64,000 nt of DNA from Bacteroidota bacterium. GTDB lineage: Bacteria > Bacteroidota > Bacteroidia > UKL13-3. The position numbers were made by a program, and so were the translations under genes. The stretch covers positions 132,744-196,743 of the forward strand of contig CANHGM010000001.1 in the NCBI GenBank assembly GCA_947460345.1, given 5' to 3'. Positions 1 to 64,000 of this stretch are shown here, one piece after another; the stretch's first letter is position 1; every line of letters starts with the position of its first letter. The notes under the pieces were generated by a model. The model was not told the DNA's origin. It was given only the letters and a program-made list of their open reading frames with translations, and did not search any database.

Positions 1-1
1 T

Positions 2-409
2 AGCATCTCAGGTTGCACACCAACTACCGCCAATAGTGGAACGGGAAGCATCAAAAAGAATGGAATTGCATTAACAGGAACTATATGGTTCACTGCTTCT
101 GACTCTATCAATACCCCATTATCTCCTGTATATATTGTAGAAGAAAACCAAAATATATATCCACTGAATATGGAGGTATATCCAAATCCATTTACCAGTG
201 ATTTTAATATAGATATAACTACTGACAAAGGTATATATACCATTCAACTCATCGACATTAATGGAAGAGCCGTGGCTACCCAAACTATCACAACTACAGC
301 GGGTAACACCAGACTAAACATCCCAACTGAAACATTAGCTAAAGGTATATATATGCTAAGCATCACTTCTGACAAAGAAACCAAAACGGTGAGGGTGGTG
401 AAGCAATAA
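2..409 (+). CDS. T9SS type A sorting domain-containing secreted protein, 5'-truncated by the window edge
   Basis: The frame is open from base 2 to the stop at 409. The C-terminus has VYPNP...G.Y.L.I...K.VK, the Por/T9SS CTD pattern. Confidence 0.85.
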   Translation, partial: SISGCTPTTANSGTGSIKKNGIALTGTIWFTASDSINTPLSPVYIVEENQNIYPLNMEVYPNPFTSDFNIDITTDKGIYTIQLIDINGRAVATQTITTTAGNTRLNIPTETLAKGIYMLSITSDKETKTVRVVKQ

Positions 410-427
410 ATTAATCTTATTTTTAAT

Positions 428-459
428 TAAAAAAGGCTGCCTATAGGGTGGCCTTTTTT
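428..459. terminator. Bidirectional intrinsic terminator
   Basis: aaaaaaggctgcc-tata-gggtggcctttttt hairpin with A- and T-tracts, lying between convergent genes. Confidence 0.75.
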
Positions 460-469
460 ATTATAGTTA

Positions 470-1081
470 TTACAATACTTTAGAAAATATATACAAACAT
501 TCTAAAGCAATTTGGTTGCTGCGTTCAGTATATTTTTCATCTTGTAACACAGTATTATCATATGCTTTGGGGTCGTTATAGGTTACACCAATACGCAAAT
601 CGCAACCAGTAATTAACGGACAATTTTGTTCGGCATCAGAGCAAGTCATCACAGCAGCAAAATGTTTTTTAGGACTTGAAGCATCATCATATGTTTTTGA
701 GAAACAAGTAATATATATTTCTTGGTCTATGTATACATGATATATAGGATTGCTGCTTTCTGTTGTTTGCTTTATGATAAAACCTGCACCCTTTAAAGCA
801 TTGATTGCATTGGCATTTAATCTTGTAGCTTCAGTGCCGCCTGAGAATGTATATATATTGGGTATTTGATAATAGCTTGCAGCCACTGCAGCCCAAACTT
901 GCCCTAGATGGCTTCTTCTAGAGTTATGAGTGCAAATAAAATTCAGATTTACTTGGTTGTTATTGGCTAAACTGTATTGTATATATTCTGATACTTTCTC
1001 TAATATTTCCTTTCTATACTTAGGAATCTCATTAAAGTTTTTGGCCAATACTTCACATCTGTTTTTAAGTTCAATAAACAT
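470..1081 (-). CDS. Low-molecular-weight protein-tyrosine-phosphatase / arsenate-reductase-like protein
   Basis: P-loop motif FICTHNSRRS (CX5R), SGGTE, and CS.AEQNCP. Located downstream of an ArsR gene. Confidence 0.85.
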   Translation of the reverse strand: MFIELKNRCEVLAKNFNEIPKYRKEILEKVSEYIQYSLANNNQVNLNFICTHNSRRSHLGQVWAAVAASYYQIPNIYTFSGGTEATRLNANAINALKGAGFIIKQTTESSNPIYHVYIDQEIYITCFSKTYDDASSPKKHFAAVMTCSDAEQNCPLITGCDLRIGVTYNDPKAYDNTVLQDEKYTERSNQIALECLYIFSKVL

Positions 1082-1102
1082 TGTATTTATATATATATAT
1101 TA

Positions 1103-1576
1103 TTAACAACAACCACCGCCTGGCGTACAGCAACTATCATTTTTTACGGTAAGGTCTACTAGGTTTAATTTCAATTTCTCCTTAGGTATTCCACAGCTGT
1201 CGCTAGCAAGGCAATTCGTGTGTTTAGACTCTAACAAAAAATCTGTTCCATTATAACCTAAACTATATTTCCCAATGGTATCAGCTTGGTATTCTACTTC
1301 AATTTCTAAATTCTCCATACCCCATAGTTTCTCAGATAATTCTATTATACCTAAAAGCTTTTGAGGCTTAAGTCTGTGATCAAAATCGTTTGCTTCCCAA
1401 AGTTGAAAATTCGCAACTTTTTCGTCTCTCACTGTTCCGCCACAATCTATAAAGTGTTTTGAAATAACGCCTACTTCTGTTACATGAAAATGTTCTGGAA
1501 CTTTTGTGCCATTGGGTAAAACAAAGTTTACTTGGTCAGTAGTTTTTAATGTAGATTTTAATTCTTCAAGTTTCAT
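1103..1576 (-). CDS. DUF6428-family protein (ars-cluster associated, Cys-rich tail)
   Basis: HFHVTEVG...FIDCGG...FQLW motifs and a C-terminal CCTPGGGCC, typical of the gene following arsR in Bacteroidota. Confidence 0.8.
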   Translation of the reverse strand: MKLEELKSTLKTTDQVNFVLPNGTKVPEHFHVTEVGVISKHFIDCGGTVRDEKVANFQLWEANDFDHRLKPQKLLGIIELSEKLWGMENLEIEVEYQADTIGKYSLGYNGTDFLLESKHTNCLASDSCGIPKEKLKLNLVDLTVKNDSCCTPGGGCC

Positions 1577-1597
1577 TTTTTTAATTATTAGAGGGTT

Positions 1598-1930
1598 TTA
1601 ACAGCAATTATTCTTACCATTTTTAACATGTTTAGAGATATTATCAAAATATTGTCGTAAGGTATCAAATGCTTCATGATTGATACAATAACATATAGCA
1701 TTGCCTTCTATATTGCCTTTAATCAATCCAGCATTTTTAAGCTCTTTTAGATGTTGAGACACTGTTGGTTGTGCCAAAGGCAACTCGTTGACAATGTCTC
1801 CACAGATACAAGTATTTACGGATAAAAGATAGTCTATTATAGCAATTCTAGCCGGATGCCCAAGAGCTTTCGCTATGATGGCCAATTCATTTTGTTCTTC
1901 AGTAAAGTGTTCAGTTTTTGTAGCTCCCAT
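1598..1930 (-). CDS. arsR: ArsR/SmtB family metalloregulator
   Basis: [11 protein letters not shown]...[33 protein letters not shown], with a C-terminal CC. Confidence 0.9.
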
Positions 1931-1997
1931 AAATAATATTTATATATTGCAATATTACGATATATAGAATTACAAAACAAAATATTTTTGAAAATTT

Positions 1998-2498
1998 TTA
2001 CTTGCGTTTGGCGTAAACTATTTCGTTTTGAAACGCTCCATTTTTATATATAGTCTGTTCAAACCTTCCTTCTAATAAAAATCCTGCCTTTTCTAACACC
2101 CGCTGCGAGGCTTTATTGCTTTCAAACGTTCGAGCAAACACCCTAGTAATATCGTAAGTATTAAAAGCAAAATCTGTTGCGTTAAGTATTGCTTGAGATA
2201 TAATTCCGTTGCCCCAATATTCCTCTGCTAACCAATATCCAATTTCAGCGTTTTTTCTAAATATATCTGCTTGTAGATGAATACCAATCCCTCCTATGGC
2301 TTCTCCGTTTACTTCAATGGCAAATATATGTATAGGTGTGTCTTTGTTTGCAAAAACTATGAATGCCATACCAGTTTCTATAGTATATGGATGGGTAAAT
2401 CCATCAGTCATATATTGAGCAATGTGGGGGTTGTTGGCATATTTTACCAAACTATCTATATCATCCAATCTCCAGGGTCTAAGTGCAAAATCTATCAT
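1998..2498 (-). CDS. GNAT family N-acetyltransferase (RimJ/RimL type)
   Basis: AEIGYWLAEEYWGNGI and N.ASQRVLEKAGF.EG motifs. Confidence 0.9.
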   Translation of the reverse strand: MIDFALRPWRLDDIDSLVKYANNPHIAQYMTDGFTHPYTIETGMAFIVFANKDTPIHIFAIEVNGEAIGGIGIHLQADIFRKNAEIGYWLAEEYWGNGIISQAILNATDFAFNTYDITRVFARTFESNKASQRVLEKAGFLLEGRFEQTIYKNGAFQNEIVYAKRK

Positions 2499-2500
2499 AA

Positions 2501-2902
2501 TTAGTTATTCTTTATATATGATTTGATGGCTTCCCAATAAAATTCTTTCCAGCCACTTTTAAGTGAATCAACTTTATGCTCAGGAATATCTGTTTGGGTA
2601 AATACAAGTTTGATTTTGTCCCCAACTGGTTCAAATTTAAAAGTACAAATACTGTAATGTTCATCAGGCCAACCATCTTCAGCAAAATGCCATGCTTGGA
2701 CTATTTTACTACCAGGAATTAACTCTATATTATATCCATGACAATATCCACCAAACACGCTAAACTCACCTTTAATTTTTGTGCTTAGTTTGGCTACATC
2801 ACCAGTAAATGCAGCATGTTTATTAGAATCCATTAATAAATTATATATATCAATTGGGCTGGCATTGAAAGTTACTGTTTGCTTAATATTTTTTGTTTTC
2901 AT
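2501..2902 (-). CDS. SRPBCC/AHSA1 (activator of Hsp90 ATPase homolog 1-like) domain protein
   Basis: IKQTVTFNASP..IY.LLMDS..H.AFTG, KIVQAW...GWP, and GWKEFYW..IK.Y motifs. Confidence 0.85.
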   Translation of the reverse strand: MKTKNIKQTVTFNASPIDIYNLLMDSNKHAAFTGDVAKLSTKIKGEFSVFGGYCHGYNIELIPGSKIVQAWHFAEDGWPDEHYSICTFKFEPVGDKIKLVFTQTDIPEHKVDSLKSGWKEFYWEAIKSYIKNN

Positions 2903-2970
2903 ATTTTAATATTTATACAAAAATATATTAATATGCATTTAAATTAAAATGAAGCAGTCAAAAATGAAAT

Positions 2971-3524
2971 GACCCTTAAATAAGTTAAGGGAGACGAATT
3001 ATCGGTACAAATAAACTCCCGCCAATACGTCCTGCTGAACTTGTTTCAACATCTCTGTTTATTTCAATTTCTTTAGAACATTAATAGAGACCCTGAAATA
3101 AATTCAGGGTGACGGCATCAGTTAAAGGTGTCGAACTATCGGAACATATACATTTCCTCTATCGCGTCTTGCTGAACTTGTTTCAGCATCTCTGTTTATT
3201 TCAATTTCTTTAGAACATTAATAGAGACCCTGAAATAAATTCAGGGTGACGGCATCAGTTAAAGGTGTCGAACTATCGGAACATATACACACCTTACAAT
3301 GCGTCTTGCTGAACTTGTTTCAACATCTCTGTTTATTTCAATTTCTTTAGAACATTAATAGAGACCCTGAAATAAATTCAGGGTGACGGCATCAGTTAAA
3401 GGTGTCGAACTATCGGTACAAATAAACTCCCGCCAATACGTCCTGCTGAACTTGTTTCAACATCTCTGTTTATTTCAATTTCTTTAGAACATTAATAGAG
3501 ACCCTGAAATAAATTCAGGGTGAC
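2971..3524. repeat. Tandem array of four 137-bp units, each a convergent pair of CGTC-tagged REP-like palindromes, plus one degenerate REP upstream
   Basis: CGTCyTGCTGAACTTGTTTCArCATCTC starts at 3028, 3165, 3302 and 3439 (period 137). Each is followed by an identical linker and GAGACCCTGAAATAAATTCAGGGTGAC. A degenerate right-hand palindrome sits at 2971-2996. Confidence 0.92.
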
Positions 3525-3560
3525 ATCATCGGTTCATAGTGACATGGTGTATATAAAAGC

Positions 3561-3597
3561 AAAAAAAACCTCTTAACTTTCGTTAAGAGGTTTTTTT
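3561..3597 (-). terminator. Intrinsic terminator of the T9SS cargo gene
   Basis: aaaaaaaacctcttaac-tttc-gttaagaggttttttt, a perfect hairpin just past the stop at 3626. Confidence 0.85.
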
Positions 3598-3625
3598 AAT
3601 TAATATGAAATAAACTAACCTTAGT

Positions 3626-5254
3626 TTAGTTATGTGATACTATAAGTGGTAAGTTCTTTTGAGAATCGTTAGTATTTATTTGTAAAAAATAATGCCCTGA
3701 GCTTAAGTTTTGAGTATTAATTTCTAATTGATTTAAACCAGCATTTAATAATTTATTAGCTACTACTGCAACTACTTGTCCTTGAATATTTAAAATATTG
3801 ATAGTTGTAACTGAAGCTTTAGCAAGCTCTATGTTTAATGTAACTTGGTCGTTAGCTGGAACAGGGAAAGCATTCATTTCAATTGCATTTTCAACAACTG
3901 ATGAAGTTCCTAAATTAAATTGTCCACCTAATCTAGTATTCATAAAACTGTAACCTGATAAAGCTGGTGAACCTGTTTTAGGTAAAAAGTTAGGAGCAGT
4001 GTAATTAAACGGATCAACTAAATTCACATCAGCTGAATTAGTTAAATTTCTGTTGCTTCTTTTAGCATCATTAAACCATGCTTTCACATCAAATGTAGCA
4101 TCAGCATTAAAAGTACTTACTGTATCTGCATATTTAGAAATTCCAGCTATAATGTTGTTTTCAAATTGGAAATCATTATTTTTTAAGTTAGCTAAAACTT
4201 TAGCACCATCAACTAACAAACCAACTGGAAAACCAGTAATGATAGAGTTATATATAGAAACTCTTGTGTTTCTGCGGATATGAGCACCACGTTTATATAA
4301 AGTATTGATAGAATTGGTAGCATCTACTTTAGGGCCAATCACTGTCATGTTACAAAATAAAGCTGAAGAGAAAGGACTATTATCAGAACCTGTTCCATCA
4401 TTATCACTTTCAAAAGCATTAGAACCTGATTGGTCAGCTACAGCTGAATCTCTTAAAGATACTCCAAATTGTACATTACCTGAGAAACCAAAATCTGTAT
4501 CAAAATCATCATCCCAACCTTTAAAAGCTATTAACCATTTTGCATTTGCAGCACCACCAAACCACTCATAACTATCATCTCCACTATAACTCACTTGTAT
4601 ATGTTCTAAAGTTGTTCCGCTACCTACAGCACCTAAAGTTAAACCATTGATTTCGCTATTAGGCATAAAAGCTATACCAGGGAATTCTATTCTTACAAAC
4701 TTTAATGAACCTGAATTGTCAGCATTATCAGTTCCGCCATATTGACCATCACCATTAGCATTGTCAACACCACCTTCAACTGCAGCAGTTCCAGCAGTAG
4801 GATTAATTTTACCTTTACCTAAAACCACTAAACCACCCCAATCACCATAGTTACGGCTACCAGTATCTTGGTTAGAAGTGAAAACAATAGGAGAAGCAGA
4901 AGTACCTTCAGCCATTATTTTAGAACCTCTAGTAATTATCAAAGTTCCTTTAGTAGACTTATCACCACGAATTACAGTTCCTGCTTCAATAGTAAGAGTA
5001 GCACCATTTTTAACATATACAAATCCTGTCAATAAATATACTTTATCTTTTGTCCAAGTTGTGTTACTTGTAATATCTCCAGAAACATTGGTGGTGGTTG
5101 CTCCATATGCAGTATTTTTTGGAGTCCAATTTGCCCAACCTGAAGTCCAGTCAGTAGTTCCAAATGCTCCAACATAGTTGGTAGGCGTAAAAAACGATTG
5201 AGCTTTTAAACCTAAAGAGGCTAAAATAGCTAATAATGTAATTGCTTTTTTCAT
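3626..5254 (-). CDS. Secreted beta-helix-like protein with T9SS type A sorting domain (partner of the adjacent TonB receptor)
   Basis: Signal peptide, the family motifs GDWGGLVVLG, EINGLTLGAVG and DDSYEWFGG...DDDFDTDFG, and a C-terminal FPVPA...G.YFLQI CTD. Confidence 0.85.
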   Translation of the reverse strand: MKKAITLLAILASLGLKAQSFFTPTNYVGAFGTTDWTSGWANWTPKNTAYGATTTNVSGDITSNTTWTKDKVYLLTGFVYVKNGATLTIEAGTVIRGDKSTKGTLIITRGSKIMAEGTSASPIVFTSNQDTGSRNYGDWGGLVVLGKGKINPTAGTAAVEGGVDNANGDGQYGGTDNADNSGSLKFVRIEFPGIAFMPNSEINGLTLGAVGSGTTLEHIQVSYSGDDSYEWFGGAANAKWLIAFKGWDDDFDTDFGFSGNVQFGVSLRDSAVADQSGSNAFESDNDGTGSDNSPFSSALFCNMTVIGPKVDATNSINTLYKRGAHIRRNTRVSIYNSIITGFPVGLLVDGAKVLANLKNNDFQFENNIIAGISKYADTVSTFNADATFDVKAWFNDAKRSNRNLTNSADVNLVDPFNYTAPNFLPKTGSPALSGYSFMNTRLGGQFNLGTSSVVENAIEMNAFPVPANDQVTLNIELAKASVTTINILNIQGQVVAVVANKLLNAGLNQLEINTQNLSSGHYFLQINTNDSQKNLPLIVSHN

Positions 5255-5300
5255 GTGTTAATTAATTATAATTTTAATGAGGCAAAATTCAAAAGCTGTT

Positions 5301-5412
5301 GTTGCGGTATAGTTATGCTCAAGTTAAATATATGTTAAGGTATTAAATTCATATCCATTTGATTTACAAGCGTATTTACATTAAGTTAACACTCGAATAA
5401 CAATCGCATAAT
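5301..5412. promoter_or_regulatory. Two mirror-image arrays of 11-bp-periodic direct repeats (putative OmpR/PhoB-family operator boxes)
   Basis: GTTGC/GTTAT/GTTAA/GTTAA at 5301, 5312, 5323, 5334, and TTTAC/TTAAC/ATAAC/ATAAT at 5375, 5386, 5397, 5408. Confidence 0.5.
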
Positions 5413-5469
5413 AGTAAGAATACCTTGAGGTAATATTTAATTTTGAATTTTGCATATAAATAAATACAG

Positions 5470-8337
5470 ATGAAAAAAGCTAGTTTACTCTTATTATTAA
5501 ATGTATCATTATTTTTTGCTGCACAAGCTCAAAAAGAAATAGACAGTCCAATTGCTGAAATTGGAAATATTAAAAAATCTAATACGAATGTAAAATCTAA
5601 TACAGGAATTGTTTTTGGTAAAGTTGTGGATGAAAAAACAGGAGAATTATTATCAGGTATAGCAGTATATATTGATGGCATGAGTGTAGTTCATAACACT
5701 GACGGATCAGGAAAATTTAACATCAATCTAAAACCTGGTGTTTATACTTTAATTTTTAAAAACGCTGCCTATGTTACTAAAGAAGAAAAAAATATAGAAG
5801 TAAAAATAGGTGACGAATTAAATGTAAATATAGTTTTAGAACCTGCAAGTGTAGAATTAACTGGTGCAGTAGTTAAAGGTAAAGGCAAAAAAGAAACCAT
5901 GGGTGCTTTGCTTATTCAACAAAAAAATGCCCAAGCAGTAAGTGATGGCGTATCTATTGAAACCATAAGAAAAACACCAGACAGAAATACAGCTGATGTA
6001 ATGAAAAGAGTGAGTGGTACGAGTATCCAAGACGGTAAGTTTGCTATTATAAGAGGATTGAATGATAGATATAATGCTGCATATATAAATGGCTCTCCAT
6101 TGCCTAGTACTGAGGCTGATAAAAAAGCATTTTCATTTGATATGATTCCTTCCATAATGGTTGATAATATTACCATATCTAAAACAGCTACGCCTGACAA
6201 AACTGGTGAGTTTGCAGGTGGAATTATAGAAATAACTACACGAGATATTCCTGAAAAAAGATTTTTTCAAGTACAGTATGGAAGCAATTACCACAGTGTA
6301 AGTACCTTCAAAAATTATCAAACATATAAAGGAAGTAGTACTGATTGGCTTGGATATGACAATGGTACCAGACAATTGCCTAGTTCTTTCGCTTCGTCTG
6401 CTGATTATACCAAAGCAAATATTGCTACACAAATAGAGCAAAGCAAGTCATTAAACAATGATTGGGCTATTCAACAAAAAAAATCATTTGCACCTGGCAA
6501 CACTTTTTCATTGGTAGGAGGTTTGCCTTATAAAATAGGCAAAAAAGAGGCAGGTGTTTTTATTGGTATCACTTATAGCAATCAAAATAGATTTGTTAAA
6601 GCTGAAAGAAACGATTTTGACCAGCAAGGCAATGTTTTTAGTTATATAGATTCTGGCTATAAATCAAACGTATTAGGTGGGATTATTTTTAATAACAGTA
6701 TCAAGATTGCTCAAGGGCATAAAATTAGTTTCAAAAACTCTTTAAACATCAATAGCGAAAATCAAATGGTGGTAAGACAAGGAACAGATTTCGCTTCAGG
6801 TAATTATATAAAATCTTATGCCTATATATTTAACCAAAATTTGTTAACCTCAAGTCAATTAACTGGTGACCATTTATTTCAAACGCAAAAAATCAAAATC
6901 AATTGGAATATAGGATATAGTTATATAAACCGTCAAATCCCTGATTACAGAAGAGTGCGTTATACCATGCCAACTCCTGAAAACCAAGACCCTGACAACC
7001 CTCAAGATTACTGGCAAGCAGTTGTATCGCCTAGTGCTTCACCTAATGATGGTGGCCGTTTCTATTCAAAATTAAAAGAACACGTGTGGAGCGGGAGTGT
7101 AAATTTTACAAAAACCGTGAGAGTAAAATCTTCTAAAATTGATCTTAAATCAGGCTTGGCTTTAATAGACAGAAGTAGAGATTTTAGTGCTAGAGTATTG
7201 GGATATATCACCAACCCACAATTTAATTACAATATCGCCAAACAAGATGTTCAAGATATTTTCTCAGAAGCTAACATGAATATTAAAGGGTTCAGGTTAT
7301 CAGAAAGCACTAACCCTAGCGACCAATACACAGCTAGTAGTAGATTGTTTGCCGCATATGCCATGGCCGATCAAAGAGTAACAGAAAAGCTACGTTTGAT
7401 TTATGGTGTGCGTTACGAATATTTTCATCAAATGCTTCAATCTAGAGATTATACAAACAAACCTATAGAAATTGATACTAAAAAACCAGATTGGTTGCCA
7501 AGCATCAACCTTTCATATGCTTTAAATAAAAAATCTAACTTAAGAATGGCGGCTTCTCAAACTGTATCGAGACCAGAGTTTAGAGAACTTGCTCCATTTG
7601 GATTCTTTGACTTCAATCAGTTTGTATCAATGCAAGGCAATAGCAAATTACAAAGAAGCTTAATCAGAAATTATGACCTCAGATATGAAACATACCCGGG
7701 TGATGGTGAAGTTTTTTCAGTAAGTACCTTTTACAAGCAATTTATAAACCCAATTGAAATAGTTCTTGACCCAGCCATTGGCGGAGGAACCAGAAGCATG
7801 ACTTATCAAAATATAGACAAGGCACAAGCTTATGGGTTAGAATTAGAATTCAGAAAACGTTTACCAGCATTGTCTTTTGCAAGATTCACTAAATATATAA
7901 CTTTCAGCACCAATGCTTCATATATAGTAAGTAAAGTAGATGTATCAAACTTAACCGCTTCTGGCAGAAAATTCAGACCATTACAAGGACAATCTCCATA
8001 TATTGTTAACGGAACTTTAAGTTTCCAAAACAAGGGGTGGAGTATCAATGCAGCATACAATGTAGTAGGCCCTAGAATATCTAACGTAGGAACTGCAAAC
8101 TATTTAGAATATTACGAAAAGCCACGTCACATCATCGATTTACAAATTAGCAAATCATTTAAGAAAGATAAAATTGATATCAAACTAAACGTAGCTGATT
8201 TGCTCGCTCAAAACTTAGTCTATTACCAACCAATATCTGTTCCTACTGGCGAAACTATTAATATTAAAAACACCCGCCCCATGAACACTATATATAATGG
8301 AAGAAGTGTTACATTGAGTTTAAGCTGGAAATTATAG
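5470..8337 (+). CDS. TonB-dependent receptor with N-terminal carboxypeptidase-regulatory-like domain
   Basis: Plug motif IRGLNDRYN...NG.PLPS, KTATPD..GEFAGG.I.I.T, a beta-barrel body and an aromatic C-terminal strand (LSLSWKL). Confidence 0.93.
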   Translation: MKKASLLLLLNVSLFFAAQAQKEIDSPIAEIGNIKKSNTNVKSNTGIVFGKVVDEKTGELLSGIAVYIDGMSVVHNTDGSGKFNINLKPGVYTLIFKNAAYVTKEEKNIEVKIGDELNVNIVLEPASVELTGAVVKGKGKKETMGALLIQQKNAQAVSDGVSIETIRKTPDRNTADVMKRVSGTSIQDGKFAIIRGLNDRYNAAYINGSPLPSTEADKKAFSFDMIPSIMVDNITISKTATPDKTGEFAGGIIEITTRDIPEKRFFQVQYGSNYHSVSTFKNYQTYKGSSTDWLGYDNGTRQLPSSFASSADYTKANIATQIEQSKSLNNDWAIQQKKSFAPGNTFSLVGGLPYKIGKKEAGVFIGITYSNQNRFVKAERNDFDQQGNVFSYIDSGYKSNVLGGIIFNNSIKIAQGHKISFKNSLNINSENQMVVRQGTDFASGNYIKSYAYIFNQNLLTSSQLTGDHLFQTQKIKINWNIGYSYINRQIPDYRRVRYTMPTPENQDPDNPQDYWQAVVSPSASPNDGGRFYSKLKEHVWSGSVNFTKTVRVKSSKIDLKSGLALIDRSRDFSARVLGYITNPQFNYNIAKQDVQDIFSEANMNIKGFRLSESTNPSDQYTASSRLFAAYAMADQRVTEKLRLIYGVRYEYFHQMLQSRDYTNKPIEIDTKKPDWLPSINLSYALNKKSNLRMAASQTVSRPEFRELAPFGFFDFNQFVSMQGNSKLQRSLIRNYDLRYETYPGDGEVFSVSTFYKQFINPIEIVLDPAIGGGTRSMTYQNIDKAQAYGLELEFRKRLPALSFARFTKYITFSTNASYIVSKVDVSNLTASGRKFRPLQGQSPYIVNGTLSFQNKGWSINAAYNVVGPRISNVGTANYLEYYEKPRHIIDLQISKSFKKDKIDIKLNVADLLAQNLVYYQPISVPTGETINIKNTRPMNTIYNGRSVTLSLSWKL

Positions 8338-8417
8338 TATAACATATATTGTACTTTCTATAATAATTTTGTTGATGTAAAATTATATGCTCATTTTTGT
8401 ATAAACTTATACAAAAA

Positions 8418-9125
8418 ATGAAGAAAATAATATCGGCAATAATATTTACTTTTTCTACTTACATTTCTGTAGGTCAAAGAATTGTAAATGTAGATTTTGA
8501 TGCTATAAAAAAAGAAACTAAAGATTCAAATTCAGTTTATTTCTATCCTACATTATTAGAAAGGTTAAGCAAGAACGATTCAAATTTAGATATCAATGCA
8601 TACTACTATATATATTATGGAAGCACATTCACTCAAAACTACAACCCATATAGCACCAGCAACTTAGAAGATTCTTTTTTGACTATATATAACAAAGGTG
8701 AATATAGAAACGCCATACCTATTGGCCTTAAAGTTTTAGAAGAAAACCCCATCAATTTAAAAATAACATTTAAAGTAATGGTTTGCTATCATGCACTAGA
8801 TATACTAGACTCTTCACATACATATGCCAGAAAATATTATTCATTTCTCGATGTGATATATAAAAGTGGAGATGGCAAAAGTAGCGAATCAGCTTATGTA
8901 GTTATTGAAGTAGACGACGAGTACCAAGTGCTTGCAGATTTTGGTTTAGAAAGTACAGGCCAAGCTTTGTTATTTGACAATACTTATGGCCCAACAGACC
9001 TATTAAACTTATCTACCCAAAAGAAAAAAAAGAAAAAGGATGACAACAATTTAAAGAAATTATACTTTAATGTGAGTAAGCCTTTTGAAAATTTAAGTAA
9101 AGAGTTTAAAAAGAATAATAAGTAA
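8418..9125 (+). CDS. DUF4919-family exported protein
   Basis: Signal peptide from ATG 8418. Motifs YYIYYG, I.KSGDGKS.ESAY.VI.VDDEY..L and LYFN.S. Confidence 0.75.
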   Translation: MKKIISAIIFTFSTYISVGQRIVNVDFDAIKKETKDSNSVYFYPTLLERLSKNDSNLDINAYYYIYYGSTFTQNYNPYSTSNLEDSFLTIYNKGEYRNAIPIGLKVLEENPINLKITFKVMVCYHALDILDSSHTYARKYYSFLDVIYKSGDGKSSESAYVVIEVDDEYQVLADFGLESTGQALLFDNTYGPTDLLNLSTQKKKKKKDDNNLKKLYFNVSKPFENLSKEFKKNNK

Positions 9126-9235
9126 TATATAAGGCTATATACTCAATTCGAAATTATTGGGCGTATATTTTTTTTAACTTAAGCCACTTTTGAAACCATC
9201 CTTTATTTCTGATAATAGTTTATTACTTTTGCAAC

Positions 9236-9730
9236 ATGTATAAGGTAGAAATAGCAGACAAGTCTTTTGAGGTTGAAAACAAAGATAATAATATATATAT
9301 TGACAATAAATTGGTTTCAGCTGATACGCTTAAAGTTTCAGAAAGCAAGTTACATTTGATGGTGAACAATAAGCCCATCATGACTGAGCTAATAAGCATT
9401 GACAAAGAAAACAAAGTGGTGACTTTAATGGTAAACAACCAAAAAGTAGACGTAAAAATTAAAGACACTTTTGACTTACTGCTTCACGATTTGGGCTTAG
9501 ATAGCCTTGCTGCCAAAAAAGCATCTGATGTGAAAGCACCTATGCCTGGTTTGGTTTTAAAGGTATTGGTAACAGAAGGACAAGAAGTAAAAAAAGGCGA
9601 AAATCTATTAGTACTTGAAGCGATGAAAATGGAAAACATGCTCAAGTCAAGCGAAGATATTACCATCAAAAAAGTGTTGGTTAATGCCGGTGATAAAGTA
9701 GAAAAAAACCAAGTTTTAATTCAATTATAG
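9236..9730 (+). CDS. Biotin carboxyl carrier / biotinyl-lipoyl domain protein
   Basis: VKAPMPGLV...LEAMKMEN biotinylation motif. Confidence 0.92.
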   Translation: MYKVEIADKSFEVENKDNNIYIDNKLVSADTLKVSESKLHLMVNNKPIMTELISIDKENKVVTLMVNNQKVDVKIKDTFDLLLHDLGLDSLAAKKASDVKAPMPGLVLKVLVTEGQEVKKGENLLVLEAMKMENMLKSSEDITIKKVLVNAGDKVEKNQVLIQL

Positions 9731-10045
9731 ATGCGATGGCTTCTTGCTTTTTTTGTTTTAAGTAGTACATATATATCAGGCCAAGTAATTCCTGATTCGA
9801 CAAAAAATGGCCAAGTTAAATGGCAGTATTTTAGACCTGAATGCAAACTGCATGAGAAAGGTATATTTGTAGATGGCAAAAGGCATGGAACATGGCAATA
9901 TAAAGACACTACTGGCTCTATTGTATTGAGAGAGAAATATATAAATGGTAAATATATATGGTCTGTATATTATAATAGCGGAAAAATTATAGAAACTAGA
10001 AACAACAAAGGAAAAATCATCAAACGCTCAGCTTGTGGATGCTAG
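9731..10045 (+). CDS. Small exported MORN-variant-repeat protein
   Basis: Signal peptide and the repeats NG.VKWQYF and G.FVDGKRHGTWQY. Confidence 0.6.
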   Translation: MRWLLAFFVLSSTYISGQVIPDSTKNGQVKWQYFRPECKLHEKGIFVDGKRHGTWQYKDTTGSIVLREKYINGKYIWSVYYNSGKIIETRNNKGKIIKRSACGC

Positions 10046-10392
10046 GCTATTATCTCTTTCTTTATTTTTAATGGTAATGAATTTAATATTAGTACGTAGG
10101 AATGGTCAACTTGTTCAAGTATAAATTTATCAGTCAACACGCCGTTCATTTTTAACGTATTCCAATGCTTCTTATTCATATGATAACCAGGTATCACATC
10201 TGTATATAGTTCTCTAAGTTCAATTGCTTTCTCAGGGTCACATTTCACATTCACGTCGCTAAAATTCTCTATACCTGTTAGTAAAAATATCTTCCCAGCT
10301 AATTTAAAAACTAAAGTTTCACTATCAAAAGGAAACTCTTCTGATACAGCTTTTTTATTTAAGCAATAATCTCTTAGCTTTTCTATATCCAT
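10042..10392 (-). CDS. MmcQ/YjbR family DNA-binding protein
   Basis: EEFPFD..TLVFK..GKIF, NVKCDPE.AIELRE and PGYHMNKKHWNT motifs. Confidence 0.92.
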   Translation of the reverse strand: MDIEKLRDYCLNKKAVSEEFPFDSETLVFKLAGKIFLLTGIENFSDVNVKCDPEKAIELRELYTDVIPGYHMNKKHWNTLKMNGVLTDKFILEQVDHSYVLILNSLPLKIKKEIIA

Positions 10393-10406
10393 CTAACATA
10401 TATATA

Positions 10407-11363
10407 TTAAAAAACGTCACTCGCAATTCTTCTGGTAGCTTCTGAAAGTCCCATGGTATAATAATGCAATACTGGAACTCCGGCTGCTTTTAGTTCTTTA
10501 GACTGCATAATTGTCCATTCAATACCTGCATCTTTCACAGCTTGGTCAGTTGTTGCTTTATTTATAGAATTCACCAAATCTTGAGGAATTTCAGTATAGA
10601 ATATTTGTGGTAAAATTTCTAATTGTTTTTTATTAGTGATAGGTTTTAAACCAGGAATAATCGGGACGTTAATTCCTATTTCTCTGCATTTTTTTACAAA
10701 GTCAAAATATTTTTGATTGTTAAAAAACATTTGTGTAACTATATATTCTGCACCTGCATCTACTTTACGTTTCAAAAAATTTAGGTCGCTGGCATCACTT
10801 ACTGCCTCAAAATGTTTTTCAGGATAACCAGCAACTCCTGTACAAAAACTTGTTGGGAAAGGATTGGTAAGTTCAAGATCTAAATACACTCCATTATTCA
10901 TATTAGTAATTTGTTGAACCAACTCTAAAGCATTGTGATTGCCATCAGGCTCAGGTTGAAAGGTAGTTTCAGTTTTTAAGCTATCACCTCTTAAAGCTAA
11001 TATATTATCAATGCCTAAAAAGTGGAGGTCTATAAGTGCATTTTCAGTTTCTTCTTTTCCAAATCCACCACATATTATATGAGGCACTGCTTCCACCTTA
11101 TACTTGTTCATAATGGCAGCACATATAGCCACAGTCCCTGGTCGTTTTTTGGTTGAAATTTTTTCTGAAGTGCCATCGTTTCTTCTTCTAATCACATACT
11201 CTTCTCTATGGTATGTAACGTCTACAAAAGCAGGTTTAAACTCCATTAATGGGTCTATCCCATTAAATATGGAATGTATACTTTTCCCTTTCAAGGGTGG
11301 TAATATCTCTATAGAAAACAATGTTTTACCTTGAGAATTTTTTATATATTCAGTAATTTTCAT
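10407..11363 (-). CDS. metF: 5,10-methylenetetrahydrofolate reductase
   Basis: FSIEILPP, VPHIICGG, LALRGD, VAGYPEKH, KVDAGAEYIVTQMFF and LHYYTMG motifs. ATG start taken at 11363. Confidence 0.95.
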   Translation of the reverse strand: MKITEYIKNSQGKTLFSIEILPPLKGKSIHSIFNGIDPLMEFKPAFVDVTYHREEYVIRRRNDGTSEKISTKKRPGTVAICAAIMNKYKVEAVPHIICGGFGKEETENALIDLHFLGIDNILALRGDSLKTETTFQPEPDGNHNALELVQQITNMNNGVYLDLELTNPFPTSFCTGVAGYPEKHFEAVSDASDLNFLKRKVDAGAEYIVTQMFFNNQKYFDFVKKCREIGINVPIIPGLKPITNKKQLEILPQIFYTEIPQDLVNSINKATTDQAVKDAGIEWTIMQSKELKAAGVPVLHYYTMGLSEATRRIASDVF

Positions 11364-11556
11364 ATAACAACTAATTGGCTGCAAAAATAGATATTAATGC
11401 TAGAATTAACATTAGTATACATAAACTAATATGAATTTGACATTCAATCTGTTTCAAAAATAAAATTAGTTTAAATTTTTAAGTTTGAAATTATTTATAA
11501 ACTTCTCATATCATATATCTGTTTTAGATTCGTTAATATTGCAAATTCATTAACCT

Positions 11557-12936
11557 ATGAAATATTTTTTAATCATACTTTTAATTTGGGTTTTCTCTCA
11601 AACTCTTTGTGCTCAAAACACACAAGAGATTACACCTAAATTTGAAAGAAGAATTTTTGACGACCCTAAAAAAAATGGTTCGTTGTTAGAAGGATTATTT
11701 AAGACCATCGAAACCAAAAGAGTATTTCCACAGAAGCAAAAAAATGTTGTTGTATTAGAAAATGGATATGCCCAATCTAAATTAAAAAACGGTGGCGATT
11801 GGATACGTATGAGACAAGCCTGGCAATCTGTGCAAATTGATATTGTTTACACCAAATATCCTAAAGATAAAGAATTTTGGTTAACTGATTATCACGAACT
11901 TTTAGTGAAACGTTTAGCAGAATTGTTCAAGCTAGACTCAACGCTTAATGACAACAAAATAAAATGGAACTTGGTATTGCAAACCGAATGCGAAACACAA
12001 GACGAAGCAAAGACTATGTTTCATGGTATGATTATAAAATACGAAAAAAGAAAACTAAACATACCAGTGAAACCAGATGTGCAAATGACCCCAATAGAAA
12101 AAGTAGAAAGATATCTAGTTGAAGTTGGTGGCATTCAAGACTCTATTGTTTACAAAGCATTTGAAGACCATAAGTCGTGGAAGAATGCTTTGGTAGTTAT
12201 GGACATGACAGGAAGTATGTATCAGTATGCTCCACAAGCAGTTTTGTGGCATTTGAAAAACATGGAAAAAAGCGGAATCAAGTTTTTTTGTTATTTTAAT
12301 GATGGTGATAGAAAACCTGAAATTGAGAAAAAAATTGGCGAAACTGGTGGTATATATTTTCAAGAAGCCAACAAACCTGATAAGTTGGTGCCTTTATTTT
12401 ACAGAGTGATGAAAAGTGGTTATGGTGGCGAAACTCTTGACGAAAACGATATAGAATCCATTGTCAAAGCTGAAGAACACTTTGAAGGAAAGTTTGAAAC
12501 CTTAATACTTGTTGCCGACAATACCAATATCAGAGACAAAGAATTGATTAGCAAAATTAAACATCCTGTTAAAGTAGTTTTGGTTGGCTGTGAATGGGGC
12601 ATCAATGTAGAATATATAAATCTTGCTTATAAAACAGGAGGTTCGTTACATACCATAGAAGACGATGTGTTAGATATACCAGCCCATACTATTAATGGGA
12701 TTTTGGCTATAGGTAGTAACAAATATAAGTTTAACAGAAAAACCGAATTATATGAATGCTATGATGAAGATTATTGCAACTATCAATTTAGTCAAGAGCA
12801 AGATGCAGAAGAGAAAAACTTAAGTTCTCTTAAAAGATCGCCTGTAGGAAAGAAAATGTTTAAAGGTGTAAAAGGTCAAAAACTTCCTAATAAAAAGAAG
12901 AAAAAGAAAGGGTTCTTTGGAAGAATATTCGGGTAG
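11557..12936 (+). CDS. Exported hypothetical protein with vWA-like domain
   Basis: Signal peptide, VVMDMTGSM MIDAS-like motif, END.ES..KA and LILVADN, with a Lys-rich C-terminus. Confidence 0.65.
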   Translation: MKYFLIILLIWVFSQTLCAQNTQEITPKFERRIFDDPKKNGSLLEGLFKTIETKRVFPQKQKNVVVLENGYAQSKLKNGGDWIRMRQAWQSVQIDIVYTKYPKDKEFWLTDYHELLVKRLAELFKLDSTLNDNKIKWNLVLQTECETQDEAKTMFHGMIIKYEKRKLNIPVKPDVQMTPIEKVERYLVEVGGIQDSIVYKAFEDHKSWKNALVVMDMTGSMYQYAPQAVLWHLKNMEKSGIKFFCYFNDGDRKPEIEKKIGETGGIYFQEANKPDKLVPLFYRVMKSGYGGETLDENDIESIVKAEEHFEGKFETLILVADNTNIRDKELISKIKHPVKVVLVGCEWGINVEYINLAYKTGGSLHTIEDDVLDIPAHTINGILAIGSNKYKFNRKTELYECYDEDYCNYQFSQEQDAEEKNLSSLKRSPVGKKMFKGVKGQKLPNKKKKKKGFFGRIFG

Positions 12937-12939
12937 TTT

Positions 12940-13383
12940 TTATTCTTTATTTTTCAACTCTTCGGGCATAGGTGCTGGGGATACAGTACCTACAATTTCA
13001 ATATCTATATATTCTTCTACCCCGTTACACGATACCGTCATATCTTTATCAAACTGTCCGGCTTCGGCAGCGTTAAATGTAATGGTAACTGAGCCGCTAT
13101 CACCTGGGTTTATCATACCGCTTGTCCACCTTGGAGTAGTACAACCACATTTTCTATTTACATTGTATATATATAAGGGTTTGGTTCCAGTATTTTTAAA
13201 TTTAAAAGTGTGTGAAACCGGTTGCCACTGAGGTATATTTCCAAAATCAAAGATTGTTTTTTCAAAGGTAAGCTGAGCTTTAATAGGTGGGGTTGGGGCT
13301 TTACTTTTTTGAGCAAAAGTTTGAAAACTAAATAAAATCATCACCCATATATATATATATATTCTCATTGATAGTATAGACAT
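12940..13383 (-). CDS. DUF1573 (Ig-like) domain protein
   Basis: FDFG.I....V.H.F.FKNTG.KPL.I.NV...CGCTTP.W....I.PG.SG...ITFN. Confidence 0.9.
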   Translation of the reverse strand: MSILSMRIYIYIWVMILFSFQTFAQKSKAPTPPIKAQLTFEKTIFDFGNIPQWQPVSHTFKFKNTGTKPLYIYNVNRKCGCTTPRWTSGMINPGDSGSVTITFNAAEAGQFDKDMTVSCNGVEEYIDIEIVGTVSPAPMPEELKNKE

Positions 13384-13408
13384 CTGTTTAATAATTTAAG
13401 TTACTACT

Positions 13409-14128
13409 TTAATCGTATGATTCAAATTTAATTTCTGCTTTGCCATAGCCCATAAGTTTTAAGTTTTCTCTAGCCTCTCTTACCATGTTTTTCCAACCAC
13501 ATATATAAAACAATGCCTGCCTTTTATTTTCGAACAGCTGCTGATATACCTGGTGAACATATCCTTGTCTACCTTCCCATGTTGTTTCATTTTCTCTTGA
13601 CAAAACTGGAATAAACTTAAATGATGGGAATTGATTTTGAATATCAAGCATTTCATTATAGTAAACTACATCCTTTAAATATCTGTTTCCAAAAATCATA
13701 TATATGCTTTGATGAGGCAATTGGTTGCTTAAGATATGAAACAACATACTTCTAAGTGGTGCAATGCCTGTACCAGTAGCTATAAAACAAATGTCAACAT
13801 CTATAGTTTCAGGTAAAACAAATTTACCATAAGGCCCTGCTGTTTTAACAACTGAGCCCACATGCACATGCTCCCACAAATGTGGTGTTCCTGCCCCATC
13901 GGGCTTAAGTACTATGCACAATTCAAAAATATTATCTGAAGTGGGAGCTGAAGCAATAGAATAACTTCTGTTAGTAAACTTAGCTTCAATAGGCAAATCG
14001 AGCATTACAAATTGCCCGGCTTTAAACTCAAATGTAATTTCATCAGGCATTTTTATAAAATACCGCTTAACATCAGCCGTTTCATCCTTGATATCAACAA
14101 CTACGGCATCATAATATTGAACATGCAT
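13409..14128 (-). CDS. FAD/NAD(P)-binding oxidoreductase (ferredoxin-NADP reductase superfamily)
   Basis: F.AGQF, RSYSIASAP, GPYGKF, IATGTGIAP and YICG motifs, with a terminal FESYD. Confidence 0.9.
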   Translation of the reverse strand: MHVQYYDAVVVDIKDETADVKRYFIKMPDEITFEFKAGQFVMLDLPIEAKFTNRSYSIASAPTSDNIFELCIVLKPDGAGTPHLWEHVHVGSVVKTAGPYGKFVLPETIDVDICFIATGTGIAPLRSMLFHILSNQLPHQSIYMIFGNRYLKDVVYYNEMLDIQNQFPSFKFIPVLSRENETTWEGRQGYVHQVYQQLFENKRQALFYICGWKNMVREARENLKLMGYGKAEIKFESYD

Positions 14129-14204
14129 GCTTCAAAGATACCAAAAATTCAACAATATCAATAGCTTTGTTTTTATTACCTTTGCCCATTAATTTTTTTA
14201 CTGA

Positions 14205-15230
14205 ATGCAAGACAACAAATATGAATTTTCATTTAATTTCCTAGAATTGATAGAGCTGCTATGGCTTTGGCGTAAAAAGCTAATCATGGTTTCATTGATA
14301 GCTGCAGTAGTTTCGGCTGTTGTATCTTTTATGGTTACAGAAAAATTTGAATCAAACATGGTTTTTTATCCTACGGTGGGCAATTCATTTTCATCATCAT
14401 ATCTAAAAGAATCTTCAGGTTCTAAAGGCGACCCTTTAGAATTTGGCTCTGAAACTGAAGTAGAAGAAATGCTTCAAATTTTAAACTCAGATTTAATGAA
14501 AGGCGAAATCATTAAGCGTTTTGATTTAATGAAATATTACAAACTTGATGAAAATGATTTTCAACGTTACAAAAAATTAGATTTATTACTTAAAAAGAAT
14601 ATTAGTTTTAAACGTACTGATTACACATCAATTGAAGTAAAGGTATTAGATGAAAGCCCTGAAATGGCCTCTAAAATTGTGGACGGAGTTTCAGAATTAA
14701 TAGACTCCATCAAAACATCTATACAAAGACAAGTAGCTATGCAAGCATTAGCTGTAGTGGAACGCTCATACTTAGAGAAAAGCATGGAAATTAAAACCAT
14801 AGATGATTCATTAGATGTATTAGGAAAACTTGGTATATATAACTCATCTGAGCAAGCCAAAGCATTAACAGATTTATTAGCTAAAGGCGGAGGAAACACT
14901 TCAGCCATTTTAAAACAACAAGAACTTTTAGCAAGATACGGAAACAGTTTCGAAACACTTTCAAGAAGAAAATTTTTAGAACAAGAAAAAGAAACCAACT
15001 TAAGAGAGAAATATATGCAAGCTAAAGTAGATGCTGAAGCTTCTATTACTCATAAATTTGTGGTAAGTAAGTCAGGTGTTTCTTTATATAAAGCATACCC
15101 TGTTCGTTGGTTATTGGTGGTTATTGGTACTTTTTCAGCCTTAGCTGCAGCCATTCTGTTTATGATTATTTTCGAGAAAATATACAAACCTATAAAGCTG
15201 AAAAATGCTGAGAACCAAGCTTCCGCCTGA
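14205..15230 (+). CDS. Wzz-type polysaccharide chain-length determinant
   Basis: N- and C-terminal TM helices flank a periplasmic coiled-coil. P.RWLLVV precedes TM2. Confidence 0.8.
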   Translation: MQDNKYEFSFNFLELIELLWLWRKKLIMVSLIAAVVSAVVSFMVTEKFESNMVFYPTVGNSFSSSYLKESSGSKGDPLEFGSETEVEEMLQILNSDLMKGEIIKRFDLMKYYKLDENDFQRYKKLDLLLKKNISFKRTDYTSIEVKVLDESPEMASKIVDGVSELIDSIKTSIQRQVAMQALAVVERSYLEKSMEIKTIDDSLDVLGKLGIYNSSEQAKALTDLLAKGGGNTSAILKQQELLARYGNSFETLSRRKFLEQEKETNLREKYMQAKVDAEASITHKFVVSKSGVSLYKAYPVRWLLVVIGTFSALAAAILFMIIFEKIYKPIKLKNAENQASA

Positions 15231-16656
15231 TTCTGTATTTAAAACTAAAATCTGGTTTTGGACTTCTATTGCATTTTTTGTAATAGTTAATGCTATTTTT
15301 TTATACAACCAATTCTATATAGGTTTACTTTTACCTATATTGCTTATGGGTGTATTTATTGGTATATTTTCATTTGATAAACTTATATTTTTAACCATTC
15401 TCTTTACCCCTTTTTCAGTTAGATATGAAGATGTAATTGGTGGAATTGGACTAGATATTCCCACCGACCCATTATTGATGATTTTAAGTACAGCTATCAT
15501 ATATAAGCTTTTTAGTGAAAAAATGTATGACGTTAAAGTACTTAAGCATCCAATAACTATAGCATTATTCATCAATTTGGGTTGGATTTTTTTTACATCA
15601 TTCACTAGTAGTTTGCCTTTAGTGTCGTTTAAGTATTTTGTTTCTAGAAGTTTTTTTATCATCCTTTTTTACTTTGTCATGATTCAGGTGTTTAAGAACA
15701 AAGACAAAATAAAAACTTATATGTGGTTATATATTGTGCCATTAATGTTGGTGATTATATATGCATTTATTAACCATTACGATTACAATTTTGACCAAAG
15801 AGCTTCATATGGTATTGCTCAACCTTTCTATGTAAATCATGGTATATATGCAGCTGCTATTGCTATGTTTATGCCCTTTCTTTGGTTTGTAATGATACGT
15901 CCAAGAATTTTTAACTACAACATATTTCAACAAGTCGTCATCACCATAGTCTTTACTATATTTTTAGCAGGCTTGGTCTATTCATTTACAAGGGCTGCAT
16001 GGATTAGTGTTGTTGCAGCAATTGCCGTTGGCAGTGCTTTGGCTTTTAGGTTTAAATTTTCAACCTATATGTTTGGAGCTATTTTATTAATAATTGCCTC
16101 TTTTGGGATTCAAGATTCTATAGAAAAAGCACTCAGAAAAAACAAACAAGCATCAAGTGATAATTTTGAACAGCATGTTAAATCTATCTATAATGTAAAA
16201 AACGATGATTCAAACCTTGAACGTATAAACAGGTGGATGTGTGCCATGCGAATGTTTGCCGACCATCCAATAGTTGGTTTTGGACCCGGTACATATATGT
16301 TTGAATATGCTCCTTATCAAAAAGCAAGTGAAATGACTAAAATTAGTACCAATATGTCTACTTTAGGCAACTGTCATAGTGAGTATTTACAACCTCTAGC
16401 TGAAATTGGCCTTATTGGTTTTTTAACATGGATAGGATTAATTGTAATAGTGATATTTTCTGCTATAAAAATATATTATTATGATGGCGATGAGCAAAAT
16501 CGACTGTTAGCTTTATCAGCCATGTTGGGTTTAGTTACCTATTTTGTGCATGGGTTCCTTAACAATTATATAGAGATAGACAAAGCTGCAGTGTTGGTTT
16601 GGGGCTTTATGGGAGTGATCACAGCAGTTGATGTGTATCATAAAAAAACAACTTAA
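15205..16656 (+). CDS. O-antigen ligase/polymerase family membrane protein
   Basis: Multi-TM protein with SFTRAAW, SNLER...W..A..MF.DHPIVGFGPG and HSEYLQ.LAEIG (Wzy_C pattern). Confidence 0.88.
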   Translation: MLRTKLPPDSVFKTKIWFWTSIAFFVIVNAIFLYNQFYIGLLLPILLMGVFIGIFSFDKLIFLTILFTPFSVRYEDVIGGIGLDIPTDPLLMILSTAIIYKLFSEKMYDVKVLKHPITIALFINLGWIFFTSFTSSLPLVSFKYFVSRSFFIILFYFVMIQVFKNKDKIKTYMWLYIVPLMLVIIYAFINHYDYNFDQRASYGIAQPFYVNHGIYAAAIAMFMPFLWFVMIRPRIFNYNIFQQVVITIVFTIFLAGLVYSFTRAAWISVVAAIAVGSALAFRFKFSTYMFGAILLIIASFGIQDSIEKALRKNKQASSDNFEQHVKSIYNVKNDDSNLERINRWMCAMRMFADHPIVGFGPGTYMFEYAPYQKASEMTKISTNMSTLGNCHSEYLQPLAEIGLIGFLTWIGLIVIVIFSAIKIYYYDGDEQNRLLALSAMLGLVTYFVHGFLNNYIEIDKAAVLVWGFMGVITAVDVYHKKTT

Positions 16657-17934
16657 TTATTCTATTTTATATAACCCCCATTTTGTTTTCTTAGTCTTAG
16701 TCAGAAGTAACGAATATTCAGTAAATTCAAGTGGTTTTAGTATTTCTGTAATTGTATATTCACTTTGGTTTATATTTTCTACCTGCGCGGTGTATACCAT
16801 TTCATTGGTCTCTTTTTTTCTTACAGTTCTCTTTAAATTGTTTGGATCAAAAACTTTAAATTGACTTTTTTCAACTAAAAATGGAATAGCTATATCTAAA
16901 GGTAACAAAGCGTTTTTAACTATTTTGGCTTGACCTTGTAAGATATCATTTCTGCGCTTAATAAATGCCCCATAATTTGGGTTTAATACCACATGATTTA
17001 TCCAAGGAAAAAGCACAGTTATATATACATTCAATAAGAAAACAATTGCCGTTATATACTGACCTATCCTAGAAAAATGGATGCTATGAGTATATAAAAA
17101 CAACAATGAAAACAGATTGATATATGCAAAATAATATGGTTTTCCTAGCATCAGCATCGCTATAAAAACAGGAATTATTTGTGTAATATATTTTTTGAAA
17201 TTCTTAGAAGAATATATAACTACACAAACGGTAAGCTGAAATAACAACAGGTATTTAGCATCATTAATTTGTTGAAATAAATGCTCTGCTTGTATTCTGA
17301 TATACAAGGTTTGAAGCCATAAGGAAGTTGATTCAGCATTAAAAACGAACAACACTAAAAAAACCAAACCCCCTAGTAAATATTGTTTTACACTTACTTT
17401 TTCATTCATCAATATATATAAACCATAAAAAACACAAGTAACCGGATGTAACAAAAAAGAAATTAGTAAACCAATACTATGTTTATAGTTAAAATCTTTT
17501 ACCATCAATATCCAAACAAATAAAAACAGCATGCAGAACAATTCAGGCCTTTCATTTGAAACAAGTATATCATTTGAAAATGCCAATGAAATCAATAAGT
17601 TCGTAAGTGTATTGTTTTGAAACTTTTTATTAAACAAATAATAAATACTAATACCAAAACATATAGGTAAGAGTATATACCAAATATGTAACGAGTAATT
17701 TGTATTGCCAGTAATTAACAACACAAACGATACAAAATATGAATACAAATTGGGGAATCTAAACCCAGCAACACTATCTGTCCAGAACTCCCCTCTTAAA
17801 TTAGCATATGCCCCAGTGGCCGTCCACACAGCGTCTATCGAATATTCAGGTACATATATAAAATAAACTATTTTTAAAATACCAATAAATAAGTATAAAA
17901 ATAAAACGCTATATATATTGATATATTTACTCAC
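16657..17934 (-). CDS. Hypothetical multi-pass membrane protein (possible GT-C fold glycosyltransferase)
   Basis: About 10 hydrophobic segments, an early periplasmic D, and RPE and HP motifs reminiscent of ArnT/GT-C enzymes. Confidence 0.5.
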   Translation of the reverse strand: MSKYINIYSVLFLYLFIGILKIVYFIYVPEYSIDAVWTATGAYANLRGEFWTDSVAGFRFPNLYSYFVSFVLLITGNTNYSLHIWYILLPICFGISIYYLFNKKFQNNTLTNLLISLAFSNDILVSNERPELFCMLFLFVWILMVKDFNYKHSIGLLISFLLHPVTCVFYGLYILMNEKVSVKQYLLGGLVFLVLFVFNAESTSLWLQTLYIRIQAEHLFQQINDAKYLLLFQLTVCVVIYSSKNFKKYITQIIPVFIAMLMLGKPYYFAYINLFSLLFLYTHSIHFSRIGQYITAIVFLLNVYITVLFPWINHVVLNPNYGAFIKRRNDILQGQAKIVKNALLPLDIAIPFLVEKSQFKVFDPNNLKRTVRKKETNEMVYTAQVENINQSEYTITEILKPLEFTEYSLLLTKTKKTKWGLYKIE

Positions 17935-17938
17935 AGTA

Positions 17939-19528
17939 CTATTCTATAAATTTCCATTCTTTTTTAGACTTGAATACTGATAAAGCTTGAATAATATTTT
18001 TGTCTTTTTGGTTGTATATATAATAAAATCCTTCTTCGCTAAAATGTAATCTGGCAATCACACTTTCTACATATAGCAATACTTGTTTAACAGCAGGAGG
18101 CGATGCTTTATGAGTAAAACCCAATCTTTTAATTTCTATATTCACTAGAACTTCAGCCTCTTTTTCTATCTTTTTCCAAGCAGCATCTATATCATTCACT
18201 TGCTTTAACGAATTGAACTCGCTTTTATATTTTTCATTTAAATCAATGGCTATATTCCTTAATACATTCTCTTGCAACATTGCGTTTATCAAACTATAAT
18301 GCCCGCCCGTGTCAGCAGGTACAAATATATCTGGCGAAATACCACCACCATCGTAAACCGTTCTGCCAGCAAGTGTTTTAAAGGCTTTATGTTTGGTAAT
18401 TTTTGCACTGTCAAGCTTGGCTAGCTCTCCATTTTTATATCTGTCATATACTTCACTTTCATACCCCTCAATATCGTGGTCATATGCTTTTTGAATACAC
18501 CTGCCTGATGGTGTATAATACCTTGCTACTGTTAATCTCAACCCTGATCCGTCAGATAATTGCATTTGTTCTTGCACCAAACCTTTACCAAAAGAGCGTC
18601 TGCCTAAAATCAAGCCTCTATCGCTATCTTGTATACTGCCACTCACTATTTCGCTAGCTGATGCAGAGCCTTCATCAATAATTATGATAAGTTTTCCGGT
18701 TTCAAAAAGTCCTTCTTTTTCGCAAAAATACTCAGATTTTTTTTGGTGAAGTCCTTCGGTATATACAATTAGTTTTTTATCAGACAATAACTCATCTGTA
18801 ATTTTAGTGGCGGCTGTAAGATACCCACCTGGATTGCCCCTCAAATCTAAAATTAAATTTTTGAGACCTTTTTCTTTCAATTTTTTTAGCCTAGCTAAAA
18901 ACTCATCGTAAGTTGTTTCGGCAAACCTACTTATTTTGATATAGCCATTCTCGGCATCTATCATATATCCTGCATCAACACTATATATAGGGATTTTATC
19001 TCTAATAATTTCAAAAGAAAGCAACCGTGCTTTATTTCTTCTTTGTATACCCAGCGACACTTTGGTGCCTTTAGGCCCCTTAAGCAACTTCATCACCTGT
19101 TCGTTGGTGATTTTGATACCAGCTACAATTTTATTGTTCACTTTTACAATCTTATCGCCACTGATAATCCCCGCTGATTGAGACGGGCCGCCATTAATAG
19201 ATGAGACAACTAAAATAGTATCTTTATATATATTAAATTCTACACCGATTCCATCAAATCCACCTTCTAAGGGCTCATTCGATTCAGCTAAATCTTTAGC
19301 TGGTATATACACCGAATGGGGGTCTAAATTAGCTAACATAGATTCTATAGCGGTTTGCTTCAACTGCTGCTCATTTATAGTATCAACATATGCTGCTTTA
19401 GCAAGTGAAATGGCTTCATCAATAGGTGATGAATTATTGAATACTCCTGAAGAAGGTTTTAACCAAATTCCTAAGAACAATCCAAATGCTACTAAACTAA
19501 AATAAATAAATGGTTTGATTGCCGACAT
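17939..19528 (-). CDS. S41 family C-terminal processing peptidase (PDZ + peptidase)
   Basis: LDPHS, GIGVEF, LILDLRGNPGG, SASASEI, and GRRSFGKGLVQ motifs. Confidence 0.95.
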   Translation of the reverse strand: MSAIKPFIYFSLVAFGLFLGIWLKPSSGVFNNSSPIDEAISLAKAAYVDTINEQQLKQTAIESMLANLDPHSVYIPAKDLAESNEPLEGGFDGIGVEFNIYKDTILVVSSINGGPSQSAGIISGDKIVKVNNKIVAGIKITNEQVMKLLKGPKGTKVSLGIQRRNKARLLSFEIIRDKIPIYSVDAGYMIDAENGYIKISRFAETTYDEFLARLKKLKEKGLKNLILDLRGNPGGYLTAATKITDELLSDKKLIVYTEGLHQKKSEYFCEKEGLFETGKLIIIIDEGSASASEIVSGSIQDSDRGLILGRRSFGKGLVQEQMQLSDGSGLRLTVARYYTPSGRCIQKAYDHDIEGYESEVYDRYKNGELAKLDSAKITKHKAFKTLAGRTVYDGGGISPDIFVPADTGGHYSLINAMLQENVLRNIAIDLNEKYKSEFNSLKQVNDIDAAWKKIEKEAEVLVNIEIKRLGFTHKASPPAVKQVLLYVESVIARLHFSEEGFYYIYNQKDKNIIQALSVFKSKKEWKFIE

Positions 19529-19865
19529 ATATATATATTAAAATTAATCAAAATTATGAATAGCAAATGTAAGTATGAATAGCATAATAAAAAGTGAGGT
19601 AATGGTCTTCAATCATGCATTTATGTACTATTTACTAAACAGTGTAAGAACCTGAAAAAACAGAAATTTATATGTAACTTTACTTTTCTATTGTTATATA
19701 TTTTAAACATACAGCATGGTTAAAAGGTTTTACTGTTTGGTACATGGTGGCTATCATTTTCGTTTATTTGAGATTTTGCATTGTTTGTCTTCATTGTGGA
19801 AACGTGGACAATTAGTATAGGCTTAAAACAATAATGAGAGTATTTTTGCGTTCTTAAATATCTCA

Positions 19866-20672
19866 ATGAAACTAAAATATCATCATTTATTAATTGTTTC
19901 TTTATTTGTTATTATTTCGACAATAGTTGCTTGTAAAAGCAAAAAAAATATTGCCAAAAATAATGAAGTTAAAAAAGACTCAGTAAAAGCTGAGACTAAA
20001 CCTAATAATATAAAACCCGCTAAAGTATTAAGTTTTACTGTAAACAATTGGAGCACCTTTTCTTCTAAAATAAATATCGAATACGAAAGTGAAGCCCATT
20101 CTCTTCCTATCAATTCTTTTAGTGGGCAGATTAGAATGTCTAAAGATAATTATATATGGATGACTATTCAAGTTCCTATTTTAGGAGAAGCTGTCAGGGC
20201 TCTTATCACCAAAGATTCAGTTAAAGTTTTAGATAGATATAACAAAAGATATTTGCTGACTAATTTTTCCTATTTACAAAAATTTAGCTCTGTACCTTTG
20301 AGTTTAGACAAACTACAAGATGCTTTAATTGGCAACCCTACTTTTAAACTTAAAGATGCCACTATTGATACTTCAGACAATATGATGATGGCTATTTTTC
20401 AAGATGCAAAAGTTAAAAACACCATCTTTGCTTTGTTTAATAATTTGCGAGTTAAAAAGAATATATATATTGACAAAATTCAAAATGTAGATATTACGGC
20501 TATATATCCTGAATTTGAAGAAATAGAAGGCCAACAAATTCCTAAAAAAATCAATTTAAGTACTACCAAACCTGACAAGTCGACCATTGACCTTGAATAT
20601 AACGGAACCCAATTAAACAAACCAATAACTGCTGAGTTTAACATCCCAGCTAGTTATAAAAAAATGCAATAA
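19866..20672 (+). CDS. DUF4292-family lipoprotein
   Basis: Lipobox IVAC. IRM.KD.YIW.....LGE..RALIT.DS motif, and a terminal F.IP..YK. Conserved position upstream of envC. Confidence 0.85.
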   Translation: MKLKYHHLLIVSLFVIISTIVACKSKKNIAKNNEVKKDSVKAETKPNNIKPAKVLSFTVNNWSTFSSKINIEYESEAHSLPINSFSGQIRMSKDNYIWMTIQVPILGEAVRALITKDSVKVLDRYNKRYLLTNFSYLQKFSSVPLSLDKLQDALIGNPTFKLKDATIDTSDNMMMAIFQDAKVKNTIFALFNNLRVKKNIYIDKIQNVDITAIYPEFEEIEGQQIPKKINLSTTKPDKSTIDLEYNGTQLNKPITAEFNIPASYKKMQ

Positions 20673-20681
20673 AATAAGATT

Positions 20682-21989
20682 GTGGTGTTAAACATAATAC
20701 ATACTAAAAAAGTTGTCTATACCATATTATATATATGCTGTATGGTTATGTTTACTGTTGATGTAAACGCTCAAAACAACAAACCAAACAAAGACGAGCT
20801 TCAAAAAAAAATACAACAAAAGCACAAAGAAATAGAGCTTACGCAAACTTTTATAAAAGAGAATAAGACTAAACAAAAAACTACTATTACGCTTTTACAA
20901 ACCATCAATAGTCAGATTAATATCAGAGAAAATATTATTGATAAAACCAATAGACAAGTAGGTGTTTTAGAAAATGAAATTGATACTTTAAATGCTACTA
21001 TTATTCAATTAGAAAAGGATGAATTAAGATTAAAAGGCGAGTATGCTAAAATGATTCAAGAGGCATATAAAAACAGAAACCAATACCAAAAATTAAGTTT
21101 TGTGCTCTCTTCAAAATCTTTTAACCAAGCTCTTAAACGCTCAAGATATATTAAATTGTTAAGCGAAAACAGAGCTAAACAGTTAAAACTTTTAAAGCTT
21201 AAACAAGAAGAATTAGCAATTGCCAAAAACAAATTACTTGGAATTAAAACCAATAAGGAAGAACTTATAATTGATAAGGAACTAGAGAAAAAAGAATTGG
21301 TGGTTGATAAAAAAGAACAAGCCATTATTTTTAACCAACTTAAGAGTAAAGAAAAAGAACTGACTCATACTTTAAAATTGCAAAAAGAAGCAGCTAGAAA
21401 ACTAAATGCTGAAATTGCTAAAATCATTGCACGAGAAATTGAAGAAGAAAGAAAAAGACGTGAAGAAGAAAGAAAGCGTGAACTGGCTGCAAACAAAGAC
21501 AAAGAAAATACTTCAACCTCAACTACCAAAACCGAAAAGAAAGAGCTAACAAAAACGGCCGAATATGACCAACTCACCTCTGATTTTTCAGGTAACAAAA
21601 ACAGACTCCCTTGGCCTGTGGAGAAAGGTTTTATCATTGGCACCTTTGGCACACATCCACACCCTACTTTAAAAAATATTCAAGTAGAAAACAACGGAAT
21701 TGATATAAGCACCCAACCAGGTAGTAAAATTAGGGCTTCATTTAAAGGTCAAGTTAAAGCAGTATTCTCGGTTCCGGGTATGCAAAAATGTGTGATGATA
21801 AACCACGGTGATTATTATACTGTGTATTGCCATTTAGCTGATGTATATGTTAAAACGGGTGACCATGTTACCACCAAACAAGTTATTGGCAGTGTATATA
21901 CTGACACTGAAGAAGAAAGAACCATTGTGCATTTTGAGGTTTGGAAAAACACTGTAAAACTTAACCCATCAGACTGGCTAGCCGACTAA
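20682..21989 (+). CDS. Murein hydrolase activator EnvC family (coiled-coil + M23 domain)
   Basis: Long coiled-coil, then LPWPV, NNGIDI, HGDYYTVYCHL and HFEVW...LNP.DWL. Confidence 0.9.
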   Translation: MVLNIIHTKKVVYTILYICCMVMFTVDVNAQNNKPNKDELQKKIQQKHKEIELTQTFIKENKTKQKTTITLLQTINSQINIRENIIDKTNRQVGVLENEIDTLNATIIQLEKDELRLKGEYAKMIQEAYKNRNQYQKLSFVLSSKSFNQALKRSRYIKLLSENRAKQLKLLKLKQEELAIAKNKLLGIKTNKEELIIDKELEKKELVVDKKEQAIIFNQLKSKEKELTHTLKLQKEAARKLNAEIAKIIAREIEEERKRREEERKRELAANKDKENTSTSTTKTEKKELTKTAEYDQLTSDFSGNKNRLPWPVEKGFIIGTFGTHPHPTLKNIQVENNGIDISTQPGSKIRASFKGQVKAVFSVPGMQKCVMINHGDYYTVYCHLADVYVKTGDHVTTKQVIGSVYTDTEEERTIVHFEVWKNTVKLNPSDWLAD

Positions 21990-22022
21990 TTATTTTTTAA
22001 TTATTTACTTTAAAAAGTATAT

Positions 22023-22703
22023 ATGTTTAAAGATTTTTTTAATTTACTTTTTCCAATTACTTGTTCTCATTGCGGACAGAATCTGGCTTCAAACGAAGAT
22101 ATTATATGTGCTTATTGTTTGTTTCAACTTCCACAAACTCAATATTGGTTAGAAGCTGAAAACAAAGTGGCTAAAAAACTATGGGGAAGAGTGAGAGTAG
22201 AGCACTGTTCGTCTTTTTTACATTTTATCAAAGATGGGATGGTTCAACATTTATTACACCAACTGAAGTATAAAAATGGAAAAGAAATTGGGCAAAAATT
22301 AGGGAAGATATATGCAACAGAACTTAAAAAAGTAGATGCTTTAAAAAGCATAGATTATATAGTTCCTGTTCCATTGTTTAAAGGCAAAGAAAAAAAGAGA
22401 GGATATAACCAAAGCCAAATGATTGCTGAAGGAATAAGTGATGTATTGCTGAAACCAGTTGATAATTCTCATTTAATTAAAAAGCAACAAACCAGTTCTC
22501 AAACAAACCTTAACAGATGGAACCGTTGGCAAAACCAACAAGAAAAATTTGAAATAAATGACTCTGACTTTTTTCAAAACAAACATATATTGATAGTTGA
22601 TGATGTAATCACCACAGGAGCTACTATAGAATCATGTATTTCTTTATTAAACCAAATTCCTAATTGTACCGTTAGTGCAGTGTTTATTGCCTCAGCTTTA
22701 TAA
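22023..22703 (+). CDS. comF: ComF family phosphoribosyltransferase-like competence protein
   Basis: N-terminal CxxC...CxxC, VPVPL, RGYNQS and LIVDDVITTGAT motifs. Confidence 0.9.
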   Translation: MFKDFFNLLFPITCSHCGQNLASNEDIICAYCLFQLPQTQYWLEAENKVAKKLWGRVRVEHCSSFLHFIKDGMVQHLLHQLKYKNGKEIGQKLGKIYATELKKVDALKSIDYIVPVPLFKGKEKKRGYNQSQMIAEGISDVLLKPVDNSHLIKKQQTSSQTNLNRWNRWQNQQEKFEINDSDFFQNKHILIVDDVITTGATIESCISLLNQIPNCTVSAVFIASAL

Positions 22704-22787
22704 ACTTTAGTATGCAATCTAAAATCTATTTAAACCTTCTCTAACATTTAACATCTTTAAACTAATATTGTATCTTAAATTTAAAAT

Positions 22788-25370
22788 ATGAATTATAAAT
22801 ATATACTTTTCCTTGTTTTAACTGTCTCATTTAAATTGAATGCTCAACCTGGTGGCCCCAGGAATGGAGGCCCTCAAAACAGGTCGATGCTTACCGGTAG
22901 AATGTATGGTAAAGTGGTAGACGACAAAACAGGAAAAGGTATTGAAGATGCTTCAGTGCAGTTTTGGCAAGAAAAATTTGATTCTGTTTCAAAACAAAAT
23001 AAACTTAAACTCTTAGGTGGACAATTGACAGAAGGCAATGGCGATTTTAGTGTAGAAGGACTACCATTGATGGGACCCATTAAATTAAAAGTGACAGCAC
23101 TAGGCTTTATCACAACAGAGAAAACAATATCTTTTGACATCACTCCCGGCAAAGCCAAAGACATGATGAGCCTCTCTGATAAAGACATTGGCAATATAAA
23201 AATAACTGCAAATGTCAAAGAACTAGAAGGTGTAATAGTAAAAGCAGATGAGCCAACTGTAAAAATGACTATTGATAAGAAAGTGTACAACGTAGATAAA
23301 AACTTAACAGCTGCCGGTGGAAACGCCCAAGATGCGATGAAGAATATTCCTGCTGTAAATGTTGATATAGATGGAAATGTAACCATGAGAAATGCAGCTC
23401 CTACCATTTTTGTTGATGGCAGACCCACTACACTTACCCTTGACCAAATACCAGCAGACAATATTCAAAGCATTGAGGTTATCACCAACCCCTCTGTTAA
23501 ATACGATGCTTCTGGTGGAATGGCTGGAATTATCAATATTGTGTTAAAGAAAAACAAACGCATGGGCTATAATGGAAGTGTGAGAGCAGGTATTGATAAA
23601 AGAGGAAAAATAAATGCTGGGTTGGACTTAAACATCAGAGAAAAAAAATTGAACTTCTTTGTTGGAAGCAGTGTGAACCAAAGAAAATCTATAGCTGAAG
23701 GTTGGAGCAACAGAGATAATTATTTTGCTTTTGACACCACCAATACCTACCAAAAAACATATAGCGAACAAAACAATTTGATGTATACCAATAGGTTTGG
23801 GTTTGACTACTTTATTGACAATAGAAATACCATAACGCTTAGTACCAATTATACCGTTGGAAATCATAAACCAACCGATAACTTAGATATTCAATATAGA
23901 AATTTCCCTTCATTAAGTGTAAACTCTTTATCAGAAAGAAATACCAACTCGTTTAGAAATTTCAGAAACTGGGGAAATGCCTTATTGTATAAACATTTAT
24001 TCCCTAAAACTGGCAAAGAACTTACGGCTGATATCAACTATAACGCTATTAAAGCAGTGGGTGGTGCTGACGCTATTACCCATTACACAGATGGCTTTGG
24101 CAACCCTTATAGAAGCGATTCAAAACAAAGACAAGACTACAATGGGGGTTCGTCTTTTTTTACTGCTCAAGTAGACTTTACCAATCCTTTAAACGACTAT
24201 TCAAAAATTGATATCGGGGTACGGTCAGCATACCGAATTTTTATTAGCAACAACAGCAACTCTCTGTATGATGCTCAGAATTTAGACAAAGTACTGGTTA
24301 GCCAGAAAAACGACTATGAATATACCGACCTTGTAAATGCTGCCTATGTAAACTACTCTCGACAAAAGAAAAAGTGGGGAATACAAACCGGACTTAGAGT
24401 TGAAAGCAGCTTTTACAAAGGAACCTTAAAAGATACTGTAGACAAAAACTTTGTTATTCAATACCCAATCAGTCTATTCCCAAGTTTTGCAGCTTCTTAT
24501 AAAATCAAAGAGAATAATGATATCAATATCAATTTGAACAGAAGAATAAACAGACCGGGTTTCTTTCAGTTAATGCCTTATATAGATTTTTCTGATTCAC
24601 TTAACTTATCTCGTGGTAACCCTAACTTAAGACCTGAGTTTACTTACGCTTCAGAAATTTCATATTTGTATTCATATAAAAACAACCAGTCTTTTATGGC
24701 CAATATATATGCAAAAATGTCGACTGGGCTTATCACCAGGTATATACTAAGCGAGTATAACGACTTGCTGAAAAAAGACATTATTGTGAGTAGTTATGAA
24801 AACGCCCTATCAAGCTCAGCATACGGCATTGAATTGGTTTCAAAAAACACCTACAAAAAATGGTTTGATGTGACTTCAAACTTTAATATATATCAATCGC
24901 AAATAAACACGGCTACCTTAACCAACAAACAGCTTTCTTGGTTTTCGAGGGTGAATGCTAATTTTAAGATTTTGAAAACATGGAGCCTTCAAGTTTCAGG
25001 GGAGTATTTCTCTAAGATGGCCTTTCAACAAGGAGGCGGCGGTGGTGGTGGCATGATGGGTGGTGGCATGGGTGGTACTCAAAACACTGCTCAAGGTTAT
25101 ACCATGCCTAACTACAGTGTAGATGCTGCTATTAAGAAAGAGTTTTTAAAATCTAAAATGCTCTCTGTGACTTTAAACTTCATGGATATATTTCATACCA
25201 AACGTATGTACTCTGTTTCTAGTTCAGGATATTTTGCTTTAGAAAGTTTTAGACAAAGAGATTGGCAATTTTTCAGACTGAATATAAGCTATCGTTTTGG
25301 TAAGTTTGATGCCTCTTTGTTTAAACGCAAAAACAACAAGAGTAGTGGTGATGGCGAAGGAATGATGTAG
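22788..25370 (+). CDS. TonB-dependent receptor / outer-membrane beta-barrel protein
   Basis: IDKKVYNV...GG.A.D.MKNIP.V.VD.DGNV plug, IEVITNPS.KYDASG.AGIINIVLKK, and a C-terminal LNISYRFGK. Confidence 0.92.
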   Translation: MNYKYILFLVLTVSFKLNAQPGGPRNGGPQNRSMLTGRMYGKVVDDKTGKGIEDASVQFWQEKFDSVSKQNKLKLLGGQLTEGNGDFSVEGLPLMGPIKLKVTALGFITTEKTISFDITPGKAKDMMSLSDKDIGNIKITANVKELEGVIVKADEPTVKMTIDKKVYNVDKNLTAAGGNAQDAMKNIPAVNVDIDGNVTMRNAAPTIFVDGRPTTLTLDQIPADNIQSIEVITNPSVKYDASGGMAGIINIVLKKNKRMGYNGSVRAGIDKRGKINAGLDLNIREKKLNFFVGSSVNQRKSIAEGWSNRDNYFAFDTTNTYQKTYSEQNNLMYTNRFGFDYFIDNRNTITLSTNYTVGNHKPTDNLDIQYRNFPSLSVNSLSERNTNSFRNFRNWGNALLYKHLFPKTGKELTADINYNAIKAVGGADAITHYTDGFGNPYRSDSKQRQDYNGGSSFFTAQVDFTNPLNDYSKIDIGVRSAYRIFISNNSNSLYDAQNLDKVLVSQKNDYEYTDLVNAAYVNYSRQKKKWGIQTGLRVESSFYKGTLKDTVDKNFVIQYPISLFPSFAASYKIKENNDININLNRRINRPGFFQLMPYIDFSDSLNLSRGNPNLRPEFTYASEISYLYSYKNNQSFMANIYAKMSTGLITRYILSEYNDLLKKDIIVSSYENALSSSAYGIELVSKNTYKKWFDVTSNFNIYQSQINTATLTNKQLSWFSRVNANFKILKTWSLQVSGEYFSKMAFQQGGGGGGGMMGGGMGGTQNTAQGYTMPNYSVDAAIKKEFLKSKMLSVTLNFMDIFHTKRMYSVSSSGYFALESFRQRDWQFFRLNISYRFGKFDASLFKRKNNKSSGDGEGMM

Positions 25371-25375
25371 TTGAC

Positions 25376-26242
25376 CTACAACACTATTTTCAAGCTTAAA
25401 TCTAGTGCTTTAACTGAGTGCGTAATGGCACCTACTGAAATATAATCAACGCCAGTCTCAGCGTAGGTTCTTATCGTATCTTCTGTAATACCACCTGAAG
25501 CTTCTGTTTCATATTTACCATCTATAAGCATAACAGCCTCTTTCATGAGGGTTGGCGAAAAATTATCAAGCATAATCCTATCTATACCACCTATAGCAAG
25601 CACTTGTTTCACTTCATCTATATTTCTTGTCTCCACTTCAATCTTCAGGTTCTCTTTATGTTGACTTTTCTTGTATGCATTAGCCCTTGTAATGGCCTGC
25701 TCTATTCCTCCTGAAGCATCCACATGATTATCTTTTATCATCATCATATCATATAAACCAATACGATGGTTTACGCCTCCTCCCATAGTCACTGCCCACT
25801 TTTCTAATAACCGCATACCCGGTGTGGTTTTACGAGTGTCTAAAAGTTTGGCATGGGTACCTTCAATAAGTTTTACTAGTTTGTTTGTGGCTGTAGCAAT
25901 GCCGCTTAATCTTTGCATGCAATTAAGCACCAACCGCTCGGCAAGTAATAAAGATTGGGCAGGTCCTTCGGCATATAACACGATATCGCCTTTGTTTATA
26001 TTGCTGCCATCTTTCATCAGAATTTGGTATCCAATTTTTTCATCTACCATGTTAAAGATAAGCTGAGCTAAGGCAACACCGGCTATGATGCCATCATCTT
26101 TCACCAATAATTTAGCCTTGGCTATATGGCTGGCTGGTATGGTGGCTAAGGAGGTATGGTCGCCATCTCCTCTATCTTCGTCTATGGCTTGTTGTATAAA
26201 TCTTTTAATCTCGGGTAGTTCAAAAATATGCTGCTCATTCAT
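25376..26242 (-). CDS. nadC: Nicotinate-nucleotide pyrophosphorylase (quinolinate phosphoribosyltransferase)
   Basis: ED...GDHTS, DTRKTTPG, NHR.GLYD..MIKDNH, IMLDNF and EASGGI motifs. ATG 26242 follows a TACTTTTG element. Confidence 0.96.
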   Translation of the reverse strand: MNEQHIFELPEIKRFIQQAIDEDRGDGDHTSLATIPASHIAKAKLLVKDDGIIAGVALAQLIFNMVDEKIGYQILMKDGSNINKGDIVLYAEGPAQSLLLAERLVLNCMQRLSGIATATNKLVKLIEGTHAKLLDTRKTTPGMRLLEKWAVTMGGGVNHRIGLYDMMMIKDNHVDASGGIEQAITRANAYKKSQHKENLKIEVETRNIDEVKQVLAIGGIDRIMLDNFSPTLMKEAVMLIDGKYETEASGGITEDTIRTYAETGVDYISVGAITHSVKALDLSLKIVL

Positions 26243-26345
26243 CGTTTCAAAAGTAAACAAAAAGTGCATGTGGTGATGCGAAATTGACAAAAAAAACTCT
26301 ACACAACTAAATGTATAGAGTTTTTTTAATCAACTATTGTTTCTG

Positions 26346-26729
26346 TTATTGTTTGTCGAATCTGAGTTCGTATATAATATTTCCTTTAACCAATATATAT
26401 ACTTTGTATCTGCCCGTATTTGTTTCTAGAGTACCATTTGCAAATTTACTATTGCCTGAAGTGCCTTTATGGTCAATGGTAAAACTTGATAGGATGTTTT
26501 TTGAGAAAAAATCTTTAAGTATCATTTCAGCTTGCGATTTGCTATAGGCATCATCATTATTAGGCAATCCTAATTCAATGGTAGTGTTAAAACTTGAAGA
26601 TAAAGCTGATACATTTGACGTTTTAATATTTTTAGCAAAAGTATCAAACACATCTGTTTGAGCTGAAGTGGTCGATATTAAAATCAACAACATACTTACA
26701 GACATCAAAATCATTTTTATTTTTTTCAT
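26346..26729 (-). CDS. DUF4783-family exported protein
   Basis: Signal peptide from ATG 26729, YSKSQAEMILKDFF and H.G.S...FA.G.L.T..G.YKV motifs. This family is usually found next to nadC in Bacteroidota. Confidence 0.85.
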   Translation of the reverse strand: MKKIKMILMSVSMLLILISTTSAQTDVFDTFAKNIKTSNVSALSSSFNTTIELGLPNNDDAYSKSQAEMILKDFFSKNILSSFTIDHKGTSGNSKFANGTLETNTGRYKVYILVKGNIIYELRFDKQ

Positions 26730-26860
26730 TGTACGCAGGTGTTCGCTAAAATTATGCCAAAGCACTGATTCTGTTTTTCAATCGAATAATCAAATAAAAT
26801 ATCTGATATCATTATTCTATAACAAATACTATCTCAAACCAAAGTATTTTTGCAAGTGAA

Positions 26861-28375
26861 ATGAATAGAAAAGTTTTATTACTCATATTAGACGGTTGGG
26901 GCAAAGGCAAAGACTACAAAGGCAATGCTGTAACCAATGCTGCTAAACATTTTGTTGAATCGTTAAACCAACATTGGCCTCATGCCATGCTTCAAACATC
27001 AGGCGAGGCTGTGGGCTTACCTGAGGGGCAAATGGGCAATAGTGAAGTGGGACACTTAAACATTGGTGCAGGCCGTGTGGTTTACCAACAACTGGTGCTG
27101 ATAAACAAAGCTTTTGCTGATGGCAGTATCAACCAAAACAAAACACTGATTCAAGCATTTGAGTATGCAAAAAAAGAAAACAAAAGCGTGCACTTTATTG
27201 GACTTGTGAGCAACGGAGGTGTGCATTCACATATCAATCATTTAAAAGGGCTTTGCACTACGGCCAATAATTTTGGTCTTGTAAAAGTATATATACACGG
27301 GTTTTTAGATGGAAGAGATACCGACCCTAAATCAGGATTGGGTTTTATACACGATCTACAATCTCATATAACAGGCACATGTGTTAAGATAGCTTCGCTT
27401 ATAGGTAGGTATTATGCCATGGACAGAGACAAACGTTGGGAAAGAATAAAACTGGCTTACGATGCCATGGTGATGGGCATAGGCACACATACCACCCAAG
27501 TTGAAGAGGCTATACATAACTCGTATGCCGAAGGTGTTACCGATGAGTTTGTAAAACCTATAGTGGTGACAGAAGGTGATACACCTGTTGCTGTGATTGA
27601 AGAAGGTGATGTGGTGATTAATTTTAATTTTAGAACCGATAGAGGTAGAGAAATTTCAGAGGTGCTTACCCAAAAAGATTTTCATGAGCAAAACATGCAT
27701 AAGTTAGACGTGAAGTATATCACCATGACTACTTATGACGAAACCTACTTAAATGTTGATACACTATTTGCCAACGACGACTTAGCGATGACCCTGGGTG
27801 AGGTATTAGAAAAACATGGTAAAACACAAGCCCGTATTGCCGAAACTGAAAAATACCCGCATGTGACCTTCTTTTTTAGCGGAGGTAGAGAAACCGAGTT
27901 TAACAACGAAAGCAGGTATTTATGCCCATCGCCTAAAGTAGCCACCTACGATTTGCAACCTGAAATGAGTGCTGAGGAAGTGAAAAAAGCTACCATTAAA
28001 GCCATGGTCGAAGATAACAAAGATTTTATTGTTACCAATTTTGCTAACCCTGATATGGTTGGTCATACAGGTGTGTTGCCTGCAGTAATCACAGCTATTA
28101 ACACAGTTGATAATTGTGTAAAAGAACTTGTGGATGTTGCTCAACAAAACGGCTATACTTTATTGATAACCGCTGACCATGGCAATGCCGAATATATGAT
28201 AAATGACGATGGCACACCCAACACCGCCCATACTACTAACGATGTTCCGCTTAGGCTCATAGACCCTGAGATTAAATCGTTGCACCATGGCAAACTGGCC
28301 GACCTCGCTCCTACCATTTTAGCTTTGCTTCAAGTGCCACAACCACCTGAAATGACCGGTGTAAGTCTAATTTAA
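26861..28375 (+). CDS. gpmI: 2,3-bisphosphoglycerate-independent phosphoglycerate mutase
   Basis: LILDGWG, GQMGNSEVGH, GRYYAMDRD, AETEKYPHVTFFF, NFANPDMVGHTG and TADHGNAE motifs. Confidence 0.97.
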   Translation: MNRKVLLLILDGWGKGKDYKGNAVTNAAKHFVESLNQHWPHAMLQTSGEAVGLPEGQMGNSEVGHLNIGAGRVVYQQLVLINKAFADGSINQNKTLIQAFEYAKKENKSVHFIGLVSNGGVHSHINHLKGLCTTANNFGLVKVYIHGFLDGRDTDPKSGLGFIHDLQSHITGTCVKIASLIGRYYAMDRDKRWERIKLAYDAMVMGIGTHTTQVEEAIHNSYAEGVTDEFVKPIVVTEGDTPVAVIEEGDVVINFNFRTDRGREISEVLTQKDFHEQNMHKLDVKYITMTTYDETYLNVDTLFANDDLAMTLGEVLEKHGKTQARIAETEKYPHVTFFFSGGRETEFNNESRYLCPSPKVATYDLQPEMSAEEVKKATIKAMVEDNKDFIVTNFANPDMVGHTGVLPAVITAINTVDNCVKELVDVAQQNGYTLLITADHGNAEYMINDDGTPNTAHTTNDVPLRLIDPEIKSLHHGKLADLAPTILALLQVPQPPEMTGVSLI

Positions 28376-28387
28376 CCTAACCAACTA

Positions 28388-29494
28388 TTGAAATATTATC
28401 TCATAGCAGGTGAAGCTTCTGGCGATTTGCATGGTGCTAACCTTATCAAAGAGCTAAAACTACTTGATGCTGATATAGACATTAGGTGTTGGGGTGGCGA
28501 TTTGATGCAAGAGCAAGGAGCTACCTTAGTTAAACACTACAAAGAATTGGCTTTTATGGGTTTTAAAGAAGTGGTGGCCAATATTAACACCATATTTAAA
28601 AACATTGCTTTTTGCAAAGAAGATATAGCAGCCTATAAACCAGATGTGGTGGTGTTTATTGACTATCCGGGGTTTAATCTCAGAATAGCCGAATATGTGC
28701 ACCAAATAGGTATTAAAACTGTTTACTATATATCGCCACAAGTGTGGGCTTGGAAAGAAAACAGGGTGAAGAAGATCAAACAATGCATAGACCTCATGAT
28801 ATGCATACTACCATTTGAAAAAGATTTCTATAAAAAATGGAATTATGACGCCGCTTATGTGGGTCATCCGTTGCTCGATGCCATTCAGAACATTGATACC
28901 GATATACATTTTAGAGCCAAACACCATATCGACAGCAAGCCCATAATAGCGTTGTTGCCCGGAAGCAGAAAACAAGAAATAGCCAAGATGCTACCTTTGA
29001 TGTTAGAGCTTAGTAAAAAACACCAAGAGTATAATTTTGTGGTGGCTGCTGCCCCAGGTCAAACATTGGCTTTTTACCAAACATATATACAAGCCTATCA
29101 AAACTGTTTTATCGTAAAAGACCAAACATATACCTTGCTGAAAGAGTCTTACGCGGCGTTGGTCACCTCAGGAACTGCTACCCTAGAAACCGCTTTATTT
29201 AATGTGCCGCAAGTGGTCTGTTATAAAGGGAGTACTATCAGTTATCAAATAGGGAAAAGATTGGTGAAAATTAAATATATATCACTAGTCAATTTAATAT
29301 TAGACAAACCTGCGGTGGTAGAACTGATACAAGGAGATTTTAATATGCAGAAACTCGATCAAGAGTTTACCCAAATAACTACGGGGGCTAAGCGAAGTCA
29401 TATACTTCATGACTATATTCAGTTGAAAGATATTTTAGGAAACTCAGGTGCTTCGGCTAAAGCGGCGGGGATTATATATAAACAACTGGTATAA
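28388..29494 (+). CDS. lpxB: Lipid-A-disaccharide synthase
   Basis: IAGEASGDLHG, IDYPGFN, YYISPQVWAW, LLPGSR..EI and TSGTATLE motifs. Confidence 0.96.
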   Translation: MKYYLIAGEASGDLHGANLIKELKLLDADIDIRCWGGDLMQEQGATLVKHYKELAFMGFKEVVANINTIFKNIAFCKEDIAAYKPDVVVFIDYPGFNLRIAEYVHQIGIKTVYYISPQVWAWKENRVKKIKQCIDLMICILPFEKDFYKKWNYDAAYVGHPLLDAIQNIDTDIHFRAKHHIDSKPIIALLPGSRKQEIAKMLPLMLELSKKHQEYNFVVAAAPGQTLAFYQTYIQAYQNCFIVKDQTYTLLKESYAALVTSGTATLETALFNVPQVVCYKGSTISYQIGKRLVKIKYISLVNLILDKPAVVELIQGDFNMQKLDQEFTQITTGAKRSHILHDYIQLKDILGNSGASAKAAGIIYKQLV

Positions 29495-29577
29495 GACTTT
29501 TATTTACTCCGCCTTTACAAACTTTATAGTTTGTATATTTTTTTCATCATCAAAAATATTCAATATACAATTACCGT

Positions 29578-29648
29578 TTGTCAATATAGATACATCAATC
29601 AAATGGTTTGGTATATGTGGAAAAAACATTGTCCTTGTATGCTATAAG
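29578..29648 (-). repeat. Degenerate direct repeat of the tRNA-Ala 3' region (putative att-site remnant)
   Basis: TTGTCAATATA-N15-TGGTTTGGTATA-TGTGGAAAA at 29578 aligns with TTGTCAATATA-N14-TGGGTTGGTAAATTGTGGAGAA at 30924. CTTGTATGCTAT (29634) resembles CTTGCATGCCAT of the tRNA anticodon arm. Confidence 0.5.
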
Positions 29649-29724
29649 TGTTATATTAGTACGAAAATTGAAAACCAAAATATAATTCCTTAGAAATATT
29701 ACTATTGAATATAGTTTGATTATA

Positions 29725-30000
29725 TTATTTGTTTGTTTCAAAGAAACAAACATTCTGAATCAATTCTTTTTTTAAACCATATCGGTATTCCATACTGAAA
29801 AACTCACGGACATATCTTTTTATTGAGTATTGGAGGTGTTTTTTAAGTTCGGTGAGGGTAAAATTCGTTTCAGAACTATTCTGTTGAATTACGACATAAT
29901 ACAATCTATTTTGTAGTAGTTTCTTCACATCTTCAATCATTCGTTTCTGATGAGGTTTTAATGGATATTGTTTCAATACATAATCTATAATTTTTATCAA
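29725..30000 (-). CDS. Hypothetical protein, alanine-free (start uncertain: TTG 30000 or ATG 29940)
   Basis: 91-aa ORF inside the island with no recognisable motif. It may be a gene fragment. Confidence 0.35.
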   Translation of the reverse strand: MIKIIDYVLKQYPLKPHQKRMIEDVKKLLQNRLYYVVIQQNSSETNFTLTELKKHLQYSIKRYVREFFSMEYRYGLKKELIQNVCFFETNK

Positions 30001-30005
30001 TAAAC

Positions 30006-30037
30006 AATCAAACCAAAGGTAAATCTTTGGTCTGATT
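30006..30037 (-). terminator. Putative hairpin terminator after the island's small-ORF operon
   Basis: aatcaaaccaaag-gtaaat-ctttggtctgatt inverted repeat (one mismatch on the + strand), about 75 nt downstream of the stop at 30110. Confidence 0.45.
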
Positions 30038-30109
30038 ATTTGTTGTTGGGTCTTTTTACAGAAGACAAGAACTGAAAACCCGTAATGGTTTTGACTTTCC
30101 CAATGACCG

Positions 30110-30262
30110 TTATTTTTTCAATCTTTCTAATTTAACCTTATACTCATCAATTCCAATTTTCAATCTCAATACTTCTTTCTTTTTAGGGTCTTTCTCTTCT
30201 TGTAATTTTATTCTATTTTTCGTTATTCTATCCTCAATTTGTCTAATCTTTTCAAAATTCAT
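30110..30262 (-). CDS. Small basic coiled-coil-like protein, 50 aa, alanine-free (not in the supplied ORF track)
   Basis: My translation: MNFEKIRQIEDRITKNRIKLQEEKDPKKKEVLRLKIGIDEYKVKLERLKK*. It starts 10 nt after the stop of the 72-aa ORF. Confidence 0.65.
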   Translation of the reverse strand: MNFEKIRQIEDRITKNRIKLQEEKDPKKKEVLRLKIGIDEYKVKLERLKK

Positions 30263-30272
30263 TTCATAAAAA

Positions 30273-30491
30273 TTATATTTTATCTAATCTCTCAATTAGT
30301 GTCTCTTCCATCAACTGGAAGAGTATTTCCTTTTTGTAGAGGTGTTGGTTTTTGTAAATAACATAGTCATTATTTGAAACTCGTTTTATATCTCTTTTGA
30401 GTTTTGACCTATGGGTTTTTACAATAGACTGAATGGTGTTGAAGTCATATAAACCATCACTTCCGTTTATTCTGTATTCTACTATTTTCAT
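30273..30491 (-). CDS. Small hypothetical protein, alanine-free, possible HTH/excisionase-like DNA-binding protein
   Basis: 72 aa with an ATG start overlapping the upstream ORF. LYDFNTIQSIVKTHRSKLKRDIK resembles a helix-turn-helix followed by a wing (weak inference). Confidence 0.6.
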   Translation of the reverse strand: MKIVEYRINGSDGLYDFNTIQSIVKTHRSKLKRDIKRVSNNDYVIYKNQHLYKKEILFQLMEETLIERLDKI

Positions 30492-30753
30492 ATAGTTTTT
30501 TTATTTTTTTATACTCATTGATGAGGTCATCAATTTTGTCTTCCTCATTCTCTTCAATGGGTTCTTCTGATGTTTGGTCTTCCTCATCTTGAATATTTTT
30601 TTTGAGTTTTCTTAATCTGTTTTCATCAAACTCAAAATCATCTTCTGTTTGTGGTTCAACCTCATCTTGGGTTTCATCTTCAATTTTTGGATTAGGATAT
30701 TTCTCTAAAATGAATTTGATAAAATCGGTCTGAATGTGTTTTCCTTTTCTCAT
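30457..30753 (-). CDS. Acidic low-complexity hypothetical protein, alanine-free
   Basis: 98 aa with an ATG start, a D/E-rich centre and basic ends. First gene of the island operon. Confidence 0.6.
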   Translation of the reverse strand: MRKGKHIQTDFIKFILEKYPNPKIEDETQDEVEPQTEDDFEFDENRLRKLKKNIQDEEDQTSEEPIEENEEDKIDDLINEYKKIKKLYENSRIQNKRK

Positions 30754-30901
30754 AAGAGTTGTAATTATTTTTTAGTCCAACCTTGGTTGGATTACTCTTA
30801 TATGTATTGAGATAGAAAAGTTGAGTTTGAGAAGAAAGGATTTTTTATAGAAAAAGGAAACGATAAAATGTTACACACATTTGTTTTACACTATAAAATC
30901 A

Positions 30902-30949
30902 AAAAAAGAGTATAAAATATTGATTGTCAATATATTTATACTCTTTTTT
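30902..30949 (-). terminator. Long hairpin downstream of tRNA-Ala
   Basis: aaaaaagagtataaa-atattga-ttg-tcaatat-a-tttatactctttttt. Confidence 0.7.
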
Positions 30950-30963
30950 GGGTTGGTAAATTG

Positions 30964-31037
30964 TGGAGAATATCGGAGTCGAACCGATGACCTCTTGCAT
31001 GCCATGCAAGCACTCTAGCCAGCTGAGCTAATCCCCC
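30964..31037 (-). tRNA. tRNA-Ala(GGC)
   Basis: Reverse complement GGGGGATTAGCTCAGCTGGCTAGAGTGCTTGCATGGCATGCAAGAGGTCATCGGTTCGACTCCGATATTCTCCA. It has a G3:U70 pair, anticodon GGC, a GTTCGA T-loop and no encoded CCA. A TAAATTTG -7 element lies at 31054-31047. Confidence 0.97.
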
Positions 31038-31138
31038 TTGATGCTACAAATTTATGTGTTTTAGTGTATACCTAATAATATTTCTGCTTTTTGTAGCTAT
31101 AGCAATTTAAATACATGAACCATTGTAAAGCCCACAAC

Positions 31139-31170
31139 AAAAAAGCCACTACACTGGTAATGGCTTTTTT
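31139..31170 (-). terminator. recA intrinsic terminator
   Basis: aaaaaagcca...tggctttttt hairpin just past the recA stop. Confidence 0.75.
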
Positions 31171-31192
31171 AGATTTTTATAACTCAATATAC

Positions 31193-32221
31193 TTATGCAT
31201 CTACCTCTACTTTTACCTTTACGCCGCCTGAGAATGCCTTCTCTTTTATTTTCATTTCTATTTCTTCGGCAAGTTCGGGGTTGTCTTCTAACATCTTCTT
31301 CACTGAATCTCTGCCTTGCCCAATTTTTGTGTCGTTATAGCTAAACCATGAACCACTTTTTTTGATGATTTCATAATCTACACCTAAGTCTACTATTTCG
31401 CCATTTTTAGAGATACCCTCGCCATACATAATATCAAACTCTACTACTCTGAATGGAGGTGCTACTTTGTTTTTGGCAATTTTAACCTTAGTTCTATTTC
31501 CTACTATTTCAGTTCCGTCTTTTATTTGTCCAATTCTTCTGATGTCTAACCTTACTGAAGCATAAAACTTTAAAGCATTACCACCCGTAGTGGTTTCAGG
31601 GCTGCCAAACATTACTCCAATTTTTTCTCTCAATTGGTTGATGAATATACAACAACAGTTGGTTTTGTTGATGGTACCTGTTAGTTTTCTAAGAGCTTGG
31701 CTCATCAAACGGGCTTGTAACCCCATTTTGCTGTCGCCCATTTCTCCTTCAATCTCGGCACGAGGAACCAATGCCGCTACAGAGTCGATCACGATGATAT
31801 CTATAGCTCCTGATCTGATTAAGTTATCTGCTATTTCTAAGGCTTGCTCTCCGTCGTCAGGTTGTGAGATGAGTAAGTTAGCAGTGTCTATGCCTAAACG
31901 CTCAGCATAAGCTTTGTCGAAAGCATGCTCTGCGTCTATAAATGCTGCCATACCGCCTTGTTTTTGAGCTTCGGCAATGGCGTGCATAGACAATGTTGTT
32001 TTTCCTGAAGACTCAGGACCATATATTTCTATTACTCTACCTTTGGGCAAACCACCAATGCCTAATGCTATATCTAAGCCTAATGAACCCGTAGGCAATG
32101 CTTCTACATTCTCTACTTTGTCATCGCTTAGTTTCATGATAATGCCTTTGCCAAACTGCTTTTCAAGCCTCTCTAATGTTGCTTGTAAAGATTTACTTTT
32201 TTCGTTATCTGCTGATGCCAT
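31193..32221 (-). CDS. recA: Recombinase RecA
   Basis: GPESSGKTT Walker [26 protein letters not shown] and [10 protein letters not shown] motifs. Confidence 0.99.
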
Positions 32222-32368
32222 ATCGTTTTTTAAATTACTTAGTTTTACGTTTGAATTTGAGCCTACAAAAAACCACTATAATATTCAGCTTATATTAACC
32301 AACTTTACACAAAATAAAGTGGATAAACCCTGAAAGTTATAATTTATAATTAGAAAAATGAAGACTAA

Positions 32369-33019
32369 CTACCTCAAATCTAGTACTTCAACCCCAGGAT
32401 ACTGCTTTTTGGTAAAGGTAAAGAAATTGTCTTTGATTTTGATGTGGCCTTGGAACTTGTTTATTTCATAGGTATATATATTTCCATTCTTGTCAAAAAT
32501 TTTAGACCTCACAATCTGACTCAATGATTTATCGATATATAGTTTCAATTTAAAATAGCTTTTCTTCTTATCTGTGGGTGTTAATTCTACTAATTGTATA
32601 ATCTTACCCTTTTCTGTTTTTTCTTCAATAAACTGACTTAAAAAACCCTTCTCATATACCATGAATAACTTAGAAGGATTGATCTCTGCTGAGTTGGGGT
32701 CATAATCGCTAATCTGCACTTCGTTATTGTCTTTGTTATAGTTCCACAAAGTTTTGTTGTCGCATATAATGGTAAGAGGGCCCATTTCTAATTTGTATTT
32801 GCCTTGCTTTACATAGAGCAATCCTTTTTTGTTTATGTTCAGCTTGTCTTTTTTGTTCTCTAATACATATACAAAATCTGCTTTATAACTCTTAAAAGAC
32901 TTGTATTTGGTAGCTATGGTTTTTAAAATTTGTTCGGCTTTTTTGTCTTGAGCATGTGCCATGTTCAAACTGAAAGCTAAGAAACAAATAATAATTAAAT
33001 ATTTAGAGTATAATTTCAT
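32369..33019 (-). CDS. lolA: Outer-membrane lipoprotein carrier protein LolA family
   Basis: Signal peptide, G.L.VK..KY.L, D..TLW.Y....NEV.I, and a C-terminal F.F....YP.VEV.DLR typical of Bacteroidota LolA. Confidence 0.85.
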   Translation of the reverse strand: MKLYSKYLIIICFLAFSLNMAHAQDKKAEQILKTIATKYKSFKSYKADFVYVLENKKDKLNINKKGLLYVKQGKYKLEMGPLTIICDNKTLWNYNKDNNEVQISDYDPNSAEINPSKLFMVYEKGFLSQFIEEKTEKGKIIQLVELTPTDKKKSYFKLKLYIDKSLSQIVRSKIFDKNGNIYTYEINKFQGHIKIKDNFFTFTKKQYPGVEVLDLR

Positions 33020-33076
33020 GGTATGGTACAAAATTAAGTACTTTTAAAGTAAGTTATATGTTAAAAAATCAAAGGC

Positions 33077-33113
33077 AAAAAAAAGCCCGCAATGACTATT
33101 TGCGGGCTTTTTT
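33077..33113 (-). terminator. sdhCAB intrinsic terminator
   Basis: aaaaaaaagcccgcaa...ttgcgggctttttt. Confidence 0.85.
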
Positions 33114-33126
33114 GTATTCATATATT

Positions 33127-33873
33127 CTAGTCTTCTAACAATGAGGTAGAAAGATATTCTCTATTCATTCTTGCAATGTTAGTGATGGAAATCTCTTTAG
33201 GACATTCAGCACTACAAGCACCTGTGTTGGTACAAGCACCAAATCCTTCTTCATCCATCTGAGCAACCATTTTCTGAACCCTTATTTTACGTTCTATTTG
33301 ACCTTGAGGTAATAAAGCATATTGAGATACTTTAGCTCCTACAAATAACATAGCCGAAGCGTTTTTACAAGCAGCCACGCAAGCACCACATCCAATACAA
33401 GAAGCAGCATCCATTGCTAAATCTGCCTTTTCTTTCTCAACTGGCAAGTTATTGGCATCCTGCACTTGTCCTGTATTTACTGACACAAAACCACCAACAG
33501 CTTGAATCCTGTCAAACGCAGTTCTGTCTACTATTAAGTCTTTTAATACTGGGAATGCTTTAGCTCTAAATGGCTCTACATGTATAGTTTCGCCATCAGT
33601 AAAGTTTCTCATCATCAATTGGCAAGTGGTAGTACCTTTTAATGGGCCATGAGCTCTACCATTAATATACATACTACACATTCCGCATATACCTTCTCTA
33701 CAATCGTGGTCAAATGCAACCGGTGCTTCGCCTTTTCTAATGATATCTTCGTTCAACACATCTATCATTTCTAAGAAAGACATATCAGGATTGACATTGT
33801 CTATTTTATAATCAACCATTTTACCAGGCGTATTCGTATTTGGTTGACGCCATACTTTTAAATTAAATTTCAT
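33127..33873 (-). CDS. sdhB: Succinate dehydrogenase/fumarate reductase iron-sulfur subunit
   Basis: [17 protein letters not shown]...C and CTNTGAC...CP Fe-S motifs. Confidence 0.97.
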
Positions 33874-33886
33874 TGTATTATATATT

Positions 33887-35803
33887 TTATTTATAACTAC
33901 GAACTTGTAATTTTATGTTTTCAAATTTCAAATCTTCTCTGTGCATTACTGGATCAGTGTTTTCACCTTTGTGCTCCCATGCTGCTACATATGAGAATAA
34001 GTCATCGTTTCTTTTGGCTTCTCCTGCATCTTGATACTCTGTTCTGAAGTGTCCACCGCATGACTCATTTCTGTTAAGAGCGTCCACTATCATCAACTCT
34101 CCTAGTTCTAAGAAGTCTGCAACTCTCATGGCTTTTTCTAAGTCAGGGTTTAACTCGTCATTTTTACCGGTTACTTTTACATCTTTCCAAAACTCTGCTC
34201 TAAGCTCTTGAACCATCACTCTTGCTTTGGTTAAACCTTCTGCAGTTCTTGCCATTCCGCAATAGTCCCACATAATTTTACCTAATTTTTTATGGAAATC
34301 ATCAACTGTTTGGTTACCATTGATAGACAATAATTTCTCTATTCTCTCTTTGGCTCTATTGGCAGCAGCTTCAAACTCAGGATGGTCAGTATCTATAGCT
34401 TTGGTGAATATTTCATCAGCCAAGTAATTTCCAATAGTATATGGTAGTACGAAATATCCATCAGCCAATCCTTGCATCAATGCTGAGGCACCAAGACGGT
34501 TGGCACCATGATCACTAAAATTACACTCACCAGCAGCATATAAACCTGGTACAGTGGTCATCAGGTTGTAATCAACCCAAAGTCCGCCCATGGTATAATG
34601 CACCGCTGGGTATATACGCATAGGAACTTCGTATGGATTCTCACCGGTGATGTGGTGATACATATCAAACAGATTACCATATCTAGCTTCTACCACTGAT
34701 TTGCCAAGTCTTCTAATCGAATCAGCAAAATCTAAGTATACAGCTAGTCCCGATTCTCCAACACCTCTACCATCGTCACAAGCTTCTTTTGCGGCACGAC
34801 TAGCTATGTCTCTAGGTGCCAAGTTTCCAAATGATGGATACTTACGCTCTAAGTAATAATCTCTATCGTCTTCAGCAATATCTTGTGGACGTTTTTTGCA
34901 ATCTTCTTGCTTTTTAGGAACCCAAACTCGTCCATCATTTCTCAATGATTCTGACATCAACGTTAATTTTGATTGATAATCTCCACTCACAGGAATACAA
35001 GTTGGGTGGATTTGAGTATAACAAGGGTTGCCGAAAAATGCACCAGATTTATGGGCTTTCCAAGCAGCTGTTACATTACAACCCATGGCATTGGTTGATA
35101 AGAAAAACACATTACCGTATCCGCCGGTTGCTAATACAACAGCGTGACCAAAGTGTTTTTCTAATTCACCGGTAACCATGTTTCTGGCAATAATACCTCT
35201 GGCTTTTCCGTCTATTTTAACCACTTCAACCATTTCATGTCTTCCGAATTGTTCTATATTTCCCAATCCTACCTGACGCATCATAGCTGAGTATGCACCT
35301 AATAATAATTGTTGCCCAGTTTGTCCTCTCGCATAAAAAGTACGACTTACTTGTGCACCGCCAAACGAACGGTTATCTAATAAACCTCCATAATCTCTAG
35401 CAAAAGGCACCCCTTGAGCTACACACTGGTCTATAATGCTTGCACTTACTTCAGCAAGTCTGTATACATTGGCTTCACGTGCTCTAAAGTCACCGCCTTT
35501 TATAGTATCATAAAACAAACGGTATACTGAGTCGCCATCATTTTTATAATTTTTGGCAGCGTTAATACCCCCTTGAGCAGCAATACTATGAGCTCTTCTT
35601 GCACTGTCTTGGTAACAAAATGTTTTTACTTTATATCCCAATTCTGCTAAAGATGCAGCTGCTGCACCACCTGCTAACCCTGTTCCAACTACTATTACTT
35701 CTAATTTACGTTTGTTTGCAGGATTTACTAATTTAACTTTAGATTTATATGTTTCCCATTTCTTTTCTAATGGGCCTTCTGGAATTTTTGAATCAAGTAT
35801 CAT
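33887..35803 (-). CDS. sdhA: Succinate dehydrogenase/fumarate reductase flavoprotein subunit
   Basis: [32 protein letters not shown] and HGANRLG motifs. Confidence 0.97.
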
Positions 35804-35861
35804 GTTATATATTGATTTAGATTGAATGATAAATTTTATAAAACGCTATTAAAAAAATCCT

Positions 35862-36665
35862 TTATTTTAAAAAGAAGTACAAAGGCATAGCAGCAAAACC
35901 AGCGGTGATGGCTATAGAGAAAAACCAACCTATGGTTTTAATAACGGGCACATACTTTCGATGGTTTACGCCCAAACTTTGCCAAGCACTTTGAAAACCG
36001 TGTAATAAGTGGAAAGCCAAAGCTATCATGGCAATTAAATAAAGTATCACTATTGCAGGTTCTTTAAATTCTTCAGCTACTTCAGCATACAAATCTTTAT
36101 ATATTACTTGTTTGTATTCAGAAATTTTAGGGTCGTAAGCTCCACCTGATGCAGCCATTTTCTTTTTAATTTCTTCGACATATGATTGCCATAAGGTATC
36201 TGTCATGGTTTTGTGTTCTCCATCTTGCACAAACTCAACATATTTTGCTTTTGGCATTTCTCCATTGTGATATTCCCACCAAAAATCTTTCATATGGAAA
36301 ACTAAAAACACCAAGATAATGGTTCCCAAAATACCCATATTTCTGCTGCTCCAAGCACTGTTTTTGTCAGGACTGTTTTTTACATAGCCTTGAGGGCGTG
36401 CTTTTTTATTATATATTGTTAAAAGCAACGATTGTATAATATGTATAATAAAAGTTGCATATAATAGATAAGAAACTGTTTTGATTAAAGGGTTGTGTGT
36501 CATAAACACAGAATACATATTAAACGAAAACCCACCATCATCTTTAAAAAGTTGAAAATTCCCTGAAACGTGAACTACAAGGAACAAACAAAGGAATAAA
36601 CCTGTAAGTGCCATGACTAATTTACGGCCTAATGTTGACGTAAATGCTTTTGTAAACCAATTCAT
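35862..36665 (-). CDS. sdhC: Succinate dehydrogenase cytochrome b subunit
   Basis: S.LGRKLVMALTGLFL..FL..H..GN and HL.HGFQSA.QSLG motifs. First gene of sdhCAB. Confidence 0.95.
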   Translation of the reverse strand: MNWFTKAFTSTLGRKLVMALTGLFLCLFLVVHVSGNFQLFKDDGGFSFNMYSVFMTHNPLIKTVSYLLYATFIIHIIQSLLLTIYNKKARPQGYVKNSPDKNSAWSSRNMGILGTIILVFLVFHMKDFWWEYHNGEMPKAKYVEFVQDGEHKTMTDTLWQSYVEEIKKKMAASGGAYDPKISEYKQVIYKDLYAEVAEEFKEPAIVILYLIAMIALAFHLLHGFQSAWQSLGVNHRKYVPVIKTIGWFFSIAITAGFAAMPLYFFLK

Positions 36666-36852
36666 TAATGTATATAATTTTTGTTAATTATTGTTCTGCG
36701 AAACTACAATTCAAACAAGCGAGAGACAAATGTGGTTTTAAAATATTATTTGTTTAGAATGATTTTAAACAAGTACCTATTTTAGGTATATATCTATCTG
36801 AAATTAAAGAAATATCAAATAAAAAGCAATAATTTTATATTCAATATTTTTA

Positions 36853-38163
36853 CTATTGTCTTCTTAAGATATTCACTTCTTGCTCACTCAACAATCGCCA
36901 CTGTCCTCTTTTCAAGCTTGTTTTGGTCAAGCCTGCAAAATAAGTTCTATCCAATTTGTCTACTTTATAACCCAATGATTCGAACATGCGATGCACGATT
37001 CTGTTTCTACCACTATGTATTTCGACAAACAAGGTTTTTTTGTCGTCAGTGCTTTTAAACTCTAAAGCATCAGCATGAATAGGTCCATCTTCTAATTCAA
37101 CACCTTCTAATAATTTTTGTTTGTCAGCAAGTTTAAAGTTTTGGTCCAATTGAGCAATATATACTTTTTTGATACCAAATTTTGGATGCGTAAGTTTGTT
37201 AGATAAATCACCATCATTGGTTAAAAGCAACACACCCGTAGTGTTTCTATCGAGCCTACCTACCGGAAAAATTCTTTCTTTAGTAGCATCTTTCACCAGT
37301 TCCATGATGGTATTTCTACCTTCAGGATCGTCAGTGGTGGTGATTACATTCTTAGGTTTATTAATGAGCACATAAACTTTCTTTTCTACCTTAACTCTAG
37401 CATCGCCATAACTAATCTCATCTTTTTGAGGGTTTACTTTAGTTCCTAATTCAGTAATTATTTTGCCATTTACTTTTACAAGACCGGCTGTAATCATCAC
37501 ATCAGCTTCTCTTCTTGAGGCAATACCTGCATTAGATAAAAACCTATTAAGCCTGATACTCACATCAACATTATCTGGATAGAAATCGCTTTCATCACCA
37601 GCACTTTTTCGTGATTTTAGTTTTATTGGCTCTTCTTTTAAGATTATGCGTTTGCCTTTAGGGACCCAATCTTTAGATTTGCTATCACTTTCGTTTCTTT
37701 TAGTATAAGAGCGTTTTTCGTATCCACCTCTGTCAGGTTTTGAAAAACTTCTACGCTCAGTTGAGCCTCCTCTGTCACCCTCATCTCTTTTGGTATATGG
37801 GCGTTTTTCGTATTCGCCGGTATTTGAATCTTCTCTCTTAGTAAATGGGCGTTTAGGGCGGTCTTCATATCCACCTCTGTCAGGTTTTGAAAAACTTTTA
37901 CGCTCGGTTGAGCCTCCTCTGTCACCCTCATCTCTTTTGGTATATGGGCGTTTTTCGTATCCGCCGGTATTAGAATCTTCTCTCTTAGTAAATGGGCGTT
38001 TAGGGCGGTCTTCAGCACCCCTTCTTTCAGGTTTACTATACCCCTTACTGCTTTCTGAAGGCTTAGAAAATTTAGGCTTAAATTTAGATTTGTCTGTATC
38101 GGGCTTTCTGCTTCTGCCTTTGTTGTCGTCTTTGTTGTTTTTGCTAGTAAATGGTCTTGACAT
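36853..38163 (-). CDS. rRNA pseudouridine synthase (RsuA/RluB family) with repetitive N-terminal extension
   Basis: S4 domain RLNRFLSNAGIASRREAD and catalytic GRLDRNTTGVLLLTNDG. ATG start at 38163. Confidence 0.93.
   Translation of the reverse strand: MSRPFTSKNNKDDNKGRSRKPDTDKSKFKPKFSKPSESSKGYSKPERRGAEDRPKRPFTKREDSNTGGYEKRPYTKRDEGDRGGSTERKSFSKPDRGGYEDRPKRPFTKREDSNTGEYEKRPYTKRDEGDRGGSTERRSFSKPDRGGYEKRSYTKRNESDSKSKDWVPKGKRIILKEEPIKLKSRKSAGDESDFYPDNVDVSIRLNRFLSNAGIASRREADVMITAGLVKVNGKIITELGTKVNPQKDEISYGDARVKVEKKVYVLINKPKNVITTTDDPEGRNTIMELVKDATKERIFPVGRLDRNTTGVLLLTNDGDLSNKLTHPKFGIKKVYIAQLDQNFKLADKQKLLEGVELEDGPIHADALEFKSTDDKKTLFVEIHSGRNRIVHRMFESLGYKVDKLDRTYFAGLTKTSLKRGQWRLLSEQEVNILRRQ
37720..38013 (-). 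repeat. Near-perfect 147-bp (49-codon) tandem duplication inside the pseudouridine synthase N-terminus
   Basis: gtaaatgggcgtttagggcggtcttca occurs at 37841 and 37988. The peptide EDRPKRPFTKREDSNTG.YEKRPYTKRDEGDRGGSTER.SFSKPDRGGY appears twice. Confidence 0.9.
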
Positions 38164-38283
38164 TTCTTTATAAAAAATAAGCTGCAAAAATATAGTAAAA
38201 TACTGATAACCATGCAAAACATTTCAAAGGTTTTTAAATTCAACTAAAACACATTACGTTTGTAGCTAAAAATATATATCAAA

Positions 38284-39228
38284 ATGTCAATACCTTCAGT
38301 TGATTTATCAAAATTTATACATGGCGACCAACATTCTAAAAGCGAATTTATAAGAGAACTTGGTGAAGCCTATGAAAATATTGGTTTTGTAGCAGTTAAA
38401 AATCATTTGTTTAGTTATGAAGTAGAAAAGGAATTATATAAACAAGTGAAAGCTTTTTTTGATTTACCTCAAGAAATCAAACAAAAATACGAAATAGAAG
38501 GACTAGCTGGCCAACGAGGCTATACCTCTTTTGGACGTGAACATGCCAAGGGTTCAAGTGTTGGAGATTTGAAAGAGTTTTGGCATTTTGGGCAAACAAT
38601 AGAAGATAATGACCCAATTAAATCAGAATATCCAGACAATATATTTGCAGAAGAACTGCCTGAATTTAATAAAATTGGGATAGAAGCTTATAAAACCATG
38701 GAAAAAACAGGTACCTATATGCTTAGAGCCATTGCTTTGTTTTTAGGATTAGATGAATTCTATTTTGATCAAAAAATACACCATGGCAATAGTATTTTAA
38801 GACCCATACATTATGGACCCATTGAGGGAGAGCCCAAAAACGCTGTGAGATCTGGACAGCACGAAGATATAAACCTCATCACTTTATTAATGGGAGCTAG
38901 TGCTGATGGACTAGAGGTTTTAAATAAAAAAAATGAATGGGTAGGAGTAACATCACTACCTGACCAAATTGTAGTGAACGTAGGCGACATGCTCCAACGA
39001 TTAACTAATAATAGGCTTCGTTCAACTACACACAGGGTAGTGAATCCACCAAAAGAAATGTGGGGTTCTTCAAGATATTCTATCCCATTTTTCCTTCATC
39101 CACGAAGCGAGATGAGGCTAGATTGCTTAGAATCTTGTATTACCGAGTCAAATCCAATTCATTATAGCCCAATAAGTGCAGGAGAATATTTAGACGAAAG
39201 ATTAAGAGAGATTGGATTAAAAAAATAA
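38284..39228 (+). CDS. Isopenicillin N synthase-family 2OG-Fe(II) oxygenase
   Basis: GQRGY, HEDINLITLL (HxD), VNVGDMLQRLTN...STTHRV and RYSIPFF motifs. Confidence 0.93.
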   Translation: MSIPSVDLSKFIHGDQHSKSEFIRELGEAYENIGFVAVKNHLFSYEVEKELYKQVKAFFDLPQEIKQKYEIEGLAGQRGYTSFGREHAKGSSVGDLKEFWHFGQTIEDNDPIKSEYPDNIFAEELPEFNKIGIEAYKTMEKTGTYMLRAIALFLGLDEFYFDQKIHHGNSILRPIHYGPIEGEPKNAVRSGQHEDINLITLLMGASADGLEVLNKKNEWVGVTSLPDQIVVNVGDMLQRLTNNRLRSTTHRVVNPPKEMWGSSRYSIPFFLHPRSEMRLDCLESCITESNPIHYSPISAGEYLDERLREIGLKK

Positions 39229-39252
39229 TCTATATTTTTAATTGATTTAAAG

Positions 39253-39260
39253 TATATTTG
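39253..39260 (+). promoter_or_regulatory. Bacteroidota sigma-A -7 element of the riboswitch/metH transcript
   Basis: TATATTTG matches TAnnTTTG, immediately before the aptamer. Confidence 0.65.
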
Positions 39261-39263
39261 CAC

Positions 39264-39370
39264 CACTTATCAAGAAAGACGGAGGGACGAGGCCCTATGA
39301 TGTCTTAGCAACCCAAGCAGTTGGGTGCTAATTCCTACCCTATCATAAGTGTTGAGGGAGAGATAAGAAG
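39264..39370 (+). ncRNA. SAM-I riboswitch
   Basis: P1 CTTATC...GATAAG, ATCAAGA, GAGGGA..GGCCC kink-turn/pseudoknot region, GCAACC and GGTGCTAATTCC. Lies upstream of methionine synthase. Confidence 0.93.
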
Positions 39371-39461
39371 TATAATTATACACTTTTCTCCTCTTCTTTT
39401 TTGATAAATTATTATGTCATTGCTTAACACAATGAAGAACCAAACACATAAAAAATCAAAA

Positions 39462-40475
39462 ATGAAAACAGATATTAGAAAATTATTAAACGAAAGAATT
39501 TTGATTCTAGATGGTGCCATGGGTACCATGATTCAACGCCACAATCTTCAAGAAGCCGACTATAGAGGAGAGAGATTCAAAGATTTTCACAAAGATATTA
39601 AAGGTAACAATGACCTATTGTGTTTAACCCAACCTCAGATTATAAAAGACATTCATAGAAAGTATTTTGAAGCAGGTTCAGATATTGTAGAAACCAATAC
39701 TTTTAATGCACAACAAGTATCGATGGAAGACTATGATATGCAGCATTTGAGCAGAGAAATAAATTTGGAAGCAGCTAAAATAGCCAGAGAAGCAGCAGAT
39801 GAATACACAGCTTTAACTCCAGATAAGCCTCGTTTTGTTGCAGGTGCCATTGGGCCAATGAACAGAACACTTTCTCTTTCACCAGATGTAAATAAACCTG
39901 AGTTTAGAACAGTGGTTTTTGACCAAGTAAAAAATGCATATTTAGAACAAGCTATTGCACTTATAGAAGGTGGTGTTGATCTAATTTTAATTGAAACCAT
40001 TTTTGACACCTTAAATTGTAAAGCGGCAATATATGCTTGCATGGAGGCATTTGAAATTATGAATAAGGAATTGCCAATCATGATTAGTGGAACCATCACC
40101 GATGCCAGTGGCAGAACGCTTTCAGGTCAAACAATTGAAGCATTTTATTTATCAGTTAGGCATGCTAATCCTATTAGTGTAGGGATTAACTGTGCTCTTG
40201 GTGCCCAGCAAATGAGACCATATATAGAAGCACTTAGCAATATGGCCGAATGCTACGTGAGTTGCTATCCTAATGCTGGCTTACCAAATGAGTTTGGAGA
40301 GTATGATGAAAGTCCTGCAGCTATGGGTTCTCAAGTAAAAGATTTTCTTGAATCAGGATTCATCAATATTATTGGTGGATGTTGCGGAACTACTCCAGAT
40401 CATATTGCAGAAATTGCTAGATTGGCTGCTAATTATCAACCTAGACCATTGATTTTAATTGAGGAAAATAACTAA
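39462..40475 (+). CDS. metH: B12-dependent methionine synthase, homocysteine-binding module (split MetH, part 1)
   Basis: [31 protein letters not shown] and IGGCCGTTP motifs. ATG taken at 39462. Confidence 0.95.
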
Positions 40476-40590
40476 TCATTTGAGCTCTTCATATTAGAAA
40501 TTATATATATCTATTTCAATTGTTGTTTATTCAATTTAACAATGATTGAGACACCCACAACAACATATATCATATAGGAAAAAAATAAAA

Positions 40591-43251
40591 ATGTCAAAAT
40601 ATTTAAGATTATCAGGGCTTGAGCCATTAATAATTACTCCAGAAACTAATTTTGTAAACATTGGTGAAAGAACCAATGTATCAGGTTCTAGAGCGTTTGC
40701 TAAAATGATTTTGAAAGGTGATTTTGAATCGGCCCTTTCAGTTGCAAGACAACAGGTAGAGAATGGAGCTCAAGTAATAGATGTGAATATGGATGAGGGA
40801 ATGCTAGACGGTGTTGCTTCCATGACTCATTTTTTGAATTTAATTGCTTCAGAGCCTGATATTTCTAGAGTTCCTATCATGATCGACTCTTCTAAATGGG
40901 AGATTATAGAAGCAGGGCTAAAATGCCTACAAGGAAAAGGTATTGTGAACTCGATATCACTGAAAGATGGAGAAGAAAAATTTATAGAGAGAGCCAAGAT
41001 TATTAAAAAATTTGGTGCGGCTACCGTGGTTATGGCTTTTGATGAATCTGGGCAGGCCGATAATTATGAGAGAAGAATAGAAATTTGCAAAAGAGCTTAT
41101 GATATATTGGTTGATGTGGTAAAGTTTCCAGCCGAAGACATCATTTTCGACCCAAATATTTTGACAGTTGCTACTGGTATGGAAGAGCATAACAACTATG
41201 CGGTTGATTTCATAAAAGCAACCAAGTGGATTAAAGAGAATTTACCTTATGCTAAAGTTTCGGGTGGGGTAAGTAATATATCTTTCTCTTTCAGAGGCAA
41301 CGATAAAGTGAGAGAAGCCATGCATTCGGCCTTCTTATACCATGCTATTAAAGCTGGTATGGACATGGGAATTGTGAATGCAGGAATGGTGGAAGTATAT
41401 GATGAAATTCCAAAGGATTTGCTTGAATATGTTGAGGATGTTTTGCTTAACAGAAAACCTGAGGCTACAGAGAAATTGATAGCTTATGCCGAACAAGTAA
41501 AAGGCGCAGGCAAAGTAAACGAAAGAGATGAGGCTTGGAGAAATGGTACAGTTGAAGAACGTTTGAGTCATGCATTGGTAAAAGGTATCGTAGAATATGT
41601 TGAAGCTGATACTGAAGAAGCACGTTTGAAATACCCTAAACCATTAGAAGTAATTGAAGGGCCATTGATGGCAGGTATGAATGTAGTTGGAGATTTGTTT
41701 GGAGCAGGTAAAATGTTCTTGCCTCAAGTAGTAAAAAGTGCTAGGGTAATGAAAAAAGCAGTAGCCGTTTTAACACCATATATAGAGGAAGAAAAATTAG
41801 CCTCTGGAAACACACAAGCTCAAGGTAAAATATTGATGGCCACTGTCAAAGGTGATGTACACGATATAGGAAAAAACATTGTAGGTGTAGTGCTTGCTTG
41901 TAACAACTACGAAATAGTAGACATGGGAGTAATGGTTGCAGCAGATAAAATATTGGCTAAGGCCAAAGAAATTAATGCTGACATCATTGGTCTATCAGGA
42001 TTGATTACTCCATCACTTGATGAAATGGTACACGTAGCCAAAGAAATGGAACGTTTAAAATTTGATATTCCATTGCTTATAGGTGGAGCTACCACTTCGC
42101 GTATACATGCGGCTGTCAAGATTGATCCTTGCTACAGTGGTCCTGTGGTGCATGTATTAGATGCTAGTAGAAGCGTGCCAGTTGCTGGTAATTTGATCAG
42201 CCGAGAACACCGACCTGAATATGAAAAAACAATCAAGCAAGAGTATGCTCAGTTGCGTGAAGATCATAAGAATAGAAAACAAGATAAGAATTATATAACC
42301 ATAGATGAAGCTCGTAAAAATGGTGCTAAAATAGATTGGAAAGGATATCAACCACCTGTGCCTAAAAAGCTTGGTATTACTGTATTTGAAGATTTTGATT
42401 TGGCTACCATTCGTGAGAATATAGATTGGACACCATTCTTTAGTACATGGGAATTAAGAGGTAAATATCCTCGTATTTTTGACGATGCTTATGTAGGCGA
42501 AGAAGCAAAAAAATTATTTGTAGATGCTAATTTGATGTTAGATGAAATTATCGCTAATCATTCTTTAAAAGCTAAAGCAGTCATTGGTTTGTTTGAAGCA
42601 AATGCTGTTGGCGATGATATTTATTTGGAGAATGGAACAGTGCTTCACCAATTGCGTCAACAAGGACAGAAAGGTGAAGGGGTTTCTAATATATGTTTGT
42701 CAGATTTTATTGCACCTAAAGAATCAGGAATTAAAGATTATATAGGTTCATTCGCGGTGTCTGCCGGTTTTGAATTGGAACATTTGGTTGCCAAATACGA
42801 TGCAGACCATGATGACTATCACAGTATATTGGCCAAAGCCATTGCCGATAGATTGGCTGAAGCATTTGCAGAGACCATGCATGCACTTATACGCAAAGAA
42901 TATTGGGGCTATGCCGAGAATGAGCAACTTACTAATGAAGAACTTATTTCTGAACAATATGATGGTATCAGGCCAGCACCTGGCTATCCAGCTTGCCCTG
43001 ACCATACCGAGAAAGCTACTTTGTGGAAGTTGTTGGATGTAGAAAAGAATACAGGTATAAGTCTCACCGAAAGTTTTGCTATGTGGCCTGCTAGTAGTGT
43101 TAGTGGATGGTATTTTAGTCATCCACAGTCCAAGTACTTTGGTTTAGGTAAAATATATAAAGACCAAGTTGAAGACTATGCAAAACGTAAAGGAATGGAT
43201 TTAGCTGTCATAGAGCGTTGGTTAAGTCCTGTGCTTGGTTACGACAACTAG
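40591..43251 (+). CDS. metH: B12-dependent methionine synthase, pterin-, cobalamin- and SAM-binding modules (split MetH, part 2)
   Basis: [20 protein letters not shown] cobalamin motif, and [15 protein letters not shown] at 40591. Confidence 0.97.
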
Positions 43252-43272
43252 CCAAACAATTATATATATGAA

Positions 43273-44643
43273 ATGTATGCAATTGTTGATATAGAAACAA
43301 CTGGTGGGAGTGCTGAAAGAAGTAAAATTACTGAAATTGCTATCATTATTCACGATGGTGAAAAGGCTATACAAACATTTTCAACGCTTGTAAACCCTGA
43401 GTGTAGAATTCCATATCAAATTACGCAGTTTACTGGCATCACAGATGAAATGGTAAAAGATGCCCCAAAGTTTTATGAGGTAGCAAAAGAAATTGTAGAA
43501 CTTACTCAAGATTGCGTTTTTGTAGCACATAATGTAAAGTTTGATTATGGATTTGTAAAAGCAGCTTTTAAAGAACTTGGGTATGACTATCAACGAAAAA
43601 CTTTGTGCACGGTAAGGTTAAGTAGAAATACTTTTCCGGGTTTGCCATCATATAGCTTGGGGAAGTTGTGCAATAGCCTAAACATTCAGCTAAAAAACAG
43701 ACATAGAGCATTAGGAGATGCAGAAGCTACAGCCTTGCTTTTTAGCAAAATGGTTGAAAAAAATGCTAACTTATTACCCAATGACTGGCTTAATTCGGAA
43801 TTACAAAAACTAACGCATCCACCCTTATTGGGCGAAAGTGTATTAGAAAAAATTCCCTATAAAACCACAGGCGTTTATTACTTCCATAATAAAGATGGAG
43901 AGGTGATATATGTGGGAAAAAGTATAGACATTAAAAAAAGACTGATACAACATTTTGCAAACCAAAAAAGTCAGAAAGTAATCAGAATGCAGCATGAAAT
44001 TGCAGATATAAGTTTTGAGCCCACAGGAAGCGAGCTAGTTGCTTTGCTATTAGAATCAGATGAAATAAAAAAGTTAAAGCCTTTATATAACCGCTCACAA
44101 AAAAGAACCAGGTCAATACCTTTTTACGGCATTTTTGAAAAAATAGACGAACAAGGATATATAAACTTATATACAAAAAAACTACAAGAAGACGACGAAC
44201 CTATTCTAACTATAGACAATTTAGTTGAAGCAAAAAACACTTATTATAAACTTATTGAAAAGTACAATTTGTGCTTATCAAAAGCCGATATACATAAAAC
44301 AGGTGGGGCATGTTTTAATTACCAAATACATATATGCAATGGTGCTTGTATAAACAAAGAAAGCGTTGAAATGTATAATGATAGAGCTTCAAAAGCTATA
44401 GAAAGTATCAGTTTTAAGCATCAGAGTTTTTTAATAGTAGACAAAGGGAAACACCAACACGAAAAAGCAGTTATATATATTGATAAAGGTGTTTATAAAG
44501 GATTTGGATTTATAGATATGCGTGAGTCAAATCCAACAATCGAGGATATGAAAGATTGTATAAAAAAATACAGTCATAACAAAGACATACAAACTATACT
44601 GTATAGGTTTGTGAAAAATGGAATTAAAAAAATAGCTATATAA
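43273..44643 (+). CDS. DnaQ-like 3'-5' exonuclease fused to GIY-YIG (UvrC-like) domain
   Basis: VDIETTG, VAHNV.FD and HRALGDA (DEDDh), then GVYYF...G.VIYVGKS..IK.R..QHF. Confidence 0.92.
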   Translation: MYAIVDIETTGGSAERSKITEIAIIIHDGEKAIQTFSTLVNPECRIPYQITQFTGITDEMVKDAPKFYEVAKEIVELTQDCVFVAHNVKFDYGFVKAAFKELGYDYQRKTLCTVRLSRNTFPGLPSYSLGKLCNSLNIQLKNRHRALGDAEATALLFSKMVEKNANLLPNDWLNSELQKLTHPPLLGESVLEKIPYKTTGVYYFHNKDGEVIYVGKSIDIKKRLIQHFANQKSQKVIRMQHEIADISFEPTGSELVALLLESDEIKKLKPLYNRSQKRTRSIPFYGIFEKIDEQGYINLYTKKLQEDDEPILTIDNLVEAKNTYYKLIEKYNLCLSKADIHKTGGACFNYQIHICNGACINKESVEMYNDRASKAIESISFKHQSFLIVDKGKHQHEKAVIYIDKGVYKGFGFIDMRESNPTIEDMKDCIKKYSHNKDIQTILYRFVKNGIKKIAI

Positions 44644-44646
44644 AAA

Positions 44647-45450
44647 CTATTTTTTGTTGTAGTATTTTAATGCTTGAGGCATAAAATCTTGTAAATCTTT
44701 TATGCGTTTTTCGTCACTTGGGTGAGTACTTAAAATTTGCGGTGGTTTTTGCCCTCCTGCTTGGCTCATTCTTTTCCAAAAGTCTATAGCAGTTTTAGGG
44801 TCATAACCTGCCATAGCCATAAATATTAATCCCATTTTGTCAGCTTCAGATTCATGCATTCTAGAATATGGAAGTGCTAAGCCTACCTCGGTACCAATAC
44901 CATAAGCAGTCATAAAAAGTTTTTGTGTTTCTTGAGGTTTGCTTTGCATGGCAAGGGCTAAAGTTATCTGCCCTGTTTGAAGCAACATTTGTTGGCTCAT
45001 TCTTTCGTTTCCGTGTCTTGCTATAGCATGTGCAATTTCGTGCCCCATAACCACTGCAATGCCATTGTCATCTTTACATAAAGGAAGTAAACCAGAATAA
45101 AAAGCCACTTTACCACCTGGCATACACCAAGCATTTTCCAGATTACTTTCAATTAAATTAAACTCCCAATTTACACCATCTAAACGACTTTGTCCGTTAT
45201 GAGATTTTAAATAAGTAGCAATAGCAACAGAAACATTGCTTCCAATATTCTTTATGCGATTTACATCGGTTGTGTTTTTTGACAAAGGCCCTGCTGTAAT
45301 AACTTTTTTATATTCGGTTAAACTCATGTTTTGCAACATAGACTCAGGCAATAGTTTCATTTGCTTTCTGTTAGTGATTGGTACTTTTACACAAGCAATA
45401 ATGAACGTTATAACTATTAAAGAAAAGAAAGTTGTTTTTTGCATACTCAT
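44647..45450 (-). CDS. M48 family metallopeptidase lipoprotein
   Basis: Lipobox IIAC, NAWCMPGG, HEIAH, E.EAD and LSTHP motifs. Confidence 0.95.
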   Translation of the reverse strand: MSMQKTTFFSLIVITFIIACVKVPITNRKQMKLLPESMLQNMSLTEYKKVITAGPLSKNTTDVNRIKNIGSNVSVAIATYLKSHNGQSRLDGVNWEFNLIESNLENAWCMPGGKVAFYSGLLPLCKDDNGIAVVMGHEIAHAIARHGNERMSQQMLLQTGQITLALAMQSKPQETQKLFMTAYGIGTEVGLALPYSRMHESEADKMGLIFMAMAGYDPKTAIDFWKRMSQAGGQKPPQILSTHPSDEKRIKDLQDFMPQALKYYNKK

Positions 45451-45614
45451 TTAACTGCAAAAGTATATCTAAAATTAGTATATATGTATGGCAGAAATTG
45501 TATATCATGCACAATTATACTTAACAACCAATTTAAATCAATAATTAATCTTTCTTTGAAATTGCTTTGCTATGAATTAATTATATAAGTTTACTTACAT
45601 TTGTTGCAATATTT

Positions 45615-46874
45615 ATGTTGCATATATATACTACCATAATCAAAGAAAGCTTGTCGTTTGCATTACATTCACTTTGGTCTAACAAGCTCAGGAGTTTTCT
45701 ATCTCTTTTAGGTATCACAGTGGGCATATTCTCTATAATTTTAGTTTTCACACTCACTGATTCTATGGAGAGGAATATAAAAACAAGTATAGAAAGTTTA
45801 GGTAGTGATGTAGTATTTGTTCAAAAATGGCCATGGTCTTTTGGTAGCGATTATCCTTGGTGGAAATATATGAATAGACCCAATGCTAAATTTAAAGAAT
45901 TAGAATATATTGACAGAAGATTGAGCAATATTGCTACACCAGCATATACTATTAATTTAATACCCGGAACATTTAAGTATTATAACAATTCAGTTACAAA
46001 TGCTAATGTTCAAGCTGTTTCTCACAATTGGTCGCAACTGAGAGTGGTAGATTTTGACAAAGGAAGATATTTTACTGAAGATGAATCAAACTCAGGCAGA
46101 GCAGTTGCCCTTATAGGCTCAGCTATTGCCGATGGTTTATTTGGTGGAATAGAGCCTATTGGTAAATATATAAAAGTAAAAGGCATCAAACTTAAAGTGA
46201 TTGGAGTTTTTAAAAGAGAAGGAGAGAGTTTGCTAGCTTCTACTAGTTTAGACAATCAAATGATCATACCTATAAACTATGCAAGAAACATAGTGAATAT
46301 AGATGATGAAAGGTTAAATCCAACATTGATGGTAAAGCCAAAAATAGGTATTGCTTTTGAGCAAGTAGAAAGTGAACTTAAAAGTGTGATGCGAGCTGCT
46401 AGAAAACTTAAACCAAGTCAAGATGATAATTTTGCTTTAAATAAAATAACTTTAATATCGAAAGGGCTAGATACTTTTTTTGGTATACTCACCAAAGCAG
46501 GATGGTTAATAGGTGGACTTTCTATATTGGTTGGTGGTTTTGGCATTGCCAATATTATGTTTGTGTCTGTTAAAGAAAGAACCAACCAAATAGGCATTCA
46601 AAAGTCGTTAGGTGCAAAAAGATATTTTATACTCACTCAGTTTTTATTTGAATCTATAATACTTACTTTTATAGGTGGGGCTTTAGGTATGTTAATAGTT
46701 TGGTTGCTCACCATTTTACTAAGCGGAACAGTAGGTTTTAATCTTTTTTTGTCAAGTAGCAATATTTTTTTAGGTTCGGTTATCAGTATCACTATTGGGA
46801 TAGTATTTGGTTTAATTCCGGCAATCAATGCATCAAAACTAGACCCAGTTGAAGCCATTAGGACAGGGATATAG
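45615..46874 (+). CDS. ABC transporter permease (MacB/FtsX family)
   Basis: NKLRSFLSLLGI.VG, GGFGIANIMFVSVKERT.QIGI.KSLGA and PA..AS.LDPVEA.R motifs. Confidence 0.93.
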   Translation: MLHIYTTIIKESLSFALHSLWSNKLRSFLSLLGITVGIFSIILVFTLTDSMERNIKTSIESLGSDVVFVQKWPWSFGSDYPWWKYMNRPNAKFKELEYIDRRLSNIATPAYTINLIPGTFKYYNNSVTNANVQAVSHNWSQLRVVDFDKGRYFTEDESNSGRAVALIGSAIADGLFGGIEPIGKYIKVKGIKLKVIGVFKREGESLLASTSLDNQMIIPINYARNIVNIDDERLNPTLMVKPKIGIAFEQVESELKSVMRAARKLKPSQDDNFALNKITLISKGLDTFFGILTKAGWLIGGLSILVGGFGIANIMFVSVKERTNQIGIQKSLGAKRYFILTQFLFESIILTFIGGALGMLIVWLLTILLSGTVGFNLFLSSSNIFLGSVISITIGIVFGLIPAINASKLDPVEAIRTGI

Positions 46875-47190
46875 TAGTTAAAGATGGTTAAGTATATATA
46901 AATATTATTTTTTTAAAATAATATTTACAACTTCATTATATGGTCAAATTAAAATACCAACATCAGACTCAATGTCGGTTTCATTTTATCAAGTAAAGAA
47001 GAGTCCATTTTCATTTTTAATAAATAGTATATATCAAGTAAAAAAGAAAAAACTAAATAGAATAATTTTAAAAAAGCCTATACCTTTATCTATTGATAAA
47101 ATAAGGGCATTAATGCTAAGCATTAAAGGTCAAGAATTAATATCAGCATTAATAAGGGATATTAAACATCAAAAAACTAAGTAAAAAAAT

Positions 47191-47676
47191 TTATCTAATA
47201 GTTAATACCATCACAAAATCTTCCATTAAATACCCATCGCCAATATCAAAATCTGCCACTTCTTCAATTACAAAACCCATTTTAAAGTAGAAGTTTATAC
47301 TCTTATAATTTTTTCTATTTACTTGTAAACGCATGGCTTTAGATTCAGGAAACATCTTTAAAATTGCTACTAAAGCCTTCCCTCCTATTCCTTTATTCTG
47401 ATGAGTAGTATCTATATAAAATTTATTTAAAAACAGAACGTCGTTCTCATTATATACAATAGAAATAAAACCAATGTCTGTAGCATTATCTTGAATCATA
47501 TAAAATTTATGACCTTCTATCATTTGTCTTTTTAAAGATTCAATGTCATATATTTTAGAAAGCATATAATTTACTTGGTCAATACCTATAATAGGAATAT
47601 AATGGTGATGCCAAATAACATACGCTAGGCTTTTTATTGATTCAATATCAGCTTTTGTAGCTTCAACAATATTCAT
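47191..47676 (-). CDS. GNAT family N-acetyltransferase
   Basis: L.KFYI....QNKGIG and L.VNRKN..SI.FY.KMGF...IG.GY.M.DFVM motifs. Confidence 0.9.
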   Translation of the reverse strand: MNIVEATKADIESIKSLAYVIWHHHYIPIIGIDQVNYMLSKIYDIESLKRQMIEGHKFYMIQDNATDIGFISIVYNENDVLFLNKFYIDTTHQNKGIGGKALVAILKMFPESKAMRLQVNRKNYKSINFYFKMGFVIEEVADFDIGDGYLMEDFVMVLTIR

Positions 47677-47816
47677 GTTTTTTTTAATTATGAATGCAAA
47701 TATGTTATGAAAAAACGAAAGCTCATTTATAAATCGAAAATAGTTGAAATTCTACTACTGATAAATTTTCTGCTTATCTTCGCAAACAATTCATAAAGCT
47801 CACTTTTTATATATAC

Positions 47817-49478
47817 ATGAACGAAACTAAAATAATAAAAGCCGCAACAGGCAATAAACTTAGCTGTAAGGGGTGGGTTCAAGAAGCGGCACTAAGAATG
47901 TTGTGTAATAACCTAGATCCTGATGTAGCAGAAAGACCTGATGAACTTATTGTATATGGTGGACTTGGAAAAGCAGCAAGAAATTGGGAATGTTTTGATC
48001 TTATAGTTAAAGCTCTTCAAGATTTAAATGAAGATGAAACTTTATTAATTCAAAGTGGAAAGCCTGTAGGAATATTGCCAACCCACAAAGATGCACCTAG
48101 GGTACTTATATCTAATTCTCAGTTGGTACCTAAATGGGCTACTTGGGAGCATTTTAGAGAACTAGAAGCCAAAGGTTTGATGATGTATGGACAAATGACA
48201 GCAGGCTCATGGATATATATTGGCTCGCAAGGGATTGTACAAGGTACCTACGAAACATTTGGAGCAGCTGCAAGAAAACACTTTAATGGAACACTAAAAG
48301 GTACGCTTACAGTTACAGCAGGGTTAGGTGGTATGGGTGGTGCTCAACCACTATCAGTTACTATGAATGAGGGTGTATGTTTAGTAGCTGATGTAGTCCT
48401 TTGGCGAATTAAAAAACGTCTTGAAACTAGGTATTTAGACATGTTGTGTATGGATATAGATGAGGCAATTGATTTAGCCATTAGAAACAAGCAAGCTGGA
48501 ATGGCTGTCTCGATTGGTGTTTGTTGTAATATAGCCGATTTGTTAGAAAGACTGATTGAGCGAAATATCACACCTGATTTGTTAACCGATCAAACCAGTG
48601 CTCACGATCCACTTATTGGTTATTATCCTCAAGGATTGCCTGAAGAAGTAGCCGATAATTTAAGAAAAACCAACCCTGAAGAATATACTCGTCAGTCATA
48701 TAAAACAATGGCTCACCATGTAGTGATGATGCTTGAACTGCAAAAGAGAGGAGCCATCACATTTGACTATGGCAACAATTTAAGAGCTAGAGCCAAAGAA
48801 GCGGGAGTTGAGCATGCTTTTGATTTTCCTGGGTTTGTGCCGGCATATATACGCCCACTTTTCTGCGAAGGAAAAGGGCCGTTTAGATGGGTAGCTTTAA
48901 GCGGCGATCCAGAAGATATATATACAACAGATAAGGTTATCATGGAGATGTTCCCTGAGAACGAAGGTTTGCAACGTTGGATGAAAATGGTTAAAGAAAA
49001 AATAGCTTTTCAGGGTTTACCCTCAAGAATATGTTGGCTAGGCCAAGGTGAAAGAGAAAAAGCTGGACTTGCATTTAACGAACTAGTAAGAACTGGAAAA
49101 GTTAAAGCTCCAATTGTTATTGGTAGAGACCATTTAGATACAGGCTCTGTTGCATCACCTAATAGAGAAACAGAAGCTATGCTTGATGGAAGTGATGCCG
49201 TTGCAGATTGGCCAGTGTTAAACTCATTAATAAATACTGCAGGAGGGGCTAGCTGGGTCTCATTGCACCATGGCGGAGGCGTAGGTATGGGTTATAGTAT
49301 ACATGCAGGTATGGTTATAGTTGCTGATGGAACTGAAGATGCAAAAAAGCGTTTAAAAAGAGTTTTACACAACGACCCCGCAATGGGAGTGATAAGGCAT
49401 GCTGATGCTGGATATGACATCGCTAAAGACACCTTAAGAAAAAACCGCCTAGATATAAAAGAAAGACTAAAAGACTAA
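47817..49478 (+). CDS. hutU: Urocanate hydratase
   Basis: [38 protein letters not shown] and GRDHLD motifs. Confidence 0.98.
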
Positions 49479-49489
49479 TTTAAATAATA

Positions 49490-50608
49490 TTGGCCATAGC
49501 AACCAAAGTAGCAAGCAAGGGTGTGATGTTTATAATACATCGCATTGTTTTTTTCATTAATTTTTGTGCTGTTCTTTTATTATTAGCTTCTTATTTGGCA
49601 CCCTATATAAGTCCAACATACATGTGGCTTTTAAGTTTAGTTGGTATTTCATATACACTACTTTTATTAGCTAATATACTTTTTGTGATATACTGGTTGA
49701 TATTTTTTAAATTCTTCAAAATTATATATTCACTTGCTGCAATTGCAATAGGATTTAGTCATATACAAAAAGTTTTTAAGTTGAACAATAATGTTAGCGA
49801 ATTAAAAGAAAACACAATAAAGGTTATGAGTTTTAATGGCAACTATTTTGGCGTATACAGCACTACCATTAATTCTACTTCTTTTTTTGAGCATTTGAAG
49901 GAAGAAAACCCAGATATATTTTGTTTTCAAGAGTTTATGTGGGAAAACAACAAACGCAAAAATTATATAAAAAAAACAAATAATTATTTGCCAGGTGGGC
50001 ATGTATCTTTCTTAAATGTATATACTGCTATGGATACTATACATAGAGAATATGGAATGTTTATATATACAAAATTTCCTATAGTTAACACAGGTAAGAT
50101 AGAATTTGAAAACACCAAAGGTAATTGTGTACAATGGGTTGACGTCAAAATTAAGAATGAAACATTTCGAATATACAATGTGCATTTGCAAAGTATAAAA
50201 TTTGATGAAAGAGACTATGACATTATGAAGCTTAATGGCAATAACGATACTATCATAAATAAAGCTGAGAGTATTATGCTAAAAATGAAAGAAGCATGGC
50301 AAGTAAGAGCAAAACAAGCTGAATTATTAAAAGACCATATAGAATCATGCCCACATAAAATAATACTTTGTGGCGATTTTAACGATACACCAATATCTTA
50401 TACTTATAATACTGTTGTAGGTAATTTAAAAGATGCATTTATAGAAAGTGGTTCTGGTTTTAGTCAGACTTATTCAGGCAGAATGCCCTCTTTTAGAATT
50501 GATTATATATTAGCCGATAAATCTTTTGATATATATAATTATGAATTAGGAGATAAATATTGGAGTGATCACAAATTGGTTCAAACTACTTTACATATAA
50601 AAAAATAA
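49490..50608 (+). CDS. Endonuclease/exonuclease/phosphatase family membrane protein
   Basis: Three N-terminal TM helices, then PDIFCFQE, NVHLQS, CGDFND, RIDYI and SDH motifs. Confidence 0.92.
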   Translation: MAIATKVASKGVMFIIHRIVFFINFCAVLLLLASYLAPYISPTYMWLLSLVGISYTLLLLANILFVIYWLIFFKFFKIIYSLAAIAIGFSHIQKVFKLNNNVSELKENTIKVMSFNGNYFGVYSTTINSTSFFEHLKEENPDIFCFQEFMWENNKRKNYIKKTNNYLPGGHVSFLNVYTAMDTIHREYGMFIYTKFPIVNTGKIEFENTKGNCVQWVDVKIKNETFRIYNVHLQSIKFDERDYDIMKLNGNNDTIINKAESIMLKMKEAWQVRAKQAELLKDHIESCPHKIILCGDFNDTPISYTYNTVVGNLKDAFIESGSGFSQTYSGRMPSFRIDYILADKSFDIYNYELGDKYWSDHKLVQTTLHIKK

Positions 50609-50609
50609 A

Positions 50610-53051
50610 ATGAAAAAAATATATGCCCTATTAATGCTTACATGCTTTATATATCAAGCAAAAGCACAGACAATTGGAAGTTATGATTGCTATGTTAAAG
50701 ACAACAGTCATACCCGTGAACATCCTGTAGATTTTATAAAAATGATAGTTGATGTGTCATTTGAACCAAAAAATGGTTTAGTTAAAGGTAAAGTGGACCA
50801 TATATTTACACCACTACAACAAAAGGTAGACTCCATATTTTTTGACGGACCGGGTATAAGAATAAGTAAAGCATTATTAGATGGTAAAGAACTAAAATAT
50901 TCTTCCAATGCTACTGGTATAGTAGTTTACCCAATAGGGTTAATTTGGGATAAAACATATAAAATAACTTTTGAATATGAGGCAAACCCTAAAAAAGGAA
51001 TCTATTTTATTGGTTGGAATGACAATGTAACCAATGAAAAATTAAAAGAATTAGGACATATAAGAGAACAAATATGGACTCAAGGTCAAGGCACTGACAA
51101 CAGGTATTGGATACCAAGTTATGACGAGCATAATGATAAAGTAATTACAGAAACATATATAACTTTTAATAAAGAATTCAATGTGTTATCAAACGGTGTT
51201 TTAAAAGAAAAGAAAGAGAACAAAGATGGAACATATACATGGCATTATGCTATGAGCAAACCACATGCAAACTATCTTTTAATGGTAGCTATAGATAAAT
51301 TTGCGGTTAAAAAAACAACCAGCAAAAGAGGCGTACCGGTTCAGTTTTGGTATTATCCTGAGTTTCCTGAAAGAGTAGGTCCAAGTAGTTTATATACCGA
51401 AGAAATGGTAGATTTTATGGAAGAAGAATTAGGTGTAAATTATCCATGGGAGTCGTATAGTCAAGTAATGGTTCAAGACTTTATATATGGAGCTATGGAA
51501 AATACAACAGCTACTATATTTGGAGATTTTTTTAATGTAAATTCAAGAGCATTCTTAGATCGCAACTATTTAGGAGTAAACATGCATGAGTTCACCCACC
51601 AATGGTTTGGCGATTTGATAACAGCCAGAAGCTACAACAATCAATGGCTTCAAGAAAGTTTTGCCACTCATTATCCTAAATATTTTTTTAGAAAAATTTA
51701 TGGTGAAGATTATTTTCAATGGCAAAGAAGACTTGAACTCAATAGTATTTTAGATGCAGAAAAAAACAACAGGTTACCAATAGTAAATACTACAAGTGGC
51801 ACAACCAGAGTATACCAAAAAGGATCGGCAGTCATTGACATGCTTAGATATGTATTAGGTAATGATCAATTTAAAAGAATGATTACGTATTATCTTAAAA
51901 AGCATGATTATAAAAATGTAGAAACAAATGATTTAGAAGTATCCATTCACGAAAGTTCAGGAAGAACATTAGATTGGTTTTTTGACCAATGGTGTTATAG
52001 AGGCGGTGTTCCTGCCTATGAAGTTCAAAAACAAATATATACAAGTGATAATAATGAGTATATAAGGTTTGATATAAAACAAACACATGCTATAGAAGAT
52101 GTGGTTGGCTATTTTAAAATGCCAGTGGTGTTTGATATATACTATAAAGATGGAACAAAAACATCAGAAACACATTGGATTGAAGGTGCTGAAACTATCA
52201 TCCACATTAAAAAAGATAAAGATAAAGATATTGCTTTTTGCTTGTTTGACCCCAATTCACAAATTGTTAAAACTATTAATTTTAAGAAATCAACTGCAGA
52301 GCTTTTAGAACAACTAAAAACAGCTGAGCATATGATTGATAGATATGATGCTTTACTTGCTTTAAAAGATGTTAAAATAGAAGAAAAAAGAGAAACCTTG
52401 TATCGTATATATGACAATGAAACATTTTATGCCATGCGTGTTGAGATAATAAATCAATTAGCAAAAGATAAAGACCCACATAGTGTCATAGTAATTGAAA
52501 AAGGATTAGAAGACAAACAAGTTCAAGTAAGACAAGCTGCAATAAATGTAATTGATGAAGTAAATGCTCAACAAAAAACACTTTTAATAAAAATGCTTAA
52601 TGACTCGTCGTATAGTATCATCGAGAGTGTATTAGAGAAATTGTCAAATATCTATCCTAACGAAACCCAACAATGGTTAGAAATAACTAAAAATGAATAT
52701 GGAATGGCCAATGCTTTAAAAATAAAATGGCTTTATATATCTTATTTAAATGGAAACAAAGTAGCATTAGACCAACTTATTGAATATGCATCTAGTAACT
52801 ATGAATTTAGAACCAGAATAAATGCAATGAATGCTATTAAAACATTAGGAGTAGTAAATCAAAGCATGCTTAAAAATATTTTCAATGCAACATTATCTTG
52901 GAACAGCAGATTAGCTGGGCCCGCTAATGAAGCATTGAGCCAATTAAGTATGAATGTGGTGAACAAAAAAGCCATTAGCGATTTTTTCAAAACAAATTCG
53001 TGGACCGAAAAAGAAAGAGAATTAATTAAAGAAAAGGGGTTAAAATATTAA
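50610..53051 (+). CDS. M1 family aminopeptidase with C-terminal HEAT-like repeats
   Basis: GAMEN, HEFTHQWFG-X-E zinc motif and YQKG. Confidence 0.93.
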   Translation: MKKIYALLMLTCFIYQAKAQTIGSYDCYVKDNSHTREHPVDFIKMIVDVSFEPKNGLVKGKVDHIFTPLQQKVDSIFFDGPGIRISKALLDGKELKYSSNATGIVVYPIGLIWDKTYKITFEYEANPKKGIYFIGWNDNVTNEKLKELGHIREQIWTQGQGTDNRYWIPSYDEHNDKVITETYITFNKEFNVLSNGVLKEKKENKDGTYTWHYAMSKPHANYLLMVAIDKFAVKKTTSKRGVPVQFWYYPEFPERVGPSSLYTEEMVDFMEEELGVNYPWESYSQVMVQDFIYGAMENTTATIFGDFFNVNSRAFLDRNYLGVNMHEFTHQWFGDLITARSYNNQWLQESFATHYPKYFFRKIYGEDYFQWQRRLELNSILDAEKNNRLPIVNTTSGTTRVYQKGSAVIDMLRYVLGNDQFKRMITYYLKKHDYKNVETNDLEVSIHESSGRTLDWFFDQWCYRGGVPAYEVQKQIYTSDNNEYIRFDIKQTHAIEDVVGYFKMPVVFDIYYKDGTKTSETHWIEGAETIIHIKKDKDKDIAFCLFDPNSQIVKTINFKKSTAELLEQLKTAEHMIDRYDALLALKDVKIEEKRETLYRIYDNETFYAMRVEIINQLAKDKDPHSVIVIEKGLEDKQVQVRQAAINVIDEVNAQQKTLLIKMLNDSSYSIIESVLEKLSNIYPNETQQWLEITKNEYGMANALKIKWLYISYLNGNKVALDQLIEYASSNYEFRTRINAMNAIKTLGVVNQSMLKNIFNATLSWNSRLAGPANEALSQLSMNVVNKKAISDFFKTNSWTEKERELIKEKGLKY

Positions 53052-53079
53052 TTACTTTTGTCATCATATTCATTAACCA

Positions 53080-53268
53080 ATGAAAAAAACATTTTGTATG
53101 TATATTTTTACACTGATGGTTTTTATTTCTTGTTCTGAATCAAAGGAAGAAACAACAGAAACAAATGCACCAACAGAAAAAGAAATAAAAAAATCAGATT
53201 CATTAGTTAATAATGACAAACAAAGAACAGACTCGATGATGAATGCTTTAAAAGAAAAATTAAAATAA
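53080..53268 (+). CDS. Small hypothetical lipoprotein
   Basis: Lipobox FISC followed by a charged tail, in line with the operon. Confidence 0.65.
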   Translation: MKKTFCMYIFTLMVFISCSESKEETTETNAPTEKEIKKSDSLVNNDKQRTDSMMNALKEKLK

Positions 53269-53278
53269 ATATACCGTT

Positions 53279-54316
53279 TTGAAAGTACTTGTAACCGGTG
53301 GAATAGGATATATTGGAAGTCATACAGTAGTATGTTTGCTAGAACAAGGATACGAGGTAGTTATAGCTGACAATTTAAGTAACTCTCATGGTTTTATTCT
53401 TGAGCATATAGTTGAAATAGCAGGAAAAAAACCTTCGTTTTATCAAATAAATATATGTGATGAAGAGGCTTTAGATTTATTGTTTGAGAAAGAAAAAAAC
53501 ATAGAGGCAGTCATTCACTTTGCTGCATACAAGGCTGTAGGAGAATCAGTTTTGGACCCACTTAAATATTATAAAAACAATATTAATGGGTTAGTAACAT
53601 TGCTTCAAGTGATGCAAAAAAGACATTGTTTTAAAATAGTATTCTCCTCATCATGCAGTGTCTATGGCAATACTCAAGTACTTCCAGTTACAGAGGAAAC
53701 ACCATTTATGTTAGCTGAATCACCCTATGGTAATACTAAACAAATAGGAGAAGAAATATTAAAAGATGTATCGCTTACAAGCAATCTTCACGCTATTGCA
53801 CTAAGATATTTTAATCCGGTAGGTGCACATCAAAGTGGATTGTTAGGTGAATTGCCCATAGGAGTGCCCAATAATTTAATCCCAGTTATCACTCAAAGTG
53901 CAGCAGGATTAAGAGGGAATATTACAGTATATGGAAATGATTATGACACCATAGATGGAACATGTATAAGAGATTATATACATGTGATAGATATAGCTGA
54001 AGCACATGTAAAAGCTATCGAATGGAATGATTTTGAAAAGCAAAATTTCGAAATATTTAATTTAGGAAGTGGGACAGGCACATCAGTATTGCAAGCTATA
54101 AATGCTTTTGAAAAAGCTACAGGATTAAAACTAAATTATAATATAGGACCAAGAAGAGAAGGTGATGTAGAAAAAATTTGGAGTGACTGTCTAAAATCAA
54201 ATCAAAAACTAGGTTGGAAAACCAAACTTATCATAGAAGATGCTATGCTCAGTTCATGGAATTGGCAAAAACTAATACCAATTTATGCAAAAAAACATCA
54301 AATTACTTTTAAATAA
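53279..54316 (+). CDS. galE: UDP-glucose 4-epimerase
   Basis: GGIGYIGSHT, HFAAYKAVGES, YGNTK, LRYFNP.GAH and DGTCIRDYIHV motifs. Confidence 0.96.
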   Translation: MKVLVTGGIGYIGSHTVVCLLEQGYEVVIADNLSNSHGFILEHIVEIAGKKPSFYQINICDEEALDLLFEKEKNIEAVIHFAAYKAVGESVLDPLKYYKNNINGLVTLLQVMQKRHCFKIVFSSSCSVYGNTQVLPVTEETPFMLAESPYGNTKQIGEEILKDVSLTSNLHAIALRYFNPVGAHQSGLLGELPIGVPNNLIPVITQSAAGLRGNITVYGNDYDTIDGTCIRDYIHVIDIAEAHVKAIEWNDFEKQNFEIFNLGSGTGTSVLQAINAFEKATGLKLNYNIGPRREGDVEKIWSDCLKSNQKLGWKTKLIIEDAMLSSWNWQKLIPIYAKKHQITFK

Positions 54317-54319
54317 AAA

Positions 54320-54607
54320 ATGAATTTTATACACAGAAACAAATTATATATTGGGATTATTTTTGGTGCTATCTTACCATGGATTACGTATTTTCTTTTA
54401 AATTTTATATATGATCAACTTAGAAGTCCATCGCCTATTGATCCATATAGAGAAGCTTTATTAATTGAAAGAATTTCTATCTTTGGCAATTTAATTGGTT
54501 TTTATTATTTCTTAAATAAAGGACACTACAGAAGTGTTAGAGGAATTGTTGTAATGACATTTATATATGCAGCAGCTTATGGTATTGTGTTTATGAACAG
54601 ACCATGA
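54320..54607 (+). CDS. Small hypothetical membrane protein
   Basis: Three hydrophobic segments. ATGA overlap with the next gene. Confidence 0.65.
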   Translation: MNFIHRNKLYIGIIFGAILPWITYFLLNFIYDQLRSPSPIDPYREALLIERISIFGNLIGFYYFLNKGHYRSVRGIVVMTFIYAAAYGIVFMNRP

Positions 54608-55917
54608 CCATTAAAAAACATATATTAATTATTACTTATTATTGGCCACCAAGTGGCGGTCCGGCTGTACAAAGATGGCTTAGTTATTCTGCATATTTAA
54701 AAAAAGCAGGATTTGAAGTATCTATTTTAACAGTTGATGAAAATTATGCTAGTTTCCCTTCAATAGATTTAAGTTTAAACACCCAAATAGAAGAAGGAAT
54801 AAATGTATACAAAACAAAAACCAAAGAAGTTTTTAATTTATATAAAAAAACCATTGGACGTGGGCAAGTACCTAGCAGTGCCTTTGCTAATGAAAGCAAC
54901 CCTGGACCGTTAAAAAAAATAGCTAGATTTATTAGAGGAAATTTTTTTATTCCTGATGCACGTAAAGCCTGGAATAAATATGCTTTACCTAAAGCTAAAC
55001 AAATTATATATGACCACAAGGTTGACGTTGTTATTACCGCCGGCCCTCCACATTCTACCCATTTAATGGGTTTAAAAATAAAAAAAGCATTTCCCCATAT
55101 ATATTGGATAGCTGATTTTCACGATGCATGGACAGATATTATTTTTTATAAAGAACTTTTTCATACCAAAATAGCTGCTTTAATTGATGCTTCTCTCGAA
55201 AAGAAAGTACTAGATAAAAGTGATCATGTATTAACTGTAGGAGAAAATTGGATTCAAAAATTTTGTAGTAAATCAGTTAATCTTAAACCTTCTAAATTTC
55301 ATATCTTAAGAATGGCATTTGACGAAAATAAATTTTTAGATTCAACCCCTAAACATAGAGAGCCTAAAAATCATCTAACCTTTGCATACACAGGAACCAT
55401 AAGTGACAATTACCATCCAGAGGTATTTATAGATGCTTTAGTAGCAATTAAATTAGAACATCCTGCCTTTGATTTTACTTTGCAATTTGCGGGTATCTTA
55501 GCTGAAAATATAAGAACATATATAATTAAAGCTGGACTTGAAAAAAACCTACAAGAGTTGGGTTATTTACCACATTCACAGTCTATTCAGCTTCTAAAAT
55601 CTGCAGATGTATTGCTGCTAGTAAACCCCAAAATAGAACAAGAAGACATGGTAATACCAGGAAAAATTTACGAATATTTGGCTGCTAAAAGAGTTATTAT
55701 CAATATCACCAACAAAACATGTGAAACAGCAAACTTGATCAAATTCTGTGATAGTGGTGATACATTTGAACGAAATGAAACTGACCGACTCAAGAATTAT
55801 ATATATAAAATATGGCTTAATCAGAGTGAACATACTTTTATAAAAGAAAACATCTATAGCTTTTCTAAAGATAAGCAATCATCTAGTTTTATATCATTCT
55901 TAAGAGAAATTAATTAA
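54604..55917 (+). CDS. Glycosyltransferase family 4 protein
   Basis: ITYYWPPSGG..VQRW, GPPHS.HL, WIADFHD.W and PGKIYEYL motifs. Confidence 0.9.
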   Translation: MTIKKHILIITYYWPPSGGPAVQRWLSYSAYLKKAGFEVSILTVDENYASFPSIDLSLNTQIEEGINVYKTKTKEVFNLYKKTIGRGQVPSSAFANESNPGPLKKIARFIRGNFFIPDARKAWNKYALPKAKQIIYDHKVDVVITAGPPHSTHLMGLKIKKAFPHIYWIADFHDAWTDIIFYKELFHTKIAALIDASLEKKVLDKSDHVLTVGENWIQKFCSKSVNLKPSKFHILRMAFDENKFLDSTPKHREPKNHLTFAYTGTISDNYHPEVFIDALVAIKLEHPAFDFTLQFAGILAENIRTYIIKAGLEKNLQELGYLPHSQSIQLLKSADVLLLVNPKIEQEDMVIPGKIYEYLAAKRVIINITNKTCETANLIKFCDSGDTFERNETDRLKNYIYKIWLNQSEHTFIKENIYSFSKDKQSSSFISFLREIN

Positions 55918-56008
55918 TTTTTATTCAATCAATTTTTAATTCATTTTACATTTGCTTATACAATATCTATTAGTAACCATCTTGGCTTCATAGTCGTTAT
56001 ATACTCTC

Positions 56009-56803
56009 TTGATAACACATCACAAAAAATATAATCTTACTGCATTCAAAAATGTATATATACTGTTTTTTTGTTTAATCTATTGTATTTCAGCAAACGC
56101 ACAAATTATAATTTCAGGAAAAACTATTAGAAAAGACAGTACATTTTACAATATAGACCAAGTGATGGTCATTAACAAAAGAACTAACACAGGTGTATTT
56201 AGTGATATAAAAGGTAATTTTACAATAAATGCTGACAGCCATACTGTTATTATATTTAAAAAATTAGGCTTTGAGACAGACACATTAAAAGTGTGGAATT
56301 CTTGGAATCTAATCAAAAATAATAGAATTTATATCGATATATATATGAAAGTTAAACCTATAATGTTGCCTTCATTTACTTTCAATTACAAACATGTTTC
56401 GATAGACCCAGTTGAACGAAGAAAAGAGTGGTCATATGTACTTGACAGGTCACATGCTTCAGCACAAAGCCCTATTACAGCTTTATATCAACAATTCAGT
56501 AAAAAAGGTAAAGAACTACGTAAGCTCGAAGCATTATATTATGAAGATGAAAAACGAAGATATATGGAAGAACGATTTAGTCGTTTTAAAGCTGTTTTGC
56601 TCACTGGATTAGCGGGTAAAGATTTAGATGGTTTTTTATTTTTCTGTAGACCAAGTTATGAATTGATGATGATGTATAATGACTATGAATTGTATACCAG
56701 AATAAACCAATGCTATGAAGAATACAAATTGCTACATCCAGAAATTTTAGATAGAATTAATTATAAAAGAAGAGTAACAGATTCAACAGATATAGTTAAA
56801 TGA
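56009..56803 (+). CDS. Exported hypothetical protein with carboxypeptidase-regulatory-like N-terminal domain
   Basis: Signal peptide, V.N.....G..SD..G.F.I.......I.F..LG, and the Bacteroidota motif SPITALY..FSK.GKE.RKL. Confidence 0.7.
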   Translation: MITHHKKYNLTAFKNVYILFFCLIYCISANAQIIISGKTIRKDSTFYNIDQVMVINKRTNTGVFSDIKGNFTINADSHTVIIFKKLGFETDTLKVWNSWNLIKNNRIYIDIYMKVKPIMLPSFTFNYKHVSIDPVERRKEWSYVLDRSHASAQSPITALYQQFSKKGKELRKLEALYYEDEKRRYMEERFSRFKAVLLTGLAGKDLDGFLFFCRPSYELMMMYNDYELYTRINQCYEEYKLLHPEILDRINYKRRVTDSTDIVK

Positions 56804-57840
56804 ATATACCAATTAAGTTAACACAAATGACCAAAGGAAGTGGTTGTGGTTGTAAAATAGCCCCTGCTTTACTTCATGATATTTTAAGTAATGTTTCTGT
56901 TGCAGTCCCTAACAAAAAATTAATTGCAGGTTTTGAAACCAAAGATGACGCAGCAGTATATGAACTCGATGCCGATCATTATATAATTAGTACAGTAGAT
57001 TTTTTTACACCTGTGGTAGATGATGCTTTTCAATTTGGAAGAATAGCAGCTGCAAATGCAATAAGCGATGTATATGCCATGGGAGGCAATCCTATATTAG
57101 CTATTTCAATTCTTGGATTTCCATCAGAAAAACTAGAAAAAAGTATTGTTACCCAAATTCTAGAAGGTGGTAAAAGTATATGTGAAGAAGCGGGTATTAC
57201 AATTGCCGGTGGACATACAATTGAAAATCCGGAACCTTTTTTTGGTTTAAGTGTGACAGGCATAGTAAAAGCTAGAAATCTGAAACGCAATGTAGGTGCC
57301 AAATGTGGAGATAAAATATATATAACTAAACCATTAGGAATAGGTATATTAAATACAGCGATTAAGAGAGATATTGCCCAACCCGAACATATAGTATCTC
57401 ACATTGAAAATATGTCAAATTTAAATACAGCTGGACGTATGTTAGGAGAAAAACTATATGTGCACGCAATGACTGATATTACAGGGTTTGGAATGTTAGG
57501 GCACTTAATTGAAATGCTTGATGACCATCAAATTTCTGCAATGATAAATTTTAAAGATATTCCTATATATAGTTTTATAGACGAATACTTAAAACAAAAT
57601 TGTTTGCCTGATAATACTTATAGAAACTGGAATTCATATGAAAGTAAAGTTGAAGGCATTTCAAGTATGAAAGCATTTCAAATTTTAAATGACCCACAAA
57701 CCAATGGTGGACTAATGTTAGCGATAGCTGAAACGTCGACAAGCGATTTTGAGACTGACATGATAGCCAATGGATTTTATTTTAAAGAAATAGGAGCGTT
57801 TGTTGAAAAAAGAGATAAATATATAACGATTGTAGAATAG
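56800..57840 (+). CDS. selD: Selenide, water dikinase (selenophosphate synthetase, Cys-type)
   Basis: LTQ...GSGCGCKI, DDAAVY, TVDFFTP.VDD...FG.IAAANAISDVYAMGG, GGHT, TDITGFG.LGH and DPQTNGGL motifs. Confidence 0.96.
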   Translation: MNIPIKLTQMTKGSGCGCKIAPALLHDILSNVSVAVPNKKLIAGFETKDDAAVYELDADHYIISTVDFFTPVVDDAFQFGRIAAANAISDVYAMGGNPILAISILGFPSEKLEKSIVTQILEGGKSICEEAGITIAGGHTIENPEPFFGLSVTGIVKARNLKRNVGAKCGDKIYITKPLGIGILNTAIKRDIAQPEHIVSHIENMSNLNTAGRMLGEKLYVHAMTDITGFGMLGHLIEMLDDHQISAMINFKDIPIYSFIDEYLKQNCLPDNTYRNWNSYESKVEGISSMKAFQILNDPQTNGGLMLAIAETSTSDFETDMIANGFYFKEIGAFVEKRDKYITIVE

Positions 57841-57847
57841 ATATAAA

Positions 57848-59164
57848 CTATCTCAATGTAACAAATTTTTGGCTAAATTCAGAACCATCATTACATAAAA
57901 CCCTAACAATAAAAACTCCTGAAGGCCAATGAGGTACTGCAAATGTTAAGTGATCTTGGGTAAGGTTATTGTATGAAACCAAAACTTTCCCATATATATC
58001 AGTAAGCTGAACATCAAACTCATTAACTTCCGCACTTTTATCAATACTTACTTGAATTTGACCAAGAGAAGGATTAGGAGTAATGTTTATTCTATTGTTA
58101 TATGTAATAATATTATTAGAAGGTCTAAACAGCAAAGGCTCTACAGTAATATATTTAGTCAATGTTTTTGAAGCCATGCATCCTAATTCTTCATCATATA
58201 TATCAAGTGTAACTATATATGTGCCGGGGTTGGTATATATATGTTCAGGATTTGTTAGTAAAGAAGAATTACCATCACCAAAATTCCAAACGCTTTTTAT
58301 ACGTTTTCCTTTAGAGTAGTTAGCAAATAAGACTGCTGAAGGAACTATATTACTACTTTGGATAAAATCTGCTTCAACTTCTAATTTTTCAACTTGAGCA
58401 ATTAATGTATCGGTAGCAACACAACCATTAAGCTTATATAAATAAACCATTGTATGCTCGCCATTGCCAGCTAATTCAGGATAAAACATATTGCCTCTGA
58501 TACCTTTACCAAACCATTGGCCTCCAAATGGCTTTCCGTTAAGTTTAATCGCACCTGCATCAATACATGTTCTAAGGTCATTGCCTGCATTACAACTAAC
58601 AGTGTTTTCTATGGTTATTTTCCCATCGTATATAAACTGATCGCCACAAGAATTATTAGCATAAATTTTATATGAATATTTACCAGGCATGGTATAAGTG
58701 TGTCTGGCTTCAGAATCATGAATATCCATCATATCATCACCAGTCCATATAAAATTTAAATCGCTTGTATTACCTATAAATTTGGGTTTAAGAAGTACGT
58801 CCGAGCATTCTTTTATTTCACTTTCTACTTTAAGTAATACTGGCTTGGTATAATTATTATTAAAAGTTGAATCTAAAGTAACACTGCTACAATTGTTACC
58901 GATAACTATTTTGCAAACAACCAAAGAAGCATTCGTAAATCTAACAACTGTATCTAAAGAACCCATTTTGGTTTTGCCATTTATAGTCCATTGAACCCAT
59001 GGCGATGAACCATTTACTAACTCTATATGAAACTTGAACTGACCACAATTTAATTTTTGAATTCCTAAAACAGCATCAACAGGTATACAATCTGCTTTGC
59101 ATGTTGAAATTAAATTATAACTAAATACAACAATTAACAGGGATAAATTCAAAAATCTCTTCAT
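57848..59164 (-). CDS. PKD-domain protein with T9SS type A sorting domain
   Basis: Signal peptide from ATG 59164, PKD motif WNFGDG......NPEHIY..PG.Y.VTL, and a C-terminal PNPS...G..L...SG..IVRV CTD. Confidence 0.85.
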   Translation of the reverse strand: MKRFLNLSLLIVVFSYNLISTCKADCIPVDAVLGIQKLNCGQFKFHIELVNGSSPWVQWTINGKTKMGSLDTVVRFTNASLVVCKIVIGNNCSSVTLDSTFNNNYTKPVLLKVESEIKECSDVLLKPKFIGNTSDLNFIWTGDDMMDIHDSEARHTYTMPGKYSYKIYANNSCGDQFIYDGKITIENTVSCNAGNDLRTCIDAGAIKLNGKPFGGQWFGKGIRGNMFYPELAGNGEHTMVYLYKLNGCVATDTLIAQVEKLEVEADFIQSSNIVPSAVLFANYSKGKRIKSVWNFGDGNSSLLTNPEHIYTNPGTYIVTLDIYDEELGCMASKTLTKYITVEPLLFRPSNNIITYNNRINITPNPSLGQIQVSIDKSAEVNEFDVQLTDIYGKVLVSYNNLTQDHLTFAVPHWPSGVFIVRVLCNDGSEFSQKFVTLR

Positions 59165-59296
59165 ATTAAGATTGATATTTGTTAGATCAAATTTAGTTAT
59201 ATTTTTGAATAAAACAAATATAATTAATTTTTTTTGCCTAGGCAACTATTTAATTAAGATATTTGTCATAACTGAAGAAGGTATATAAAAAATATT

Positions 59297-59839
59297 ATGA
59301 CCGAGCAAGAAATAGTTGAAGGCTGCATAAGAGAAAACATTATTTTTCAAGAAAAACTATACAAAATGTTTTGTGGAAAAATGATGGGTGTATGTCTTCG
59401 CTATATGACAAGCAGAGAAGAAGCAGAGGATGTGTTGCAAGAAGGATTTATAAAGGTATTCGATAAAATCAAATCATTTAGAGCTGAAGGCCCAGTAGAA
59501 GCTTGGATAAGAAGAATAATTGTAAACTGTGCCCTAAACCATATCAGTAGAAACAAATGGCGAAACACTTCTGAAGATATAGACTCAGTAAATGAATACG
59601 AATTTGCAACAGCTGAGAGCATATCAGACAAAATGAATGCAAACGACTTGTTAAAAATAATTGAGAAGTTACCTACAGGATATAGAACAGTATTTAATTT
59701 ATTTGCCATAGAAGGTTATGGTCATAAAGAAATTGGAGAAATGCTTGGTATTTCTGAAAGTACTTCAAAAACACAATATTTAAAAGCCAGAAAATTTATA
59801 AGAGAACAAATTGAAGGCAAACAAAATTATCATGAATAA
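59297..59839 (+). CDS. ECF RNA polymerase sigma factor
   Basis: AEDVLQEGFIK.F...F......WIRRI.VN and LPTGYRTVFNL.AIEGY.HKEI..ML.ISE.TSK.Q motifs. Confidence 0.95.
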   Translation: MTEQEIVEGCIRENIIFQEKLYKMFCGKMMGVCLRYMTSREEAEDVLQEGFIKVFDKIKSFRAEGPVEAWIRRIIVNCALNHISRNKWRNTSEDIDSVNEYEFATAESISDKMNANDLLKIIEKLPTGYRTVFNLFAIEGYGHKEIGEMLGISESTSKTQYLKARKFIREQIEGKQNYHE

Positions 59840-61307
59840 AGAAAACAACTTTGAAGATGTATTTAAAAACGCTTTTGAAGGCTTTGAAGGTGAGCCATCA
59901 AAAGATGTTTGGAATACAATTGCTAAAGACAGGGAAATGAAACAAAATTTGGGGTTGGTTGAACAAACCCCAGAAAGTGTATTTTCTAAGGTCTTCAATA
60001 ATTTCACTTCAAATCCATCAAGTGGTGTTTGGTTTGGTATAAAAGATTTTTTAATCAAAAAAATGTTTTACCGCCGTTTAAAATACTTTTTGTTTTTCTT
60101 GTTGTTTGTTGGTGGCATTGCTACCTTGTATTTCAATATCGATTCTTCACCTGTTAAAAATTCATCTACACCTAAAAACAATAAAAAAGGTTTAGTTGAA
60201 AATAAAAAAACTATTGAAATTCCATTTGATAAAATTACATCAACCAACACACCTTCTATAATTTCAACAAATACATACAAACAAGTTCCAACAGAAGGCA
60301 ATGCTAAAGTTCAAAATATATCTTTAAACAAGACTAATAATAGTAAATATAACAACTCAAATGATTTAAACTTTACTTTAAAAGCAAATAGTTTAAATGT
60401 AAATAAAGAGCAATCGTCAGACAATGAAGTTTTGATTCAAGATAACTTAGAATTAACAAAAGATGAAAAAATATTGACTATTGATAGTGCTAATTTAATC
60501 CCAGTAAAAAATGATGGAGTTACTCAATCTTCAAAGACTAAAAGCTTAAAGAATAGCGAACAAAATAAAAACAATAAGAAAGTAAACAACTATGTAAAAT
60601 ATACAAAAGAAACAGATATTAATAACGAAGAATCAAAGTTTAAAATTGGTATCATGTCAGGAATAGATTATGGAAATTTTACATTAAAAGGTGGAAATGA
60701 AATATATAAAGATGTGAGGAAAAACCAAGAATTATTCAGACCAACATCTTTCCACAGTGGTATCACATTCTCATATATGATAAACGAACATTGGTATATA
60801 CAAGCAAATGGAGTTTTTGCTAACCAAGCCATGAATGTTGCTTACAACAAAAAAATAGTTAAACCAGATACTACAAGAGATGCTTTGGGTAATATAACAA
60901 AAATAGAAAACAAAGTACTATTTAATGTTGACACCAATACTCATTATGCATTTTCTACATTTGAAATTCCATTAATGATAGGATATAGGTTTGGAGATAA
61001 AAGATGGACATTCCATGCAATGGCAGGTCCTGAATGGAGCTTAATTTTAAGTAAAAGAGGAGGCATGTTGTCAGCAAGTTCAATGAAAGTTGAGTCTATT
61101 GAGAACAATAATATTCCAACAGTTAAACAAATATGGGGCATGTGGTTAGCCATGGGAGGTAGCTATCAAATGAGCCATCAATATAGTATCACTGTAGAAC
61201 CAATTTTCAGATATAAATTTAACTCAATATTTAATTCTACCTATCCTGTCAAACAATATAATTATGCAACCGGTATAAACTTAGGAATAAGATACCATTT
61301 TAATTAA
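59832..61307 (+). CDS. Putative anti-sigma factor fused to an outer-membrane beta-barrel (PorT-like) domain
   Basis: N-terminal F...F..FE.EPS..VW..I motif, a TM helix, an N/K/S-rich linker, and beta-strands ending GINLGIRYHFN. Overlaps the sigma gene stop. Confidence 0.7.
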   Translation: MNKENNFEDVFKNAFEGFEGEPSKDVWNTIAKDREMKQNLGLVEQTPESVFSKVFNNFTSNPSSGVWFGIKDFLIKKMFYRRLKYFLFFLLFVGGIATLYFNIDSSPVKNSSTPKNNKKGLVENKKTIEIPFDKITSTNTPSIISTNTYKQVPTEGNAKVQNISLNKTNNSKYNNSNDLNFTLKANSLNVNKEQSSDNEVLIQDNLELTKDEKILTIDSANLIPVKNDGVTQSSKTKSLKNSEQNKNNKKVNNYVKYTKETDINNEESKFKIGIMSGIDYGNFTLKGGNEIYKDVRKNQELFRPTSFHSGITFSYMINEHWYIQANGVFANQAMNVAYNKKIVKPDTTRDALGNITKIENKVLFNVDTNTHYAFSTFEIPLMIGYRFGDKRWTFHAMAGPEWSLILSKRGGMLSASSMKVESIENNNIPTVKQIWGMWLAMGGSYQMSHQYSITVEPIFRYKFNSIFNSTYPVKQYNYATGINLGIRYHFN

Positions 61308-63520
61308 TTTGCATTTATCATATATGCTCCCTCTTCATAAGTAAAATGAACAGGAATAGACAAATTCTTTAGTTCATTTTTCCATCTTTTTATTAGCCAA
61401 AGTTTATTGTTTCCATCAATTACAATTTGTTTGCAATTAATTTTATTAACTATTTCTTTTAAAAATATTTTAGGACTACAACTGACAAGAACACAATCTA
61501 TTGGTTTAGAAATTGTAGGAATATTTTTAGTGTCTATTCTAAACAAATATACTTTATTAAATATATATAAATTATTACTTGATTTAATATTTTTATTCTG
61601 AATGACAGAATTAGATTTCATCACTCTTATCTTATCAATATAACTGTTCATCAAATGAGGTTTAATTTTCAAATCAAAAAGTTTGTTAAAATTAAAACAT
61701 GATGAATCAGAAATAACTATAGATTCTTTACCATTTAAAAAAGAAAAAGTAGTATTTTTAGGCCAATGATATATCCAAACTTCTTGTTGTTCTTGGTGTC
61801 TTATATCTTCAATAGATTTAGAAAATGTTAGCATGATCAAGGTAAATAAAACTGCCCAAATCCAATTTTTATTTTTATATACAATAATAAAAGCACTAAA
61901 GAGGATCAAACAAGCAATAAGTATAGCTTGGGGTAAACTAATAACCAAATCATTAGTAGTTGAATAGGGAATTTTATCAATAGTATATACCAATTCGTCA
62001 GTTAAGTATATAGTAGCATTTAATAACCATCCACAAGCTTGTGCTAGTATAGGAATAGAACTAACAGCCAATAAAATTAAACCTAAGTAGGTAATAAGAG
62101 TTGACAATGGAATGATTAATAAATTACTTAGTAAAAAATAGTTAGGAAACTGGTGGAAATAATAAAAACTAAAAGGACATGTTGCAGCTTGGGCCGCTAT
62201 AGACACGCACGATATATTCCAAATTTGATCTAATATCCAATATTTAGGTTGGTAAAATTGATATAGTTTGGGATGCAAAAAAATGATGCCTAAAACAGCA
62301 CAATAAGATAATTGAAAACCTACATCATAAACGAGTAAAGGATTATTCACTAATAAAATAAAAGCTGAAGCAGCAATAGAATTATATATGTTAATATTTC
62401 TATTTAATCCAATACCTATGGATATAAAACTAAACATTAAAGCCGCTCTAAGAACAGAAGGAGAAAAACCAGTAAGCATAGCATAAAACCACAACAAAAT
62501 AATAACTATCACCGTTTTTAACATAAGAAATTTCCTTTTTTTGTTCATAAAAGACAATAAAAAAGTTAGTACAGTATATACAATTCCTACATGTAAACCA
62601 GAAACTGCTAACACATGCAAAGTGCCCGTATGTGCATATGCATTTACAAGGTCTTTATCTAACTCTTCTCTATAACCGAATATTAAAGCAGCAGCAACTC
62701 CACTTTGTGTTTTGTTAGGTATGTATTTCTTATAAACTTCAAATATTTTGGTTTTTAGAAAATATGACCAATTCATAAATAGATTACTATTCCCATTTGA
62801 CCATTTTAACCATTGATTTGAATTAAGTCTTTGTGAGAAATATATATCATTGTTTTCTAAATATTTTTTATAATTAAACTCAAAAGGGTTTTTAGGAGAA
62901 TCAGTTTTTTGGGGATTAAAATATATAAGAAGTTCACTTCCGTATTTTATATTTTCAATAGCCTTTGATTTCTCAAAATATAAAAGTAAATTACCTGATG
63001 TTTTATATGAATATTTATTTTGAAAGACTTGAACTACAACTGCTTTTGTTCTATATGAATTTTGAAGTTCGGTGGGGGGCTCATATATCTTTATTAAAGC
63101 TTTTGCATTAGTATCAATTAACAAAGAATTAAAATGATTTGGTGATAGAATATTTCTTTTAAGATTTACTGAAACATTCCCATAAACTATTAAAAATAGA
63201 AATAAAAAAACTCCTGTAATAAAGCTATAACTATATGATTGAGAAGTTTTTTTAATAAATATCCAGCACAAATAAAACACAAAAACTGTGCTTAACATAT
63301 AAATAGCTGAAGTTAAATCTACATCAAAAAAACTTTCAGAAATAATCCCAATTAAAAAAGGTAGTAAAAGCCTAACTATAGGCATACTATACCACTTAAA
63401 ATATACTAATCCTTGAAGTGTAAATTCTCTTTTACTATCAGTATTTGAAAATTTTTTTTCAATCCAGTTAGTAACTTTATAAAAAAGAATTTTATATGTT
63501 GAAGAATTCTTGTCCATCAA
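61304..63520 (-). CDS. comEC: ComEC/Rec2 competence membrane protein
   Basis: NPFEFNY, G.LHVLAVSGLHVG, SPSVLRA, GFQLSY.A, and F.QFP.YFL.SNL motifs. Confidence 0.93.
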   Translation of the reverse strand: MMDKNSSTYKILFYKVTNWIEKKFSNTDSKREFTLQGLVYFKWYSMPIVRLLLPFLIGIISESFFDVDLTSAIYMLSTVFVFYLCWIFIKKTSQSYSYSFITGVFLFLFLIVYGNVSVNLKRNILSPNHFNSLLIDTNAKALIKIYEPPTELQNSYRTKAVVVQVFQNKYSYKTSGNLLLYFEKSKAIENIKYGSELLIYFNPQKTDSPKNPFEFNYKKYLENNDIYFSQRLNSNQWLKWSNGNSNLFMNWSYFLKTKIFEVYKKYIPNKTQSGVAAALIFGYREELDKDLVNAYAHTGTLHVLAVSGLHVGIVYTVLTFLLSFMNKKRKFLMLKTVIVIILLWFYAMLTGFSPSVLRAALMFSFISIGIGLNRNINIYNSIAASAFILLVNNPLLVYDVGFQLSYCAVLGIIFLHPKLYQFYQPKYWILDQIWNISCVSIAAQAATCPFSFYYFHQFPNYFLLSNLLIIPLSTLITYLGLILLAVSSIPILAQACGWLLNATIYLTDELVYTIDKIPYSTTNDLVISLPQAILIACLILFSAFIIVYKNKNWIWAVLFTLIMLTFSKSIEDIRHQEQQEVWIYHWPKNTTFSFLNGKESIVISDSSCFNFNKLFDLKIKPHLMNSYIDKIRVMKSNSVIQNKNIKSSNNLYIFNKVYLFRIDTKNIPTISKPIDCVLVSCSPKIFLKEIVNKINCKQIVIDGNNKLWLIKRWKNELKNLSIPVHFTYEEGAYMINAN

Positions 63521-63568
63521 ACTTTAGTGATTGAACAAAAATAATTCATAAAAACAATAAAGCGTAAC

Positions 63569-64000
63569 TTATTCGTCTTCTTTACAATTGTACATTTCTT
63601 GAGACTTAAAAGTTGGTGTTTCTGAATTTTCACCATTTTTAATGGCTTCACTCATCTTTAATATTAACCTTTTCCGGTTAGCCTCAATTATACTTTTAAG
63701 TCTATTTTGATCGTAAATATCATAATAACAAATACCATCTATATATGTCTGTAAAACTTTAGCTTGAATATCCATTGGGTTATTGTCCCACACAACAATG
63801 TCAGCATCTTTACCTACTTTTATACTACCTGTATGGGTATCTACACGCATCATTTTTGCGGGATTAATGGTGCAAAGCTTTATACATTCTGTGTCACTTA
63901 GTTGTCCATATTTAGCACTTTTAGCAGCTTCTTGATTAAGTCTTCTAGCCATTTCAGCATCATCACTATTCACAGCTGTTACAATGCCCATTTTATGTAA
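63569..64000 (-). CDS. Amidohydrolase family protein, 5'-truncated by the window edge
   Basis: AVNSDDAEMARRLNQEAAK, TINPAK and GSI..GKDAD.VVW motifs. The frame stays open to base 64000. Confidence 0.88.
   Translation of the reverse strand, partial: LHKMGIVTAVNSDDAEMARRLNQEAAKSAKYGQLSDTECIKLCTINPAKMMRVDTHTGSIKVGKDADIVVWDNNPMDIQAKVLQTYIDGICYYDIYDQNRLKSIIEANRKRLILKMSEAIKNGENSETPTFKSQEMYNCKEDE

What the first reader, a model, noticed from the sequence alone, without database searches (positions are those of the whole stretch)
29643..30996. A 1.35-kb island at tRNA-Ala(GGC) with zero GpC dinucleotides
SEEN: reading every line, including across block boundaries, I find no 'GC' between the one at 29641-29642 and the one at 30997-30998 inside the tRNA anticodon arm, a run of 1,354 bp. 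From 29513 onward there is only one GC. CpG is still present (about 14 by hand, e.g. 29783, 29850, 30081, 30726), as are GG and CC. G and C are each very roughly 14-15% of bases, so some 20-30 GpC would be expected (rough estimate). The flanking lpxB and recA have GC on almost every line. The absence covers all codon positions and the intergenic DNA, and even the hairpins are built without GC steps. KNOWN: tRNA 3' ends are standard integration sites; mobile DNA avoids restriction sites; GpC methyltransferases exist (M.CviPI) and 5mC deaminates to T. INFERENCE: this is a remnant of a mobile-element lineage under near-absolute pressure against one dinucleotide. Possible causes are a GpC-recognising nuclease or modification system (the element's own or a host's) or chronic GpC methylation/deamination. 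I know of no described element class with this property.
Basis: partly seen in the sequence, partly recalled or inferred. Interest (0 to 1): 0.92.

Follow-up and report, generated by a model that had tools for sequence, protein, structure and literature searches.

The report
GpC-free mobile element remnant
A 1.35-kb leftover of a mobile element beside a tRNA gene has no G-followed-by-C step at all, and related 7-14-kb elements in other Bacteroidota, with their restriction enzymes, also lack that step and so lack alanine, which points to an unknown force aimed at this dinucleotide.

Summary
There is no GpC between 29641 and 30997 (about 26.5 expected, 0 seen). The next longest GpC-free run in the 3.0-Mb genome is 401 bp.

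The stretch is the decaying end of an integrative element at the 3' end of tRNA-Ala(GGC). It holds three small intact ORFs and the 5' part of a rolling-circle Rep-like pseudogene.

The GpC-free state belongs to the lineage, not just to this copy. Six of 13 related loci have 0-1 GpC over the element DNA held. One of them is a complete 6.9-kb element in a comM-like gene: tyrosine integrase, HhaI-like type II R-M genes, and 1 GpC against 144 expected. In four such elements, 25 ORFs (6,237 residues) contain no alanine. A type I HsdR carried by one element belongs to a clade in which 61 of 120 listed homologues (63-100% identical) have no alanine.

Non-coding DNA is GpC-free too. GpT/ApC are not in excess, and lost alanines became mostly Gly, Val, Ser or Cys. 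This indicates selection on the DNA rather than deamination. The agent is unknown. My best guess is a GpC-directed, restriction-like activity met at transfer. Six literature searches found no description of this.

The parts
29643..30996 (.). GpC-free run of 1,354 bp: the element remnant plus the last 34 nt of the tRNA gene
   Evidence: 0 GpC against 26.5 expected; genome-wide outlier.
30963..31037 (-). tRNA-Ala(GGC). Its 3' end (30963) abuts the island, and its 3' 34 nt have no GpC
   Evidence: ARAGORN; 6 of 33 tRNAs of this genome have a GpC-free 3' tail of 33 nt or more; contigs carrying other organisms' tRNA-Ala genes diverge from this sequence exactly at 30963.
30902..30949 (.). Inverted repeat (hairpin, terminator-like) between the tRNA 3' end and the first island gene, built without GpC
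   Evidence: inverted self-match, 90% over 48 nt. The sequence was read. Its function is inferred.
30457..30753 (-). ORF 1, 98 aa, with a very acidic centre and basic ends. It is the first gene of the conserved module. No alanine
   Evidence: Homologues lie in all compared loci. No Pfam or PHROG family.
30273..30491 (-). ORF 2, 72 aa, the best conserved module protein. No alanine
   Evidence: Homologues are 60-99% identical, and none of the six printed sequences contains alanine.
30110..30262 (-). ORF 3, 50 aa, Lys/Glu-rich. No alanine
29665..30000 (-). 5' part of a rolling-circle Rep-like (HUH) gene, now a pseudogene. It has an in-frame stop at 29725-29727, a decayed HUH motif, and homology that ends near 29665
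   Evidence: tblastn covers residues 5-105 of the 175-aa L010 protein at 67% identity; translation; profile A2 hit, E 6e-16.
29495..29642 (.). Spacer between the lpxB stop and the remnant. It has two GpC (29511, 29641) and is taken to be host DNA
   Evidence: no homology to the related elements here.
28388..29494 (+). Flanking host gene lpxB, normal GpC, 8.9% alanine
   Evidence: Pfam LpxB, E 4e-95.
31193..32221 (-). Flanking host gene recA, normal GpC, 8.7% alanine
   Evidence: Pfam RecA, E 1e-140.

Best explanation
Shown: the GpC-free stretch is the truncated, decaying att-proximal arm of an integrative element inserted at the 3' end of tRNA-Ala(GGC). It keeps the family's conserved module of a 98-aa acidic protein, a 72-aa protein and a 50-aa protein. 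After these comes the first ~105 codons of a rolling-circle Rep-like HUH gene, which now carries a stop codon and a ruined HUH motif. The integrase and cargo are gone.

Shown: intact relatives are ~7-kb elements that sit at tRNA or tmRNA 3' ends or inside a comM-like gene. They carry restriction-modification cargo (type I, type IIG or HhaI-like type II), and their whole DNA, non-coding parts included, has 0-1 GpC. As a result their proteins have no alanine.

Inferred: this state is kept by strong purifying selection against every single GpC in the DNA, acting over long evolutionary time and across a pool of exchangeable mobile genes. The most likely agent is a GpC-directed DNA-targeting activity met when the DNA enters or establishes in a new Bacteroidota cell. 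That could be a nuclease, or a modification-dependent system, that sees GpC itself. An element with no GpC is invisible to it.

The window copy is a dead remnant that has not yet had time to regain GpC. I estimate under about 2% neutral divergence, from the roughly 380 single-base routes to GpC in 1,354 bp.
For: Remnant status. Homology to the L010 Rep-like gene runs from 29967 to 29665, through an in-frame stop, and ends about 20 bp from the GpC-free boundary. The module order downstream of the tRNA/tmRNA 3' end (W, L007, L010, L011, L012) or of a comM-like junction (L013, L055) is the same in all seven.

Lineage property. Of 13 loci with the module, 6 have 0-1 GpC over all element DNA held. 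These are the window; L007 (1,278 bp); L011 (6,987 bp); L012 (1,624 bp); L013 (6.3 kb, 1 GpC); and L055 (7,032 bp, 1 GpC against 144.5 expected). L008 is GpC-free for 576 bp, 2 loci are partly depleted and 4 are normal. Five of these zones pooled, without L055 (17.5 kb), give 345 GpC expected and 0 seen.

Complete element. L055 is flanked by a 10-bp direct repeat inside a split comM-like gene. It encodes a tyrosine integrase, a small recombinase, a C5 methyltransferase most like M.HhaI over its whole length (E 7e-67) with a neighbouring 367-aa ORF of no family, a Rep-like gene and the module.

Protein consequence. 25 ORFs with 6,237 residues have 0 Ala. Codon junctions G|C are 104 expected and 2 seen. 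Codon counts are AGC 1, TGC 0, GGC 0, CGC 0.

Breadth and age. 61 of 120 listed HsdR homologues have no Ala, and 12 more have 1-2. Ala-free members are only 65-89% identical to each other. Seventeen outgroup homologues at roughly 40% identity have 49-77 Ala, and 29 such loci have GpC O/E of 0.87-1.47. In the Rep-like family, 17 of 32 representatives have no Ala. A different backbone in G372, with serine recombinases, carries the same HsdR clade and has 16 GpC against 487 expected over 14 kb with sharp borders.

DNA level. Att-proximal non-coding DNA (1,232 bp) has 19.4 GpC expected and 0 seen. Other intergenic DNA (1,843 bp) has 32.5 expected and 0 seen.

Selection, not mutation. GT/AC O/E is 0.95. 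Conserved Ala columns became G 21%, V 16.5%, S 14%, C 12% and T 3.7%.

Restriction pressure is visible independently. CATG O/E is 0.19-0.27 in the elements against 0.84 in the host, and ACGT is 0.45-0.52 against 0.79.
Against: No agent was identified. I know of no bacterial enzyme that recognises GpC alone (recalled, not searched in REBASE). The host chromosome is rich in GpC (O/E 1.30), so a host nuclease would need a protecting modification or a way to act on incoming DNA only.

Four relatives with the same module (L009, L014, L015, L016), a related comM-type integrase element (G090) and the G801 cargo all have normal GpC. The constraint is therefore not tied to the element's own machinery and must depend on lineage or host range, which I could not define.

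Because GC is its own reverse complement, an RNA-level cause cannot be excluded by strand arguments. The upstream non-coding regions might be transcribed by read-through.

The window copy is dead yet still GpC-free. This fits recent decay, but it would also fit a constraint that does not need mobility.
Confidence: 0.55

Rival explanations
1. Diffuse restriction avoidance. No single GpC-specific agent exists. The elements meet so many R-M systems whose targets contain GC (GCGC, GGCC, AGCT, TGCA, GCNGC, type I half-sites) that removing the dinucleotide altogether is the cheapest general escape.
For: The elements show classical palindrome avoidance (CATG 0.19-0.27, GATC 0.24-0.48, ACGT 0.45-0.52). 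The host genome avoids GCGC ninefold (O/E 0.11), and a sister-genus element carries an HhaI-like methyltransferase. A lake Chitinophagaceae methylome in PMC6329791 lists type I motifs with AGC/GCT half-sites (passages seen).
Against: The strongest avoidance of any non-GC palindrome in the same DNA is about fivefold. GpC is 0 of 345 expected, in all 16 flanking contexts. CpG, which is cheaper to remove because Arg has AGR codons and which is central to as many palindromes, is only at O/E 0.60-0.70. Removing GpC costs a whole amino acid.
Confidence: 0.15
2. RNA-level cause. Transcripts of these elements must resist an endoribonuclease that cuts at GC (in the manner of MazF and ACA-less mRNAs, or MqsR at GCU; both recalled), for example during toxin- or phage-induced shut-off. 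The DNA is GpC-free only because GC is self-complementary.
For: GC is its own reverse complement, so a sense-strand constraint removes it from both strands. The elements are compact and mostly coding. In G801 the backbone genes are GpC-poor while the cargo is not, as gene-by-gene selection would allow.
Against: Non-coding DNA upstream of the first gene and next to the att site, plus the GpC-free 3' tails of the tRNA/tmRNA genes, are also free (19.4 expected, 0 seen). No such RNase is known to me, and none was found in the elements.
Confidence: 0.1
3. Self-immunity to the cargo. The elements swap R-M modules often, and many of those modules cut GC-containing targets. A GpC-free backbone is never cut by whatever module it carries while unmethylated copies are made, for example by rolling-circle replication.
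For: Every pristine full-length element carries R-M genes of different types. One is HhaI-like, with target GCGC inferred from similarity. The Rep-like gene suggests a replicative, possibly single-stranded, stage (a lead only).
Against: Type I and IIG enzymes have varied targets that need not contain GC. The cargo genes themselves are GpC-free over long divergence. The G372 island has no Rep-like gene yet is GpC-poor.
Confidence: 0.08
4. Mutational cause. Chronic GpC methylation followed by deamination, or a GC-context DNA deaminase, has converted GpC to GpT/ApC.
For: GpC methyltransferases and GC-context deaminases exist (recalled). The host genome encodes C5 methyltransferases of unknown specificity.
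Against: GT/AC are not in excess (O/E 0.95). Ala was replaced by Gly, Val, Ser and Cys, with Thr at only 3.7%. Long ORFs of 981-1,192 aa stay intact. Depletion to exactly zero is not what a mutation-selection balance gives. The host itself is GpC-rich.
Confidence: 0.04
5. Chance in AT-rich DNA, or an assembly artefact.
For: The island has 28% G+C.
Against: P(0) is 3e-12. The minimum in 20,000 shuffles is 11. AT-matched windows elsewhere have 15 or more. The same property occurs in independent assemblies. The island itself is held by lake metagenome runs of 14 studies, and the four I laid (from four studies) cover it at near-identity.
Confidence: 0.001

Closest known systems
Restriction-site (palindrome) avoidance in phages and plasmids (e.g. 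bioRxiv 10.1101/2022.12.15.520556, seen only as a search listing with the start of its abstract)
   Same: Mobile DNA loses short words that host nucleases recognise. These elements also deplete CATG, GATC, ACGT and GTAC.
   Different: Here the word is a dinucleotide. It is removed completely, in every flanking context and in non-coding DNA, at the price of one amino acid. No R-M enzyme with that specificity is known to me (recalled).
CpG suppression in vertebrate viruses that evade ZAP (PMC7498042 and PMC12582503, abstract starts seen in the listing)
   Same: Dinucleotide-level avoidance imposed by a host sensor of non-self nucleic acid.
   Different: That case is eukaryotic, acts on RNA, and is partial. 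This one is bacterial, apparently at DNA level, and absolute.
ACA-less mRNAs resistant to MazF, and GCU-poor mRNAs with MqsR (recalled, not checked)
   Same: Total absence of a short word from genes that must escape a sequence-specific nuclease.
   Different: Those involve single genes and RNA. Here whole elements of up to 7 kb are affected, with a related 14-kb island nearly so, and non-coding DNA is included.
Chlorovirus frequent cutters and GpC methyltransferase (R.CviJI at RGCY, M.CviPI at GpC; recalled)
   Same: They show that enzymes reading 2-4 bp around GC exist in freshwater systems.
   Different: They are viral enzymes of algae. No homologue was sought or found here. The deamination signature expected from 5mC is absent.
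Genomic islands integrated at tRNA/tmRNA 3' ends or in comM that carry R-M systems ('mobile R-M units'; recalled)
   Same: Integrase, att repeats, target sites and R-M cargo.
   Different: The conserved three-gene module has no Pfam or PHROG family, the Rep-like gene has no Pfam family or match to a solved structure, and the whole element is GpC-free.
HUH rolling-circle initiators (Pfam REP_ORF2-G2P, Phage_GPA, YagK_YfjJ)
   Same: Invariant E..H.H.F and YH.KQ motifs. ESM Atlas model similarity has TM 0.54-0.62.
   Different: No Pfam hit and no hit to solved structures by profile. In the window the gene is broken.

Membership tests
Integrative element (genomic island) at a tRNA gene | Insertion directly at the 3' end of a tRNA or tmRNA gene | tested here: met
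   The window island starts at the tRNA-Ala 3' end. L007 and L010 lie at tRNA-Arg(CCT); L011 and L012 lie at tmRNA.
Integrative element (genomic island) at a tRNA gene | Integrase or recombinase gene | tested here: not met
   None in the window copy. It is present in relatives: a tyrosine integrase in L055 and a serine resolvase in L011. The window therefore holds a remnant, not an element.
Integrative element (genomic island) at a tRNA gene | Direct repeats (att) at both ends | tested here: not met
   The distal end is lost in the window, where homology stops at about 29665. The feature is met in L055: a 10-bp repeat in the split comM-like gene.
Restriction-site avoidance | Depletion of short palindromes relative to a Markov expectation and relative to the host | tested here: met
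   CATG 0.19-0.27 against host 0.84; ACGT 0.45-0.52 against 0.79.
Restriction-site avoidance | The avoided word equals the target of a known R-M enzyme | not testable with these tools
   No REBASE access. From recall, no enzyme recognises GpC alone.
Methylation/deamination decay (as for CpG) | Excess of the deamination products GpT/ApC | tested here: not met
   O/E 0.95. In the window, GT is 80 against 79.9 expected and AC is 50 against 56.
Methylation/deamination decay (as for CpG) | Alanine codons replaced mainly by Val and Thr | tested here: not met
   G 21%, V 16.5%, S 14%, C 12%, T 3.7% in 32 conserved Ala columns.
HUH rolling-circle Rep | HUH motif and catalytic Tyr motif | tested here: inconclusive
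   H113, H115, Y165, H166, K168 and Q169 are invariant in 12 relatives. The motif is decayed in the window copy. No biochemical test was possible.
HUH rolling-circle Rep | Match to a curated family model or a solved structure | tested here: not met
   No Pfam hit. There were 0 PDB hits with profile A2 at E up to 10. Only ESM Atlas leads exist, at TM 0.54-0.62.
Phage or phage satellite | Relatives in phage or viral collections, or structural/packaging genes | tested here: not met
   No match in viral contigs or in the phage collection. No such genes appear in L011, L013 or L055.

The most novel reading that the evidence does not exclude
Bacteroidota of lakes and seas harbour a still unknown immune or modification activity that reads the bare dinucleotide GpC in incoming DNA. 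In response, a whole exchangeable pool of mobile genes has become GpC-free, and therefore alanine-free, so as to be invisible to it. That pool includes type I, IIG and II restriction-modification systems, tyrosine and serine recombinases, a rolling-circle Rep and small regulators.
Probability: 0.4. Interest if true: 0.95.

Novelty: categorically new. Interest (0 to 1): 0.9.

Why it matters
I know of no other case where natural selection has removed one dinucleotide completely from kilobases of functional DNA. Large enzymes were rebuilt without alanine: a 981-aa HsdR, a 1,192-aa type IIG enzyme, a C5 methyltransferase and several integrases.

Three consequences follow.

1. There is probably an unrecognised nucleic-acid-targeting activity with two-base specificity in a major bacterial phylum. 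That would interest defence-system research and enzymology.

2. The elements are a natural experiment in 19-amino-acid protein design.

3. There is now a simple sequence signature, GpC-free runs or alanine-free proteins, for finding a hidden mobilome. The same signature lets one date how long a copy has sat in a genome without transfer.

Tried and rejected
Family assignment of the window ORFs. Pfam and PHROGs gave nothing above threshold. The ESM Atlas gave nothing usable for the 72-aa protein.

DNA relatives of the island. None were found in 40 related genomes beyond chance-level short hits.

Relatives in other collections. Viral contigs gave none for the 72-aa ORF, the Rep fragment, profile A1, the HsdR or HsdR profile A3. 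The Rep-like protein had no match in phages or plasmids. No HsdR relative of 60% identity or more was found on plasmids.

Rep as the cause of GpC avoidance. Rejected. L015 has the Rep-like gene with normal GpC, and the G372 island is GpC-poor without it.

Codon-level explanations (alanine or tRNA-Ala avoidance). Rejected, because GpC is also absent at codon junctions, in NGC codons and in non-coding DNA.

Arg CGC codon preference as the source of the residual CGC/GCG sites in G372. Rejected. None is an in-frame CGC codon and 9 of 16 are non-coding.

Synteny. An empty tRNA-Ala/recA site was sought in 25 relatives, but the two genes are not adjacent there.

Host methyltransferases. G000 has two C5 methyltransferases whose target-recognition parts match no solved enzyme, so their specificity stays unknown.

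Population variants. Twelve SNPs in the island across four lake runs create no GpC, but only about 0.8 would be expected, so this is uninformative.

Expression. No RNA holder was listed for the island, so nothing can be said.

Literature. Six searches found no paper on GpC-free elements or alanine-free proteins.
Full report
THE OBSERVATION

A recount finds GpC at 29511, at 29641 and then not until 30997. The 1,354 bp in between have A .29, C .143, G .137 and T .43, so 26.5 GpC are expected and none is seen. The Poisson P(0) is 3e-12. In 20,000 shuffles the mean was 26.5 and the minimum 11. CpG (17), GG (41) and CC (26) are present.

The next longest GpC-free run is 329 bp in the window and 401 bp in the whole 3.0-Mb genome. 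Of 4,508 AT-matched genomic windows, the median holds 38 GpC, and none outside this locus holds fewer than 15. GpC is the most over-represented dinucleotide of this genome (O/E 1.30).

WHAT LIES THERE

tRNA-Ala(GGC) sits at 30963-31037 on the minus strand, with LpxB and RecA genes on either side. Downstream of the tRNA 3' end, all on the minus strand, lie:

- a GpC-free hairpin (30902-30949);
- a 98-aa very acidic ORF;
- a 72-aa ORF;
- a 50-aa ORF;
- a 91-codon ORF.

None has a Pfam or PHROG family.

The fourth ORF is the 5' part of a gene that is 175-196 aa long in relatives. tblastn with the L010 protein aligns residues 5-105 to window 29967-29665 at 67% identity, reading through an in-frame stop at 29725-29727. 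The family's invariant H.H motif reads GFQFSY here. Homology stops about 20 bp from the edge of the GpC-free run. The stretch is therefore a truncated, decaying end of a larger element.

THE RELATIVES

The 72-aa protein has homologues of 60-99% identity, and none of the six printed sequences contains alanine. Searches of genome contigs, metagenome contigs and the host's order gave 12 further loci with the module.

The three small genes are conserved in all of them. In seven loci the module lies directly downstream of a host junction:

- tRNA-Ala in the window;
- tRNA-Arg(CCT) in L007 and L010;
- tmRNA in L011 and L012;
- a split comM-like Mg-chelatase-family gene in L013 and L055.

The GpC state of the 13 loci is as follows.

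- Six have 0-1 GpC over all the element DNA held:
  - the window;
  - L007 (1,278 bp, including the whole tRNA-Arg gene);
  - L011 (6,987 bp, to the contig end);
  - L012 (1,624 bp);
  - L013 (6.3 kb with one GpC);
  - L055 (7,032 bp, 1 seen against 144.5 expected).
- L008 is free for 576 bp and then normal.
- L010 and L017 are partly depleted.
- L009, L014, L015 and L016 are normal.

L011 and L012 are 88% identical where they overlap, so they are not independent.

WHAT THE INTACT ELEMENTS ARE

L055 (G005, a sister genus of the host) is complete. A 10-bp direct repeat flanks about 6.9 kb inside the comM-like gene. The element encodes:

- a 674-aa tyrosine integrase;
- a 196-aa integrase-family protein;
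- a 367-aa ORF of no family;
- a 348-aa C5 methyltransferase whose best match over its full length is M.HhaI (E 7e-67, against 7e-39 for M.HaeIII);
- the Rep-like gene;
- the module.

L011 carries a 1,192-aa type IIG enzyme (DUF7149, DUF7814, Eco57I methylase and TaqI_C domains) and a serine resolvase. L013 carries type I HsdR, HsdS and HsdM.

The Rep-like protein has invariant E..H.H.F and YH.KQ motifs. It has no Pfam hit and no hit among solved structures. Its ESM Atlas model resembles REP_ORF2-G2P, Phage_GPA and YagK/YfjJ rolling-circle initiators (TM 0.54-0.62, a lead only).

The family is thus a small integrative element with a likely rolling-circle replicon and interchangeable R-M cargo. 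That the acidic first protein might be a DNA mimic is only my guess from its composition.

CONSEQUENCES FOR THE PROTEINS

In 25 ORFs of the window, L011, L013 and L055 (6,237 residues) there is no alanine. LpxB and RecA next door have 8.9% and 8.7%. Codon junctions of the form ..G|C.. are 104 expected and 2 seen. Codon counts are AGC 1, TGC 0, GGC 0 and CGC 0. All the exceptions are the two known GpC sites.

BREADTH AND AGE

Of the 120 best homologues of the L013 HsdR (63-100% identity, query cluster included), 61 have no alanine and 12 more have one or two. Alanine-free members are only 65-89% identical to one another.

In a tree rooted with 17 homologues at roughly 40% identity (49-77 Ala each), the 119 close sequences form one clade. 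Ala = 0 is spread throughout that clade, and lineages with 1-46 Ala are nested in it many times.

Of 30 HsdR loci fetched from 401 genomes of the class, only the 68%-identical one (G372) is GpC-poor. The other 29 have O/E of 0.87-1.47. One control locus, L035, comes from the unpublished genome G116.

The G372 island is 14 kb with 16 GpC against 487 expected, at 37% G+C like its flanks, and its borders are sharp. It has a different backbone: one large and two small serine recombinases, and no module or Rep.

In G801 (another class, with GC-richer DNA) the backbone segments are GpC-poor (25 seen against 245 expected) while the type I cargo is normal. G736 is largely ameliorated. G090 has a related comM-type integrase with R-M cargo and normal GpC.

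In the Rep-like family, 17 of 32 representatives at 50% clustering have no alanine, and none exceeds 4.5% (one 2,491-aa hit was set aside as spurious).

The GpC-free state is therefore old, shared by a pool of exchangeable mobile genes, and lost gradually in some lineages.

SELECTION OR MUTATION, DNA OR RNA

The deamination products GpT/ApC are not in excess (O/E 0.95). In 32 columns where the outgroup has alanine, the alanine-free proteins have G 21%, V 16.5%, S 14%, C 12% and T 3.7%. These are conservative choices, not the Val/Thr pair that C-to-T change on either strand would give. Long ORFs are intact. This is selection.

Non-coding DNA is equally free. The att-proximal upstream regions of six elements (1,232 bp) have 19.4 GpC expected and 0 seen. 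Other intergenic DNA (1,843 bp) has 32.5 expected and 0 seen. The tRNA and tmRNA 3' tails next to the elements are also free. In this genome 6 of 33 tRNAs have such a tail of 33 nt or more. This favours a DNA-level constraint, although read-through transcription cannot be excluded.

The elements also show ordinary restriction avoidance that is stronger than in the host. CATG O/E is 0.19-0.27 against 0.84, and ACGT is 0.45-0.52 against 0.79. But nothing else approaches the more than 100-fold loss of GpC. CpG, which would be cheaper to remove, stays at O/E 0.60-0.70. I therefore prefer a single GpC-directed agent to the sum of many ordinary R-M systems.

What that agent is, I could not find. Known precedents for 2-4-bp recognition around GC are recalled only from chloroviruses.

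THE WINDOW COPY

With about 186 G and 194 C in the run, there are roughly 380 single-base routes to a new GpC. Zero GpC therefore implies less than about 2% neutral divergence since selection stopped. That figure is my estimate, not a tool result.

The island is held by lake metagenome runs of 14 studies. In the four I laid, from four studies, it is present at near-identity, and its 12 SNPs create no GpC, which is uninformative.

PRIOR WORK

Six full-text searches found nothing on GpC-free elements or alanine-free proteins.

VERDICT

The window holds a remnant of a previously undescribed, GpC-free and alanine-free mobile gene pool of Bacteroidota. The cause is unknown and is worth an experiment.

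Noticed in passing
whole genome G000 (window included): The host genome avoids GCGC about ninefold (147 seen against 1,390 expected, O/E 0.11) and GATC 2.4-fold (O/E 0.41). A sister-genus element carries an HhaI-like methyltransferase. Such elements may be what drives the GCGC avoidance.
   Followed up: partly
G000:C43:1-14000 (L086): This is a second R-M island in the same genome. It has a large serine recombinase, an N4/N6 methyltransferase, a small resolvase, a 265-aa unknown ORF and type I HsdM/S/R. Its GpC O/E is 0.39-0.86 for all genes but the recombinase (1.17), against a genome median of 1.31, lowest in the resolvase and the unknown ORF. It may be an ameliorated member of the same gene pool.
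   Followed up: partly
L050 2533-16561 (G372:C6, about 961-975 kb): Of the 16 residual GpC in this 14-kb island, 15 lie in a CGC or GCG context, against 24% in the flanks. Nine are non-coding, and eight of those sit in the 100%-identical inverted repeats that flank the R-M genes. None is an Arg CGC codon. They may be functional sites, or the agent may tolerate a CpG-flanked GpC. This is unexplained.
   Followed up: partly
L062 (G801:C11:872000-891999): This is a mosaic island in a GC-richer genome of another class. The integrase-like and small-ORF backbone has 25 GpC against 245 expected at 46% G+C, while the type I R-M cargo between the two backbone segments has normal GpC.
   Followed up: partly
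L069 (G033:C9, about 26729-27141): The same 34-nt 3' segment of tRNA-Ala(GGC), together with its terminator hairpin, is repeated about 300 bp away and brackets a small insert with normal GpC. This tRNA end is thus a recurrent integration site.
   Followed up: no
G000:C16:37000-38800: This stretch is very AT-rich (about 20% G+C) and has four successive GpC gaps of 311-394 bp. Its O/E is only mildly low at 0.6-0.7. I did not examine it.
   Followed up: no
L008 1170-3234: Directly after the GpC-free three-gene module, the DNA turns to normal GpC. It encodes, on the other strand, a 405-aa ORF with integrase-like C-terminal motifs (by eye, not tested with Pfam) and a small HTH-like ORF. This looks like a junction of two elements.
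   Followed up: no

Follow-up and report, generated by a model that had tools for sequence, protein, structure and literature searches.

Genes and features of the island and its flanks

The DNA analysed here, hereafter the window, is a 64-kb stretch (64,000 nucleotides) of the genome of a Bacteroidota bacterium, in which an island without a single GpC dinucleotide lies between two host genes. To the left is lpxB (28388..29494, + strand; Pfam LpxB, E = 3.6e-95), whose GpC and Ala contents are normal, and to the right is recA (31193..32221, - strand; Pfam RecA, E = 9.7e-141). The island itself (29643..30962, no strand assigned) starts at the 3' end, position 30963, of the host gene for tRNA-Ala(GGC) (30963..31037, - strand; found by ARAGORN), and the GpC-free run goes on to 30996 inside the tRNA; on the left, GpC resumes at 29641, 29511 and further left. 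The preliminary description had drawn the limits at 29725..30753. The absence of GpC from that interval was confirmed, but the limits were not, because the run is wider, extending from 29643 through 30962 and over 34 nt of the adjoining tRNA, to 30996. Between the tRNA 3' end and the first gene of the island, a repeat search detected a 20-nt inverted repeat (30897..30954, no strand assigned; 90% complementary, 18-nt loop), which looks like a putative terminator; the same stretch was also found to match its own opposite strand.

Three small intact genes were predicted in the island, all on the - strand and all Ala-free. ORF1 (30457..30753, 98 aa) encodes an acidic protein whose two termini are basic and conserved, and has syntenic homologs in the related loci L007, L008, L010-L013, L017 and L042; a protein atlas look-up gave nothing informative for it and its structural model reached a pLDDT of 0.56. 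ORF2 (30273..30491, 72 aa) probably encodes a small DNA-binding protein resembling excisionases (HTH_17-like). Its homolog in L011 matched Pfam HTH_17 with E = 5e-4 and 20.7 bits, which is under the 27-bit gathering score, and ORF2 of the window gave no HTH_17 match in Pfam. Five of the six database homologs of ORF2 are 60-71% identical to it; no relative was found when viral contigs were scanned with the ORF2 alignment. ORF3 (30110..30262, 50 aa) is predicted to encode a conserved Lys/Glu-rich protein that looks like a coiled coil by eye, with syntenic homologs in L007, L009-L014 and L042.

The fourth ORF of the island, of 91 aa (29725-30000), belongs to a pseudogene (29665..30000, - strand) that retains only the N-terminal half of an HUH-type Rep-like gene and is interrupted by an in-frame TAA at 29725-29727. 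A tblastn search with residues 1-77 of P0003 matched from 29895 to 29665, through the stop, and the Rep profile matched the island over positions 2-101 of 169 with one TAA within. The homology stops just ahead of the HxH motif, and the HUH and YHxKQ motifs are missing from the island. None of the four window ORFs had a match below E = 0.01 in Pfam or PHROGs.

Neither a recombinase ORF nor hsdR, hsdS or hsdM was found in the island, and a search of 29400-31100 revealed no att-type copy of the tRNA 3' end, which fits a deletion of the distal end. Since the relatives described below carry a recombinase and the island does not, the window copy is considered a remnant. Judged from its gene content, the island is what decay has left of an integrative element, with three intact small genes, a truncated Rep-like gene and no recombinase.

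The only GpC-free island of the genome

The GpC-free gap is 1356 nt long (29642 to 30997); elsewhere in the window there are 2303 GpC, and the second-longest gap is 329 nt. The segment 29643-30996 (1354 nt, 28% G+C) contains no GpC, compared with 26.5 expected from base composition or 35.7 when the host GpC odds ratio of 1.35 is used, giving a Poisson probability of 3e-12 to 3e-16. No other dinucleotide is comparably missing, the longest empty run being one of 725 nt for CpG. When the whole assembly of 3,000,683 nt was surveyed, the longest GpC-free gap outside the island was 401 nt. The observed/expected ratio of GpC in 1200-nt windows genome-wide averaged 1.32 (sd 0.22), and the lowest value outside the island was 0.47, as against 0 in the island. 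The GpC-free island is thus the only one in the 3.0-Mb genome. Its base composition also departs from that of the host, with 26-30% G+C versus about 37-42% in the flanks.

The island is not an assembly artefact, because it occurs in independent lake-water metagenome contigs from other studies, which cover 29200-30990 with 11-12 differences. None of the 12 variants that these contigs show within the island creates a GpC, although only 1.1 would be expected to. An empty-site allele, that is, a joint across the island, was not seen in the four metagenome runs with DNA contigs, and a DNA search of 41 related genomes returned only matches of at most 50 nt outside G000. No RNA run was among those listed as containing the stretch.

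A family of elements with GpC-free DNA

Relatives of the island were found in other Bacteroidota genomes and in lake metagenomes, where they are GpC-free over 4.4-7 kb; environmental isolates with relatives include strains of Aureitalea, Aegicerativicinus and Algoriphagus. Eleven stretches pooled (35.7 kb) contain 7 GpC against about 775 expected; the observed/expected counts are 0/124 for L011, 0/109 for L017, 1/136 for L013, 1/157 for L039 and 5/99 for L042. The borders between host and element are sharp, with a GpC observed/expected ratio of about 1.3-1.4 outside, and lie at a tRNA, tmRNA or comM-like gene. In the 33 loci with a relative of ORF2 (237 kb), all GpC-free gaps of at least 500 nt lie in the element or continue it, and GpC content ranges continuously from fully purged to normal. 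This range, together with the 1-5 GpC present in L013, L039 and L042, shows that the pressure is not universal or that single sites are tolerated.

Intact relatives consist of a leading three-gene module (the acidic protein, the HTH/Xis-like protein and the 50-aa protein), usually a predicted HUH-type Rep-like nickase, a tyrosine integrase or a small serine recombinase, and restriction-modification (R-M) cargo of type I (hsdRSM) or type IIG. The recombinase is a tyrosine integrase in L017 and a resolvase-type serine recombinase in L011 and L042. The cargo enzymes that were identified are adenine-methylase-based R-M systems. A 162-aa protein of L011 gave a weak MvaI/BcnI-like match (E = 0.005). 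L039 encodes an uncharacterised protein of 185 aa.

As in integrative mobilisable elements and genomic islands, the island adjoins the 3' end of a tRNA or tmRNA gene, and its relatives encode a tyrosine integrase or serine recombinase and an Xis-like HTH protein besides their R-M cargo. The difference is that the three-gene module and the Rep-like protein of about 180 aa belong to no Pfam or PHROGs family, and that the window copy is without recombinase and att repeats.

The full-length Rep-like relatives are 175-230 aa in length and carry HxH and YHxKQ motifs. Both His residues of HxH are invariant in 24 full-length or partial relatives, and YHxKQ, the putative catalytic Tyr motif near the C-terminus, is nearly invariant in them. 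The AlphaFold model of the full-length Rep of L010 (mean pLDDT 93.8) was aligned by VIA-align with the Rep of SIRV1 ORF119 (2x3g) over 108 residues with Z 9.1 and rmsd 2.5 A, and this was the sole match above Z 8 among 48,161 chains; Foldseek placed AAV Rep on top with an E of only about 7e-3. According to the model, the full-length L010 protein has the HUH-endonuclease fold. Within the HUH superfamily (SIRV1 ORF119, AAV Rep, parvovirus NS1, circovirus Rep and REP-associated tyrosine transposase) the likeness is best to 2x3g and weaker to the others. No sequence similarity of these proteins to known Rep families could be detected, and the gene of the window ends before HxH.

Loss of alanine as a by-product of a constraint on the nucleic acid

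Every Ala codon is GCN. As the preliminary description had pointed out, the four ORFs of the island (98, 72, 50 and 91 aa; 311 codons) contain no Ala, whereas about 19 would be expected at the host frequency of 6.15%, and the codons TGC, AGC, GGC and CGC are unused; Cys, Ser, Gly and Arg are present and hence encoded by other codons. The homologs gave the same picture, for all five ORF2 homologs at 60-71% identity and 9 of the 22 Rep-family representatives are Ala-free. Twelve proteins, 4519 residues in total, contain no Ala, and the Ala-free proteins recognised by Pfam include HsdR, HsdS, HsdM, a type IIG enzyme, a resolvase and an integrase. Ala-free hsdR, hsdS and hsdM are present in L013, L039 and L017, and GpC-free relatives also encode an Ala-free type IIG enzyme of 1192 aa. 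The four core genes have dN/dS values of 0.07-0.16 between L011 and L012 (0.07 for ORF1, 0.15 for ORF2 and 0.09 for ORF3). The low dN/dS and the recognition by Pfam indicate that the Ala-free genes are real.

A survey of HsdR homologs was made on the best 120 of 7907 matches, a sample biased to relatives that share 5-mers with the Ala-free query; 61 of these 120 are Ala-free, and in a tree built without an outgroup the Ala-free and Ala-containing sequences are interleaved. Where relatives usually carry Ala, the Ala-free proteins mostly have Gly or Ser: at 13 Ala-prone alignment columns, the Ala-free HsdR proteins among the best 120 have Gly in 37%, Ser in 27%, Thr in 14% and Val in 7% of cases. 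The same 61 Ala-free proteins from the best 120 (59,797 residues) contain none of the 143 dipeptides expected of the forbidden type (Met or Trp followed by His, Gln or Pro), so that GpC is missing at codon junctions as well as within codons.

The non-coding DNA of six elements (4132 nt) is also devoid of GpC, against 81.3 expected. The constraint is therefore not codon-based, and the loss of Ala and of the six dipeptides follows from the exclusion of GpC at the nucleic-acid level. The preliminary description had favoured such a cause, with Ala loss as a by-product, and the non-coding DNA and the forbidden dipeptides bear it out. Selection against GpC is ongoing, as none of the 200 differences among 1610 aligned sites of L011 and L012 creates a GpC, compared with 17.8 expected (P = 8e-9).

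Probable avoidance of defence targets and alternative explanations

GpC is not the only word that is avoided. Among the 4-mers without GC, the eight most under-represented in the pooled elements are all palindromes, and the counts observed and expected are 34/221 for GATC, 56/177 for CATG, 52/143 for GTAC and 48/107 for CTAG; eight of the ten most depleted 6-mers are palindromes too. Against non-palindromic words matched in base composition, the deficit of palindromes is significant in 9 of the 11 stretches (P<0.05), and in the island 2 were observed versus 17.5 expected (P = 4e-6). The host DNA of the window also avoids GCGC (3 vs 34), CGCG (5 vs 14) and GATC (49 vs 125). The strong purge of palindromic 4-mers points to avoidance of the targets of restriction or other defences.

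We consider it most likely, with a probability of roughly 60%, that the window holds a dead remnant of an element family under GpC-purging selection, the purpose of which would be avoidance of defence targets. In one large part of this family of integrative elements of aquatic Bacteroidota, the DNA is kept GpC-free by purifying selection that acts on the nucleic acid and not on the proteins, alanine being lost as a by-product. We infer that by the purge the elements evade DNA-directed defences of the host, in an extreme case of target avoidance, for the removal of GpC would hide the element from every enzyme with GC in its site. The window copy probably lost its distal part, from mid-Rep onward, by deletion, and has diverged too little for GpC to have been regained.

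Restriction-site avoidance in phages, plasmids and mobile DNA is reportedly the subject of classical work by Sharp, Karlin and Rocha. Short palindromes are counter-selected in DNA that enters new hosts, and here GATC, CATG, GTAC, CTAG and several 6-mers behave in this way. Known cases, however, concern sites of 4-6 bp, are partial and leave the proteins unaffected, whereas in the present family a 2-bp word is gone over kilobases in all contexts, at the cost of an amino acid and of six dipeptides. The relation of R-M systems to mobile elements is the topic of PMC4176335. Within the limited literature collection searched, nothing relevant was found on natural elements free of Ala or GpC.

An agent with specificity for GpC itself is suspected, because CpG would be cheaper to purge, Arg having alternative AGR codons, and yet CpG is kept (at 0.56-1.0 of expectation in the elements and 0.54 in the host), although GC and CG occur in equally many palindromes (5 of 16 four-mers and 23 of 64 six-mers). 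In partly purged relatives, the 88 residual GpCs show no preference for an NGCN context such as RGCY beyond the palindromic deficit, their share relative to the host being 0.36 for AGCT, 0.31 for GGCC and 0 for CGCG. Nucleases, deaminases and modification-dependent systems would be the candidate classes. No GpC-specific agent was identified in the analysis, and we know of no GpC-specific nuclease or similar agent in bacteria. Chlorella viruses have M.CviPI, a GpC methyltransferase, and R.CviJI, which cleaves RGCY, so dinucleotide-level GC specificity exists in nature; these are enzymes of eukaryotic viruses, however, and in the elements all NGCN contexts are purged, not RGCY alone.

Two candidates for the agent found no support. 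A GpC-methylating C5-methyltransferase shared by the hosts is unsupported, as PF00145 was found in only 2 of 5 host assemblies, the other three being of unknown completeness. As to phosphorothioate modification, GpsC is not among the sites (GpsG, GpsA, GpsT and CpsC) covered in the available part of a review (PMC6435447).

If selection for defence-target avoidance is accepted, this family would be nature's most extreme case of a constraint on sequence prevailing over protein chemistry, since a very common amino acid is gone from entire gene sets while domain architecture, catalytic motifs and purifying selection are retained. It would be natural evidence that 19 amino acids suffice for large working enzymes, a point of interest for reduced alphabets and genome recoding, and would point to selection by a dinucleotide-specific agent in one of the major bacterial phyla. 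In metagenomes, GpC-free runs of kilobase length may serve as a simple detector of such mobile elements. The outcome for the window itself is modest, namely a dead remnant of such an element. A further-reaching proposal, which we put forward only tentatively and regard as rather doubtful, is that aquatic Bacteroidota hold a widespread, undescribed defence or weapon targeting essentially bare GpC, and that elements carrying R-M systems escaped it by deleting the target throughout their genomes, with a 19-amino-acid proteome as the result that includes working machines of about 1000 residues, among them HsdR helicase-nucleases, methyltransferases, recombinases and type IIG enzymes.

It is also conceivable, but improbable, that the GpC-directed weapon (a nuclease, deaminase or modifying enzyme) is wielded by the elements, or by a helper on which they rely, against the DNA of hosts or competitors, the elements being spared as target-free and needing no protective methylation. 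The purge is all-or-nothing and affects every NGCN context, as expected of a dinucleotide-level enzyme, and nuclease cargo as well as uncharacterised genes (for the 162-aa protein of L011 and the 185-aa protein of L039) are at hand. No candidate gene is common to all GpC-free members, however, and the identified cargo acts through adenine methylases. The shared core comprises the three small proteins and Rep, of which Rep also occurs in the GpC-containing L015, L024, L027-L029 and L034 and is absent from the sequence examined of the GpC-free L039 and L020; on the same grounds, the nicking specificity of Rep was rejected as driver of the purge.

The target might instead be RNA, if transcripts avoided GC to escape an endoribonuclease of an abortive-infection or toxin-antitoxin system; MqsR, for example, cuts at GCU. 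Since GpC reads the same on both strands, its absence looks alike in RNA and DNA and cannot by itself separate the two targets, and the elements are compact enough that most of their non-coding DNA could be transcribed. Against this, GpC is missing from the divergent promoter region of L017 (1910-2236) and from all other spacers, and the loss of palindromes that goes with it is the mark of an agent recognising double-stranded DNA. We judge an RNA target to be just as improbable as a weapon of the elements' own.

A mutational origin, through a GC-preferring cytosine deaminase or through GpC methylation followed by deamination, appears still less probable. The elements are indeed more A+T-rich than their hosts (27-31% vs 33-40% G+C), and methylation-driven depletion of CpG is a known analogue. 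CpG depletion in small DNA viruses and CpG-methylated genomes, the topic of PMC2396429 and PMC12050414, likewise concerns a self-complementary dinucleotide under-represented through a DNA-level process. It is partial, largely mutational and costs no amino acid, whereas in the elements GpC is eliminated, CpG stays at host level and deamination does not match the substitutions seen: from GCN, C-to-T or G-to-A changes can lead only to Val or Thr, not to the Gly and Ser that prevail at the Ala columns, and GT/AC is not enriched (0.77-1.05) while GA/TC and GG/CC are. Moreover, bias alone cannot hold enzymes of 1000 residues at zero GpC with low dN/dS, and no C5-methylase was found in the three host assemblies of unknown completeness mentioned above.

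The special link to tRNA-Ala or AlaRS raised in the preliminary description, by which Ala-free proteins would remain expressible when either is disabled, has in its favour the position of the window copy and one relative (L016) beside tRNA-Ala(GGC), and it is refuted by the equal absence of GpC out of frame and in non-coding DNA together with the spread of insertion sites, which that description had itself named as grounds for refutation. Relatives lie directly at the 3' end of tRNA-Arg(CCT) in L007, L010 and L020, of tmRNA in L012, of tRNA-Ala in L016 and of tRNA-Lys in L023, and inside a Mg-chelatase/comM-like gene in L013 and L042; L007, L020, L012, L013 and L042 count among the GpC-free ones, and L016, at tRNA-Ala, contains GpC.

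A GpC-free island beside a tRNA-Ala gene

The dinucleotide GpC (G then C) occurs 2303 times across the window, but not once between positions 29642 and 30997. This GpC gap of 1356 nt is the longest in the window, the second longest being 329 nt, and no comparable empty run of any other dinucleotide was found there. The stretch 29643-30996 has a G+C content of 28%; the expected number of GpC is 26.5 from base composition or 35.7 from the host GpC odds ratio of 1.35, and the Poisson probability of observing none is 3e-12 to 3e-16. The island is unique in the 3.0-Mb assembly, whose second-longest GpC-free gap is 401 nt. In 1200-nt windows genome-wide, the observed/expected ratio of GpC has a mean of 1.32 (sd 0.22), and the lowest value outside the island, which itself scores 0, is 0.47. 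Since the island is also covered by independent lake-water metagenome contigs from several other studies, which show about 11-12 differences, its sequence is real.

The island is flanked by the host genes lpxB and recA, and the tRNA-Ala(GGC) gene at 30963-31037 has its 3' end toward it. Between this 3' end and ORF1 lies an inverted repeat with 20-nt arms and an 18-nt loop (30897-30954), which may be a terminator. The four minus-strand ORFs of the island, ORF1 (98 aa, 30457-30753), ORF2 (72 aa, 30273-30491), ORF3 (50 aa, 30110-30262) and a 91-aa ORF (29725-30000), contain no Ala, just as the preliminary description had claimed; the host frequency of 6.15% predicts about 19.

Several GpC-free gaps of 180-329 nt were also seen in the A+T-rich region 60000-64000 (G+C 24-32%), which holds two long ORFs (498 and 738 aa) and a CpG-free run of 725 nt from 61271; these gaps are probably a mere effect of composition. 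In host DNA outside 29495-31040, GCGC (3 observed, 34 by Markov expectation), CGCG (5 and 14) and GATC (49 and 125) are strongly avoided, a pattern that suggests restriction-modification (R-M) systems of such specificities, past or present in the lineage. Elsewhere in the same assembly, contig C43 shows GpC ratios of 0.47-0.65 over several kb (about 4200-7600 and onward), against the genome mean of 1.32, together with distant hsdM and hsdR matches and a resolvase 33% identical to that of L011, one of the relatives described below. This region may be a second R-M-carrying mobile element, partly purged of GpC.

The island as a remnant of an integrative element

Although none of the four ORFs gave a significant match in Pfam or PHROGs, homologs of all of them occur elsewhere in the same gene order. 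Searching with the ORF2 alignment as query detected 33 loci, 25 of them in metagenomes and 8 in reference genomes or MAGs; viral contigs yielded none. Intact relatives have in common ORF1 (an acidic protein conserved at both ends), ORF2 (HTH_17-like, with a Pfam score under the cut-off), ORF3 (about 50 aa) and usually a Rep-like protein with an invariant HxH and a nearly invariant YHxKQ motif. The AlphaFold model of a full-length Rep-like relative (pLDDT 93.8) gave its best structural alignment with SIRV1 ORF119, an HUH Rep (Z 9.1; no other of the 48,161 chains exceeded Z 8), and its top Foldseek matches, weak ones, were to AAV Rep (E about 7e-3). Reference genomes seldom carry the Rep family: among 401 genomes drawn from the class of the host, 2 have it, one of them the window's own.

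The 91-aa ORF corresponds to the N-terminal half of a Rep-like protein whose full length is about 175-230 aa. Its homology to full-length relatives runs past the TAA stop (29725-29727) and ends near 29665, almost where the GpC-free run itself ends on the left, and the family profile is matched on the island at positions 2-101 of 169 with one internal stop. Because the Rep is cut off in this way, no recombinase gene is present in the island, no second copy of the tRNA 3' end was found at it, and its length is only 1.3 kb versus at least 4.4-7 kb for the relatives, we conclude that the island is what deletion has left of an integrative element: three small genes are intact, and Rep is a pseudogene. 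Taken alone, this remnant is inert; the interest of the find lies in the element family that it reveals. In a full-text literature search of limited coverage, no account of naturally GpC-free or Ala-free genetic elements was found.

Extent of the GpC purge and insertion sites

Among the relatives, no GpC was observed in the 7.0 kb of L011 (124 expected), whose distal genes encode a type IIG R-M enzyme (1192 aa), an ORF of 162 aa and a resolvase-type serine recombinase, nor in the 4.7 kb of L017 (109 expected), with a tyrosine integrase and hsdM. One GpC each was found in L013 (6.3 kb, 136 expected; hsdR, hsdS and hsdM) and L039 (6.0 kb, 157 expected; hsdR and hsdS), and five in L042 (4.4 kb, 99 expected; several small ORFs and a resolvase). 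Shorter stretches, L012 (1.6 kb, 28 expected), L007 (1.3 kb, 31 expected) and L021, L035 and L037 (about 1 kb each, 20-24 expected), have none. Pooled with the window, 7 GpC were observed in 35.7 kb versus about 775 expected. All GpC-free gaps of at least 500 nt in the 237 kb of the 33 loci lie in or continue the element. In the region of about 1 kb around ORF2, GpC is absent from 9 of the 33 loci, at most a quarter of expectation in 6, 0.25-0.6 of it in 8 and above 0.6 in 10; the purge affects much of the family, but not uniformly. In L008, a GpC-poor piece (1-576) with only ORF1 and ORF2, both Ala-free, adjoins normal-GpC DNA carrying a tyrosine integrase, an excisionase-like gene and an adenine-methylase-like gene; therefore, the three-gene module also exists in fragmented form or as a cassette that recombines.

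Where a contig includes host DNA, the switch to element GpC is abrupt and occurs at a tRNA, a tmRNA or a truncated comM-like gene. L007, L010 and L020 adjoin tRNA-Arg(CCT), L012 tmRNA, L023 tRNA-Lys(TTT) and L016 tRNA-Ala(GGC). In L013 (8714-9589) and L042 (7364-8260), GpC-free elements of different genomes interrupt a Mg-chelatase/ComM-like gene at the identical point, so that the match to the Pfam Mg_chelatase domain breaks off at profile position 88-90 of 207 and both proteins have PHHTISD as their last residues. L042 has a resolvase-type recombinase, and the L013 contig ends before any recombinase. The special link to tRNA-Ala or AlaRS that had been proposed is refuted by this range of targets, since the GpC-free state is found at several other sites and L016, at tRNA-Ala, is not GpC-free.

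Alanine loss as a by-product

A gene without GpC cannot encode Ala, nor Met or Trp followed by His, Gln or Pro (six dipeptides). The non-coding DNA of six elements (4132 nt) contains no GpC, against 81.3 expected, and the six dipeptides are absent from 61 Ala-free HsdR proteins (59,797 residues; 143 expected). Because of these two results, the loss of Ala is a by-product of a constraint on the nucleic acid, be it DNA or RNA, as had been suspected in the preliminary description. In HsdR homologs with 1-8 Ala the dipeptides number 3 versus 57 expected, and in those with at least 10 Ala, 38 versus 95. Twelve proteins of relatives (4519 residues in total) also lack Ala, and Pfam domains are still recognised in them. 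Inspection by eye of the HsdR translations showed that the Walker A motif is kept and that the DExH helicase box reads DEVH.

Among the 120 best of 7907 HsdR matches (63-100% identity, the choice of candidates favouring 5-mers common with the query), Ala is missing from 61, while 23 contain 1-8 Ala and 36 contain 10-46. The last group, with at most 4.7% Ala, resemble members that have been partly purged or have partly recovered, and not ordinary genes. The three states are interleaved on a midpoint-rooted tree; thus the Ala state has changed repeatedly.

Replacements were read in the Ala-free HsdR proteins at 13 alignment columns with Ala in at least 30% of the Ala-containing homologs. Gly makes up 37% of the residues there, Ser 27%, Thr 14% and Val 7%. 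A deaminase-type mutational origin of the GpC loss is argued against by these figures, since C-to-T or G-to-A changes at GCN yield only Val or Thr, and also by the lack of enrichment of GT/AC dinucleotides. The replacements argue instead for selection having chosen tolerable small residues in place of Ala.

Maintenance of the constraint and palindrome depletion

Between L011 and L012, dN/dS is 0.07-0.16 for ORF1, ORF2, ORF3 and Rep, and none of the 200 differences at 1610 aligned sites creates a GpC, versus 17.8 expected (P=8e-9) from about 8.9% of random changes creating one. The element genes are real and the GpC constraint is maintained.

Depletion of short palindromes is a classical signature of restriction avoidance. 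In the pooled elements, the eight most depleted 4-mers without GC are all palindromes: GATC (34 observed, 221 expected), CATG (56 and 177), GTAC (52 and 143) and CTAG (48 and 107), followed by AATT, ATAT, ACGT and TCGA. The ten most depleted 6-mers include eight palindromes, among them TTTAAA, GTATAC, CTATAG and CATATG. Set against non-palindromes of the same base composition, palindromic words are under-represented in 9 of the 11 stretches (P<0.05), with 2 in the window versus 17.5 expected, and the residual GpCs of partly purged relatives are lowest in palindromic contexts. Because this depletion matches the signature of restriction avoidance, we infer that avoidance of DNA-cutting defences is the best-supported class of explanation for the purge.

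A generic purge of palindromes does not account for the choice of GpC: CG is part of exactly as many palindromes as GC and its removal costs no amino acid, yet CpG remains host-like. For this reason, we suspect an agent of GpC-level specificity behind the purge. No specific NGCN context stands out among the residual GpCs. A common host C5-methyltransferase was not supported as the cause, nor was Rep, whose presence does not track the purge. In the pooled GpC-free elements, the non-palindromic CTGAAG/CTTCAG is depleted (4 versus 18) and GGWCC, CCWGG, GAGTC and GGATG are also under-represented; these words match sites recognised by known type II, IIS or IIG enzymes.
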